Positions 1 to 64,000 of a stretch of 64,000 nt of DNA are shown piece after piece. Below the pieces are notes generated by a model that did no database searches, was not told the DNA's origin, and was given only the letters and a program-made list of their open reading frames with translations. Source of the DNA: Phyllosticta citribraziliensis (lineage: Eukaryota); NCBI RefSeq assembly GCF_038025025.1, contig NW_027117339.1:1612001-1676000 (forward strand), written 5' to 3'. Each line of letters begins with the position of its first letter. Position 1 is the first letter of the stretch. Both the position numbers and the translations under genes were made by a program.

Positions 1-1101
1 TCCAAGACTGCATCTCCCCTTTCCAAAACAAATCACCAACCAGCGGCAACTCCTCTTCCTCAATTCCACCCACCAGCTCTTACCCCCGCACCTGCCCGCC
101 GGCCGGCCAGAAAGATATTGCGGATCAAGGAAAGATGGGGGAGAAGGAGAGGATTAATTCCATGCAAACCCGCTTTGCAGGATGCATAGCCAATCAAAAA
201 GCTTGAAAACACAGACGCAGAAAGTCAATTCCCGTCTTTCATCGTCCCCGCATTCTGCATCCATCACCCGCACTCTATGCTTTCACCTTGACCAACAACT
301 CTCCCTGATTCATGTTTTGTACTCCCAAGGAAACCAAATGAGTGTAGCAACAATGTGAAGGAAGGGTGAAGCGGGGAATACCACCGTAATTGACTCTGTA
401 AGCACGCTTTAACTGCTTGATGTCTATAGACAAGGAAGAAGAACAGGCCACGACGGGGCTCAAGGAGAGGAAATGACCATGACGGAGAAGCCGCTGCCAA
501 ATACAAGGAAAACGCGCTCTATAGACCGCGATTAATGGCCCGCAGGGCGATGCACTGGCGTTGCAAACCCCGGCGGCCGAACAATATGCAAATTATGGAG
601 TCTGAGGGGCAGCGGAAGACTTGCAAAAGGAAACGAGGTTCAAGTTCGAGAGATGAAGGGGAAAATGAAAAATTTGGATGGCATCCTGGACCAAACTCCT
701 TCCCGCGAAATAAACGTGTGCCTTGGAGGAAGAAAAAGTGCAATCATCCACCTCATTTTTGGTTCAATCACCTCTCAATCCTTCCCATGATGCCTCGATT
801 AAAAACCACCCGAGATATGCAGAAAGACTTGAGGAGAGAACCAATGGGGAGCCAGACGGGCAGATTTGAAAGGACCAGTGAAGTGCAACCATGAACCTGA
901 TGCTCTGGTATCAAACAACTCGAAAACAACGAAGGAAAATCGGATTTTGAAAGCGCTTCAATCCGCGGGGCCGGTCACGTACGGCCTGAAATCGCGGACC
1001 CAAAACATCGACTTTCGAAACGTAGAAAGAAGAGGGGTGCGTGTCGTTCAACGGGGTGGAAATCGTTCGCGTCATCTCGTTAGCAGGGTATTGGTAGTTG
1101 C

Positions 1102-4100
1102 TCACTCGTCAGCGGAGATGGTCAGCTCGGGCAGCTGATGATTCTCCTTGCCCTTGGCTCTAGAAGCCCACTTCCTCTGTTTCGGAGCTCCCCAACCCTC
1201 GTCGTCATCCTCGGTCGGGACCCTGGCCGGTTTCGGCTTCACCCGAATGGTCAGGCGCTCGGGAGAAGAGTGTTGAACGCTCGCCTGCTGCACCGTTGCA
1301 GGCTGAACCGTGGTTTGGGACATGACTGTGGAACTACCGTCATGGATCTGCTGGGACACGGGTCTGTAGCGTGCAGACTTGCCTATATTGCTGCGCTCCG
1401 AAGGCGCAAGAGATGGAGCATACGCGTTGGCCGCGAGATGGGACCCGAAGCGTTGGCCCATGGAGCTCATGTTCATGGTAGACGTGCGTCCCGAGGGGTT
1501 GAAAACGCTGTTTGGACGCGGACCGTTGCCGGGCATCGACATGGTGCGCTGGCCTTGATTAGGAGTCAGGAAGTTGGACTGGGGCATTTGAGGGGACATC
1601 TGGGGCATCATTCCGGGCTGCATCATGGGCTGTTGCATCATGGGCTGAGGCATCATGCTGGCTTGCTGCTGCTGCAACATGCTTTGCATCTGCTGCTGCA
1701 AGTTGGCCATTTGCTGCATCTGCTGCATCTGGATTTGCATCTGCTGAATGCCCATGCCCATGGGAGGCATGAGCATCTGTTGCTGAGCAAGCATCTGCTG
1801 CTGAGGGAGCATTTGCTGCTGAGGCATAAAGGCCATGGGCTGCGCTGGTGGTGGTACCATGCCTGACATTTGCGCCTGCGGCTGGGGGATCCGCTGGCCG
1901 AAGTGAGGGTTGCCGTATATTTTGGTGGCGCCTCCACGTCGGGCTTCCTTTTCCTTCTCGGCGTCGGCAATCATGTTGACAAGGGTGGGTTGGGCATTGC
2001 CGCTGTTGGAACCGCCATATGTGGATCCAGGGCCCATGGCGCCAAAGGCCATCGATTCACGAATGGGGCCATTTGAGGATCCAGGTCCAATGGCTCCAAA
2101 GCCGAGCGATTCACGAGCAGGTTGCTGAACGAGGTTGGCTCCGTAATATGGCTCCTGAGGAACATCGGCCGGGAGGTTCCTGGCAAAGGGAGGGAGGGAG
2201 CCCCGGTGGTCACCATCCATGGCTGACCCGGGACGGAAACCTTGGGCGGAAGACGACCGCAAGTTGGAATGAGAACCGGCATGCGACAAGCGATTTCCGA
2301 GCTTGGGAAAGTTGTGCTCTTTGAGAATTCCGAGCGGAATGTCGTCCGAATCATCTTCGACATTGTCGAATGCGGCCGAAGCGTGGTAGCCAAGAAGTTC
2401 GGACGAGCTAAGGCTGCTTCGGTTCAGGCCCGGCCGCTCTCCGCTCAGGGGACGATTCATGCCACCGGTTGTCTTTTTCATCATTTCGCGGTGGGCATTC
2501 ATCTTTTCTTGCTGCTCTTGCCGAATCTTCCTCATCTCTTCCATCTTCCTACGCTCTTCCTCCTCCTGGTCATCGTCAATGTACTCGTCCGGTTCCGATT
2601 CAGACTCGTCGCTCGGGGGCTCCCGCATGTGCTGTCGCTTGAGTCGTGCAAATTCGGCCTGCGTCATGCGAGGCTTTGGTTTGTTTTCTTCGAACCGAAC
2701 GCCCGACTTTGCGTTTGGAGGCGTCGTCGACTTGTTCCACGACGTTCTTTCGAAAAGCGGCTGCTCTTCCTCGTTCTGAGCTCTGGCACGAGGAGTTGAG
2801 TCGTCCATGAATTCCGGCGAAGGCGGAGAGGGGGCCTGATGCTGGTGGATGCTCGACTCGCCCGAGGAGAACGATGGAGATTTGGTCGAGACATCGGATG
2901 AGTGCGGCTCATCAACGATCTGGTTCCGTTTCGTTGTCTGCGCCGCGTGGGCTCGTTCAAGCTCACGGGATTCACGGCTTTTTCTAAAGGAATCTCGCAC
3001 CATACGAGCGTCTTCGTCCTCGAAGGTCTTGGGTCGCTTGGCGAGGCCATTGGAACCAAACTTGCGTTCGTGAACAGGGCTCGTGGAAGTCGCGCGAGGC
3101 TGAGGCGGGGGTGGGGGCTCGCTTGCAGGAATTGGCGGAATGGTGTCTACCCGCGGGGGTGTTGGGATTGCAGGAGAGCAAGACATGAGGGCGTCATTGG
3201 AGTCTTGACTATGCCATGAGTAGGGAGACCCAGGCATTTCTGGCCTCTTGACGACGCGCACCGGCGACGAAGGGGTAGGTGGTACTCCAGGAATGAGAGC
3301 CTTGGGCGGAGGCGGCAGCGCCGAGTCAGAACCCTAGTCGCCGGGTTAGTCATCGTGGAGCAGCAAAGGTTGGCACGATCAACTTACGGATCTCACAGAG
3401 AGCGGTGCCGGAGGCAAGGCAAAGGCAGAGTCTTCCAACGGTGCACTCCTCCGGTCGTTACCGAAAGATCCAAACAGGTCGGAGAGTTCGTTGCCAAAGT
3501 CAGCCTTGGGCAGGTCCTCTAGCCTGGGAGGATGCGCCGTGCTAGCGGAGCTGCTGGCTGTCAAAGCACGGTCTCTGCCGCTCATTGGGTCAGGCATCGG
3601 GTCAGGTTCAAATCTGGGTTGGTCCAACTTCAAGTCCTTGTGTGACTTTTTCTTGCCAAACGGAAGGCGGGTGAAACTGGTAAAGGATGAGGTACGGGCC
3701 CCATCACCAGGAGTGGGAACCTTTTTAGTGAAGAGATTTTCCTCCTCAATGTCGGTCGAGGACGGCAGGGTGGAGCTGGAGCTGTAGCGTTGCGATGAGC
3801 CCGTATCGTAGAAGCGAGAGGAATTGCCAGCACTGCTGCCATTGCTGCCCCTGGGGAGTATTTAGACCACGTCCGAGCGTTACACGAGCATCTAGACTTA
3901 CCGGTTGCCTATGTTTCGGATACCGTCGTCATAGGACGGTTGGCGCGTGTGTTGGACCGGGGAGACGATTGGCCGCGGCTCAAAAGAACTCACGGGGCGC
4001 GCAGCGACAGTTCGCCTGACAGTAAACGAAGCACTGCCAGAATCCTGCACCTCGTTTCGGGCCATGACCCTAAAAGAAGACGTACCCGACGGCTTTTCGA

Positions 4101-4167
4101 GGAGATCTTCGACGGCGTTGCCAGCGGATTTGCGGCGTTGAAACGCCTTGGGCACAAAGTTTGGCAT
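1102..4167 (-). CDS. Hypothetical low-complexity protein (Ser/Pro-rich, Gln/Met-rich C-terminal half), 3 exons
   Basis: ATG at 4167 (MPNFVPKAFQRRKS). Introns 3901-3851 (GTAAGT..CAG) and 3387-3334 (GTAAGT..CTAAC..TAG) join ORF pieces in frame into the 719-aa ORF ending at 1102. No catalytic domain recognised. Confidence 0.8.
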
Positions 4168-5513
4168 GGCTGCGACTCTGAACGAGTGGTGTGTATCTCT
4201 TTCGAAATTGAAGCAGAGAGCCTCAAGCCGAACGGACTATGGATGTGGGTCGCCGGGTCAGATTTGCATCGAAACCGCTCAATGGTGCCCGAAAGTATTG
4301 TGGGGTATGATTGAGGAGCGACCGAATAATGGTGAGGGTTGGCAGGGCGGGTGGAGGAGAGGGGGGCGTCGAAGGGTCGAGTGGTCGAGTCAAAAAAGAG
4401 TGGCGCGACACGACTGTACGCAAAACAGGCCGGTTAGCGGATTGGTTGTTTCGAGCCGCAGAATGAAGAGTAGAAGAAGCGACAGAGCGAGCCCGGGGGC
4501 GCGGCTAGGGGCGAGTCGAGTATGATGAGGGCGAAGCAGGGACTCGGGCGTTCCTGAGGCGTCGACGGACGATTCGAAGAGGTGGTGGAAAGGTGGGAGC
4601 GAGGGCGAAGCAGCGTGTGGAGGGCTGCTTGGTGGAGAGTCGAGGTGAAGCGTTGGAGTCGAGGAGGATTGGGTTGAGGGAGGTGGTGGGAAGCTGGGCG
4701 GACGTCGTTGGAGGCCCTAGACGGGCGGCGGTTCTCCTAGACGGGGCCGGGGTGCCCGGGGAAGGGAGAAGAAGCAACCCTGAAGACGACTGACCTTTTT
4801 TGGAAGACGGGAGACAGGGCCCTGGGGGGCAATGTGGCGGGGCGTCGGGAGGGTGAAAACGAAGGACGACTTTGACGAGTCTTGACGAGCGATGGAGTAG
4901 CGAGAGCAGACGAGAAAAGGCGGCTCTATGGATGTCGCAACGGGAGGTGGTGGTTTGGGACCAGGCCAGTGCCGGGTCAGGAGTTTGGCGGCGTCACGTC
5001 GCCTAATACGAGGCCGGCAGCGCTAGGTAAGGTAAGCAGCCTAAGGAACGAGGAGCATGAAAAGGCCTGCGTCAGGGATCCCTCAGCCGGTCGTTATTTT
5101 AGAAGTCAGATGGCGGCCGGGCAGCATGCGATGTGCAGCGCCGCGTCGATCTTGAATTGGCTGCCTACCTAACGTACTCTGACTGACTGACTGCCCACAG
5201 ACAGAGACAGTGACAAGTCCCTTGCAGTTGGCAGCACGCATCCAGAGTTGAAGGACGAACCACAGGACGAAGACAGCGGCGACAGAGACGACGGGTTTCG
5301 GTCGACGTCTGCAAGCAGCGCCATGGACAGGGAGCGTTGGATCCCCCCTGTGCAGGACCTGGTCAGCGTCTAGCGTCTAGCGGAGGGCGGTGCGGTGGCT
5401 GCCAAGGGCAGGGGTGACTACAGTAGGTGCCTGCCCTGCCCTGCCTTGGACTGAGTGCCCGAGCCGTGTTAGGTTCCACCTGGGGCCCACCGCACCCACC
5501 GCACCCACTCGCT

Positions 5514-5914
5514 CACGGCCACGGCCACGGCCACGGCCACCTCACGACCACCTCACGACCACCTCACTACCAAAACAAGACCACTTCACGCCCACGCCCA
5601 CTTCACGGCCACAGCGCATCGCACCGCACCGCACCGCACCGCACCGCACCGCCGCCCCGCCCCGCAGCGAGACCTGACGGACGGACGGCTCCTTAGGCCT
5701 TGATGGACGGCCATTGGCATTGGGTCAGTGGGCACCAACAATAACAACAACACGCACACACCCGCCACTCCCTTCCCTCCATCTGATGTCCCCCGACGCC
5801 ACACTCCAGCCCCATTCTCGCTCCCGTCCGTCAACACCACCACCCATCCATCCCAAGCACCTCCTGCATCGCGCATCGCGCATCGCGTCGCGTCGCATCG
5901 CATCGCATCGCATC
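5514..5914. repeat. Cluster of short tandem repeats: (CACGGC)n, (GCACC)n, (GCATC)n
   Basis: Visible arrays at about 5514-5538, 5621-5650 and 5866-5914. Confidence 0.85.
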
Positions 5915-5949
5915 TGGACACCTCCTAACCAACTGTACAAATATCCTGC

Positions 5950-8600
5950 GACACCCCCTCCTCGCTCACCCGGCCAGCCTGCCGCGAGCAGCGACCGCCC
6001 GTCCGCCCCATTCTCGAACCGGTCGAATACACCATCTGTACTAGCTACAATGCCTTTTTCTTTGTCGCCGTAGGCTGTTTTCGTTTCGGCTCTGCGCCGG
6101 GCCCCCTCTTCGCTCTAGCTTCACCACTACCAACCCTCACCGCACTTCTGCTGTCTCTCTCTGCTCACGTCTCTTGCAAGACCAACTTTGTTACCCCACA
6201 CGCCCTTGGGGATCATGCACGATGCGGCCCGGGCCTCTGGCTGTACATCGTCAAAGGGCCCAGAGCGCCTGCCATCAAATCATCACTCGCTCTCCTTGTG
6301 ACACCCTTCCATCTTTCCACGCCCCACCCACTGTCTGCAACCCGCCCCTCTCTCGCTCTTCTGCCTGCACTGTAGCCTCGACCCTCAAAGCGGTCCGACC
6401 TGCTTCCCCATGTCCCCCGCCCATCCCGAAAGACTTCGACCGCCGTGTAGGACAACACGCACTCGAAACCTAGCGCCCGTGTGTGTACAGCGTCGTCTTG
6501 TGTCACTTTGCAAGCCGTGGCTTTGGTCCCGAAAGGGTCCAGTATGCCAGTACTTTGTCGGGCACCCGTTGCACCCGGCTCCTCCTCGCCATGCCATTGT
6601 GCCATCATACATGGCCTGCCTTGCGCCCCGCTCTCTCATCACAGTAGCTGCCGTAGATTGTCAAAGGCTGATGCTGTCTCAGAAGAGCCTTCAAACTTTT
6701 CTTTTTGGCGCGACCTGGCTGGCTGGTCCATCACCTGATGGTAACCCCTACGCGTCCTTGGTGTAATGTGTATTCCCTCGATGCCTCCTCTTCCAGACCC
6801 ATCAGTCAGCAGAACCATGACGAGTCCCGCATCAACTTTCTCTTCTCGTCGGGACGCAGTGTCTGCCGATGACGTCTCAACACGAGCTCCTGGACCACGG
6901 AAAACCTCCCACGCGCAATCCTGTGCAAGTCCTCAGAGCTGATTCCGACTTGGCATGGGGGGGGGGGGGGGGGGGGGGGGGTTTCAGGATTCGTCAACAC
7001 AGCCAGTTCCGCGCTCATGGCCGAGGCGTCGTCGTCGTCGGCGTCGTCGTCGTCGATGTCGGCACGGCCGTCTGTCCCAGCAACACCTAGTTTCAAATCC
7101 CAGGACCAATCGCCGAGCTACCCTAACGGCCGTGTCCACATCTGCAAGTCCAACAGGCGCGCGCGCGCGCCGCCTTCGCCGACGTCGACTTTGCGTAATA
7201 TGTCATTTTGGAGCGTCTTGATCCTTCGTCAGAACTTTGACCCCCCAGGGTCGCTGGTCCCTGCGCTTGCATCACGTCCCCTGGGAAACAAAAGAGCGTA
7301 AGCGCACGCTTGCTACAGACACTAGGTGGTCAGCACAAGACTAAAAATCTCAAACCTCTTGCTTGCTTGGCGGGGACATGACGAACACGTCTAGAAACTC
7401 TGCGTCGTCGGAAGCAAAAAAGGCGTTAATTTGATTGCCCTCCTCCGACTGTGTCCCACAGGAGTCGACATTGGGCTTCTGCTGCATCGCTTCTGAGACC
7501 GGGAAGCGCGACCACGACCAGCGCACTGCCGGCATGCCCGCAGTCCACGCGCCGCAATAGTCATGCCTTTAGGCTCACAAACGTGAATCAACAAAGCCCC
7601 CAGGGCCTCGTGCGCTTCGTCCTCAATCCACCGTTTCCAATCCAGGTGGCTCCATCCATCCACTGCCTTTTTCGCCGCCAAGTCCACCTCGACGGCCCAA
7701 CTCCAGCTCTGCCAATTCTTTCTTTGCTAGACAATATGGTTGTTTTCCGTCGGCAGCGGCGGGCGCCGCGGCGTCATCATGCGAAGTTGGGACTACTACT
7801 CGGCTCTCAGGCAGTCGACACTTTCGATGATCGCAAACGGGCATGACACCCACAAATCTCGTATTCCCAGCCACCGTCCTGCCACTTGCGGCTCTTGCCA
7901 TACCCATTGGGAGCCGCCGCCGCTTGGCTATCCTCAACTGCGCACAAATTTTCGTAAATGCGAGGCGAAAAGGGAAAACGTAGACGAGCAGCCTGATGAA
8001 GAATCGACACAAGCGACTTGCATGGCGGCGCTTCCGTGCTGCTCGACTCTCTTGACGACAAAAAACATTGGTTTGCATGTGTGTGGGCGCCGTGGCCGTC
8101 GCCGCCGCCGCCGCCGCCGCCAACTCCACTAGAAACGGTACCGTCACTGGGCGCGCAAGCTAGCGGCTAGCCTGAAGGAAGTACCATCAGCAGACAAGGC
8201 CGAGAGCAATGAACGAACGACAAGAAAACGAAATAATTACCCGCCTATAAGCCATGAGTAGAGCAAGCGTGTCTCTGTAGTTCGCGCGGGATCAGCTACT
8301 CCCAGCCGGCCACATAGCCCGGCAACGACGACGACAAGAACGCCTTCGCCGCCGCCGCCGCCGCCGACCAACGAACAAGTCTCTTCGGCCGGCACGCTCC
8401 CGTCGCTGTTTCTGCTTTCTTGTTTGAGATTTTTGGTTTTGTTTCGCCTTGTAGCCCTCCCTCCCCTCGCTTGCCGCGGGCACTACTTTGGTCCGTGATA
8501 CAGAAACAGGAGCCGGGCCAAAAGAGACGAGACAAGACAAGCCGGGCTGAGCTGGGTAATTATGCGTTGTTTGCCCAGGTCAGGTCCGGTCGGGTTCGGT
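5950..8600 (+). ncRNA. Candidate spliced, structured long noncoding RNA (boundaries approximate)
   Basis: Intron signals at 6542-6682 (GTATGC..GCTGAT..CAG) and, weaker, 6070-6180 (GTAGGC..GCTCAC..AAG). No credible long ORF. Multiple nested long-range helices, most of whose G-U wobbles favour the plus strand. Confidence 0.5.
6957..6981 (+). repeat. G25 homopolymer
   Basis: 25 consecutive G. Confidence 0.95.
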
Positions 8601-10860
8601 TGGGTTTCTGAGTGCCTGCCTGTCTGCCCGCGTACTAGGAGCAGACGGCGGCGGTTTGCGTGAGACGCTGAATAGTACTTGGCAGGCACCATGAATGCGA
8701 ATGCCTTTTTAACTGCTGATTGTGTTCAAAATTGGGTATCATGGTCTGATTAGCGATGCGCTGATCGGTCGAGAACGGTGGTCGGTTTTTGGGCTTTCTA
8801 AAAGCGATGGCGAATTGACCATGGTGTTTTGACCAGGGGGATATCAAGACGTGTTGAAGCAAAGTACCTAACAGTCCTGGACCTGACCTAACCTCACCAA
8901 ACCAGCTGACCCGTCTAAGTATCCAGCCAGCCAACCCTGACCAGAGCAGAAGCGGGCACTGTAAAGTCAGGCCATCGCGACTTGACCTCAAGCCCGGCCG
9001 GCGGGCTCCAAGGGGTGCTTCAAACGTTGGGTCGAACGAGATAAACGACCAACGACGACGGATGACAATGATGATTGTTTCTTGTTCCGGTTCCGCTCGT
9101 CGCGGCGTGGGTTGGCTGGCTGGCTCCGTCTTGGTCGAGTCTTGGTCGGTACATGTAGTCAATTGAAGCGTTTGAAAATGCATGTGGCTAGACGCCTGCT
9201 TTTTATTAGAGCAGGCCATGTGCAGACAGTCATGAAGCCATCTTGTCTAGCGGCTTGAGTAATCAACCATTGGCGCGATGGGTGTGGTGGTTGATCGTTT
9301 GGTCGCCCACTGTGGACCACGTGTGTGCGCGTCATGCCGCTGAGACCTGGGTGTGCCTTGGGACCGTTCACATGGTGCCTGGTGATTCTTCTAGCGTGTG
9401 TCGTGTGTGTAGACGACTGAGGAGAGCGCATGAATAGACGGCCTAGACAAGCAAGTGAGTCGTGGACGGGACCCAGGGGAGACGATATTTTTGACCAGCG
9501 CCACGTACATACCATTTTAGTACGCAACATAAGACTCAGAAGCTGTACGTCCGCTCTGCTTTGTCTCTCAACTGATGCCTTTGCATTTCTCGGCCACAGT
9601 TTCCACGTCCTACGAAGTTTTGCGCCCAGCCTTTGCCATGTGCGAGGTTGCAACTGGACCGCCTGATTGGTCAGTAGGGCGCTATTGCAATCTTAAGCAC
9701 AGTGAACAAATAGACAAGGATTCGGTAGGGAGACGAGAGTGTGTCCGGAAAGGATACAGGGTGGGCATTGCGAGGAGTCGGCGTGGCCTCGTCGTCGAAA
9801 GATGAATGAGTCGATGAGGCAAGAGTCGGCAAGTTCGGCCGGGGAAGTGTCGACCTGGAGACGTAGCTGGAATCTGGAGCGCTCTGGATCTGAGCACCAC
9901 TACCTGCTTCGCGGATTCCTTTTGTTCCATCGTAATCGAGTCCACATTCTGAGCACCACGCAACGCATCTTCCCCTTCCTCATAGCTAAAGCTGGCTGGC
10001 TGCAGTGGCTTTAGTCTGTCTGTTCAAAGTCGTATATTCCTTACGGTACTTGCGACTTCAATTTCGTGCTGGTAGAATGCGATGTCGTGATTCCTGGCAG
10101 AGTCCTATCCAAGCTCTTGGTCCCTAGTGCTCATCATATTCTGTCAAAGGTACAATGGCTGCCTGTATGGAATGCTCTTGTCGCCTGCTCGGTGCTGGTT
10201 GAAGAAACGAGGAGCATTTGCTCCCTTCGTAGACGAAAGAAGTGCAACTTTGATGTGAAATCGAATACTCAAGCCTGAGGCTGGTTGTTAGCAGCAGTCT
10301 GCAAGATCGGGAGCCCGTCTTGACTCAGTTCGCCCTCCGCTCCGAGGGGAAACAAGTGCTCGTGATTCTTCGAAAAAGAGAGGTTTGACGGTTTCAAAGA
10401 CGGGGTTCCGGCGAGACAAATTCAGTAGCGGTCAAAACCCCCATTCCAGATATAGGGAGTGCTCAAGGGCTGCGCTCGAACCGTGCATCGCTGGAGTCTT
10501 TTGGCAGCCGGAAAACTTGGATCTTCATTGAAATTTTCTTTACTCAAAGCCTTTTCCCGTTCGAGTCCTTGATAATCGAGTCGATGTTGACGTATCAAAT
10601 GGGTAATCGGACTGCTCTCGTGCATGTGGAACTTCCATGTGCTCTGCATCGCTTGGCTGGAGAATTGCTGTCGTTGTAAACACGACAAGCAGGAGCTTGG
10701 AGCCTTTCAATTGCCTCGATGAAACGGCAAAGCAGTGATTGTGATGATGAAGTTCCGTAGATGGTAGCTTGTTGCAACGAGCCTTTAAGTCAAATTACTT
10801 CAAGGCTCCGGAGGCTCATACTGGCGCCTTCGCCCACCGCTTGAGTCTACCCATTTCCAC

Positions 10861-11217
10861 CTAGTGATCCGCAGAAATGTACATGACTGCAAAGCATCAG
10901 CTCATCGTGTTCTGCACGTGGTGGAAGGAAGGGTTACCGTTGTTTCCTCTTACGAAAGCGTCCCCATAATTCCTGCGCAGCTTGCCATTCACAAACTCCT
11001 TTGTTTGCTCCAAAGCAATGTTCATGTAGCCATCGACGGATTGAAGTTCGCCTAGAAAGGAATCAGCAATCTGCAGAGCGCTGGTTTCCTTCGAAACCAA
11101 CTCAAATGCCGCACCCTTGTAGACAACGCCAGAGTTCAACTTGACGGTAACGGGAGCGCCGATGATCTCGCTCAGGAAACCCGACGGATCCTTGGCCTCT
11201 GCTGCACCGTTCTCCAT
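10861..11217 (-). CDS. LSM6: U6 snRNA-associated Sm-like protein Lsm6, 3 exons
   Basis: DPSGFLSEIIGAPVTVKLNSGVVYKG|ELQSVDGYMNIALEQT..YGDAFVRGNN|VMYISADH*, with Sm1 and Sm2 motifs. Introns 11114-11052 and 10937-10887. Confidence 0.95.
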
Positions 11218-11535
11218 TTTGTGTAAGCGTGTAGATGAGAGATGGATGAGTTTTGAGGACGGTATGAAGGTGGTTGTTCCGGAGGAGTTCGTTTGGATTG
11301 GCCCGAGCGCGACCGCTCGTGACTGCGCGCGTCCTTCGGCTGAAGCGTCGCGCGGCTGCCGATCACCTTTCCTCTAGCAACCCTTCCTCGACATCCACAA
11401 CACCCATTTTGTGACCGCCGTCTCCAAGGCTCGGATATATCATAGCCGCGCTCAGAGGCCAAAAGACGACAAGTACCGGCCGTCACCGATTCCATTGTTG
11501 AGGTCCACCACTATCGATAGTTTCTAAAAGCAGAC

Positions 11536-13096
11536 ATGCCGGACAGCGACACGCCGCCAGACAGCATCGCGCGAAAACCGAGGCGACAGTTCTTCAAAAA
11601 GCCCTCATGGCAGGTGAAAAAGGATGACGACGATCCGACGTCGTTGTTCGACGGCTCAAAGCAGACGTACTCTGCCATACGGGCCGAGGAGGAGCGCAAG
11701 CGAAAAGAAGAGGAGGAGCGCAGGCGAAAAGAAGAAGAGCGCAAGCGGCAACGAGAATTAGAGGAGCGCAAGAACGAGGAGCATCAGAACAAGGAGTGTG
11801 AAGAGCGCCGGCAGGACAAGCGTCGAAAGATCAGTCGCGATTCTGAGGACGCTGGCCTCGATGACTTTCGAGCTTCGGTCACAACGGAAGGCTACATGGC
11901 GTCGGTTACCAACAGTCGACAAACACACTTACCTGCATGCTGACTGGGACTAGTGGTAAAAGCGAATCACCCTCGGACGACAAGAAGCCCGCTGCGCTCT
12001 CGTCTTCACCTCCAACAAAGCGTTCGTCCACATCGCTCTCGTCCCGGTATGAAGAATTTACAAAACGGTCGGAATCTATAAAGCCGGAGGCTCTAGCCCA
12101 AGAAAGCGCGCAAGTTCGAGAAGGGAAACGTGCCAACAAGGACACGATAGTCATCGATTTGGACGATTCAGACACAGCAGAAGATGCTAGCCTGGGCGGG
12201 ACAAAAGAGGACATTCCGGCAAAGCCCGTCGATCCGGACGATGACATTGACGAGTCTGACCTCGAAATCCGAGAAATGATACGCCAATCAAGGCGCAAGA
12301 AAAGACTGGCCGAGGAGCAGAGGGCCCGGGCAACACCCCCAGCTGCAAGTGGACTCGAGCGTCAAGGGTCAGCGTCGTCTCTGGGCTTAGGCACGCCACA
12401 ATCGCCCAGTCAACCTGACCCACCAGTGCAACTCTTCATCCAACCGAGGATACCCAACACGAAACCTCTCTTAGTCACGCGTCGGCTTTCTCAACGTCTC
12501 CAGGAAGTTCGCGAAGCGTGGTGCCGAATTCAGGAGTTCGATGAGGAAATGACGCGAACAGTATTCCTTACATATCGAGGAATCCAACTCTATGATGTTA
12601 ACACGCTCAAAAGCCTGGGTCTCTCTTTGAATTCTGAAGGGCAGCTTGTGAATAAATACCTCAAGCACTCGGATCCGGAAGAGGATGCCAACAAAATCGC
12701 CTTGATAGCGACAACAAAGGAGATCCATGAGGCAGAAAAAGAAGAGAGCAGACGAATGACAGAGCGGCATCCAACACCTGAACCGGAGCCCGAGCCTGAA
12801 GAGAAGAGAATCAAGGTTGTGATCAAAACGAAGGACCAAGAGGACTGCAAATTCATTGTCAAGCTTGTAAGTGCTTCTTTGCGGCTACTAATGCGGGACA
12901 GGGCTTGCCTGGTACTAACAACGAATAGTCGACCGAATTTGGAAAAATGGCAAAGTCTGCCATGAATAGGATGAAGCTGACAACACATTTGAGCCCATAT
13001 TTGTGCTTTGATGGAGAGCGCCTCGACCCCGACGGCACCATGGCGGACCTTGACGACTTCGAGGACGAGGAAGCAATTGACATGTTTTTTGAGTGA
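11536..13096 (+). CDS. Rad60/Esc2/NIP45 (RENi)-family protein with C-terminal SUMO-like domains, 3 exons
   Basis: Introns 11901-11953 (GTCGGT..GCTGAC..TAG) and 12867-12928 (GTAAGT..CTAAC..TAG). The last exon reads ..LCFDGERLDPDGTMADLDDFEDEEAIDMFFE*, a SUMO-like signature without the di-Gly. SIM-like TIVIDLDDSD upstream. Confidence 0.8.
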
Positions 13097-13590
13097 TGAT
13101 AGCTCATTGAATTGCCGAACCGTCCTCTGTAGGCTGGCTGCCGAGTGATGCAACGGTACATTTTCACACTAGCGTCACGTATGATATTGGGCGTGGTTCA
13201 GATTCGAATTTGATTCCAAAGATATCCAAGTTGAGTGGCTTGCTAGGCGTTGGTCTCTTGTTAGCCTTTGACAGCCGCCAAAAAAATTACAGACAAACGA
13301 TAAGATACAACTGGAACATCGTCAAGAAAAGTGCAGAATGCGAATAAAGTACATGTAGTGTTCATGGTGACGGAATAGTACTAGCGCAATGCGGGGGATA
13401 AGCTTGACCAAGAGCCTCAGACTCGTTTTCGGCCAGACAAAATTTCCCAGCAAGCAACCACCTGCCCCAATAGCCCCTGCATCGACTCTCCTAGACCTAA
13501 GCCGGCCTCTAGAAGACACGAGAACTTCAACATCCTCTTCACTTCTCCCGAATTGGCCGCCAACAGCCCACCAACGCGCGACGCAAAAAA

Positions 13591-14129
13591 ATGAAGCTCC
13601 TCACGCTCAACTTCCTCACCTGCGCGCGCAAAGCGTGCAAGACGAGCGCCGCGGCATTCCCGCTGCACCCGCGCGACGCCGAGCTCGAAGTCGTCGAGAC
13701 GGAGCTCAACCTGCCCTTCATCAGCAACATTCTGCCACGGCTGGACTGGGAGGCTATGCGCACGCTGGCAGCAGAGGTACGTCCGCCGGCGGTTGCTCTC
13801 ACGCAGCAAACGTCTTTTCTTCCTCTCGTCTTCCCCCATCAACACTCGCGACCCATTTCGACAGGCCAAAATCGCTGACTAGTCCCGTCATCACACAGCT
13901 CGGCCTCCCCACGCTCCCAGAGACGGCGCCCGAGCCCGCCGCGCTCTTCTCCTCGCCCACCGCAGACGAAGCCGACGCGCAAGAACCGAACCAGCTGGCG
14001 CGCGACCTGCACGGGCTGCTCGTCGAGACGACGATCCAGCAGGGCAGCCTCGTGTGCGCCAACTGCGAGCACCAGTACGCCGTCAAAGAGGGCATCGCGA
14101 ATTTCTTGCTGCCGAGCCACTTGGTGTAG
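13591..14129 (+). CDS. TRM112: Methyltransferase adaptor subunit Trm112, 2 exons
   Basis: MKLLTLNFLTCARKACK..NILPRLDW..|LGLPTLP..GSLVCANCEHQYAVKEGIANFLLPSHLV*. Intron 13777-13898 (GTACGT..GCTGAC..CAG). Confidence 0.95.
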
Positions 14130-15170
14130 ATTTTGCTGGGGATCATGATTTGAACAATGGCGCTACGATCTATCCATCCACCTACCTCGATGTGCGAACG
14201 GGACAGGGATGAGCTGTGTGGGCGGGGAAAGTATGAGAAAGAGGACCGGTTACAAAAGAGAGGGCCGGGATAGGGCAGCGCAAGGCAAGGCAAGACAAAG
14301 CGGCACGAGAAGCTTTCTGAATAGGCTGGAAGCCTGGGCAATCGTGTCAGGCTTGCCTCACGAATTGCGGCGGACACAACCAGACTTGCGTTGAAGCGGG
14401 AGCAGCAGCAGCTTGTAGCGCGAACAACGGTACAAGCAGCTGACAGACCAACCGCCGCCGCCGCCGCAGCAGCAGCAGCAGCAGCAGCATCGATTCCGTC
14501 AGCCATCACAGGCAAACCCACCAGGACGAGACGCAGGAGAAAGGCATGTGCACGAGGAGCTGAGGGTCGGACGCATCCATGGCGTAGCTCAAGGCGCAGG
14601 AAAGCATGGGGAATAGGCGTTTTTGATCTTTGTATTTCCCTCTGACTTTTCTTCGGCTCGCGGAGGAGCCAAAACATATACCCAATCACGCCTCAAAAGT
14701 CAGCTCTTGGATTCATATTGATTGTGTGCCACGGCCTGTGACTGCAGAACATCCATCGTTCAAGCCTACAGTCTTTGGAGAGGAGGGGATGAGGTGCTTT
14801 CAACCACCAGAGCACTCGACCAGATTGCGACCACAGCCAAAGAATTTGAATAATGCAAGTTGGCAGCGATCAAAACCCAACACAAGAAGGAAGCACTGCA
14901 GCATGATCATTCAAGGACCGTGGACGAGTGAGCAGAGGGAACATTCCATATCCCAAGAAAGAGAAGGGGATATCAGGAGCATTCAGCTGTGTCAACTCCA
15001 ACAAGAAATGACACAGGAGCGCGGGTATCCATTCATCCTCGCCCTATCTACAGATATATCGAGGCCAGAAGCCGACGATGCCCAAGCCCGACTGCTTTTC
15101 CCTTTCCGTCCCCAAAACACCCAAACGCCTAGCAATGTATCCACCTACATACCCACTCACTGCATTCTAC

Positions 15171-16693
15171 TCATTCGCTCACGACGCCCTCGCCCTTGTT
15201 GACCTGCACCCTCTTGTCCTCGCTCGCGCTGACGACGCCGACGTCCCTGTCCCACACGACGCCAAACACCTTGACGCCCTCGCCGCCGGGTCTGCGCTCG
15301 CTGTCGGCATCGCCGCTGCTCTCGCGCGTGATGCGGTACACGGCCTCGCCGACCTGGCCGCCGCCAACCTCGGCCGCGCCCGCCCGCACGTTGCGGATGT
15401 CCCAGATGCGACACGTGCCGTCGTGCGAGCCGGAAACGAGGCCGTAGTCTGACGTCGGACAGGCGGACAGCGTGGACACGAGGTTGCTGTGGCCGCGAAG
15501 CGTCAGCGCGGATACGGTTCGCGCGTCGGCGCGCGGGTCGATCAGCGTGATGTGCCTGGCCGAGGTGCCCGTCGCGAGCAGGTTCAGCTTGGGGAGACCC
15601 GTGAGCGAGAAGAGCGGCTGGGCGGTTGTCCGCGTGTCCACTGCCTTGCCGGTGGGGAGATCCCATGTCTTGAGTGTGTGGTCCCACGATACGGAGTATG
15701 CTACTGTCGGGTCGTTGGGAGCAAAGATGACGGCCGAAACGGGCGCGGTGTGGCCGCCGAGCAGCTTCAAAGGACCGCGCTGAGGAGCAGATTTGGTGGG
15801 GATCTTTTCGCCCTTGGCAGCAGTCTTGCGGCGCTTTGCGGCATGGGAGGAAGCGGAGGGGAGAAGGTTTTCGGGAGCAGCAGGCGCGGAGTCGGCAACA
15901 GTGCCCCAGACACCAACAGTGTTGTCAGCCGAGGCAGAGAGGATGCGAGCAGAGGGCGCGTGGACGGCAATGTCGTCGACGGAGGCCTTGTGGCCGTAAA
16001 GCTCGAGCGAGGGCGTTATGGTCGAGGTAGCGGAGAGGTCTTCCGGGTCGGCCTCGTTATAAGTCCAGACGCGAACAGTACGATCCGAGGCGGCAGAGAC
16101 AAGTTTGGTGGGAGAGAGGAACTTGGCAGAAGTCACATAGTTGGTGTGTCCACCAGCCGTGGCCCCGGGAGAGGTTGCTATCACTTCGGAGGTCGAGGTA
16201 TTCCACACTCTTAGCAATCCGTCGTAGCATCCGGACAGTATGCGCTCGCTTCCTTGCGCAACCTCTGAACCCCACGTCGCCGCGGGCGAAGTGGCCGACA
16301 GGACGTCGACTGAGCTGACCCAGTCATCGTGCTCATAGGATGCGACATGGAGCGGCGGTATCAGGGCGCGGACGTATTCGACGGTAAGGGTGTTTTCGGC
16401 GGAGATGCCATTCTCGGTGAGGAACTCGTCTATGGAAGAGCGCAGGAACTGGCCGTTGACGAGGAATTCGAACGGGACAGGCTTTTCGTGCTCGAGGAGG
16501 TTGTTGACCAGCGTCGACAGGGCATAGCGGCGAAGTGCTTGGGAGATCAATCAGCATCAGTGGTTTGGCTAGAGGGAGCAGAAGTAAACCTACAGGTTGA
16601 GACGAGTATAGCGCCGGAGGCTTCCTCGGGCAAGGCGATTTCCGACTGCCTTGTTGTGAATTGTATCCGCACTTGAGAGGTTGGTTCCGCCAT
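15171..16693 (-). CDS. YTM1: Ribosome biogenesis protein Ytm1/WDR12 (N-terminal UBL/NLE domain + WD40), 2 exons
   Basis: QVRIQFTTR..LRRYALSTLVNNLL..PVPFEFLVNGQFLRSSI..HDDWVSSV, followed by WD repeats. Intron 16593-16538 (GTAGGT..GCTGAT..AAG). Confidence 0.93.
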
Positions 16694-16747
16694 TGTTGTG
16701 TGTCGCCGGGAACGTGTGATGTAAGTGCGCAAGCAGCAGTCGCAAAT

Positions 16748-16973
16748 CCAAAATTTTGGACGCAGCTGCCCGAATCAGTACTAGCGTCGGTGTTTGTCCG
16801 CCTAAACACCGATCCAACACCCAACACCGGCAAGTGGTTGGCATGATCGGAGAAGAGGGAAAGAAAGATGACAGATTCGTAAGTCCAACTGAAAATGGAA
16901 TCCTGAGGTGAAAGTTTAAAGGCGACAATTTGTGGCAATAGGACGAAGGAAACCCGTCACTGGAACTCATCGC
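16748..16973 (-). promoter_or_regulatory. PAC (GCGATGAG) and RRPE-like (AAAATTTT) motifs upstream of YTM1
   Basis: CTCATCGC at 16966-16973 and CCAAAATTTTGG at 16748-16759, upstream of a ribosome biogenesis gene. Confidence 0.45.
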
Positions 16974-18945
16974 CTCGCATCTCCAACAACTTCGACTCCC
17001 ATGGTGTTGAGTAGCAGCCAAGCGTCACGGTTGCACATGTCTCTCACCCACTCCCGAGTCTCATGTCTCACAGGGCTTTCTTTGATAAGAGCGATGTCAG
17101 AGGCGTTCTGATTGGAGTCATGACAGCCTGATCTGGATGCCTCCAACCCACATGCGGGATCTCGCAGTGCTGGGACGGCTTTGGGAGCGGACTGCGACAC
17201 CCGTTGCTCTTCTGGACCATGAATGCGATACAAAAAAGCGCATGGCGTTGTAGGCAGTCTGTCAAGAAGTGGCGGCGCTGTCAGCTTCAGCAGCACGGGA
17301 GATCCAACCATAGACCTGGCAAGGAAGCAGGTGGGAGAACACCGCCATGTGCAGAGTCCATGGGTCAACACACGGATGGAAGGACCTGCGCTTCAACACC
17401 ATTTCCTCAACCCAATCACACGGCTAATTTTCCCTCTCATCCCCAACCGAAAGCACTGCCAGAAGCCTACACCCCCGTCTTATCTCTCGCCTTTTCTCCC
17501 CGCATCTGTAGGTAACGAGGTCATCCGGCCCTCCACTTCACGAGCCAGAGGCACGCAGTCAACCAGTCAATCTCGCGCATCCATTCCAGCAGGCCCATCT
17601 CTCGAACTTACAGATCCACTCGCTCGCCAACAGAAACCAATGACCCAACGCCAACTGCTAACCCCGACGAAGCACATGCAAATCTACAACGCCACGCCAT
17701 GTGCGCCACGCCAGTCGTCGTATGTAACAACCCAAGCACTCCGTACATATGCACTATGGCGCCATCGAGTTCATCTGTCACTTCCCCGCATCTCATCCCG
17801 AGCGAGCCAGCCAGCGTGGATGGCAGTTTGCGGATTGGGTTGTGTGCGCAAGTTGGGCGGCTGCTGGTTACATGTGCATTGTTGGACGGGCGACCAACCG
17901 CTCAACAAGTCTTCTCGTTGCGTGTGTTCATTGATTTGGGAAGTGAGAAAATGCTCGCCCAAGTGCGTTGAGGCCGCGTTGGTCGCGTGCCCATTGTAGA
18001 TGGGCAGGCAGCAGTCGCAGCAGAATTTCTTTTCACATCGGTTTGCATCCCGTCGCGGTCCAAGTTCACCTAACTGTTGCTCCCACACGCGGCGCAGACC
18101 TGAGAAGCGCGGAGCAGGCGCCGGGCCACACGAGACCTGACCTAGACCCAGACTCAATAAAGGGGACTGACGACAGTGTGTCATTTGTGACCGGACAGGA
18201 ACAGGAACTCTATGACTGGGAAAAAGAATGGAAGGTAAAAGGGGGAGCGGGGGTCGGCGGTTTCGGTGGTAGCAACAGTAAGATGACAAGGCCGGGGGTG
18301 GTGTAGGGGTGTGTACGCAGCTGTTTGCTCGTACTGGCCTGAGCGTCGCCGCCTTCTTGTACCCGGGCCCCCAAGTAATATGAGAGATGCGGCGATACTT
18401 TGGAAGCAAGCGCCGTCACGGACCAGGCAGTGCGTAATGCGTCGCCTTGGGTAGGGGACATGTCGATTTTATTGGAGTTTCCAGCACCATCGCGAGGAAC
18501 TTGTGGTGCCAGAGGCGACCCAAGACGTTTCGAGGCGCAGAGAAGATGTTGCAAGCAAGTAGTATCGCTAGTGTAGTCAGAGGAGAACGCTGCTCTCAAC
18601 GAGCCATAAAGCAGTACTGGGCACGCACGGGGGATTTGTCAAAAAGAGGAAAAGACTCGAGGAAAAGAAAACAAGACAGGGCAAATCAAAAGGTAGGACA
18701 CCGATATGAGAGATCCGAGATGCCCGAACCAACACACACTCAGACAATCAAGCTTCTCTTTCACTTTCCGGTATGATTCGAGCCTCAGACAACTAATACG
18801 CCACCCTTTGCTGCCCCCGATCCCATTGCTCCAGATCCTTCAAGAAAGACGTGGTCTTCGCATGATTTACCGTGGAGGCTTTGGCCGCGGCAGATCCGAC
18901 ATGATGCCTCATAACTTTCGCTGATACCAACCCCATTCCCCCCGC

Positions 18946-20353
18946 TTAGGAGGCAGGCGCAGCTGACTCTCCCTCGGTGGCCTCGGTGGTGGCCGGAGCC
19001 TCCTTGGTCTCGGTCGGCTTGTCCTCGCCCTTGGCCGCCTCGCTGGCGGGCTCGGGCTCGTTGCCGTCCGACGACGTCCAGAGGGTGAGGTTGTCGCGGA
19101 GAAGCTGCATGATGAGGGTGCTGTCGCGGTACGACTCTTCGGAAAGGGAGTCGAGCTCGGCGATGGCGTCGTCAAAGGCCTGCTTGGCGAGGTGGCAGGC
19201 GCGGTCGGGCGAGTTGAGGATCTCGTAGTAGAAGACGGAGAAGTTGAGGGCAAGACCGAGGCGGATGGGGTGCGTAGGAGTGAGCTCAGTCTGGGCGACG
19301 TCGGTGGCCGTCTAGAACAATGTGATCAATAACAATTTTCTGGCGGCACAGAACGCTGAAGCGCCACAAACCTTGTAAGCCTCATGCGCAGCGGTCGCGG
19401 CAACCTTGCGCTTCTCGCCCGACGCGAACTCGGCAAGGTAGCGGTGGTAGTCACCCTTCCTGTGTTTGGAGTCAGAATCGATCAATGTTTCCGATTGAAA
19501 AACACGGCGGGTCTTTGGAATGGTGCGGCCTGAAGAGGTGGCTGACGGCAGGTGGTGACGTACATCTTGTGGTAAAAGACCTTGGACTCGCCGGACTCGG
19601 CCTTGGGGATGAGGGCGTCATCCAACACATCGAGAACGTCCTGGCAGACCTTCTCGAGCTCCGTCTCGATCTTTTGACGGTACTCGCGGATGGTGCCAAC
19701 GTGCTTGTCGGAGCCCTTGGACTCCTCCTTTTGCTCGATCGAGGAGATTATGCGCCACGAAGCACGGCGGGTGCCAACGACGTTCTTGTAGGCGACCGAA
19801 AGCAAGTTGCGCTCATCCACCGAGAGCTCACCGCTCATCTAGAGACGTTGGCGTGTTAGAGGATGGATTATTTGCAGTTCGCAGTCGCGCAGCGACGACG
19901 GCGGCGGGATGGCAGTGGTGGGCGAGCAGAGTCGTACCTTGGCAACTTCCTGTAAATGGCGTCAGACTCTCAGTTCGATGACATCAAAAGCGATTTTCTC
20001 GACTGACCTTCATGTATCCAACCATCTCTGTAGAGCAGCATTGTTAGAAGTCGCGAACAAGACTGGGGCAAGGGCGTCAACGACGTACCATCGTAACGCT
20101 CAGCCTGCTCGCACAGGCGGGCGAGGAAGGTTTTGCTGCACGGCAGGTTAGAGAAGCGGGCGGACGGACAAGGCGTCGTGTGGGCGCATACCTTTCACGC
20201 TAAATCGAGGGACGTCATGTCAGTAACGGGCGTTGTGCAGGCGTGACAGCGGGCGACGGGTGTCAGAGGGGCTTTGGGCGGACAGAGGATGGGGATTAGG
20301 GGGGGGGGTGGAGCGTGGTCGCCGGGCGACGGTGGACGTACCTCAGTAGCCAT
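18946..20353 (-). CDS. 14-3-3 protein ([28 protein letters not shown] paralog), 8 exons
   Basis: Exons 20353-20342, 20199-20192, 20135-20089, 20027-20008, 19949-19938, 19838-19564, 19459-19372, 19311-18946. Motifs [53 protein letters not shown]. Confidence 0.97.
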
Positions 20354-21673
20354 TTGGAAAGAGTTGTTGGAGTGGAAAAGAACGGGTTGTGGAGGAGGAC
20401 TAGGGTTGGGACAGGAGTGGGAGAGAGATGTTTTGCGATATTGGGTGGGTGTTGAGAAGACGGGTGATGGTTTGGATTTCGCTGTGTCGCCAAGGAAGCG
20501 GCGATGCCCCGCGCAAGACGCCCACGCCCACGCCCACTGCCTGCCTGCGCCTGCGCCTGCGCCTACGCCTGCCTCTGCCTCTACCGTGTGCCTGTGGCCT
20601 TCCAGCTAGCCCACCAGCCCACCGACCAGCGCCCACCCACTCACCCGCCCGCCCGCCCACTTCAGTCGCCAACATGACCGACCCTAACGCCAGCTCAGGT
20701 CGTCCGTCTCTCACCCTCCGATCCTGTCGGCCAATAACCTCGCCTCGCTGCAGACCTGCAAACCCGCCCGGAGTGACCACTCGCCCGGTCCCGCCGCGTC
20801 GAGATGCGCTGTCGGGCTGGCTGGCTGGCCAACACCACCGTGACTGTGACCCATCACTCTGCCTACATCATGTACATTACCTGCCCTCCCGACTGACCCA
20901 CGACTCGCTCCATTCATCGCCTCTCTTTCACGCCTTATCTGACCCGTCGCCCTATTTGCCCGGCCACCACACACCTCGCGTTGCCGACCTGCCACGTCCT
21001 TGGTCGTTGCGCCTCGCTGCGTCGCGGTGGGGAGGTTGCGCGCTGACGTACCGGCCATAACCCTGAAGCCCCCCCTTCCCAAATATAGCCCCAAACCACT
21101 CTCGCCCACACAGCTCACGCAAAAAAAGTTGGCACGAAACACGTCTACCATAAGGTTGTCTTGCCAAAAGTGTGAGCCTGTCTTTCCTCTGTACTTCCCA
21201 ACCTATCTCATGTATCTACCTGCTGTCGTGATACCGTGTCGTGCCCATCTTGACAATTGTGCATTTCCCCCCTCCCCTAATCCTCGGACCACACTGCTGC
21301 CAAAGTTTGGGTGCGCGGGAGATCTTCAGTACATGAAGGGTTTCCAGAACAATGCCTGTTCCGGTCCACTGTACTGTGGCCATTGCGCTACTCCTCGCAA
21401 CACTGTCCCTCTGCTGCTCACGAGCAAGCATAGGAGCGAGACTTTGATGCCTTGCGGCGGCGGCAGCAGCGACTGCCTGCATCAGACGCATGGGTCGGTA
21501 GCCAAGGCAGCTAATACGACTTCCCCGTCTGCGCGCCCCCCTCCCCTTAGCAGCATCCGGCCGCACTGTGACAGGCCTTCCCCATGCCCTTTCCACGTTG
21601 CGTACCAGCCACCTGCAGACGCCGGGCGCCTATTTTGAGAACCAAACCTCAGTCTCAGACTCGCCAGCCTCGT

Positions 21674-22627
21674 CTACATGAGCAGCCTCCAGGCACCGAG
21701 AATCAGCGCTGCCGTACCCGTGCAGACACCCCTATCCGAGACACGTTAGCAACCAAACGACGACTTTGCTCGTCCGCAATGTCACTCACATCAACCACTG
21801 CAGCGTCGTGAACTTGACCGCTTCCAGCCTCTCCCGCAGCACCGCCGTCTCTTGCTCGATTCTTGTCTCCGTCTCCTTGAGCTTCAAGTCCTGCACATTG
21901 GCCTCTTCCCTGATGCGCCCCTTCTCCAAGTTCAAGTCTAGCCGCACGCTGGCCTGCGTCCGCTGAATCTCGTCCCTGAGCCGGCTGTTGAGCTTGGCAA
22001 TCTCGTTTGTGAGCCGCTCGTGCGATGCCCGCGTCAGCGACGTCTCGGTCGAATCCGCCGTGAGAAGCTCAGAGCGCAGCTTGGCGAAGTCGACCTTTTG
22101 CGTGTACGTTGCTCGCTCTTGGTCTTCGCGGAGCACCATTGTGCGCGTCAAGTTTTGGATGCTGGGGGAAGAAACAATCGACGTCAGCCAATGTGCCCAT
22201 TTGATGTCCCGAAGCGCCAAGTACCATGGACAGCCGTGACTTACCTCTCCTCAATGACGTCGCTCAACACCTTCATCATAGCCACGGCCTGGTCTTCCGT
22301 GAACCCCTCATCCTTGAGCCTCTGCACAAACTTGAGCGTGTCAAAATGGTGATCCCGAGGCCGGCTCGGCGTCGCCGAGAACGCTCTCCGACATTCCAGT
22401 TGTGCAATTCGCGAGCTCTGAGCCGGCCGCCGTCGTTGCTGCTCTTGATTCCGGGCTACGCTAGCGGCCGTGGTTGCGACGGGGCGGCCGAAGGATTGCG
22501 AGAGCAGTGCCGGCGCGCGGAAGGACACTGCCGCCGGTGCTACCGCCGCCGTTGCGTTTCGCGAAAGTGCTGGGAAGAGGCTCCTCGAGATCCTCAGATT
22601 CGTCAAAGGGAGTGCCGAGCTCGCCAT
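21674..22627 (-). CDS. FMP32: Mitochondrial DUF1640/CCDC90/MCUR1-family coiled-coil protein (Fmp32-like), 3 exons
   Basis: Arg/Ser/Ala-rich presequence, HHFDTLKFVQRLKDEGF head motif, coiled coil RLDLNLEKGRIREE, C-terminal TM LQWLM|GVCTGTAALILGAWRLLM*. Introns 22244-22162 and 21789-21732. Confidence 0.85.
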
Positions 22628-23314
22628 GGCGGCAATCGATGTTTGCGCGGAGCACGGCGGTGTGTGGTGGGGGTCGAAGGGTCGGAGCAGTTCAATCCGA
22701 ACGATGAAGAGAGATTGTGTCGGTGGATTTGGTTGGTACGAATGGTTTGGTTTCGCGACTATCCAATTTGGCGGCGGCAAGGGCGTCAAAAGCGCGTGGG
22801 AGTCGTCGATGGCACCGTGGGCAGTTCGTGACTTTTGAGAGACCGCCGAGCTCGCAGCTGGCCGCCGCCCTGATGGCCATCCCACCGTGGTAAGCGTCAT
22901 TCTCCAAGGCACGTGCGTCACTGCGCGAACACGTCATTGGCTGGGGGTTCTTCAGGGGCTCAATTGTTCTCGTTCATGTATGTTCTCTCTGCTTTTGGCC
23001 AGGCTGAAGAAGCAAGGCATTGTCTGAAGTGATTTCTGTATCGCTTGAGGGTGTCTAGTCCGTCAACCTCGGTTGTGTCCACCAAAAAGACTCCAATCAT
23101 CCATCCAATGAATGCCTCGCTAAGTCGGATCAACGCTCAATCATCAGTGAAGTCCATCGAGGACGAAAGTGAAAAAAGCCAAAGAAGGAAATTGTGAAAA
23201 GAAATCGGTATCGTCCACTCGCCCGCCCCTTCGTCATCATCGCAGCAATGGTCGTGATGGTCATTATGCTGGCCTGGATATGTATATCTTGCGACTGCCA
23301 AACACGGTCTAAAT

Positions 23315-26300
23315 TCACCTTCCAAACTCCAGACTCGGAACTATGACCGGTCCGTACTTCATCGGCGCGGAGTAGAGATTCTCGTTCTGCACCATGAAGT
23401 CGACCGCAATGCTCAACTTTCCCCCACCGTGGCCAGGCATGGCTTGGCCAAAGGTACCGTTGACGAGCTCAGGGTCGTAGGCTACACAGGCCACGTAGTT
23501 GCGTCGGCCCATGAGTCGCTTCATTTCGCGCGGTTGCCCGTTGACGTCTTGGGTGAAAATTTCCATCATTTCCTCCTTCGTGTCAGACGGGCTGTTCGTG
23601 GACCGATGGCCGTTTTGGGGCACGTAGAGAGGCCTGTTGTTGTGGAGCAGTCGGAGCACATATCCGGGAGGTGGGCTGTTCACGACGCTGGAAGTGATGA
23701 TTTGATACATGGTCTTGTGGTCTTGAAGACGAGATGGGTCGTGGACCAGACCAGCACCGCAACAGCTGACATCTGATATCTTATTAGTAATGAAGTGAGC
23801 ATGGAGAGAAACCTCACTGACCTCCTGAAATGAACGTCATTCGCAGAGACTTGTTATGTGCGATGCCTTGAAGAGTTCGGATCAAGTAGGTCCGCTCGAG
23901 ATCCTAAACGGCTGTCAGCTGCAGTTCAAAGATCAAGTGCATGGGAGACTTTACCTTGGACTCGTGCGTCCACTGATCTCTGAGCTCATCCAACATGTCA
24001 ATCTCTCCAAAAGGACTAAGAATGCCGCTCATTAACCCGGACTTGCCAACAGCTTTCTTGACCGAGTTGAAGCCCTCTCCCACCATACCCTTGGCCCCGA
24101 CAACGCCGGCCACAGAGCTGGTCACTTTTCCAAGCATGTTGAAGGTGCCCGTGACAGCCTTCTTGCCCGTTGTGATGGTATTCGCCAGAGACTCTACCGA
24201 CTCCAGACGCGGGTATATGACAGGCACCGGAATCATCCATATGCAGTGCTGCACGCTAGGCGGTAGCATTGCAACCTTTGGGAAAAGACCTTGGTACGTT
24301 GGTCCAGCCATCACCTGGTGCGGATTCCGCTCCGATCTGGTGTCTGGTCCAACGACCACCACTGCCGGGCCCAGGTACTTGACAAAGTGCCATCCAGTCC
24401 CAGTAACCGTAAACAAGTCCCGGTCGTCATTGACGTTGCGGAGAATCTCGAGAGTGGTGTGGTGCTGAAACAGCAGGTACATCTCGATGCCTATCCGACC
24501 AATGTTTTTGAACATGTTCGAAAATTGCATGTACTCAGGATATGATCCCCAGCCATCGAAAATGTCGTGGTCGTCCAATGTGAGGACGTGGGGGATTTGA
24601 GCAAATGCTTCCCTCAGATGTGGCTGGTCGAAATGGCTCGAGTAGTAGTGAAAGTAGGCGTGTGTGACCTCTTCCTCGTGCCGGGCCGTCCACGGAGTAT
24701 TCTTTCTGTTCTCTTTGCCGCTCATTGCCGTCCACTGTTTGAGCAAGGGAATTTCCTTCCAGATGCGATCCGCGTAGATTTGGTCTCCAAGACCTAGCTG
24801 GACATGGAAACCTCCGCATTCAATGTGCTTTTGGAGAATGTCTTTCCACATGTACCCGACACCGCCCAGTTTCTGGCGCTCGTTTGCTCCAACATTCAAG
24901 GCAAAGTCATTCCCAGAGTGTGCAATGAAGCGCCAGCTCGTCTCGTGTCGACCGGCTACGAGAAACTCATACCGAGTGCAGCCAAGGTGCGAAGTGACAG
25001 CATATGTCCATTTGGCAGCCTGCTCATCCTCCATCCTCAGGTCGATGTCGTACCTATAAAAGACCCAACGCTGGTGCTTGTAGATGGCGTTTGCCTTGAG
25101 CTGCCTCGGGTTCGGTGACAGATCCAGGCTCTGGTGAATATGGATTGTAGGAGGGTGCGGCGCGTCCGTGACCAAGAGAATAGATCCGAGCCATAAGCCA
25201 CGCTCGAGGTCCATGTTGGTGTATCTTAGATATGGGCCAAAGTACACTCCATTGGTAGGCTGGACCTTGTACACTTCTACGCCAGCTGCTGGCGGGGGAC
25301 CAGTGAATCCGACCGCTGTTGGACTTGACAATCCTGCCATTCCAGGCATACCCTCATGGTACATCGCTTGCTGCGGAGGGAATCCAGGGGAAGCCATGGG
25401 CTTGCCTGCAAATGTCCCCACTCCAGGAGATCCGAGTGGATTGACTATCGTTCCAGTCGGAGACATGGGCTCACTCAGGTTGAGCGGTGTAGGACCCTTT
25501 GGAAATTCCCACTGAGTAGACTGTGACGGCAAATGAATGTAGTAGTATTGCCCAGAGTTGGGATCAAGGTGCGCAATCCAGCCTTCAGGGAGCGGTGGTG
25601 GAGAAGCCGGACCTGGCCCTGGGCCAGGAGAAGATGTTAGCTGTGGATGGATTTGGAGAGGCGCGAGACCACTGGGTCCGGGCTGGGCCTGCTGTGGGTG
25701 CTGTCCTTGCAGATCCTGTTGGTGAGGATCATTGGCAAAGGCTGGATGACCTTGGAGATGAGGATCCGACATGACTCCTGGACTGGCTGTGACGTTTGGC
25801 GCTGGCGAACCATTGGAGCCTGCATGCTTCTCATTGCCGTAACCTTGAGGAGCCTGCTGCTGAACACTGGAGTAGGATGGAGGAGGCTCTTCACCCATGT
25901 TCATCCGCTGAAAGTCGTGCTCAAGCGTATGTTCTACGTTTGGCCTGTTCTGCGACGCACCTGCCTGTGTTGGTGGGCTCTGCACTACATGTGCCTGGGG
26001 CACAGGCGATCCTGTCGTGGGATAGATTTCAGATAAACCTTGGTATACTGCTGGAGGGCCATGCGGTTGAGTGCCTGGCTGCTCGGTGGGTGTCCACGGT
26101 CTGGCTGGCTGCTGCTGCGGTTGGCCCGGAGAACTGACCCGATGAGGCTGGCCAGCGTACGGATTCGCACGTTGTGCTGCCGCAGAACCCTGTCCTTGGA
26201 TATTGTTCAGGGTTGACGCACCAGCTATGCCTGCCGCGGCGTAGCGCGCCTCTATTCCACCGCCAGGGGTCTGCTCGATTAAAGGCGTCTCTGGGGGCGG

Positions 26301-27104
26301 GGGAGAACCTCTCTGGGCTCTTGTAGTCGAAGTCGATGCCGTCGAACTGAGGCGATTTACGCCAGAAGGATTCGATATTCTAAGGGTCTGGTTTTGTGTC
26401 GTTTGCGGTGGCGAGCCCGCTTGAGGAGGCGGCCAGTATTGTTGATGGTAGTCGGGATAAGGGTTTGAATCAGCATTTGCCGGACGTTGGTTCGGGTTTT
26501 GAAGTGGAGGAGGCGGTCCAGAGTAAAGATCCTCTTTATCTGGAGTCTCGGGACCTGGCGACTCTGGAAGTGGCTTCGGAGTGCCCTGGCGCCTGGGCTT
26601 GTCGCCAGGTCTTGTTTGCGCGCTGCTTCCACGTCCATCGTCTGCAGAGTGGCCAGAGTATCCGTAGCCTGCGATGGTTGGCTTGTGTGGGTCATTCGCG
26701 TCGAATCGAGTTCTGTTTGAGCTAGAACTTCCCGCAGAAGGCCTTCGATAGGCATCTTGCTGGGGAGTGTTGTTTCGAGATGGCCTGTCACGTTCGGTCC
26801 CAGGAGTCCCGGTCCGCACGCGGCGCCCTGGGCCAGGTGAAGGTGGCTGAAAGGGCGGCTTGTCAGTGTCAGGATATGGAAGAGGTCCCGTAGGCGGGCT
26901 CGAAGTCGGAGGAGGGTAGTTTGGAACTGGCGGCGGCTGCGCAAAGCCTTGCTCCAGACTGCTGGCCGAAGCAACGCGCGGAGGAGGCGACGCAGAAGCT
27001 CTCTTGTGTATTCTCAGCGGGCCAACAGTTGGGCTGTCTGCTCCTTGACCGGGCTGGCCCAGGAACAGCTCTTCAGGACGACCATGGCGCCTCGGAGGGT
27101 CCAT
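23315..27104 (-). CDS. WW-domain + PhoD-like (alkaline phosphatase D fold) protein, 3 exons
   Basis: Long Pro-rich N-terminus. WW domain PLPEGWIAHLDPNSGQYYYIHLPSQSTQWEFP. PhoD motifs GDQIYAD and LDDHDIFDGWG. Introns 23954-23904 and 23821-23773 link to the 23315..23710 ORF. Confidence 0.88.
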
Positions 27105-27809
27105 GGCTGAAGACGGCGGGCGAGGACTGGGATCCGAGGTGAAGCGCATGCAATGTAGTCGGGGTGAGGCAGCGAGTGTGAAGTAGGCCAGCGGCGGCTT
27201 CGTGCAGCAGTGGCAGAGGTTCGGTGTCACTGGCGTTGTCAAGGCGGGATGGTGGGTGAGTGTACAGAGAGGCAGGGCAGATGGCAGGGGAGGAGAGGGT
27301 TTTCAGCTGGAGGGTGGAAGATATGGTGTCAGCGCGCGTCGGACTGCTTTGCGGCTCCCCCGTGTGATAGGTGAGAGGGCATACGCGCCCAAACCTGGCT
27401 GCCAGTGAGGTGGGTGGTCTGCTGGAGAGTGGCATGCCCGCAGCTGTAAGCGCGCGCGGGGAAGCTCCGCCAGTGCGCTCCACGTTTGATTGGCCAACAT
27501 CACCTGCGGCCCTGCCCGTGGCCCATCGACCCACCCTCCTACACCGACGCCGACGCGACGCCATCGCCTTCACCTGCATCGAGCGGCCTTACGTGTCTCT
27601 TTTCCAGCCATTCTCTGTTATCTGCTTGACTAGACACTTTGTATTCCAACATGCCATTGTCATGTCCCTTCTTGAATGCCCAACGAACCACCCACCAACC
27701 CGAAAGACTCCGCCAAATCCAAATGCGACGGCTATGCTGATCCAATGCTTGCAATTCAAAAACCTAGCCCTTGCGAGCCAGCGCCTCCTGCGAACGTCTC
27801 CCTCCCTCC

Positions 27810-29968
27810 TCACCGTCCGAATCGCGCGCTCAAGCCGGCAAAAGCGTCGGGGCTTTGCCTACCGCCCATCATCCCCGAAAAGTCAACGCTCTCTTGGCTG
27901 ACATGTCGTGTTCCTCCGACTGGGCCTGGAGCTTGTGGCCCTACGCTTTGCGCAAAGGGATTGTGACTGCCGGCCTGTGCAGCTCCTACCTCTGGCCCGC
28001 CACTCGTCATAACGGGCATTGTCGCGCTGCGCCTGGCTTGTCCATTCGGCATTCCACCATCGCCCGGCATCATCGCTGCTGGTGGCGCGGGTGCCAGCTG
28101 AGGTTGGCCGTACAAGGCCAAAATTGAGCTCTTGTCTCGCCGGACAGGAAATTGCGCTTGAGGTTGGTACGGGTTTTGCGGGACCTGATACTGCTGATAT
28201 GCGGGTTGCGGGGTTGAAAAGTCGGCTTGCTGTTGATACATCTGTCCCGCGTTGGGATTATATCCTTGAGGCTGCTGTGATGCTCCCATTGACATCATCT
28301 GCTGTTGCTGTTGCTGCTGTGGGAAATTCGTCTGCGGCGAAAATTGTTGCGGCTGCTGAGTCGGCTGACCAAACGGTGCTAGATTATTCGGTTGTCCATT
28401 GAACGGATTGTTCGGTGGTGCGGCAGACACGTTCAAAAAAGGGTTTGCTCCATGACCCTGCGAAGAGGGTGTGCCGTTCGTCTGGACGTAGGGAGACGTG
28501 CTCTGTTGTGGCACCGCATACTGCGAAGGGATTTGCGGTACAGGTGGAGGAGTAAAGGTTTGGAGAAAAGGGTTGTAGCTCTGTTGTTGATTTTGAGATC
28601 CATGTCCACCCGTGTGGTTTGGGAACAGCTGCGGCGGTTGCGCCTGAGCTTGTCCGAGACCCATGTTTTGGAATGGCTGCTCCAGTGAGGAATGAGCCGA
28701 TTGCGGTGGCCGGGTCGCTGGAAGGAAGGGATTGTAGGAATTCGGCGCGGACGCGTATGATGCTTGGGAGACGCCGGTGGCTTGAGTCTGCAGCGGCGCC
28801 AAATGTTGTGACGATGGCGGCACCATATCCAGCCGGTCAAACGGATTGGAGGATTGTGTCGTGGAAGGTCTCGTGCGCCCGATTGAGAGGCCATTGACAT
28901 TGTCACTTTGTGTGGATGCTGGCGTCTGTACTCCAGAGGGGCTCCTGGCCCCTTCCCCGAGTCTAATGAGAGTTTCAACAGACTTCTCCACGTTCCCGTT
29001 GAGACCTTTGAGTACGGTGGCGTTGCGCCTTTCATCCGGGAAGCCCATGTCTCTCAGAGCTGAAAGCTTGGCCTCGAAGCTGTCTGCCGACGCACTTCCA
29101 ATGTTGTGCCCAAAAACCCTGGACGCCTTGTTCACTCTTGGTGGTGAAGAGTTGTTGAAGTGGAGACCAGGTGATCGAGGAGGACTAACGGGGTCGGATC
29201 TGCTCGTGGGGAATGTCGACGACGAGGCTCGGAGACCAAAACCAAACCGATTCCCTGGCTTTGGGGGTAACGGCGGCGGACGGTCTTCAATAGAGCTCGT
29301 GCTACCAGTGTTCTGCCGCGTTGTTGGCCGCGACTCTCCTAACGACTTGTGTTCGTACTTTTGGCGAAGGAATCGCTCCATTGCACCATCGACTTCGTCT
29401 ACATCAATCGGTATGTTTGGCTTGACGTTTCCGGGATTGTACAACAGATTCGATGCCACATTGCCGGTGCGCTTCATGCTCTGCAAGATGTTACAACCCG
29501 CCCGAGTCGTGACACGGAGAGGAAACATACCTCGACTTGGTCGTTACTCCAACTATCCATACTCAATGATTTCACCTTGGAGATGTGCGTGCCGAGCTTG
29601 CGATGCAGCGTGGCGCACCGCATGCAGAGAAAGATCCCCAGCTGCGGCCGCGAGACAGTTGTCAGCCATTGTGATCGAGTTTATACGGTCGTACGAGTAT
29701 GGGTTGGAGATTGGCGTCGGCAAGTAAACAAGTTTTGGGCTGGGGAGAATGGCGGAAGATGAGGGCATGTTGGATTGAGCTTACACTCCAGCTTGCCCAC
29801 CCTGGACCGAATTAGCTTCGATGATATGCTTGGATTGGTGCCGGGGAGCAAACCTGGATTGCGGGCGCCGCAGTCGGCGCACCTATCATTGCCTGGTATG
29901 GACTTGATGAGGTCTTGCAGGGCGCGCTCATTGCGAGCCTGCTGGCGCTTATTGAGGGCCGAGGTCAT
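27810..29968 (-). CDS. ArfGAP zinc-finger + UBA domain protein with NPF motifs (Gts1/Ucp3-like), 4 exons
   Basis: CADCGARNPG|WASWS|LGIFLCMRCATLHRKLGTHISKVKSLSMDSW. UBA domain LRDMGFPDERRN..NGNVEKSVETL. Several NPF motifs. Introns 29853-29802, 29784-29642, 29530-29481. Confidence 0.92.
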
Positions 29969-32900
29969 GGTGGTGAGAAGGTGGTTCCGGTTGGGCGGGC
30001 AGATCGGTAGAGACGCGAAGGAGACGAGGATGTGGGCCCAAGGTTGCTTTCAACAGTCGTCAGGTAACGCAGCAGCCGGAGACAGACGTCGCCAGCGCGC
30101 ACATAGCGAAGAGGCAGGGTGGGGATGGTGGAGGAGGCCTTTTGGGCAGAGCAGCTCGTATGTAGCGTAGAAGGCGAGCCCGGCCGTGGCGGCGCTCCCC
30201 ATAGCATGGTCGGCGCGAGAAGACATGGCCGCAGACAATATCAGGGGCTGGTTCCAGCACGAGCTATGCCATAGACCCCGCGCGCCATATATAAAGCGCC
30301 ATGAGCCGCCCCTTGGTTACCATTAAACACCCCTTTGCATGCGGGTCCAGCGTTCCCCGCCATGGCTACCGACGTCGAGCTGGGCGTGTCTCTACCTAGC
30401 ACTGTGCTCCCAGCCAGCACGAGCAAGCAGCATAACTACCTCATGGTCTACTCCTACAGGAGACGATGGACTAAGCCTGGACTAGCGGTTTCGCGTGAAT
30501 CCGCATATCCCTATATTTGGCTTGCAGGCCAACTGCGTGATTGCCATTGCGAACCCATCGCAGCCAAGAGAACCTACACAACCTCTTTCTCTGGTACCCC
30601 AATATGACCGACTCAGCCCAGAGCATCAGAGGCAGGCGGTTGATTATGAGTACGTCGCCTTTTCAGGCGTGTGAATGTGTTGGAGGGAAAGAAAGGGGCG
30701 GCTGCGAGAGCGCCGGCAGCTTTTTCGCCGACGGCTTACTCAGCAGCTCCTTAAGCGGAGGTGCGTGCTGTGGCTTGGCAGACCCCACAGTGAAAAACGT
30801 TCTCTTATAAAAAGAGCGGCCGCCCTCCTCCTATCCCACCTCTGCCCCGTCACTCTCTTTGCACCGAAGGCTCTTCAGCACTACGTCCACGTTTGCAACC
30901 CCTCGTTCTACGATGTCCGAAGATGACCGTCCGATTCTGCCGCAATGAAAGGCTGTCACGAGACGCGAATTGAACCATCTGAGACGAGTGAGACGATGCT
31001 TCCACCTCCAACCTGCACCTTGAACACCACGATTTGCCTGCACCTTGGTCTTTCTCTGACCTTGAATGCACACTTTTAATCAGTGGAAGAGAAAAATGGC
31101 TTCTAGCAGGGCCAGTCTACTCCACTCCACTATTCTCGAATCTATGGTCTAGTGGCACTAATCACAAGACAAACATCTCTATGTGGGACCCGAGGCTTCA
31201 TTATGAATGTACTGGTCCTCAGTTTCATTTCTCTCAGAATCAAGAATTTTCCGGGCGATTTTGTGGTAACCTCATATTCAGTCGACGTCTTTCATTTGGC
31301 ATCAAGAATCTGCAATAGTCTGAAAAGTGGAGTGCTTCGTCACCAATACTATCATTACATTGAACTATTTCTTTGGGCAAAGCTCAAACCAATTGTGTTT
31401 TGCTTTCACTTCGGTCTTCAGTCTACTCTCTGCTTTCAATAGATTACGTTTTCCGCTTGTTGCCCAGCCATTCACACAGCTGGCTTGCTTGCTTCGTGCG
31501 TCAACAACCACCCATTCCCGTTTCGATACTCCTACAGTCTACAATCGGTTCATCGCACACAATTGAGAAGTACGTCTTTCCGAGGACATCAAACCTAGAT
31601 TTGTTGATGGGCTGGTGCTGGATCTCATTTAAATGACCTCGGAAAGCCTACGAATGCCGCTCCAGACCAAGGAGACGGGCCATGGACCCATGAGTTATTG
31701 TGGCCGTAGCCTTTCCGTTGCAAGAGATGCACTGTACTCTCTAGGTGGTCGTCGTTGTCGATTTGCTGTCCTACTTTTTCGTCCCCGTATCATTTTTCTG
31801 CCGTCAAGGTGCGTTAGTATGTTGCTACTACCATGGACGAGCTGGCAGGGCGACTACTTCAAATAGTTGCAGCTTATGAATCCACCCAGTCTAAGCATCA
31901 AGACCAAAGGTGAGCTCATCTCTGGCCACAATCTACGTCCGCCTGCAGACCGCGCTCGACGCTTCGCCGCTATCTTGGGCCTACGCTTTGCTCAAAGACA
32001 AAACCGCAACGCCGTCTCGCATCTCCCCTCGACTTTTTGAGTGACGCAACCAAAAGTCTACTGAAAGAATTGGTATATACCGCCCACCGAAACTCAATTT
32101 TCGACCACTACGAAACTCTCAAACCCAAACCTCCAGGGCAAGCCTTCCAAGGAAAGAAAAAACATACCCACCCGTTCGCGAGTACATTGACAACGCCCGC
32201 TTGCTCTCACCTCTCAGTCAAGCACTTCGAATCCTAGATGCCCATTGGCGCACGTATTTTCTTGGCCAAGTTTCGCACGTCGGGGTGTCTCCTGCAGGTT
32301 CGTCCATTGCAGTCCAACGCTTGCCAGCTTCGGTAGTGTGTCTCGGCAAGGCGGTACGGCGACCAACATCTATCTGGTGATCATGCCATTGGAGCACTCC
32401 GGATCTGAAACGAGGCAAGCATCCACCAAACAAGATTCAATGGCACGATGGTTGTCTCCGAGCTCGTCGTCGACTTCGACGGACAAGGGACAAGCGATCG
32501 GCTAAGTGATGCTTAACGACTCGTCAAGTGACCTCGAGTCCGTGCATCAGACCCCCAACCTACTGCCTTCATGATTTACGCCTCCGCTAGGAATACCACC
32601 CACGAATCGAGGGTTGTGTTTGTCTTTGAACGAGGACTTATCGTAATGATGGCGTAAGGTCCTTGGTCCTTCCCATTTTCGTTGGCGCCGAGAGCAATAA
32701 TGAGGCCAAATCGAGCCCGTCATCGGTTGTGACGCGCCACGGTACGCTACCCTTCACTTCTCTATTTCTATTTACAGGGTAGCTCTCCTGATTCAATGTT
32801 TTATTCCTGAGCTTGGTTCTGACCGAGAGCCGTGATCAAGGACCGAGTGATGCGAAATGAAGGCGCAGAGGGTGACCCACGATGACAGCGAAGGCAAGAC

Positions 32901-34247
32901 AAGGTAGTCGAGTTCCGCAGCTCTCATTGCCCCATGGATGGCAACCAGAATTCTAATCCGACGAATAGTACAGTTCCGATTCCTCTTGCCCAGCACGCAA
33001 ACGTCCACTAAGAACACTTGCCTTGTTGCAAAATGTGACAGGACAAGGTGCACCCAGTTTGCTCCGCGTAATGCCACCTCGCACCCTGTTGTTGGTCCAC
33101 CCAGTCGCCTCCTGGAAGGAGAGTGGAGCGGCAGGTCCCAGCTGTAACGAGCTGTGTGTCGCTCACTTGCTCTTCCTTTTGTCGTTTATCACCGCCAGTG
33201 CGCGAATCACAGCCTTGTAGTTCCGACTTTGAGAGGGGCGAGGGACAGAACTGGCTAGTATGGTGAGGTCTGCCCCTCCACTCGATGTTGACCTGACCGG
33301 GTCCGATCATGGGGAGAGTCCCGTCATCTCAAGTAGCGCCGCCCACAAGCTGCAGTCACTAGCTCCTGCTGGGAACACTTCCGCGAAACCGCCTGCTTCC
33401 TACTGGCTACAAAGACATCCGACCGGCCTTCAGTCTGTGTGGAACTGGCCACTTGCCCCTTATGGCACGGAGATGGGCCATTTGCCCTTGATTTACATAC
33501 GATAGCTCACCAGATATGCCCACCCTAGACTCAGTTGATCGTCTGTGGCGGCTGTCTCATCCTCATCCGCGCGTCTACCGGTCAGAGAGTTAAATGAATT
33601 CTTTTCTTCTTCTCAAACAGTGTGTTGAACGGGGACCCGGCGGATTGTGTGGTCACGACCCAACGTCAACATGGCCACTGGTTCCAGAGACAGCTATGGT
33701 AGGGAGAGTTGAGGTGAGCCCCGATCTCTCGTGTCGAGAATCCCCTCGTCACATACGCCGTGTCATGTACTAATTTGCTTTGCAGTCGCTGTCAAAGCCG
33801 CCGAGCAGGATTTCTTTTTGAAGGCAAAGCGATTGGCAGGTGTCATCCCTGAGCTTCGGTTGGACTTTTTCACTGACGGCAGTCAGGTCGCAACCGCGCA
33901 CCCCTAACTGCCTTTGCGATTGGACGGGATGAGCAAAGCCACGTCTTGCTTGTTTTTCATCCGGAGCCATTGCGATGAAGCACCATGGGGGGACTTGGAC
34001 GGTGGTCAGTTCGATTCTTGTTGCCCCTGAATCTTGGCTCTGGAGAAGTTTCGCACGATGGCGAAGCCCCTAGCTCATTGGAACCTGTAAATCATTGCTT
34101 TCTTTCAGGTTGACTGACCTATAAAAGCTGCTTGTGAGTATGTCCATCTCTCTTTACCAAAGTTATCATCAGCAACTTGGCTTCCAAGACGAATACCTTC
34201 TCTCAGACCTCGCCAAATCTTGTCTTTCTTCCCTCCGTTTACTCAAG

Positions 34248-34615
34248 ATGGCCAAACGTCAAGCCGACCGCACAGAAAAGGAAAAAGAGCGCAAGCGAGA
34301 GCAGTACAGAAGACAACAGCAAGCCTCCAGTAAGTGAAGAATATGAGACTGCATGGACGTCGATGCTAACATGGTAAACCAGGGAAAAGGAAGAACGAAA
34401 AGAAGAAAGCGGCTGAGAGAGAAAGGAACAACAGAAGATACGCATACACTGCGTACCTCCCCCCGAATGTAAATGAACTGGGGTCGGACGACGGCTTGGT
34501 CTTCCCAAGTCGCAACCGCCTGATCGACCTCGTTGCTTACGACGAGGAAATGGAGGCCTTCCTCGCCAACGCTCTTGCTCTGATGGACATGGGCAATGAT
34601 GGATATACTCATTAA
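34248..34615 (+). CDS. Small orphan protein (104 aa) with a bZIP-basic-region-like N-terminus, 2 exons
   Basis: TATAAAAG at about 34120, ATG at 34248, intron 34330-34382 (GTAAGT..GCTAAC..CAG). Spliced product: MAKRQADRTEKEKERKREQYRRQQQASRKRKNEKKKAAERERNNRRYAYT..MGNDGYTH*. Confidence 0.6.
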
Positions 34616-36716
34616 GTGTTGTAGTAAGTAAGGCGACCAAGTCCAATAATCGAAATCCAAACTTACTCTGCGTTTTCAGCCCCGGCCGCATCACCCCAAC
34701 CTCTTCCGTCCCATTCATGCCCATTGGATCGACTTGGCATGCTTTGAGAAACGTCACGGCGTTGCGGAATGTGTTTCGGTCGAAGAAGAGCACGAGGTAT
34801 TTGTGGCCAGTGACCGTGAGCATTTTCCCTTGCTCGAACACTCGCTCAACTTTCCACTCCCTTTTTCATTTTTATATCTATATCTTTACTTTCACATGTT
34901 TACTTCCATATACCTAGCCTTCTTCACTGTAACATTAGCCCTAGTTTCAAATCACTAAACACTCTTCATCCCAGCTACCGTCATTGATGCTTTCCTTATT
35001 GCATTAACCCCAGGTGGCTTTAACGTTTGAACCAGCATTTTTCGGAAGTTTAGATAAACAACCACCCCTGTCCTGGTCATGTCCCCCACTGTTAGCGGAA
35101 TCGATTGCAGATCCACTGCACAGGGTTAGCATCTGGCAGCTGAAGAAATCCAGGAGATCCTCTCTGCGCATGGGTGGGTCATGGGATTGTGGGCGAATGC
35201 CAACTTTTTGAAACTCATCTTACCAAGTCGAGGAAATAGCCTCAGTCCTCATCTACCCGTGGATGATCTATCACAAATACCGAACTCCTCTCCAACACAC
35301 CGACACGAACAACTACCGTTGCATTTGGAAGCTCGCACTGCCCGGCAGCCAAGAAGACAATCGGGCTGGCAAAGTTTGTTTCCCCTGCTGTTAATTTCGC
35401 GTTGTCTTCTTCATCACCTACTTTTTTCAATGCTTTCTTCTTTCCATCGCACGTATTACCAGTGGTTGACTCTTCTGATTTCTGCAGCTGCTGCAATCCA
35501 GGGATGTTCATGCGCGCTTTGGTTTGATCGCCGAAGCGGTGGTCGGGAACAACATCTGACCTGTGCATTTGACAGGAGAGCGACCTATGGGAGCTTGATC
35601 AGGCTCCGTGCCCAGCAGTCCTTTGTCACTGCATTATTTTCACTTTCTCACAAAAGCAACCCTGTTTGCACCCACATCGTCATGCCTATCCTCCGTGCAG
35701 GATATTCACGGACATCCCCGCCTCCCACCCTGCCACCTTAAAATTGAAAGATGAGGGACGAAGAATGAAAAGAAAAGGAGAAGAAGGAAAAAAAGAGGGC
35801 GAGGAAGAAAGGCAGAGCCCGTAGTTTCCACGCACGAGCTCGCGTCAGCCAATCGGATCACAGGGCGATCGCCGCCGGGACGTGCTCGGGCACACCACTA
35901 CAGGCCCACCACCAACCATTGCCCATCTAACCCTGCATCGCCATGTTTCCAAATGTCCATCAAGCAGGAAAATCAACCATGTCAATGCGCCAACCAGCGC
36001 GGCGAAAGCACAACCGCCTCTCAAGTCGTTGAGCGCTGACAGCGCGGCGCGAAGACCCGCCCAGAAATTCAGCCTCGCGCAATTACCGAGACCGCCCGTC
36101 AGGTCTCTACGCCGCAGCTGTATCTACCACGAGGCAAGTCGCCAGGACCGGCAGCACAAGGTCGAGTAAGCAGACGCAAGAGACCAGGGCAGAGCATACG
36201 CGAGAGATGCGAGGTTCTCGCCTACCCTATGGCGTCACGTATCGCAGCGAGCGAGCGGCGGGCCCCCCTCCGCATCGACGAAGACGCCGCAAGACGAGCA
36301 TGCGGCTCAAAATCTTGCAGCAGCCAGCGACTGAGCTGCGCATCCCATGACTCAACGGCGCACCATTGCACGTCCAAACCCCCACCCCCTTTCGCGGTGT
36401 GGGTACAATAGAAAGGCAGCAATGCCGAAAGGGACAGGCGGCGGCGGCCTCTGCGGCCTCTCTTTCGTTCAATGCCGCAGCGCAGACGCTGCACCTCCAC
36501 GCCTCCGCGCAGTCAAGCGCGATCAAGCGCCGCTTGGTGGCTGAACTGCATACTCCAACCATCTGGAGTCTTCTTTGGCGGCCGCTGCGGCGAGGAAAAC
36601 GAGCAAGTATTGATAAATATTTCGCCGCAGGCTGCTGCTGTTGCGCTGGGCACACCACATGGCATCTTCCAATTCCTCCTCTGCCTGGTCGTTGTCTTGA
36701 TTGAGATTGCGCCACC

Positions 36717-38066
36717 ATGGCTTCGTCTACTTCCAAGCCCGTCCCAGTTCGGGGCATGCAAGACATGTCTCTGCACTCGAACTCGGACTCGATAATCTAT
36801 GCAGGGTCTAGAATCACATACGACACCGGCGGCTTCTCGTTGAGCGCACGTGCACAAGCAGAGAAAGGCCTGGTGGACCGGGAGAAGGAGTTGGGCATTG
36901 ATTACTGCGGCATGAGACCTGTGGAAAAGCAAAATTCGGCGCAGTGTCTCGCCATCTTTCTTTTAGATGGCGGGATCGTGAAACTGTCCAAAGCGCGGCT
37001 GCCTCTCCAGTGCGGTTGTGGAGTTGCCAGAGAAGGGGCGGCATGTAAGGTGAGGCGAGTCCTGTCTGTGCCCGAATAGAATTTGGCGACTAATAAATGT
37101 AAACAGCATGTCTTCTGGGTTGTCGACAAGTTGGCTCAAGCTGTAGTTCAGCCGACGACGGGTATCAAGCCGCCAGGAATTAAACTCAGCCAAGACGGCG
37201 CAATGGTGGGGGGTGTGTCGCTCTGGACATTCTTCGACAGAAATTTTGGAAGCATTGATAAACTGGCAGTGTCGCTCAGCTGGCCAATCGTCAGGCCAGA
37301 GCAGGAGCGAGAAAGGTGGCATACCAACGAAAATCTAAACGATTTGATGTCGGTTTTTGAGCACCGAATATCTCCAGCCGACTTCATCGACCCCGAATGC
37401 ATTGCAAGAGCACCCAAGGAGTCGTCGTCCGTTTTCAAGAATTTCAGCAGCCTCGTCGTGCAGGAAGCGTTGCGCAACCCACGGTTCAAGAATCGCATGG
37501 AGAGGATCATCGACGTGGATGACTTTTGCGCCCGAGTCTTTGTGCAAAAAATGGAAGACAAGAGGAAAGACATCTGGGATCGCTTCGCCAACTACAAACA
37601 ACGCCAGCCGCGCTCGGACGAGGACCGGTTCGGCGTGGTCGAGTGCGCAGAGCGCCTGCGGGAACTCGCCGAAGAAGTACACGAAGGATACCAGAAGCGC
37701 ATCTTCAACAAGTCGGACGCCCTCGGCCGGCAAGTGGCCGCTATCCTCATCAGCCTGCTCGAGGACGTCATGGCCAAGAATGAAGACTCCTACCGCCGAC
37801 TCAGTTGGCATCGGCCGCGCCACGAACATGAGACGCTCCAGGACAGGAATCTCTACCTGCGGCTGATCAAGCAGCCGGTGGACGAGGATGGCGACGCGCT
37901 TGACGACGACGACGAGCATTTCGTGCTGGACGAATTGAGCATGATCAAAGTGGATCATTTGCGGCCCTACAAGAGCAGGTTGGAAGTCATCGAAGACCAA
38001 GTCAAGACGCAGGGTGCACCGGTCGCGTACGTAAAGAGGCTAGAGGAGATTGTGTTTAGAACCTGA
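36717..38066 (+). CDS. SWIM-type zinc finger protein, 2 exons
   Basis: Intron 37050-37106 (GTGAGG..CTAAT..CAG) joins LQCGCGVAREGAACK to HVFWVVD, giving the SWIM pattern C-x-C-xn-C-x-H. Continues into the 327-aa ORF. Confidence 0.8.
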
Positions 38067-39589
38067 TGCGACGGAGACGGGTGCAGTCGTCGTCTCATCA
38101 CGTGTCGATCGTACTCTTTGTTTGTTTGGCCCGCCGCCGGCTTTCGAGAAGATTTCTCGAAGGAAGGAAGCGGAACGTTTGGTTTCCAATCCATCCCTGG
38201 ACGGCAGGCAAGGCCTGGTATGCCGGCCGGCTCCGCGCTGCCAGATGCCAATCTTGTTCCATTTTTTCGGAAGTCGACTGTAGAGTAGATGAGTAAATGA
38301 ATCTTAATGAGCTTGGATCCGTCCCTCAAGGACCAGTCGAGCGGCAGTGGTGCTGACATGCAGTGCACGGGTTCTCCATGGCCCACTGCATCATCATGGC
38401 GAAGCGGGTTGTCTGGTTAGCTCTGAGAAAGCACTCTATTTAGGCTGTAGATCTGTTTCATGCTCCACACTACCGAATTGGGCGAACAAATAGCAGTGCC
38501 TGGCGTGAGCTACGACAAGAAAGGGCGAAGATGGACAGGGTCTGGTGACCGGTGTGGCCCATGGCTGGAGTCGGGGGTTATCGAAGAAGCATCCGCGGGT
38601 CCTTTGAGCTTGCCAAACTCTGTCCAACCCTCGAGCGAGCAAGGGAAGCCGAGTCTAACAGGACCATGGATCTGGGTGGTCACATGACTGGAGGGGTCAA
38701 CCGGCTCAGCGGAAACAAAGGATTCGCTCCGGTGCTCGACGTCTGGCAGGAACATGGCCTGATGAGGCATGGGCGCACCATGGCCGAGAGCGGCATGTTT
38801 TAAGTGGCGGGCGTGGTCGTTGGTTATCGCTGTTGAGGCCCGTATGCAGGCGGGGTGATAGCGATGGTCGAAGTGGAGGTGGTGGAGCTCTCTGAATCGA
38901 CTGAGCGTCGGACCACCAGCAAGAGTTTCCAAAATCGGCGATGGCAGCAGCATCGAAGTTGTTTCGGACAAGCTCTCGCGAACTGAGTAGCTGACGAGTT
39001 CCGTGACGGCCGCGCCCAAAGCCTACGTCAAGTGGAGAGGGAACCTGCCAATAACGAGAGACGTAAATGCGGTGCTTCATAAAAGGCCGGATCAGCGCGG
39101 CGATGGATGAATTGAGATGTCGGTCGTTTCCCTGGCAGGCAGTGCTAGTCAACAAGCCTTGGGCTTTTCGGACCGCGTAGACGCAGGCGTGGCATGCAGG
39201 GGGGCGCCACGGCTGTAGAGCGGCCGGGGGGTGACGTGAAGGGCGCGAGGCTTGAGCGGCAGGGCATGCTGATGGCACACATGGCGCACGCTACGGAGGG
39301 GAGATTGAGAGGTGAGGGTACGAGGTGGAGGGGAGCGGGGAAAGACCAGAACAGCAGAAGGGACGGTGATGATGGTGTGCAGGCGATTCGTCGGTCGTGG
39401 ACTCGTGGTCCCTGCTGAGAAAACGCGGGGAGCGCTAGTCCCACCTGGTCCTGGCGCCCTGACTCTCCCGCCAGACTTATAGAAGATTGTGGCCGGCATC
39501 CACGCTTCTCCCCGTCATCCTCGACTGCTATCTATCTCGCTGCCATCTTTCTGCTGCTCCTCCTCGGACGCCTTTCCTCCACCGCCAGA

Positions 39590-39683
39590 CTCCGTGTCAC
39601 CTACCACTGCGTTGTTTCTTTGATCCGACCCCTCCTCCGTGTCACCTACCACTGCGTTGTTTCTTTGATCCGACCCCTCCTCC
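39590..39683. repeat. Perfect 45-bp tandem duplication
   Basis: CTCCGTGTCACCTACCACTGCGTTGTTTCTTTGATCCGACCCCTC at 39590-39634 and 39635-39679, plus CTCC. Confidence 0.95.
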
Positions 39684-39813
39684 ATCGTCACACGCTCTGA
39701 CGTAACCGCCGTTGTGGTCGCCTATCCAAGCGACCCTCCCGCCCATTCCACGCGCCTTCAAACCCCCCTCTCTCTGTCCTCTCCGCCGCCAAAACACCCC
39801 ATTCATTGCCACC

Positions 39814-40716
39814 ATGTCCGACTCCAACAACTCGCCGCCTCGCTCGCCTCCTCTTCCTGAGCGCCGCCGCTCTTCCTTCGCTGGCCAGGCCTTTGCTGAC
39901 ATCTTCGGCCGTCAGCCCAACGGCCAGCCCGCCAACAATCAGAGTTATCAAGGCCCCATCTCTGCCGCTGCCGCTCAGGCCAATCGTCGCCGTCTCTCGT
40001 TGACCACCCTGGGGCTGTCTGGCTCGTCGCCCAACACGGCTTCGTCCATCACGTCAGAGAGAAGCCGCGGAGCGAGCATCTCTTCGGCCACTTCTGCCTC
40101 GGTCAACGAGAGTCCTTTTGACGACGATGACGTTACGAGTCCCAGCTCGAACAACTTGCCACCGAATTCGCCCTTCGCTCGCCGACTGAGCTTTGGCGCC
40201 CGGGCGCTGCGAGACTCGCAGCAGGGAAACGGGAGCGCAAATGCCAATGGTAGAGCTCGCCCTGATCCTTCGAATAAGTCTTCTCCCCCATCTGCGACCA
40301 CTGCACCCACGAGTGCAACCAAGGGTCGAGGTCTGTCTTGCTCGCTGCCCAGCACACCTGAACTACCTGAATTACAATCTCCTTGTGCGGTCCCTTGTCC
40401 CAATATCTTTCAATACCTCGACCCTCACCCAATCGTCTCTTGGCTCAAGACGCCTCCATACACCACCGACCCATGTGTTCTGCTTGTATCATTCTGACAC
40501 TCTCCAGATGGTTTTAGCTTTGCCGAAAATATGCGCACCCGTGCTGAACGCCATGCCTCCATTTCCTCTGCTCCCGGTCGAGTGTCCCCGCCCGTTCACC
40601 AACGAGCCAAGTCTGTGGCTACCATGGAACCGCCTATCCGCGAGATGCCCAAGACTGCCAAGGCCCCTGACGCCTTCCAAGAGCGCATCCTCAAGGGCGA
40701 TTTTTACATGGACTAG
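39814..40716 (+). CDS. Ser-rich hypothetical protein with several RRxS motifs, ending FQERILKGDFYMD, 2 exons
   Basis: ATG in GCCACCATG context at 39814. Donor at 40250 or 40331, acceptor CAG at 40507 with CTGAC branch. Second exon DGFSFAENMRTRAER..FYMD*. Confidence 0.8.
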
Positions 40717-42464
40717 CGAGCCTTCTGTGCTAGTTCGACTGCTGCATAAGGTCCGGCGAAATCGTGGCTTGGCAACTCTACATCTTCCATTGTTTGCATG
40801 ATTGTTGACTTGTAACTTGCCGTCCTGGACCTCGACGGCAAGCTTGCATCAACGTCGCGACCCTCAGTCTCTGTTTTGCGTGCATCCCGGGCGAATTCCC
40901 GAAAACGAGGGGAAGGATTGCCAAAGGAAACCGAAGACAACTCCATTTGTCACTGCTGCCAGAGCTTTGCTGCCCCAGCCTCACGATGCCTTGCTACACC
41001 AGGGTTCCCTCTCTGATTGTAACTTGGCGGAGTACTCAGAATCGACAACCATGCTAGCAACGCCACTCGTCCCGGCGCTAGTATCGCGGTCCACTCGACT
41101 CTCCGCCAAGCCAGACCGCTGGTCATTCATGAAGATCATGTTGACGCACCACTTTTCCGGATCATCACGTCCAGCCCAGTATTGACCCCAGCGGCGTTAT
41201 AGGAAATCACGGACGGCGTTTCCTCCCGGCTTCTCATTAGTGCCCGCAATCCTTCGGATGAGGAATACCAAGAATGGACGGCTGAGGATATTCATTACGA
41301 GCCCAGCGAAGATGCTGTCTTTCTTTGAGCTTGCGTCTTTTCAGGGAGAGGTTTCTTATTTCCTATTTCCTAATGAGGATTATCGAGGACTTTTTCCTTA
41401 ATTGGCACGATGGCACAGTCTTAGGGGGAATCTCCCATGCAAAAGTTTGGCGGGTCTGAAACACGGCTTGCGGGTCATGAGAAAACTTGGGCGTGAGGAA
41501 TGGATTTTCCGAAAGGGTGAAAGACTGCAACAATTGGGCAAGGCGAGCAGGATGATTTACTGCGTGCGCTTTTTTCGGCGTGTCTGGCTTGACTGTACTC
41601 TCGACCCAACGACACCATGGAGTCTTCCTACTTGTCATTGCTTCATTGCTGCCAGCCGCTTGGCTGAACGAGAGACCTTCGTTTGGCGCTTGATTCGATT
41701 CTCCGATTGTAATTTATACTAGTACTTTACCTTAAATGAATCGAGGTGTATGAGTACTTCGATACGACCTATCCATGCCCGAACACCATGAGCAATCACA
41801 CACCATGTCTCCCTCCACTACGCCGCCCCGCCATGCAACTTCCATGTCTCCCACCGGTCGTCGGGAGTGTGAGCTAGCTGCATCTTCTCTCATGCCTGCT
41901 ATGTCTGCCTACTTCACCGGTCGGCTTTTGCGTTGGCTGGGTTTGCGATAGACAGCTAGCGATAAATTGGTGGCAGACGAGGGGCGCTCGTCCGCTTTGA
42001 CAAGTAATTCTTGAAAGGGGCTTCCGCTCATCTTACTCCGCAGGTACTTGGGAGCATTCGTTGGTCTCTACCACTTTGCAAAAGAGGCGGAGAATGAGGT
42101 GCGTTCGTCAGCTTCAACTTGTAAAAGCCATTCATCTTGTGTGTCGTTCGGAACGGAACTGCATTAAATCGCAAACAACATCACTAGTCTATCTGATGCT
42201 GAGAAGAAAGAGGAGAATAAAGGAGGAAGATGAAGGAGAGAGAAAGCTTGTAGAGGACAAGGAACCAAAAAGACCCGAACACAACGACGCCAACAGCAGT
42301 AGCTCGATACACCAACCAGCCAGAAAACACCTGAAAATCATCAAAGAGCATTCGTGCAAACCCACCTTCGGCCAAACCACGACCACCACCACCAGTCGTA
42401 CCAAGCGCCTGATCCCAGCCTCGTCTCTTTCCCCCCTGAAACTCATTCCCTATCAGATCGCCGT

Positions 42465-45061
42465 TTACTCTTCCGTCTCCCCATCTCCCACAAACAACCG
42501 CCCAAGCAGCCGATCGAAAAACCCGGCCATACCGCGACCATCTCTTTCACCGTGAGTACTCACGCCGTCATCGCTGACGCCTATCCCCACCCTCTCCCTC
42601 ACATACCACGCCGTCTCATCGCCCGCGAGCACCTGACGCAGCGCATGGACGAAGCGCTGGTTGGGCGCGTCGGCGAAAAGAGGGGGAGCGCGCTGAGATG
42701 TTTGCCGGGAGGTCGGAGACGACCCACGACGGTTTTGGGCGGCGATCAAGGGGAAGTGGGCAGCGTGCGCGCGGCCATAGCAGGCTTGGTAGAAGGAGAG
42801 CAGCCGGTCGATAGGGTCGGGTTTGGGGTCGTCGCTGGGTGCCGCCGCCGCCGCCATGGCCGGGGGAGGCGCGGGACCAAAGACGGGCTGCTGAGTGTGC
42901 TGTTGGCTGCTCCCCGAGGAGCTGCTATTCCCGGCAGCAAAGACGACGGTGGCCTCCATATCGCCAGCAGCGTCGGCAGCAAAGTAATCGTCGTGGCACG
43001 CGTGGAACGCGAGGCGAGCGGCATGATACTGGACGCTCTCGCGCGCCATAAGGACGACTGCGACGGTGGCCATGACGACGGGGAACGCGTCGTGCCGCTG
43101 CGGCAGGCTGGTCTCGTAGAGCAGGGTGAGGGTGCGCGAGAGCAGCGCCGACGCCAGCGCGGGCACCGCATCGCCAAGCTGGCTGCGGATGAAGCATGGT
43201 GTTGAGACGCCAGCCGCGCCGCTGCCGCTGGCGATGCCGTCGTCGCCCATGAAGCGCGCGAACGAGGGGTCGTAGTGTGTGGTTGGATCGAGCTCCGTCA
43301 CGTCGCCCACGTGTACCAGTACGAGGAGCTTGAGCACGTTGTGGAGAAGACTGTGGTGTGGAGAGGACTGGGGAGATTAGCGCCGAAGTGTTGGATGAAA
43401 TTCCAGTACTGACTTTGTCAAGACTCCGGTAAAAGTTGTACACATGCTCGAAGACTTGCAATCGAGACCGGAAGACAGGAAAGTCGCGAATGTAGGTCGG
43501 ATTGTCAACCAGGTCTGACAGGTACTGGTCGAGCGTGAAGCCAAGGCGGATCTGGTTAACTGCGATTGCCGGAAAGACATTGTGTGTGTGCAGTTCAGGG
43601 GCAGCCTGGTCACTGCGCGGTGGCCACGGGTAGACGACATGTTCGTGGAGTATTGGCCGGGTTGGGTACGCATCAATCATGCGGACTTGGACCGCAACCG
43701 GAGGGCCACGGCCGAGTCTTACGTTGAGCTCATAAACGGTGGAATCAAGTAGGTAAAAGTCCAGAAGCGAGTCCAAAGACCTGGGATGCCAACTTCTGAT
43801 ATCTGCTGACAGTCAGCCTCCAACCGACAAGTCGACATGCCAGTAGCCGTAGCCGAGGGCCAGGGGTCATGTTGGACTCCACGATGGGGGGAATTCAGGA
43901 CACAGAACGAGACGTCGATCCTGGGTGGATCCCAAGGAGGCTCCGTGGCAGTTGACCAGATGGAACTGAGGAAGAGGAGGCGTGAGACGAACCAGTCAAC
44001 AAACTTGATGAGATGTCATTCAAATGCCAATTGCGACATGGGAAATTGATGAGCTCAGATCCATAGTATTTGAGGCAGCTTTGGCAGGGAACACCCGGAT
44101 CACACTACGACAGTTAGGAAGACGCATGTGGGTTGACTTGGGATAGAAGCTCAATGAAAAGAAGTACCTTGAATTTGCGGCGACGGCAGTTCTGGCAAGC
44201 TCCAATTTTGCGGAGTTCTGCAGCGTGCCTTCTCTGTTCCTCGTTCAAAGGGCCCTTGCGACCACGGGCCCTTCTGGTACGCTCAACCTCTGGCCGAACG
44301 GCTTCAGGTCTGTCAGGGAGGAGGACAAAGTCAAAGGTTGGCGGGTTCAAGTCATTGAGGTTCTCATGGGGTGGCGAGACTGTGTGTCCCGCATCGAAAG
44401 TGTTGCGGTTGGATGCCTGAGGCCATAGTACACGGTCGTTCTCAGGTGAAGACCGGGCTGATGTCGTTTGGGAGAGCGGTGATGGAGGCACGAGATAGGT
44501 TTGATTTCGTTCCCTCAATGATGCATTGTAGAGATGCTCAAACGAAAATGCAGAGTGCTGGGAAGAGGTGAAAGAGGAGCCATAGAGAAGGCTAGGTTCG
44601 GTCGAGAGGGTTGAGGCCGTTCTCGGTGCTTGTGGGATTGGAATGCCTCCCGGATGTTGATCCGACAAACGTTCAGCCACCAATCCACGCTGACCAGGAT
44701 TTTCAAGCAGATCAATATGGTTGAAAGGTCCAAGGTTGTGGTGAGGTTGAGGGTATATGAAGCCCCCATCTCCATTGATAGGTAGGAAGTTGCTGTCATG
44801 ATTTGATGACCCCAGGCCAAGCGAACTTTGTCCACTGGATCCTTGTCCTGTGAAGTCGGGCTGTTCGCAAGCAAATGTCGCCGGGTCTAGAAGGGCCAGA
44901 TCTGGAGGAAGGGGAAATTCGGCCCATGTGTCCTCCACTCCTCCTACTCCAAGCAAATAGTCATGGTCGTCGCTACGACAGACTGCGGAGTTGTCCCAGT
45001 CTTGGCGATGATGTGCCAAGCTGTCCCACTCGGGTGGGTAGGACTGGTTGTATCCGTCCAT
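42465..45061 (-). CDS. Zn(II)2Cys6 fungal transcription factor, 4 exons
   Basis: RKIGACQNCRRRKFK|CDPGVPCQSCLKYYGSELINFPC, formed across intron 44167-44105. Further introns 43992-43803 and about 43413-43368 link the 283-aa and 290-aa ORF segments in frame. Confidence 0.8.
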
Positions 45062-47487
45062 GGTCGAGATCCGGGACCTGGAAATGTTAGTCTAAGTCGA
45101 TTGGTACGGTTGGTGACATACCAGCGATGCTGCGGCCTGAAGATGCGAGGAGTGATCAAAATCTCGAAAGTCAATCTGTAAGGGAACTCGTGTTCGAGAA
45201 GCGGAGTGATTTGGAGCCGACGCGCGAGGCAAGATATTGGGGAGGCTTCGACTATTAGGAGCCATAACGGCCAGCTGTGACGTCGCAGAAGCCATCATCC
45301 TCACGGCATGTGAATACAGAGCCAGGGTCGGATGGCGTTGCCAGCGAAGAATGAGGCTCAACACAGCCTATCGCGCATCAAAGAAACGAGTCTGGCGTGC
45401 CTCCGGACCACGCTGCAGGCGTTCGCGCGGACAGTCAAGGATCGCGACGCTGGATTGTGGGCTCCGCTCTGCCGAATCTCACCGGCACGGCGGCAGGCTG
45501 TGCAACGTGACCCAGCCTGTGCAGCCACTGCTGCAGCACAAGCAAGACTGTTGCCAAAGCTCCAATCGCTCACCAGTCGTTGTCCATTCTACAATGCCGT
45601 GACCGGACTCAGCTTCGGGCGGATCCGTCCTAATCGACAATCCATGTTTTGTTTATCGACCTGGCCGTAGGCGCAACTCTCTCCTCGAGACATAGCGCGC
45701 GATTGCCCCAAGGCTGAAACGACATACAACAGGTCCACGTTTGCAGTGGCCTTACACCGAGTGCCCTGGCTCTTTTGTTTGCCGTAGTACAGAATCTTGT
45801 TATGGTAACAAGATGCGAGGGATTGCTCTCCAGTCTGTGTGGGGCAGCGGGTAGAGGAGGCTCAGAGGTTGAACGCTGAGAATTCGACCATGAATGAACT
45901 TTGCAACTTCAGCTTCCCGGTCGGCAATGATGCCTCATGGTATCCGTTTTTAAGGTGCCAATGACGTAGCTTGGTCGCAAGCCCTGTCTGGCGCATCGGT
46001 CATGTCTTGTCTTCTTCATCTTGTCTGCGGTCAGCTATCAGTATTGCAAAGAAGATCGAAAGCTTGAACAATAAGGGACGAAACAGTACTTGTATAATGC
46101 GATCTGAAAGATTGACCAATTTCCATGATCAATGAAAAAGGGCAGACATCCGAGTGGGTGGCAGGCATGCTGTCAATCACGACCACGTTTGCTCTCGTCT
46201 ATGCGACCACGTAATTGGAGAAGGATTTGCACTGCAAGGCGGGGAAGTGGGTGCGTATGACGCATAAGCTGCCAAGATGTGCCTCGTGGGATCTAAAGGC
46301 AATATGGGCTTCGAACCGAACTGCGGCGACAACGAGGACCAACAATTCACCGGGGTTGCCCGGGCCGCAGCCAGCCTCGTTGAAGGCTTTACATCGTTGG
46401 GTTGACGGACATTTTCTGTCGAACGCGCCATAAGGCCTTTCTCAAGGCTGCACTTGCCTTTTTTGGATTGCTTCACTTTCCTGGTTCGAGGAGACGGACT
46501 TGGATTTCTGCTGGCCTCTCCACGCCGTTGGGGGATCTCGTGGCTGTTTGTCTGGATGCATCAATGCCGTGACCGAATCCCGTGCATGCTTGTCTTCATT
46601 GGGCCGCTGCAGTCATCCAACGTGAGCGAAAAAATCGCGTCGAACTCGCTGCTTCAAAATGCGCGACTGCGCAATTCATCATGCTCGGCTTTGTTCGGAG
46701 AAGCCGTTGGAAAAGACGGGGTATTGGATAAGACGATTCCAGAGCCGAACCAATCGCAAAGGATGTCATTCCGCTGACTGTCCCAGACTGTGGGGTGCCA
46801 CCAAGGTACCCGCAAACCGTAGATTGGAGATCTGCCGGTCCACGAAGCGGCGCACAGCGGGAAGTTTGCTGATTCCTGGGTCAAATCGTTTGGAAAGCGG
46901 CGGAACAGGCCCGGGGATCTGATGTGCAAGTGCCTGGAAATTCGATGCTTCGCCATGGCAACAGCCGTGCCGTTGTGGCTTTATCTGCGAAGGAGTTTTG
47001 CTGCGAATTGGTTACGTCAAGATTTGGGTTTGGTCTTGTCACTCGGCAACGTTGCTGTCGCCTGGGAGCTGCCCAACCATTCGAATGGCAATTGAACGTC
47101 GAGGTCTTTATAGGATCCCTTGGCAGCGGTATGCATATAGACCCTTGCCGGCGGCCAATGGGAGCAGAGAGCAGGGCATGGCTTTATCGCAAAGCAGCTG
47201 TATTACCATGACGATAGGTGATTGACACAGCTCCTATCACCGGAGCGGCGTAGGAAAGCTGGCGAGGGCCTTGGTTCGAGGGTCAGGAGTCGAAGGGTGT
47301 TTCCAGGAGGCTGGCGGTGAGTGGTGACATGGAATGACTCTTGTCCTCGAGACGGTCGGCAGCTTGGTGTGCAGTCGGGGGGCTTGGCTCCGGGGCGGCG
47401 AGCGTGGGCGTGGCGGAGGGTGGTGTTTAGGGGCGGAATGCTGTCCTCATGATCAGAGCCAGGGTCCGCGGACGCAAGCGGAGCGGG

Positions 47488-47673
47488 CCAATCAGCGGAC
47501 TATCAATTGGAGCCCCTGCGAACTTGGACGTAATGCTAGCCGCTAAGCGCAGGACGAACCGAGCATCTGTTAGTTTCCAAAGTACAACACCTTAAGCGCA
47601 GGTATAGACGTGAGCTGCGGATACACTCGGCATGGCCTGAAATCTCTTATTTCTGCGGGTTCCGTCTATAAAG
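47488..47673 (+). promoter_or_regulatory. Ornithine aminotransferase promoter: CCAAT box, duplicated TAAGCGCAGG, TATA box
   Basis: CCAAT 47488-47492; TAAGCGCAGG at 47544-47553 and 47593-47602; TATAAAG 47667-47673; then a CT-rich leader. Confidence 0.5.
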
Positions 47674-47812
47674 GGGCGCCGCTTCCCAAGACTTACCCTC
47701 TCTTTTTCCCCGTCCAAATTGCTGCCCTATCCATCCCCTCGTACCTTGCATCTCGTCGCAAACAACACCCCGCATTCCACACCTCCACAACATCTTTTTC
47801 TCTGCACACACC

Positions 47813-49355
47813 ATGGCTCCTTCAGCTGTCGCCAACGGCGCTCTTAATGGCAGCGCCCTGAATGCCTCGGCCAAAACTTTCAATCCCGCCCCCTCTCGCT
47901 TCCACGCTGCGTCCTCCGACGAGGCCTTCCACGCCGAGCATGAGCATGCCGCCCACAACTACCACCCTCTTCCCGTCGTCTTTTCGCGCGCATCCGGCGT
48001 CGACGTGTGGGACCCCGAAGGAAGGCAAGTTTTCTCTCCTCTGGCCCATCTCGAGCGCTGCGGCTGACTCCAGCAGGCACTATCTCGACTTCTTGTCGGC
48101 CTACAGCGCCGTGAACCAAGGGCATTGTCACCCCGAACTCGTCAAGGCTCTGGTCGACCAAGCTTCGCGCTTGACTCTCAGCAGCCGCGCTTTCTACAAC
48201 GATGTCTTCCCTCGCTTCGCTGAGTACATCACCAAGACCCTCGGCTTCGACATGGTGATGCCCATGAATACGGGCGCCGAGGCCGTCGAAACGGCGGTCA
48301 AGATTGCCCGCAAATGGGGATACAAGGTCAAGGGCATTCCAGAGAACCAGGCTCTGGTCTTTAGCGCTCAGGAGAACTTCCATGGCCGCACTGTTCGTCG
48401 CCGCCCCTTGCGATGTTGCTGCGCCGGACACAACGCTGACGATGATGTCACAGTTTGCTGCGATCACCATGTCCACGGACCCCGAGTCCCGCGACAACTA
48501 CGGCCCCTATCTCCCCGGCATTGGTAGCGTAGACCCCGCAACCAACGAACCAATCCGCTACAACAACGTCGATGACGTACGGAGAGTCCTCGAAGCGCAT
48601 GGCAAGAATACTGCCGCGTTTTTGGTGGAGCCCATTCAGGGCGAAGCCGGTATCGTCGTGCCGGATGACAGCTACTTGACCGAGGTCAAGGCGCTGTGCG
48701 AGAAGCACAACGTGCTCCTGATTGTCGACGAGATCCAGACTGGCATCGCGCGGACGGGTCGCATGCTCTGCCACGAGTGGAGCGGCATCAAGCCAGACCT
48801 GGTACTGCTGGGCAAGGCCATTTCTGGTGGCATGTACCCCGTGTCATGCGTGCTGGGTTCCAAGGAGGTGATGCTCACGGTCGAGCCTGGTACCCACGGC
48901 TCCACATACGGCGGCAACCCACTTGGCTCTGCCATTGCAATCAGGGCGCTCGAGATCATCCAGGAGGAAAACATGGTTGAGCACGCAGAGAAACTTGGCA
49001 ACATCTTCCGCGACGGCTTGAGGAACATCGACAGCCCGATGATCACCCTCGTCCGCGGCAAGGGCCTGCTCAATGCCATTGTCATTGACGAAACCAAGAC
49101 CAATGGTCACAGCGCTTGGGATCTTTGCATGCTGTTCAAGGAGAAGGGTTTGCTGGTATGCTATCCGCCACAAGAGTCAAACGCAAGCTGCTAACAAATC
49201 ATCAGGCCAAGCCAACCCACCAGAACATCATCCGCCTGGCGCCCCCGCTCGTCATCACCGAGGAGCAAATCCAAAAGTCGCTGGACATCATCCGCGACGC
49301 GATAAACGAGCTGCCCACCCTCCAGAAGGACGCTCACAATGGCGCGGGCCACTAA
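47813..49355 (+). CDS. CAR2: Ornithine aminotransferase (class III PLP enzyme), 4 exons
   Basis: [59 protein letters not shown] (PLP lysine), [10 protein letters not shown]. Introns 48025-48076 (GC-AG), 48393-48453, 49156-49205. Confidence 0.97.
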
Positions 49356-52300
49356 GAGGGGATAATCGGGTCCCGCGTTGGCCTTTCTCTTGGAAGGAAT
49401 GATATGTGTTCGTGAATTGATACCCAAATACCGCAAGCATTAGAGCGGGCTCGTAGGAAACACGGAAGACGAAAGACGGGGGCGGTCGGTTGTCCGCACG
49501 CGTTGCTATTGGCTTTCGGAGCCTGTCCAATGTATTCCTACTGCTACTGCCACTGCCGCTGATTGTTTCGCCGGCAGGCTTTAGTCGTTGTATGTACGTG
49601 TACACACAATTTTTGCCGCGCTCTGCTGTTACTTGACCGTGTGCCTTGAATCCGCTCTCGCCCGAAAACGCACTGCATTGTTTGAACCGCACCCAGCCCT
49701 CCCTCTGCGGCATTGGGCCACCATGTGCAAAGATTCCCCCTTTCGGAACTCCAGTCGACACCACGGTGCTCCCAGGTCCGGCTGTCATCGTCCCACGTGC
49801 ATGCCATCGCTGCCATCGTTGGCTCTACTCCTCTTCCTCTCCCCCCAACAAAGTCGCCATTTCCTTCCCTATCAAACGCGCCTCGAGCAGACCATCCACC
49901 CGGGTACCGACGCAGCGCAATAAGCTTACTTTCCCTGCCTGCACTTTTGTTCTTTGGCTTATGCTTTTGCCTTGAGCCGCACTGCCTTCCGGCGCACGAC
50001 TCGGCCTTCTTTGCGCGCCGACCAGTGCGCCCACACCTTGAGGTCGAAAGAGCGGCGGAAGAGGGGCGCCGCACCCACGTTTTTGCGAGGCCGCTGATGG
50101 ACGGCGCCGATTGGGCGCCTTCTTGGGAGGTGCGAGTTTTTTTTTTACGAGGGTCTACTAGGTACACGAGAGAAAGATTGACGCAAGGTTGACGCCGCGC
50201 ATTGGTGACGTAGGTCGGCGGCGGTGGCGCTGCGACAGGGGCAGGAATTAGGATTGGGAGGAGAATCATCAGATAATCACCTTCTCGGTTGCTCATCTTT
50301 CTTGCTTTTTGTTCTTTGGGCGTGTGTGTATGGAGTTGCGTCTTGATTGAGTTGGTTGGCGCTTTTGTGCCGTACTTTGGTTATGAATGCGCCTTTGCTG
50401 TCCCTCGGATCATGAAGTAAACGCAATTGTACTTTGGGAATATACAACGCGCCGAAGGTGAGCGACGGTGAGGTGGACGTGAGAAGTCTGATAAGGTAGT
50501 CGATCAGCTCACCGGTTGGCTTTGGAAAGTTGTTCCAAGGCACATGTTTGGGGGGGCCGGTTAGAAGAAGCGCAGAAGCAAGACGCCTTGATACAGTGAC
50601 AAGAAGAAGAGAAGAAATTGTGAAGCATGTGACGGGCAAAATCGCCTAAAGAAACAAAAAAGAAGGAATTTAATCCAGGAAAAGGAATAGAAGCGAAGCA
50701 AAAGAAGGGGGCAAAGAAGGTTGGACCGGCCCGCACGCGATGCATGGCATGATCCGTTCATTCGGGCCCGGTCCGCTTCATGCGCATGGCACTCTTCTCG
50801 ACAAACGGCGCGGCTGCTGTTGCAAGCCAGACAATTTCAAAAGCCCAAGACCAAGACCCCGCATGCTTGCGCTGTCTCGCAATGCGCGGGTGATTTTTGT
50901 GGGTTTGAACGTGGGGTGCGTGGCAGTTGTCTTGGTAGATTGCTGTCCGCTTGTCGAGTTGCCTGTTTTGGCGCGTGCCGCGAGTATAGAACAAAGGGGA
51001 ATATTGCCCATATCCGCAGGCGGGTGGGAAGCGCATGACCCATACCTCGATCGTCATGCTTCTCTTCGTCACAATAGACAGTGTTGTCAGCACCGAGGGC
51101 CTTCATTGGTAGGTTCGTGGGTTGGTGGGTGGAGAAGTGAATGGCTAGTGAGGTGACATTGCGAGCGGGATGGCGACTCAAAAACAGCCCACTTCTTATA
51201 CAGTCCGAACACAAGTGGAATGCAGATCCAAGTTGAACCTGGCACAGTGAGTGTCGACAGGAACGAGACAGACCTCCTGGCCATGTGAGCGCACTTAGGG
51301 AGCATTCGTTCGCTGCCACAGTTTACGACGAGTGCTGGCGACTAATGCAGATGCCTGGATATGTGCTGAGGTGAGGCGGGAGCAGAGCCGAGTCGATGAA
51401 CAGTCACCGTGGGAGAGGATCAAGGCCACCACCTCCAGGCAGAAGATGAAGATCTGAATGGGGGCGGCCTTTTCTCCAATCCTCTGTTTTCGTTTGGCTG
51501 TAGGCATCCATCGGTTTGCGCGTACGCCCACGCCCGCCGTTTATCGTCCGGCTCTAGGGCATCTAAAGTAGTGAATGGATTGATGCTCACCTCCACCAAA
51601 CGAGTAGCAACGGCAACCCCGTGCGACGGCAACGACTAGACGGTAAATATAGGTCAACTAAACCACAAAGCCACAAGCATTCGCATGCCGTTTCCACAGG
51701 CACTGTCAGCGTCTCGCTTCACCTGGGACGCTAATCTGGGTCTTGGACGCCACTTATCATCGGCAGTCAGCATTGCCGTGCTTGCCCTGGAGGTGTACCC
51801 TTTGAGAAGAACATCAACCCTGACTTGCTGACACGGCATGGGCGGTCAACGAAAAGGCCACGGCGGGCGGCCCGCTTACCGCCAGACAGCGGATGCGGTC
51901 GTCGCAGGGACAGGGCTGTCGTTGGTTGCTGTCGAGCCGACGAGCGAGCAACATGGCACGCGCCACGGCCTAGAATGTTTCATGCAGGTGCTGCAGTCGA
52001 TGCTTGCCTGGGCTTTCGACGCCGGTGACGCGTGTGTTGTCCGGTTGCGGGAGTGAGCGTGGCATTCTCAAAGCAAGCGCAGGCCGCAAAGGGCAAGCAA
52101 CGCGAAAGCGAGCGAGGAGCTCGGAATGGGGAGCGCGGACCACACGGTCGTCAAAGGAAATGACAGAGGCCGGCCAGTGCTTGACGTCGGGACGGGAAGA
52201 ATGAAGGATGCTTTTTGGGCGACGGCGGCGGTGGTGCGACCGAGGCTAGGCGATTGGGCGTGGTGACTGGCGGTGGACGAGACGGACGGAGACGGGGACG

Positions 52301-53248
52301 GAGAGAGAAGACGGGCGGGCGGGCGTGGCAGTTGTTGATCGTGTCCACTGTCCAGGTAAGGTACATGTAGCGTATTCGTTCCTCCACTTGAGAGGTCAGG
52401 CCGGGGCGTCAGTCAGCATCGGCCATTCGGAAGTGCCGTCTTCCGATGGTGAATCATCCATCCATCGGTCATGACCTGGGCGGCAGCCATGAGAACATGC
52501 TATTTACACGTATGGACGTACGTACCTACATGTACGGACGTATCCATGCTGGGTGAGGTGCCTGTTGGTTCACACATAAGCATACATGTAGACCGATTAG
52601 GCTCAGAGTGCGAGATTCCGCCCGAGAATCTTGAGCTTAACAGTGTTAAAGTGAGGATGGCGGCTCCGTTGCCAAGGAGGCTTGGTAGGCCGTCAAGTCA
52701 GGCATACCCGGCCTCGGTGCCATCCGAGTTGGCTGCACAATCCTATCTTGGCTTCCTCCATCTTACGCAATCCGCGTCGGTGGGAGAGCAGACCAGCCAG
52801 CCAGGCCAGGACCAAAATCGTCGGTCGCCGCATGCCACAAGCGGTCACCTAACAAAATGAAATGGAGGCTGCATCAAGTCACCGTGCGTGGCCATCCACC
52901 TGCACTCTGCGCCGGACTGCACTACCTACATCGTTTCCCCCCTCATTCCCGGACCAATCGTATTGCCGCCATTGTTGCCTTTCTTCGAGAAAACAGCCGT
53001 CATCCAAGGGAAAAATCCATTGCACGGCCCGGCGTTAGGGCAATCCCCATGCGACGCCTCTCAGCCCCCCCACACACCCATATCTAGCCTGCGCTGTGCC
53101 CGTCTCGTCTCTTCGCCCCAAGACATGGTAATGTGCCTTGGTCAATCCACTGCTGTCGTCCTCCTTTTATCCTCTTCCACCTCCGTCTCCTTCTCCCCCT
53201 CCTCCAACTCCCCCTCCCTCTTCCGACGTAGCAGCACCCAACAAAGGC

Positions 53249-56200
53249 ATGGCCGACCCAGGCCGCGAAAAGCAGGACTGGCAGTTCAATGCCACCGAAG
53301 CTGCCGCTACCGCCACCACCATCCGTCCCGATGAACCTGTCGCAACCACCCCACTCGACAGAGTTGGCACAGAAAAGGAACTGAATCCTGGAAACAATCA
53401 AACCGAGGACCACAAGGACCCCAGCGCAACTCCCCGTTCCGTCTCCGAGGGGAGCACCGATGATGTTGCCGAGACTAAGAGCCAGACGCCAAAGGTTGAT
53501 TCCCAAAAAAGAGAATGGTCCAGAATAATTAATCCCCTCAAGTGGGGCAAGGTGCCAGCCGTGCCAGAAGGAAGGACTGTATCAAGAGAATATGGAGCCA
53601 GTTGGTTCAGCCGACTCACATTCCAGTGGATGTCGCCCCTCATGAGTGTAAGCGCCCTACCCGAGACTGCGTCATCACTCAATCCACCAACGCTGATTTC
53701 CCCTACAGGTCGGATACCAACGTCCGCTTGAGCTAAACGACATTTGGCTCGTGAACCCTGACCGTAGTGCTGAGGCTCTGTCAAAGAAACTTTACGAGTC
53801 ATTTGACAGGCGAGTCGCAGCCGGCGGGAAGCGTCCGCTGCTTGGCGCCTTGTACGACACGTTCAAGCACGACATTTACGTTAGCGGCGCCTCCAACTTT
53901 GTTACGTCAATGATTCAAGTCCTTGCGCCGTTTTCTCTAAGGTACCTGATCAATTTCGCGACAGAGGCCTACATCGCTCAGCGCAGAGGTGTTGATGGAC
54001 CAGATATCGGTTACGGCATGGGGTTGGTCGTTGCCGTCACCGGCATGCAGGTCATCCAAAGCATTCTGCTGAACTACTTCTTTTACAAGAGCATGATGAT
54101 CGGCGGTGAGTCCAGAGCCGTCCTGATTTCCGCCATATTCGACAAAGCGATGCGCTTGTCTGGAAGAGCGAAGGCTGGCGGCAAAGCCCCGGAAAAACCG
54201 CCCCCGGACATCAAACCAGGCACCGAGGAAGAGAGGAAATGGTACGAGGATATGCTCAAGTCGAAGAAGAACAAGAAGGATGCGAAAAAGGCCAAGGCCG
54301 CCGAAGCTGCCGAGGAAGACAACCAAGGCTGGAGCAACGGCCGTATTGTCAACCTCATGAGCACGGACACGTACCGCGTGGACCTAGCATGTATGGACCC
54401 TCTCTCCCATCTTCTACCTTAATATTAGCTTTACTAACAGGATTAAGGCGGTTTTGGGCACATGGTGTGGACTTCGCCAGCAGCCATCATCCTTACGATA
54501 GCCCTTCTTTTGTATAACCTCACCTATTCTGCGCTGGCCGGAATAGGCTTGATTGTCCTCACCTTGCCGTTGCTCGGAAAAGCAATGAAGAGTCTGTTTA
54601 GCCGCCGCGAGTCCATCAACAAGGTCACGGACAAGAGGGTCAGTCTCACCCAGGAAATCTTGCAGGCCGTCAGGTTCGTCAAGTACTTTGGCTGGGAGTC
54701 TTCCTTTCTCAACCGGCTGGCCGTCATCCGCAAACAGGAAGTTGGCATGATTCAGAGTGTCATGACGATTCGAAACGGAATCAACGCCATTGGAATGTCG
54801 ATACCAGTCTTCGCCGCCATGTTGGCCTTCATCACGTACTCCTTGTCTCAGCACGTCCTGACCCCAGCTCCCATCTTTTCGTCTCTGGCCCTCTTCAACT
54901 CGCTTCGTCTGCCGCTCAATTTTCTTCCCCTGGTTCTTGGCCAGCTCGTCGATGCCTTGTCGTCCGTCAAACGCATCGAAGAATTCCTCCTCGCCGAGGA
55001 AGCCGACGAAAAGGTCCAGTGGGACAATCAGCTCCCAGAGGCGCTCATCGTCAAGGACGCAAACTTCACGTGGGAATATTCTCCATCCGGGAATACCAAG
55101 GACGTTACGAGACTGGATCCCAAAAAGGCCAAAAAGGAGCAGAAGCAGGCCGAGAAACGCGCAGCCAAAGAAGGCATCAGCCTGGGCGAGTTCAACGGGC
55201 CACCGCCAAAGGACGAGAAACCACCATTCCAGCTCCACGATATTAACCTCGCGATCCAGCGCCACGAACTCATTGCCGTAATTGGAACCGTCGGGTCAGG
55301 AAAGAGTTCGTTGCTGGGAGCGCTGGCTGGCGATATGCGCAGGACCTCTGGAGAAGTCATCCTGGGTGCCGGACGCGCCTTTTGCCCTCAGTATGCCTGG
55401 ATCCAGAATGCCACGGTCAAAGAAAACATCATTTTCGGAAAGCCCTTGCGGCAAGAGTGGTACGATGCCGTGGTCGATGCTTGCGCCCTGCGCGCAGATT
55501 TCGACATGCTTCCCAATGGCGACCAGACGGAGATCGGCGAACGCGGTATCACCGTCTCCGGGGGACAAAAGCAGCGCTTGAACATTGCGAGAGCCATATA
55601 CTTTGAGACCGACGTGATCCTCATGGACGACCCACTCTCGGCGGTCGATGCGCACGTCGGCCGACATATTATGAGTGAAGCAATTTGTGGTAGGGATTCC
55701 TCTTTCATATGTCTGAGTAAAAGGCTTATTTGTAACAAGGTTTGATGCGTGACAAGTGCCGCATCCTGGCGACGCACCAGCTCCACGTCCTGAACCGTTG
55801 CGACAGGATAGTGCTCATGGACAGCGGTAGGATTACAGCGATCGACACTTATGACAATCTCAAGGAAAACAACGAGGACTTCAAGAAGCTCTTGGCATCA
55901 ACTTCCCAAGAAGGAAAGAAGGAAGAGGAAGAGGAAGAAGAAGAGATTGAAGAGGAGAAGAAGGATGTGCAAAAGAAGGTGTCAAAGAAGCCAGCGGCGG
56001 GTCTCATGCAGGCAGAGGAGCGGGCTGTCAAGAGCGTCTCCTGGGGCGTCTATGCGGCCTACTTCAAGGCTGGAGGCTCCATTTTGATGGGTCCGTTGGT
56101 CGTGTTTTTGCTCATCTTGTCCCAAGGTGCCAACATCGCGACCAGTTTGTGGCTTTCGTGGTGGACCTCTGACAATTTCGGCCTGAGTGAGGGAGTATAT

Positions 56201-58023
56201 GTAAGTTCACCTGTCCAAGACGTCCACCACTTTCTAATACTTCGCAGATTGGCATTTACGCAGGCCTGGGCGCCGCACAAGCTTTGCTCATGTTTGCCTT
56301 CTCTGTCGTCCTGTCGTATGGCGGTACAGAGGCCTCCAAAGTCATGCTGCATCGGGCGATGGAAAGAGTCCTTCGTGCACCCATGTCTTTCTTCGACACG
56401 ACTCCCCTTGGTCGCATCACCAACCGATTTTCCAAGGACATTGACGTTATGGACAACTCACTCACAGATTCGATGCGCATGTTCCTCTTGACCCTCGCCA
56501 TGATCAGCAGTATTTTCGCTCTCATCATCGCCTACTTCCACTACTTCGGAATCGCGCTGGCTCCGCTGCTGGTCTTGTTTTGGTTCTCGGCTGGCTACTA
56601 CCGCGCGTCAGCTCGCGAGGTCAAGCGCTACGAGGCGGTGTTGCGCAGTACCGTCTTCTCGCGATTCAGCGAAGCTGTCAACGGCGTTGCCTCCATCCGC
56701 GCATACGGTCTGCAGGCTCAGTTTTCCAAATCGATCCGAGATGCCATAGACGACATGGACAGCGCTTATTTCTTAACCTTTTCGAACCAGCGGTGGCTCT
56801 CGATTCGCCTGGACGCGATTGGCTGCGTTCTCGTTTTTATCACCGGCCTTTTGGTCGTGACTTCCCGGTTCAACGTTTCCCCTTCCATTGCTGGTCTCGT
56901 CCTCTCGTACATCCTCTCCATCGTCCAAATGTTCCAGTTTTCAGTTCGCCAGCTGGCCGAAGTCGAAAACAACATGAACGCTACTGAGCGCGTCCACTAC
57001 TACGGCAGCGCGCTGGAGCAGGAAGCGCCGCAGAAGCTTGCTCCTGTCCGCGAGTCCTGGCCTGAGTCGGGAGAAATCAACTTCGACAATGTCCAGATGC
57101 GGTATCGTGACGGGCTTCCTCTCGTGCTTCGTGGACTTTCCATGCATGTCCGCCCAGGCGAGCGCATCGGCATTGTTGGAAGGACGGGTGCCGGAAAATC
57201 GACCATCATGTCGACGCTCTTCCGGCTTGTCGAACTCTCCGGGGGCAAGATTACCATCGACGGTGTCGACATCGCCACGATCGGTCTCGCTGACCTTCGT
57301 TCCCGTCTCGCCATCATTCCTCAAGATCCCACACTCTTCCGCGGCACGATCCGCTCCAACCTCGACCCCTTCAACGAGCATTCGGACTTGGAGCTGTGGA
57401 ATGCGCTGCGCCAAGCCGATCTCGTCGGGCAAGAGGCGTCCATTGAGGACCGCAGCCAGCGCATGCATCTCGACTCCCCCGTCGACGAAGAGGGACTCAA
57501 CTTCTCGCTCGGGCAACGGCAACTCATGGCGCTGGCGCGAGCGCTGGTTCGCGGAGCGCGCATCATCGTCTGCGACGAAGCCACGTCGAGCGTCGACATG
57601 GAGACGGATGCCAAGATCCAGCGGACCATGGCCATGGGATTCCAAGGGCGCACGCTGCTGTGCATCGCGCACAGGCTGCGTACCATCATCGGCTACGACC
57701 GCATCTGTGTTATGGACAAAGGATGCATCGCGGAGCTTGGCACGCCCGTCGAGCTGTGGGATGTCGAGGGCGGCATCTTTAGGAGCATGTGCGATCGCAG
57801 CGGCATCTCGCGCGAGGACGTCATGGAAGCGGCGATGGACGGCGGCATGAGCTTGTTGGAGAGAGAACTCACGCGCGAGAGGACAAAGCAGAGCATGAAG
57901 AGCCTGCGCGAGGACGAAAAAGAAGACGGTATCGAAGCTGAAGCCCCGCCTGTTCCCACGACGGAGCGAGAGCCGAAGCAAAAGGGACGAGCGGACGAAG
58001 GCGACGACGAGAAGCGCGACTGA
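53249..58023 (+). CDS. YOR1: ABCC/MRP-type ABC transporter, Yor1-like (no TMD0), 5 exons
   Basis: NBD1: GTVGSGKS, VSGGQKQR, ILMDD. NBD2: GRTGAGKS, FSLGQRQ, IVCDE. Also FFDTTPLGRITNRFSKD. Introns 53648-53708, 54391-54447, 55690-55739, 56201-56247. Confidence 0.93.
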
Positions 58024-58608
58024 GCGGCCTTTTCACGACGAATCCGTTTTGCCAGAGTCGTGGACGGCCGTCTGAGATGGAGCGGGGTGAAGAATTCAAC
58101 GAGCTGAGGTTGAGCGAGCAGCAGCGGTCTAAAGCTTATTCTCAACCCCCCCAACGACATGGCACCGTCATACGCTACGTTGATGACACCAGCACCCTTG
58201 CAACGAGCGCAATGGAGAGTAATCGACAAATAGCACCCATGCGCGTCAGCGAACGCACGCAACCTGTATGGCACATTCGCTCAGCTCACTCTCAGCTTTG
58301 GCGTTTGCATGCGACCGGGGATGACTTCCAACCGCTGGACCGTCAGACAGTGTGCACATCTCCGCTTGGGTTGTTTTCCGACTACCTGCCTACCGTACAC
58401 TGCACTCCACACTCGGCGCGGCGCGGAAATACGGCACACTACTGGGCTGACAGGCGGCCGCGGCTACGAAGAGGCGCTGCAGCCATACCGTAGGTCGGTA
58501 CGGTAGTCGCTCAATCGCGTCGCTTCACCCAAGTCCCGCACCGGCGCTGCTGGTGTCTTCTGGTGGCTTCTTTTCTGCCAGGGTCGTGCTACTCGTCACC
58601 GAGCAACC

Positions 58609-58840
58609 AAGGCTCGGTCACAAAAGTCGTGGCACACGCAATTAGAGCAGCGAATCGGTCTCGTCTACGAGGGAATATTCATTTACTCTATGTATTTAAT
58701 GACTGACAGGGAGCATTCATGCGCTGTGACGGTAACTAATAGGGAGCATTCTTACGCTGTGACTGCGACTGACGGGGAGCATTCAAGCATCGAGTAGTGA
58801 TTGGGGGTTGTGTGTGCCACGACTTTTGCTACCAAGCCTT
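58609..58840. mobile_element. MITE-like 232-bp element with 33-bp terminal inverted repeats and an internal 33-bp tandem array
   Basis: AAGGCTCGGTCACAAAAGTCGTGGCACACGCAA (58609-58641) matches the reverse complement of 58808-58840 at 29 of 33 positions. About 2.6 internal copies of GACTGACAGGGAGCATTC.. from 58701. No ORF and no clear target-site duplication. Confidence 0.7.
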
Positions 58841-58908
58841 CGAACGAACCTGGATGTAGCCAGCCACGTTTAGCGCGAGCAACTAACGGAGCTGCCGATA
58901 GGCGGCGA

Positions 58909-58909
58909 C

Positions 58910-58940
<31 letters not shown>
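58909..58940. repeat. (GGCT)n microsatellite
   Basis: About 8 copies of GGCT. Confidence 0.9.
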
Positions 58941-59116
58941 GGGCAGGCGATAGTTTTCCAGCCTGGGACCAACTACCGATCAGACAGACAGCACAAACGG
59001 ACGGACGCACGAACGAACGCACTAATCACTTTGGTTCGTTCCATGCTTTCATTCTCCAAAGTAATCATCCATTTCTTTTTGCCACGCATTGCGACACGGA
59101 CGGGCTTGGATGCTAC

Positions 59117-59973
59117 TTAGAAGTCTTTTCCCTTCTTCGCCCGCACTAGTAAACAATCTTCCAAGATCATGGGCTCACAAGACCGAGGAGGCTCAGCCTT
59201 GTCTGGGTTCTCAAAAAGCGTGGCGTGGACCTTCTCGAATCTGACAGGTTGAGGATAGAGAAGGTCGGCCTCTGGAGTCAACGATAGGCCAGGAAGGTCG
59301 ACCAAATCCAAAGTCGTGGTTTCCACTGCACTTTGAGGAGCCGGGGGCGACTTTTCCGACTCGGCAACGTAGTCTCTGGAGATTTCCCCAGCTTCTGTGA
59401 AGGCTGTTTGGGTACGCCTTTTGGCTTTGTTGGCGACAGGAGTGTCTGCGAATTGCAATGTATTAGTGACTTGCCTCAGTCAGACTTGAATGGGAACATG
59501 CCAGAGTTACTGTCTCCATCCTGGTCCTCCTGGTTTCCTCCGCTGTCATTTCCAGACTTCTCTGATGATTCTGAACCGGAATACTCTGAACCGGACGGCT
59601 CTGAATCAGAGGACTCTGAGCTGGACGGTGGCGAGTCACCTTGGGCGACTGGGGCAGGAGCGCCTGCAGCAAGCTGTTAGCAACGAAGGCGAATCACATT
59701 CTGGGGGCTAGAAGCGACGACAGCTACGGGCTGTAAGAAGACTCGCTTGTAGTCACGGTTCCACCTGGTGGTGGTCCTCTAACAGTGTGGGGCCGGGCGC
59801 AACTTACGAGATGGAGTAACCCTGGAGCGGGCTGTAGAGGTCCTTGAGCGGGTTGAAGGGGCCCTCGAGCGGGTTGGAGAGGCCCTCGAACGAGTCGAGG
59901 AGGCTCTGGATCCGGTCGCAGAGCCAGAACGTGTCGAACGTCCACTACCGCGCCCACGCCCACGGCCGCGACC
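59117..59973 (-). pseudogene. Three-exon RG/RS-rich orphan gene model lacking an in-frame ATG
   Basis: GRGRGRGRGSGRSTRSG..VTPS|RAPAPVAQGDSPP..DSNS|DTPVANKAKRRTQ..KGKDF*, joined in frame by introns 59807-59664 (GTAAGT..GCTAAC..CAG) and 59501-59446 (GCATGT..CTAAT..CAG). An in-frame TAG lies directly before GRG. TATA-like sequence at about 60048-60056. Confidence 0.5.
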
Positions 59974-60575
59974 CTAAGGCGAGAGGCTTCAAGTGATGCT
60001 GAATGCCTTATAGACGAAGAGCGACAGGTGATAGTATACCAAAAAAGTTTATATATGGAGGGTCATATCGAGCTGTAAATAGGTGAATTAGGGGTGGGTT
60101 AGGCGTGGGAAAGCTGCCAAAACCTGCCAAAACCTGCCTTTAAGTAGTCAGCGCAACTCAGCAACGCAATTCAATCAATTGGAGGGATGTAATTGATTGA
60201 TTGCCCAAACTAGCAGGTGCCCAATTGATTGAATTGCGTTGCGTTGAGCAAATCGATTGCGCAACTGGTTGAGTTGTCGATCACACTGAAGAGCGATGTT
60301 GAAACCAGAGGCGGCAAGAAAGAGAAAGGGCAGGGGAAGAGACCTGGAGCTGAGGTCTGGGTATGGGTGGATGATTGTGATAGAGCAAGAAAGCTCGAGG
60401 ACAGCAGGACTTGGGACTTGTTTGTGGGAAAACGACACGCCAAAGCCGACGCCCACGCGGCGTGGAGCAATCCAGGAAGCAGCGTGCCGGCACAACAACC
60501 ACCTTGACGCCCGCAGCCATAATCCACCCATCCACCCTAACCTCTACCTCCCATCACCTTACGAACAACGCCACC

Positions 60576-61360
60576 ATGGATCCGCCGGAGGAAGCCGCTT
60601 CTGAGTCCCCTCCTCCAAGGGACGGTACAAATTTGGGGGAGCTATTCAGGTGGGAAGAACAACAGGTCAGTGCAAGACAGAGCAACCTCAGAGAAAGATA
60701 GTTAACCGCACTCTAGATCGAAGATGCGGTCTTGGCCAAGGAGTTTGGTAGGGCGCTGGACCTGGCCAACAGAGCCCTATTGGAGCCCCGACTCGGTCTG
60801 CTCTTCAGGTTTCGGTTCGAGGTCGTCGCCGCGTCACTCGACGGCAAAAATCCATGGCCGCACGCTGAGGAGGCTCGCAAGGCGCTGCAATATATTGAGG
60901 AAGGCATCGAGGATGTAAGAAATCCCCTCTGCTTACTTGCTAAGTAAACACTAATCGACCTACCTAGAATCCGAATGAAGACGAAGCCCACCAAAAGGAA
61001 AGCCTCGAAGAGGTGAAGGAGCTTCATGAAATGCTCGAAGGACTCTACGATACTCTCCATGAGTGGGAGAGGAAAAACGCTGCGGCACAACCTACCACAG
61101 CGCAGTCTGACAGCCCGGTGGAAGCAGAGGGAGCGGCCGAGGCCATGCCACCAGCTGCAGCCGTCCACGAAGAGCAAGCCGACGACAGGATGATCATTGC
61201 AAGCAGCAATGCCGAGGCAAACAAGCGAGGCAGAGAATCGGACAGCGATGCAGAGCACCATGTGGTCAAGAAGGGAAAGTTCGAGGAGGAAGACACTCCG
61301 TCACCTGAGCGTCCCGTGGCGATGTCGGAAACTTCCACCATGCCCGGACCGCGACCCTGA
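60576..61360 (+). CDS. Hypothetical acidic protein, 3 exons (possibly truncated by a premature TGA)
   Basis: CGCCACCATG start. Introns 60666-60716 and 60915-60967 join MDPPEE..WEEQQ|IEDAVLAKEFGRALDLANRALL..IED|NPNEDE..PGPRP* in frame. Confidence 0.7.
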
Positions 61361-61491
61361 CAAGCCCGTCCCCATGACATGGCCTGTCGCGAAGACGGGA
61401 AGCTCGAGCTGTCAAAGGCCCTCGAAACTCACAATCAGAGTAGTAGCCCTCCTGTGGTAAAGACTAAAGATGAAATGGATACCAACATCGG

Positions 61492-62166
61492 ATGGCGCCC
61501 TACCATAAACGTGACATCACGCCCACGGAGAGTGATGGCGGTGGCAGCCACCTTCTCGCCGCAATCCATCAAGACTGCGTCTCCGATACGGACATCAACG
61601 ACCCCCAGCTGCTTGGGATGCGCATGCGTCAGGGCACGCCTGCGGACAGTGAGTATAGTGACAGCGTCCTTCGCACTGCAATCCATCAAGACCGTATCTC
61701 CAGGCTGAGGAGCGATCCTGCCATTCCTAGCCACGACAAGGTTCTTCAGTGGAACGCCCGCGCGCAGCTTACTATGCCCTTAGATACTCCAGAGCCTGTT
61801 CGCTACACGTCTCATGACTTCTCTCCCGCTCCAAAGCTGAATTTCAACGAGGCGGGCCAGGGAAGACTTTCTATCCCAGCCCAATGGCATGCCAACCGCG
61901 CAGGCACACCCGTCTCAATGTCCACAGCAAGCAGCGACTCTGAGGGAAAAGATCAGGACATGGAGGGCGCTCACGAGATGAAGCTTATTGGAGGCAGGGG
62001 TGGTGATATCCCGGGCATGCCCAGGTCGCCCAGGTCGCCCATCAAGCGCAGGCCGACGCCCCTCTCGCATGTTGAACAATTTGTCCAGTCTGATGAAGCA
62101 GGCGAGGGAGAGGAGGGAGAGGAGGGAGATGACGAGCAGTCTGATGAGTCTGGCGACGCCAAGTGA
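61492..62166 (+). CDS. Hypothetical 224-aa ORF with acidic tail; may be the detached 3' part of the upstream gene
   Basis: Open frame with protein-like composition and an internal AIHQD repeat. Starts only 131 nt after the upstream stop. Confidence 0.4.
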   Translation: MAPYHKRDITPTESDGGGSHLLAAIHQDCVSDTDINDPQLLGMRMRQGTPADSEYSDSVLRTAIHQDRISRLRSDPAIPSHDKVLQWNARAQLTMPLDTPEPVRYTSHDFSPAPKLNFNEAGQGRLSIPAQWHANRAGTPVSMSTASSDSEGKDQDMEGAHEMKLIGGRGGDIPGMPRSPRSPIKRRPTPLSHVEQFVQSDEAGEGEEGEEGDDEQSDESGDAK

Positions 62167-62741
62167 GTCGCACCACTTCTTGGCCATTGGAGAGAGTGAC
62201 TTCTGAGGGCCGGCGATTGGATATCGACACCAGCTTGGTGTATCACCTAGGTGAGCTCTTGGTGAAGCAGTTCTTCAGTGTACCTGGTGGTTGGAACTCG
62301 AGGAAACACAAGGAAAATAGGAAGGTATTGGGAGAGGTCAAATACCTAGGTAGAAACAAACCGGCGACAGAAAACGTACATCACTCTTGGGCGTGAGGTT
62401 GTGGGTAGCTGAAAGCTTTGGTTGCACGCCTCCCTAGGCGTGCGCGTCCGCTGGCCTCTGAAGTGGTGGAGCCCGGCAAAGGACCTCCCTTGACGGACGT
62501 CTCTTTGGCAAACTGCGCCTGCAGCAGCGTCCTGCCCGCGACAAACACGTCACGACAATACGCGATTCCGGAGCCTCGCGTTCGAGCCAACGACAATTCG
62601 CGCTTCCGCAAACCTCGCGCTCAAACAAGTTGACAACTCGCGCGCGCCGCCGCCGCCGCAAACGACGCGTCCACACGAATCACCAAGCAGACGGTCGAAA
62701 CGTCTTGCCCGCGCCCGCGCCCGCGCCTGCGCCTACGCGCC

Positions 62742-63454
62742 ATGGCTCCTCTCACCCTCGAAGACCTGGAAAGGACCTACGGATTCATGAGCCTTGACCG
62801 AAACCTCGAGCAAGCATACCGTCTCTACACCCTTTCAAGCGGCACCCTCAGAAATGGCTTCCCCGCAAGGCGGCTATCCTGTGCGTCTTCCTTGACTTCT
62901 TTGATCCAAAGTTCCGGAACATTCAAGTACAACCAGGACCCATGTCTCCCCTCTACTCGCAAGTACGCCGACAAGCTTTTCACCTTCCTCCACACTGAGC
63001 ACATCAAGTGGTCCTGGCACCACCCGGTTATCAAAGCCCGCACTCACGCCATCGAGAATCCGGACCGCACTTGGTCTGAGAAGACCAAGAAAACTGAGAG
63101 TGGCTGGTGGGACGGTCCTTATGAAGGCGGTGGCAGCTATGGCGGCGCCGGCGGCGGCGGCTCTGGCGCCAGCTACACTTCGAGCGGCTTATGGGATGGT
63201 CCAGACCAAGGCAGCGGCGGCTGTGGTGCACGCACTCTACCAGGCAGTTTCTCAAGCTCGAGTTCTGCCGCGGACGGCGACGTCATGAACGTTCAGCGAG
63301 GATGACAACCAAGACGTTTTCGCGGGTCACAATGAGGACGAGCACAAGCCAGAATTCAACAACGGGCTGTGAAGATGGATACAACGACGGATACGACGAA
63401 GACGACGGATACGACGGCGATGGTTGCGACAACGGCGACGACTACTTTGATTAA
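62742..63454 (+). pseudogene. Hypothetical gene with a Gly-rich region and an apparently frameshifted acidic tail
   Basis: 187-aa ORF 62742-63305. An Asp/Glu-rich tail continues in two other frames: FSEDDNQDVFAGHNEDEHKPEFNNG and CEDGYNDGYDEDDGY..DDYFD*. Confidence 0.45.
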
Positions 63455-64000
63455 CAGCCTTCTTGCACCTCTCCACAAAGACTTCTTCAAAAACCCAGAG
63501 GACAGTGAGCGTGATGGGACGGTGGATGGATAACTTGGGCACCTGACTTGGCGATCGATCGTCAACAGCGACGCGAGTCCTTGTAGAGCTTCTCTTAGGA
63601 CTTCACCGCCACGAGCGAGGGCGCTGGCTTTCTTCTTTTGTTCGGGGGACTGTTACGGAATCGAGCCTGAGCGCCGGCAGCAGAGAGTATCTTAAGCCAT
63701 CAAGGTGGCACAAGCCCTGGACCTCCATTTGGACGTCTGTGGGCGCGACACCTACACAAAACAACCTTCCATGCCGTCATCTTCCGTTTCTATGATAGGT
63801 TTGTGGATGACAGGTCCCGCCGCGGAAAAGTACTGCTCTTTGTGGCTTGCCGGTTCAAAATCTCCCTTCCTTTGCTGGTCTTATCCAGGAGCTTAATGTC
63901 TACTTTGCGGATCACTTCTTTTTCCCCTTTTCAAGTTTCGTTAGCAGGCGGACAGTCGCGCAGACGATGAGGCATGGAACAAGAGCAGATGTTCTAAAAT

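Follow-up and report, generated by a model that had tools for sequence, protein, structure and literature searches.

A GC-rich interval between two minus-strand genes

The window analysed here, a 64,000-nt stretch of Phyllosticta citribraziliensis DNA, is GC-rich and holds at 5950-8600 an interval (hereafter the stretch) that an initial annotation, made from the letters alone, had proposed as a spliced and heavily base-paired long RNA gene on the plus strand. Its left neighbour lies on the minus strand and has its ATG at 4167; the three exons of this gene join to encode a 986-aa Ser/Pro/Gln-rich protein (with 0 Pfam families matching the three exons), and its 5' UTR is spliced (joint 4413/4795, CT..AC ends) and extends to about 4944. 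The right neighbour is LSM6, also on the minus strand, identified by its Pfam LSM domain (E 1.1e-13) and with its 3' end near 10078. The placement of the stretch between the gene start at 4167 and LSM6 was thus borne out by the minus-strand orientation of the 4167 gene, by the LSM domain, and by RNA contigs from which introns of the two flanking genes are spliced out (see below).

GC skew values of -0.42 and -0.34 over 5501-6500 mark the plus strand as C-rich there, a plus-strand composition that mirrors the neighbour's 5' region and resembles a sense-strand 5' region. Proteins predicted from the stretch match entries of P. citribraziliensis (99% identity), P. citrichinensis and P. capitalensis, which places the source within Phyllosticta or very near it (Dothideomycetes). 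Relatives' DNA was sought by scanning metagenomes with the conserved exon of the left neighbour, which yielded 291 pattern matches and 0 confirmed relatives. Among the listed papers on non-coding RNA in Phyllosticta and on RNA-seq in P. citribraziliensis we found none on such a locus, and LSM6 goes unmentioned in PMC8216456.

Transcription across the interval

We mapped the contigs of four public runs (X1-X4) to positions 3000-12000 with an alignment likeness cut-off of 85%, where X1 and X2 match the window near-perfectly (organism A) and X3 and X4 come from a relative (organism B). Contigs of this kind carry neither strand information nor RNA ends, and rare isoforms can drop out of them. In all four runs the contigs skip introns of the flanking genes (joints 3332/3387, 3849/3901, 10886/10938 and 11050/11114, all with CT..AC ends), and for this reason we take the four runs to be RNA assemblies.

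Evaluating the interval itself, we found RNA contig cover over 5671-6945, 6992-9441 and then 9512-10886, and little or no cover over 5107-5670. Every break coincides with a repeat, namely 5502-5670, 6946-6991 (the G run) or 8083-8131 (a (GCC)n tract). The left block is covered in every run (X1 5671-6945, X2 5671-6328, X3 5856-7321, X4 5727-6945), and the X1 contig at 6992-9441 shows 0 mismatches to the window. A 4080-nt X1 contig runs continuously from the LSM6 exons through 10078 and across the spliced 9443-9512 to 6992. Organism B has no contig between about 9540 and 10100, which may reflect separate LSM6 and lncRNA transcripts or, equally, divergence past the cut-off; our conclusions draw on neither this gap nor that at 5107-5670. 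The stretch is transcribed in two species and, with contigs in all four runs, shows both the transcription and the length (>200 nt) that define a long non-coding RNA. The transcribed block reaches about 10 kb, far past 8600, such that the extent of 5950-8600 drawn at first was too short. The features of the locus, from right to left, are as follows.

11051-11113, 10887-10937, 3850-3900 and 3333-3386, minus strand: introns of the flanking genes, skipped in RNA contigs
9513-10000, minus strand: putative 5' part of the first exon, right limit approximate (X1 contig 9512-10886 joined to 9441 across the intron)
9443-9512, minus strand: 70-nt intron, GTATGT..ACTCAC..TAG (joint 9441/9512, CT..AC; side of 255 in X1, in the 4080-nt contig, and of 28 in X2)
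8241-9442, minus strand: exon with a 194-aa ORF at 8635-9219 (X1 contig 6992-9441)
8172-8240, minus strand: weak 69-nt intron, GTAATT..GCTGAT..CAG, in a minority of transcripts (joint 8170/8240, CT..AC; X2 only, depth 4, side 28)
7387-8171, minus strand: exon with a 151-aa ORF at 7623-8078 (contigs of four runs)
7322-7386, minus strand on the best reading: 65-nt putative intron, GTTCGT..GCTGAC..TAG (joint 7321/7387, CT..AC; X3, side 27)
7120-7127, plus strand: ACCCTAAC, a telomere-template-like 8-mer judged to be there by chance (the only one in 5000-10200 on either strand; 7 in the window, both strands together)
7052-7189, either strand: symmetric inverted repeat beside (CGT)n and (GC)n runs (z -2.48 plus, -2.73 minus; the only one of the initially named helix sets below -2)
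6957-6981, plus strand: run of 25 G at which assemblies break (6946-6991 treated as a skipped repeat)
5671-7321, strand not assigned: junction-free transcribed block, C-rich on the plus strand, holding both initially proposed introns, which are unused in the contigs (X1-X4)

Introns point to the minus strand

Junctions were regarded as robust where they pass a 31-letter side rule and as weak where a side is shorter than 31 letters. The only junction in the block to pass is 9443-9512, which is a minus-strand intron because its ends read CT..AC, and the other two are weaker. All three show a GT..branch..YAG layout when read on the minus strand. The intron at 8172-8240 is retained in the X1 contig, and that at 7322-7386 is retained in organism A and skipped in organism B, where the X3 contigs stop at 7321 and restart at 7387 exactly, as expected from a spliced/unspliced bubble. 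An X4 joint at 7321/7391 (side 255) would give GT..AG on the plus strand with the cut shifted by 4 places, with a poorer signal (GTGGTC). The organism B gap at 7322-7386, itself firmly present, is best read as a minus-strand intron; it could also be a deletion in the B genome. Among the four runs' contigs we found no unambiguous plus-strand GT..AG joint in 5600-10100, nor any junction left of 7321. We rejected four further joints (5899/7028, 7056/8346, 7996/8341 and 8362/5885) as repeat chimeras, since they fall in (CGT)n, (GCC)n and GCATC repeats.

The two plus-strand introns of the initial annotation are present as motifs (GTAGGC..GCTCAC..AAG at 6070-6180 and GTATGC..GCTGAT..CAG at 6542-6682), but neither is spliced in the contigs: junctions 6069/6181 and 6541/6683 are absent from all four runs, and contigs cross both sites uninterrupted. 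These splices therefore do not represent the main form of the RNA, though they may be used rarely. Intron motifs on the plus strand are no more than chance, with the strict pattern occurring across the whole window at densities of 0.34 (plus strand) and 0.48 (minus strand) per kb, and a loose pattern at 11.6-12.5 per kb. Because the contigs are strandless and show no junction left of 7321, the block at 5671-7321 could be a separate plus-strand RNA, a reading for which the C-rich plus strand and a plus-strand gene model of P. capitalensis in that block leave room.

The minus-strand introns also fit a read-through from LSM6, that is, a long alternative LSM6 3' UTR in which 9443-9512 would be a 3'-UTR intron. 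The interval shares its strand with LSM6, and a single X1 contig (the 4080-nt one) joins the LSM6 exons to 6992 via the spliced 9443-9512. A contig that spans two genes, however, does not prove a single transcript, and this explanation would need the mRNA of a protein of about 80 aa to carry 4-5 kb of 3' UTR and as many as three introns within it. Untranslated regions of that length and intron number are very unusual in compact fungal genes, and we regard read-through as unlikely.

Short reading frames and rapid divergence

The longest ATG ORF in 5600-10100 is the 194-aa frame on the minus strand, and it stays the longest with any combination of the three introns removed. The claim that the stretch has no credible long ORF therefore holds, 194 aa being the maximum spliced or unspliced; the two micropeptide ORFs named with it (46 aa from 6050 and 71 aa from 6410) rested on splices that found no support. 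Our codon log-odds score, for which the seven ORFs of >300 aa in the window served as training set and which discriminates only weakly, ranged from -0.39 to +0.15 over 22 ORFs of at least 60 aa and from -0.05 to -0.17 over the six longest. These six fall within the non-coding range because their scores overlap those of 52 control ORFs read out of frame (mean -0.09, sd 0.10), with real genes at -0.01 to +0.20. Searching Pfam with the stretch's 10 ATG ORFs gave 0 credible matches (far-below-threshold rows only, E 0.034-0.93), and the 60 stop-to-stop frames with a length of 45 aa or more gave 0 matches.

At the level of DNA, the stretch is about 90-92% identical to organism B, with many indels. 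Counting mismatches and gaps, organism B differs from the window at (80+68)/1466 positions over 5856-7321, (31+19)/610 over 7387-7996 and (100+28)/1290 over 8132-9421, and it differs at only 4/463 positions over the neighbour's coding exon at 3387-3849. The stretch evolves fast.

The 194-aa ORF matches proteins annotated as hypothetical in P. citribraziliensis (P0001, 99%) and in P. citrichinensis (P0002, 71%), the latter remaining in frame for the first ~145 aa before its C-terminus falls out of register, with many radical substitutions. The source genome and P. citribraziliensis both carry a hypothetical protein annotation on the 151-aa ORF, whose matches all lie within its own 90% cluster. 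A member of that cluster, P0005 of P. citribraziliensis, is ~97% identical to the window up to the point where it shifts from frame -3 to -2. In the 5671-7321 block lies a plus-strand gene model of P. capitalensis (P0004), which passes from frame +2 to +1. No homologue was found for a 131-aa minus-strand ORF. The reading frame is thus not kept among relatives (P0005, P0004 and the C-terminus of P0002), as it would be in a protein-coding gene. Finally, the X1 contig and the 8172-8240 joint place the 151-aa and 194-aa ORFs on one RNA, where they flank that junction.

One or two young, lineage-restricted protein-coding genes, comprising the 151-aa and 194-aa minus-strand ORFs, would account for the hypothetical annotations of both frames in P. 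citribraziliensis (P0001, P0005) and for the second model of the 194-aa frame in P. citrichinensis (~145 aa in frame). Several observations argue against such genes: the frame change in P0005 despite its high identity before the shift, the out-of-register C-terminus and radical substitutions of P0002, the lack of any match to the 151-aa ORF outside its own cluster, codon scores for the two ORFs (-0.05 and -0.16) in the non-coding range, the lack of a Pfam match, and the position of both ORFs on one transcript downstream of other AUGs. We consider young genes quite improbable; more probably, both frames arose by chance within a non-coding RNA.

The left limit of the transcript

With the interval and the 4167 gene in tandem order on the same strand, the RNA might instead be a 5'-extended, LUTI-like isoform of that gene, initiated from a distal promoter near 10 kb. 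The 4167 gene already has a spliced 5' UTR (4413/4795) to about 4944, which suits this explanation. Among the rows shown, though, no contig or joint links 5671 to that 5' UTR, and the extension would have to be ~5 kb long, which together make an extended isoform very unlikely.

Folding at the level of chance

The initial annotation had described heavy base-pairing in seven sets of nested helices, with most G-U wobbles working only on the plus strand. We scanned 200-nt windows at a step of 100, each against 40 dinucleotide shuffles. For the 44 windows of 5601-10100 the mean z was -0.12 (plus strand) and -0.02 (minus strand), and for the 26 windows of 5901-8600 it was +0.30 and -0.01, respectively. 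The helix sets themselves gave the following plus-strand z-scores: -1.35 (6229-6260), -0.43 (6519-6689), -0.48 (6707-6756), -2.48 (7052-7189), -0.87 (7244-7306), -0.48 (7752-8106) and -1.06 (8233-8563). Refolded with 200 shuffles, the three lowest-z local windows of the coarse scan gave -1.70, -0.15 and -1.96. The energies are therefore no better than those of dinucleotide shuffles, with one of the seven sets passing z -2 and doing so on both strands, and the z-scores reveal no plus-strand advantage of the kind that the wobbles had suggested. A folding energy no better than shuffled controls had been named at the outset as an outcome that would refute the proposal, and this is the outcome we found: the stretch has no special secondary structure and folds at chance level.

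Known RNA families point the same way. Rfam, which includes an ascomycete telomerase model, returned 0 matches at gathering thresholds over the whole 64 kb window, leaving the idea of a structured RNA gene without a family to support it. At E<=10 over 4000-11000 it returned two chance hits only, scoring 25 and 17 bits where 73 and 55 would be required. One of the two is mir-3960, which falls on a GCC repeat, and the other a C-rich lncRNA segment.

We thus find highly improbable the model first put forward, a plus-strand, spliced and highly structured long RNA at 5950-8600. The C-rich plus strand at 5500-6500, the motifs at 6070-6180 and 6542-6682, the strandless contigs over 5671-7321 and the plus-strand model in P. 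capitalensis all accord with it; yet neither of its junctions occurs in any of the four runs, the mean z over its 26 windows is positive (+0.30), six of its seven helix sets score above -1.4, no Rfam family matches, and the junctions further right are on the minus strand. A telomerase RNA could use the plus-strand word ACCCTAAC at 7120 as its template for TTAGGG repeats, and the size class would be compatible with the 2049-nt N. crassa RNA described in PMC3592445. We find it extremely improbable, as the 8-mer class is found 7 times in the window and a match is expected by chance, the word is 8 nt against the 9-nt N. crassa template described there, it lies antisense to the spliced transcript whose minus strand holds no template-like word, a helix 3' arm overlaps it in the fold, and no RNA family matched at E<=10.

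A probable ordinary long non-coding transcript

A transcript with only short ORFs, minus-strand introns and chance-level folding argues for an ordinary lncRNA rather than a structured RNA gene. We therefore favor, with somewhat better than even confidence, an ordinary Pol II fungal long non-coding transcript of ~4 kb, spliced on the minus strand and lying between LSM6 and the 4167 gene. This reading builds on the transcription of the interval, the minus-strand splice at 9443-9512, the absent conserved frame and the chance-level folding, and we infer that one RNA runs across the whole block. Such a transcript would start at some point from 9513 up to the 3' end of LSM6 near 10078, would contain the well-supported intron 9443-9512 along with the weaker 8172-8240 and 7322-7386, and would run leftward to at least ~7000 and probably to ~5650, a short way upstream of the 4167 gene's promoter. 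It would have no conserved protein product, the two short hypothetical protein models having presumably been placed on it by annotators. Any effect would be expected in cis, via the act of transcription toward the downstream tandem promoter and not via the folded RNA; alternatively, the RNA may have no function.

Some observations weigh against this ordinary lncRNA. Given the continuity of the X1 contig with LSM6, its independent promoter is putative, the 5671-7321 block may be a separate plus-strand RNA, two of its three junctions have sides of <31 letters and one of these has the plus-strand GT..AG alternative in X4, and the 194-aa ORF is open over ~145 aa in P. citrichinensis. With respect to the proposal of a Pol II-transcribed, spliced structural lncRNA, the locus is indeed transcribed, spliced and free of a credible ORF, whereas the plus strand, the named junctions, the extent and the structure did not survive. 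A more ambitious version of the favored reading, in which a spliced ~4 kb non-coding RNA in at least two Phyllosticta species tunes the conserved 986-aa gene in cis and its ORFs act as raw material for new genes, appears to us distinctly unlikely.

The locus has little importance except for the tidiness of annotation: in Phyllosticta, two hypothetical protein models in GenBank probably represent chance ORFs that share one non-coding transcript. The stretch is also a clear case in which neither the intron-like motifs nor the hand-drawn helices of GC-rich intergenic DNA rise above chance.

Comparison with known systems

We compared the locus with four kinds of long RNA. Filamentous ascomycete telomerase RNA is processed by the spliceosome. 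PMC3592445 describes this RNA as ~2 kb long and ORF-less, with 2049 nt and a 9-nt template in N. crassa. The likeness to the Pezizomycotina telomerase RNA of that paper lies in a long, ORF-less Pol II RNA with one 8-nt template-like word on the plus strand, and the difference in that the stretch has its word on the wrong strand relative to splicing, as a chance-level match, with no conserved core detected. As a telomerase template would comprise ~1.5 telomere repeats on the RNA strand, and the spliced minus strand has none and the plus strand one 8-mer at chance frequency, this candidate was rejected. Such an RNA would also have a pseudoknot and a P6/P6.1 three-way junction, and no RNA family matched at E<=10 over 4000-11000.

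Non-coding snoRNA host genes share with the locus a multi-intron transcript without an ORF. They differ in that the introns here are only 65-70 nt long and no snoRNA family matched at E<=10 (4000-11000), which makes a host gene unlikely.

Fungal intergenic lncRNAs resemble the locus in overall form: like the stretch, they are transcribed, have short canonical introns, extend over several kb and have no conserved ORF, poor sequence conservation and no evidence of structure, such that no feature sets the stretch apart from this class.

In yeast, SRG1-SER3 and the LUTI isoforms are cis-acting upstream transcripts. The likeness to them is a same-strand tandem position just upstream of the promoter of another gene, a likeness of geometry; in a transcript of that type, transcription would also cross the target promoter and the two genes would be expressed inversely. 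The tandem arrangement of a cis-interfering transcript is present at this locus, with minus-strand junctions upstream of a gene whose 5' UTR extends to ~4944. Were the cis-regulatory reading true, the locus would be a further instance of this known mechanism, from a genus with citrus pathogens among its members.

Genes flanking the transcribed block

The transcribed block, covered by RNA contigs from 5671 rightward, lies between a minus-strand gene on its left and the minus-strand LSM6 on its right, among these features:

1102-4167 (5' UTR to ~4944), minus strand: neighbouring gene (ATG at 4167), product 986 aa, Ser/Pro/Gln-rich
5486-5661 and 5866-5914: dense C-rich microsatellites, units CACGGC, CACGACCACCT, CGCAC and CGCAT
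11382-12000, plus strand: gene divergent from LSM6, with a GT..AG intron at 11901-11953

The 5' UTR of the left-hand neighbour contains a 381-nt intron (4414-4794), its exon 2 differs from that of organism B, the relative sampled by two of the four public RNA runs, at only 4 of 463 bases, and a search of its 986-aa protein for Pfam domains found none. Beyond LSM6, the organism B junction is offset by 2 nt relative to the intron of the plus-strand gene. The 3' UTR of the LSM6 mRNA apparently extends over ~800 nt (10078-10886, minus strand), which is long given the small size of the gene; position 10078 is the end of one contig from X2, a run of organism A, and abuts adapter letters there.

Sequence features of the block and its left border

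GC skew changes sign at ~5400, and the C-rich microsatellites lie in the interval separating the 5' UTR of the left-hand gene from the transcribed block. Within the block stand 25 consecutive, uninterrupted G (6957-6981), at which the contigs assembled from the RNA runs are interrupted. Further right, P0005, a 163-aa GenBank hypothetical protein of P. citribraziliensis, and its counterpart, the window's 151-aa ORF, are near-identical yet frameshifted (7591-8078, minus strand). The frameshift is due to a genuine indel or, alternatively, to faulty assembly of one of the two genomes.
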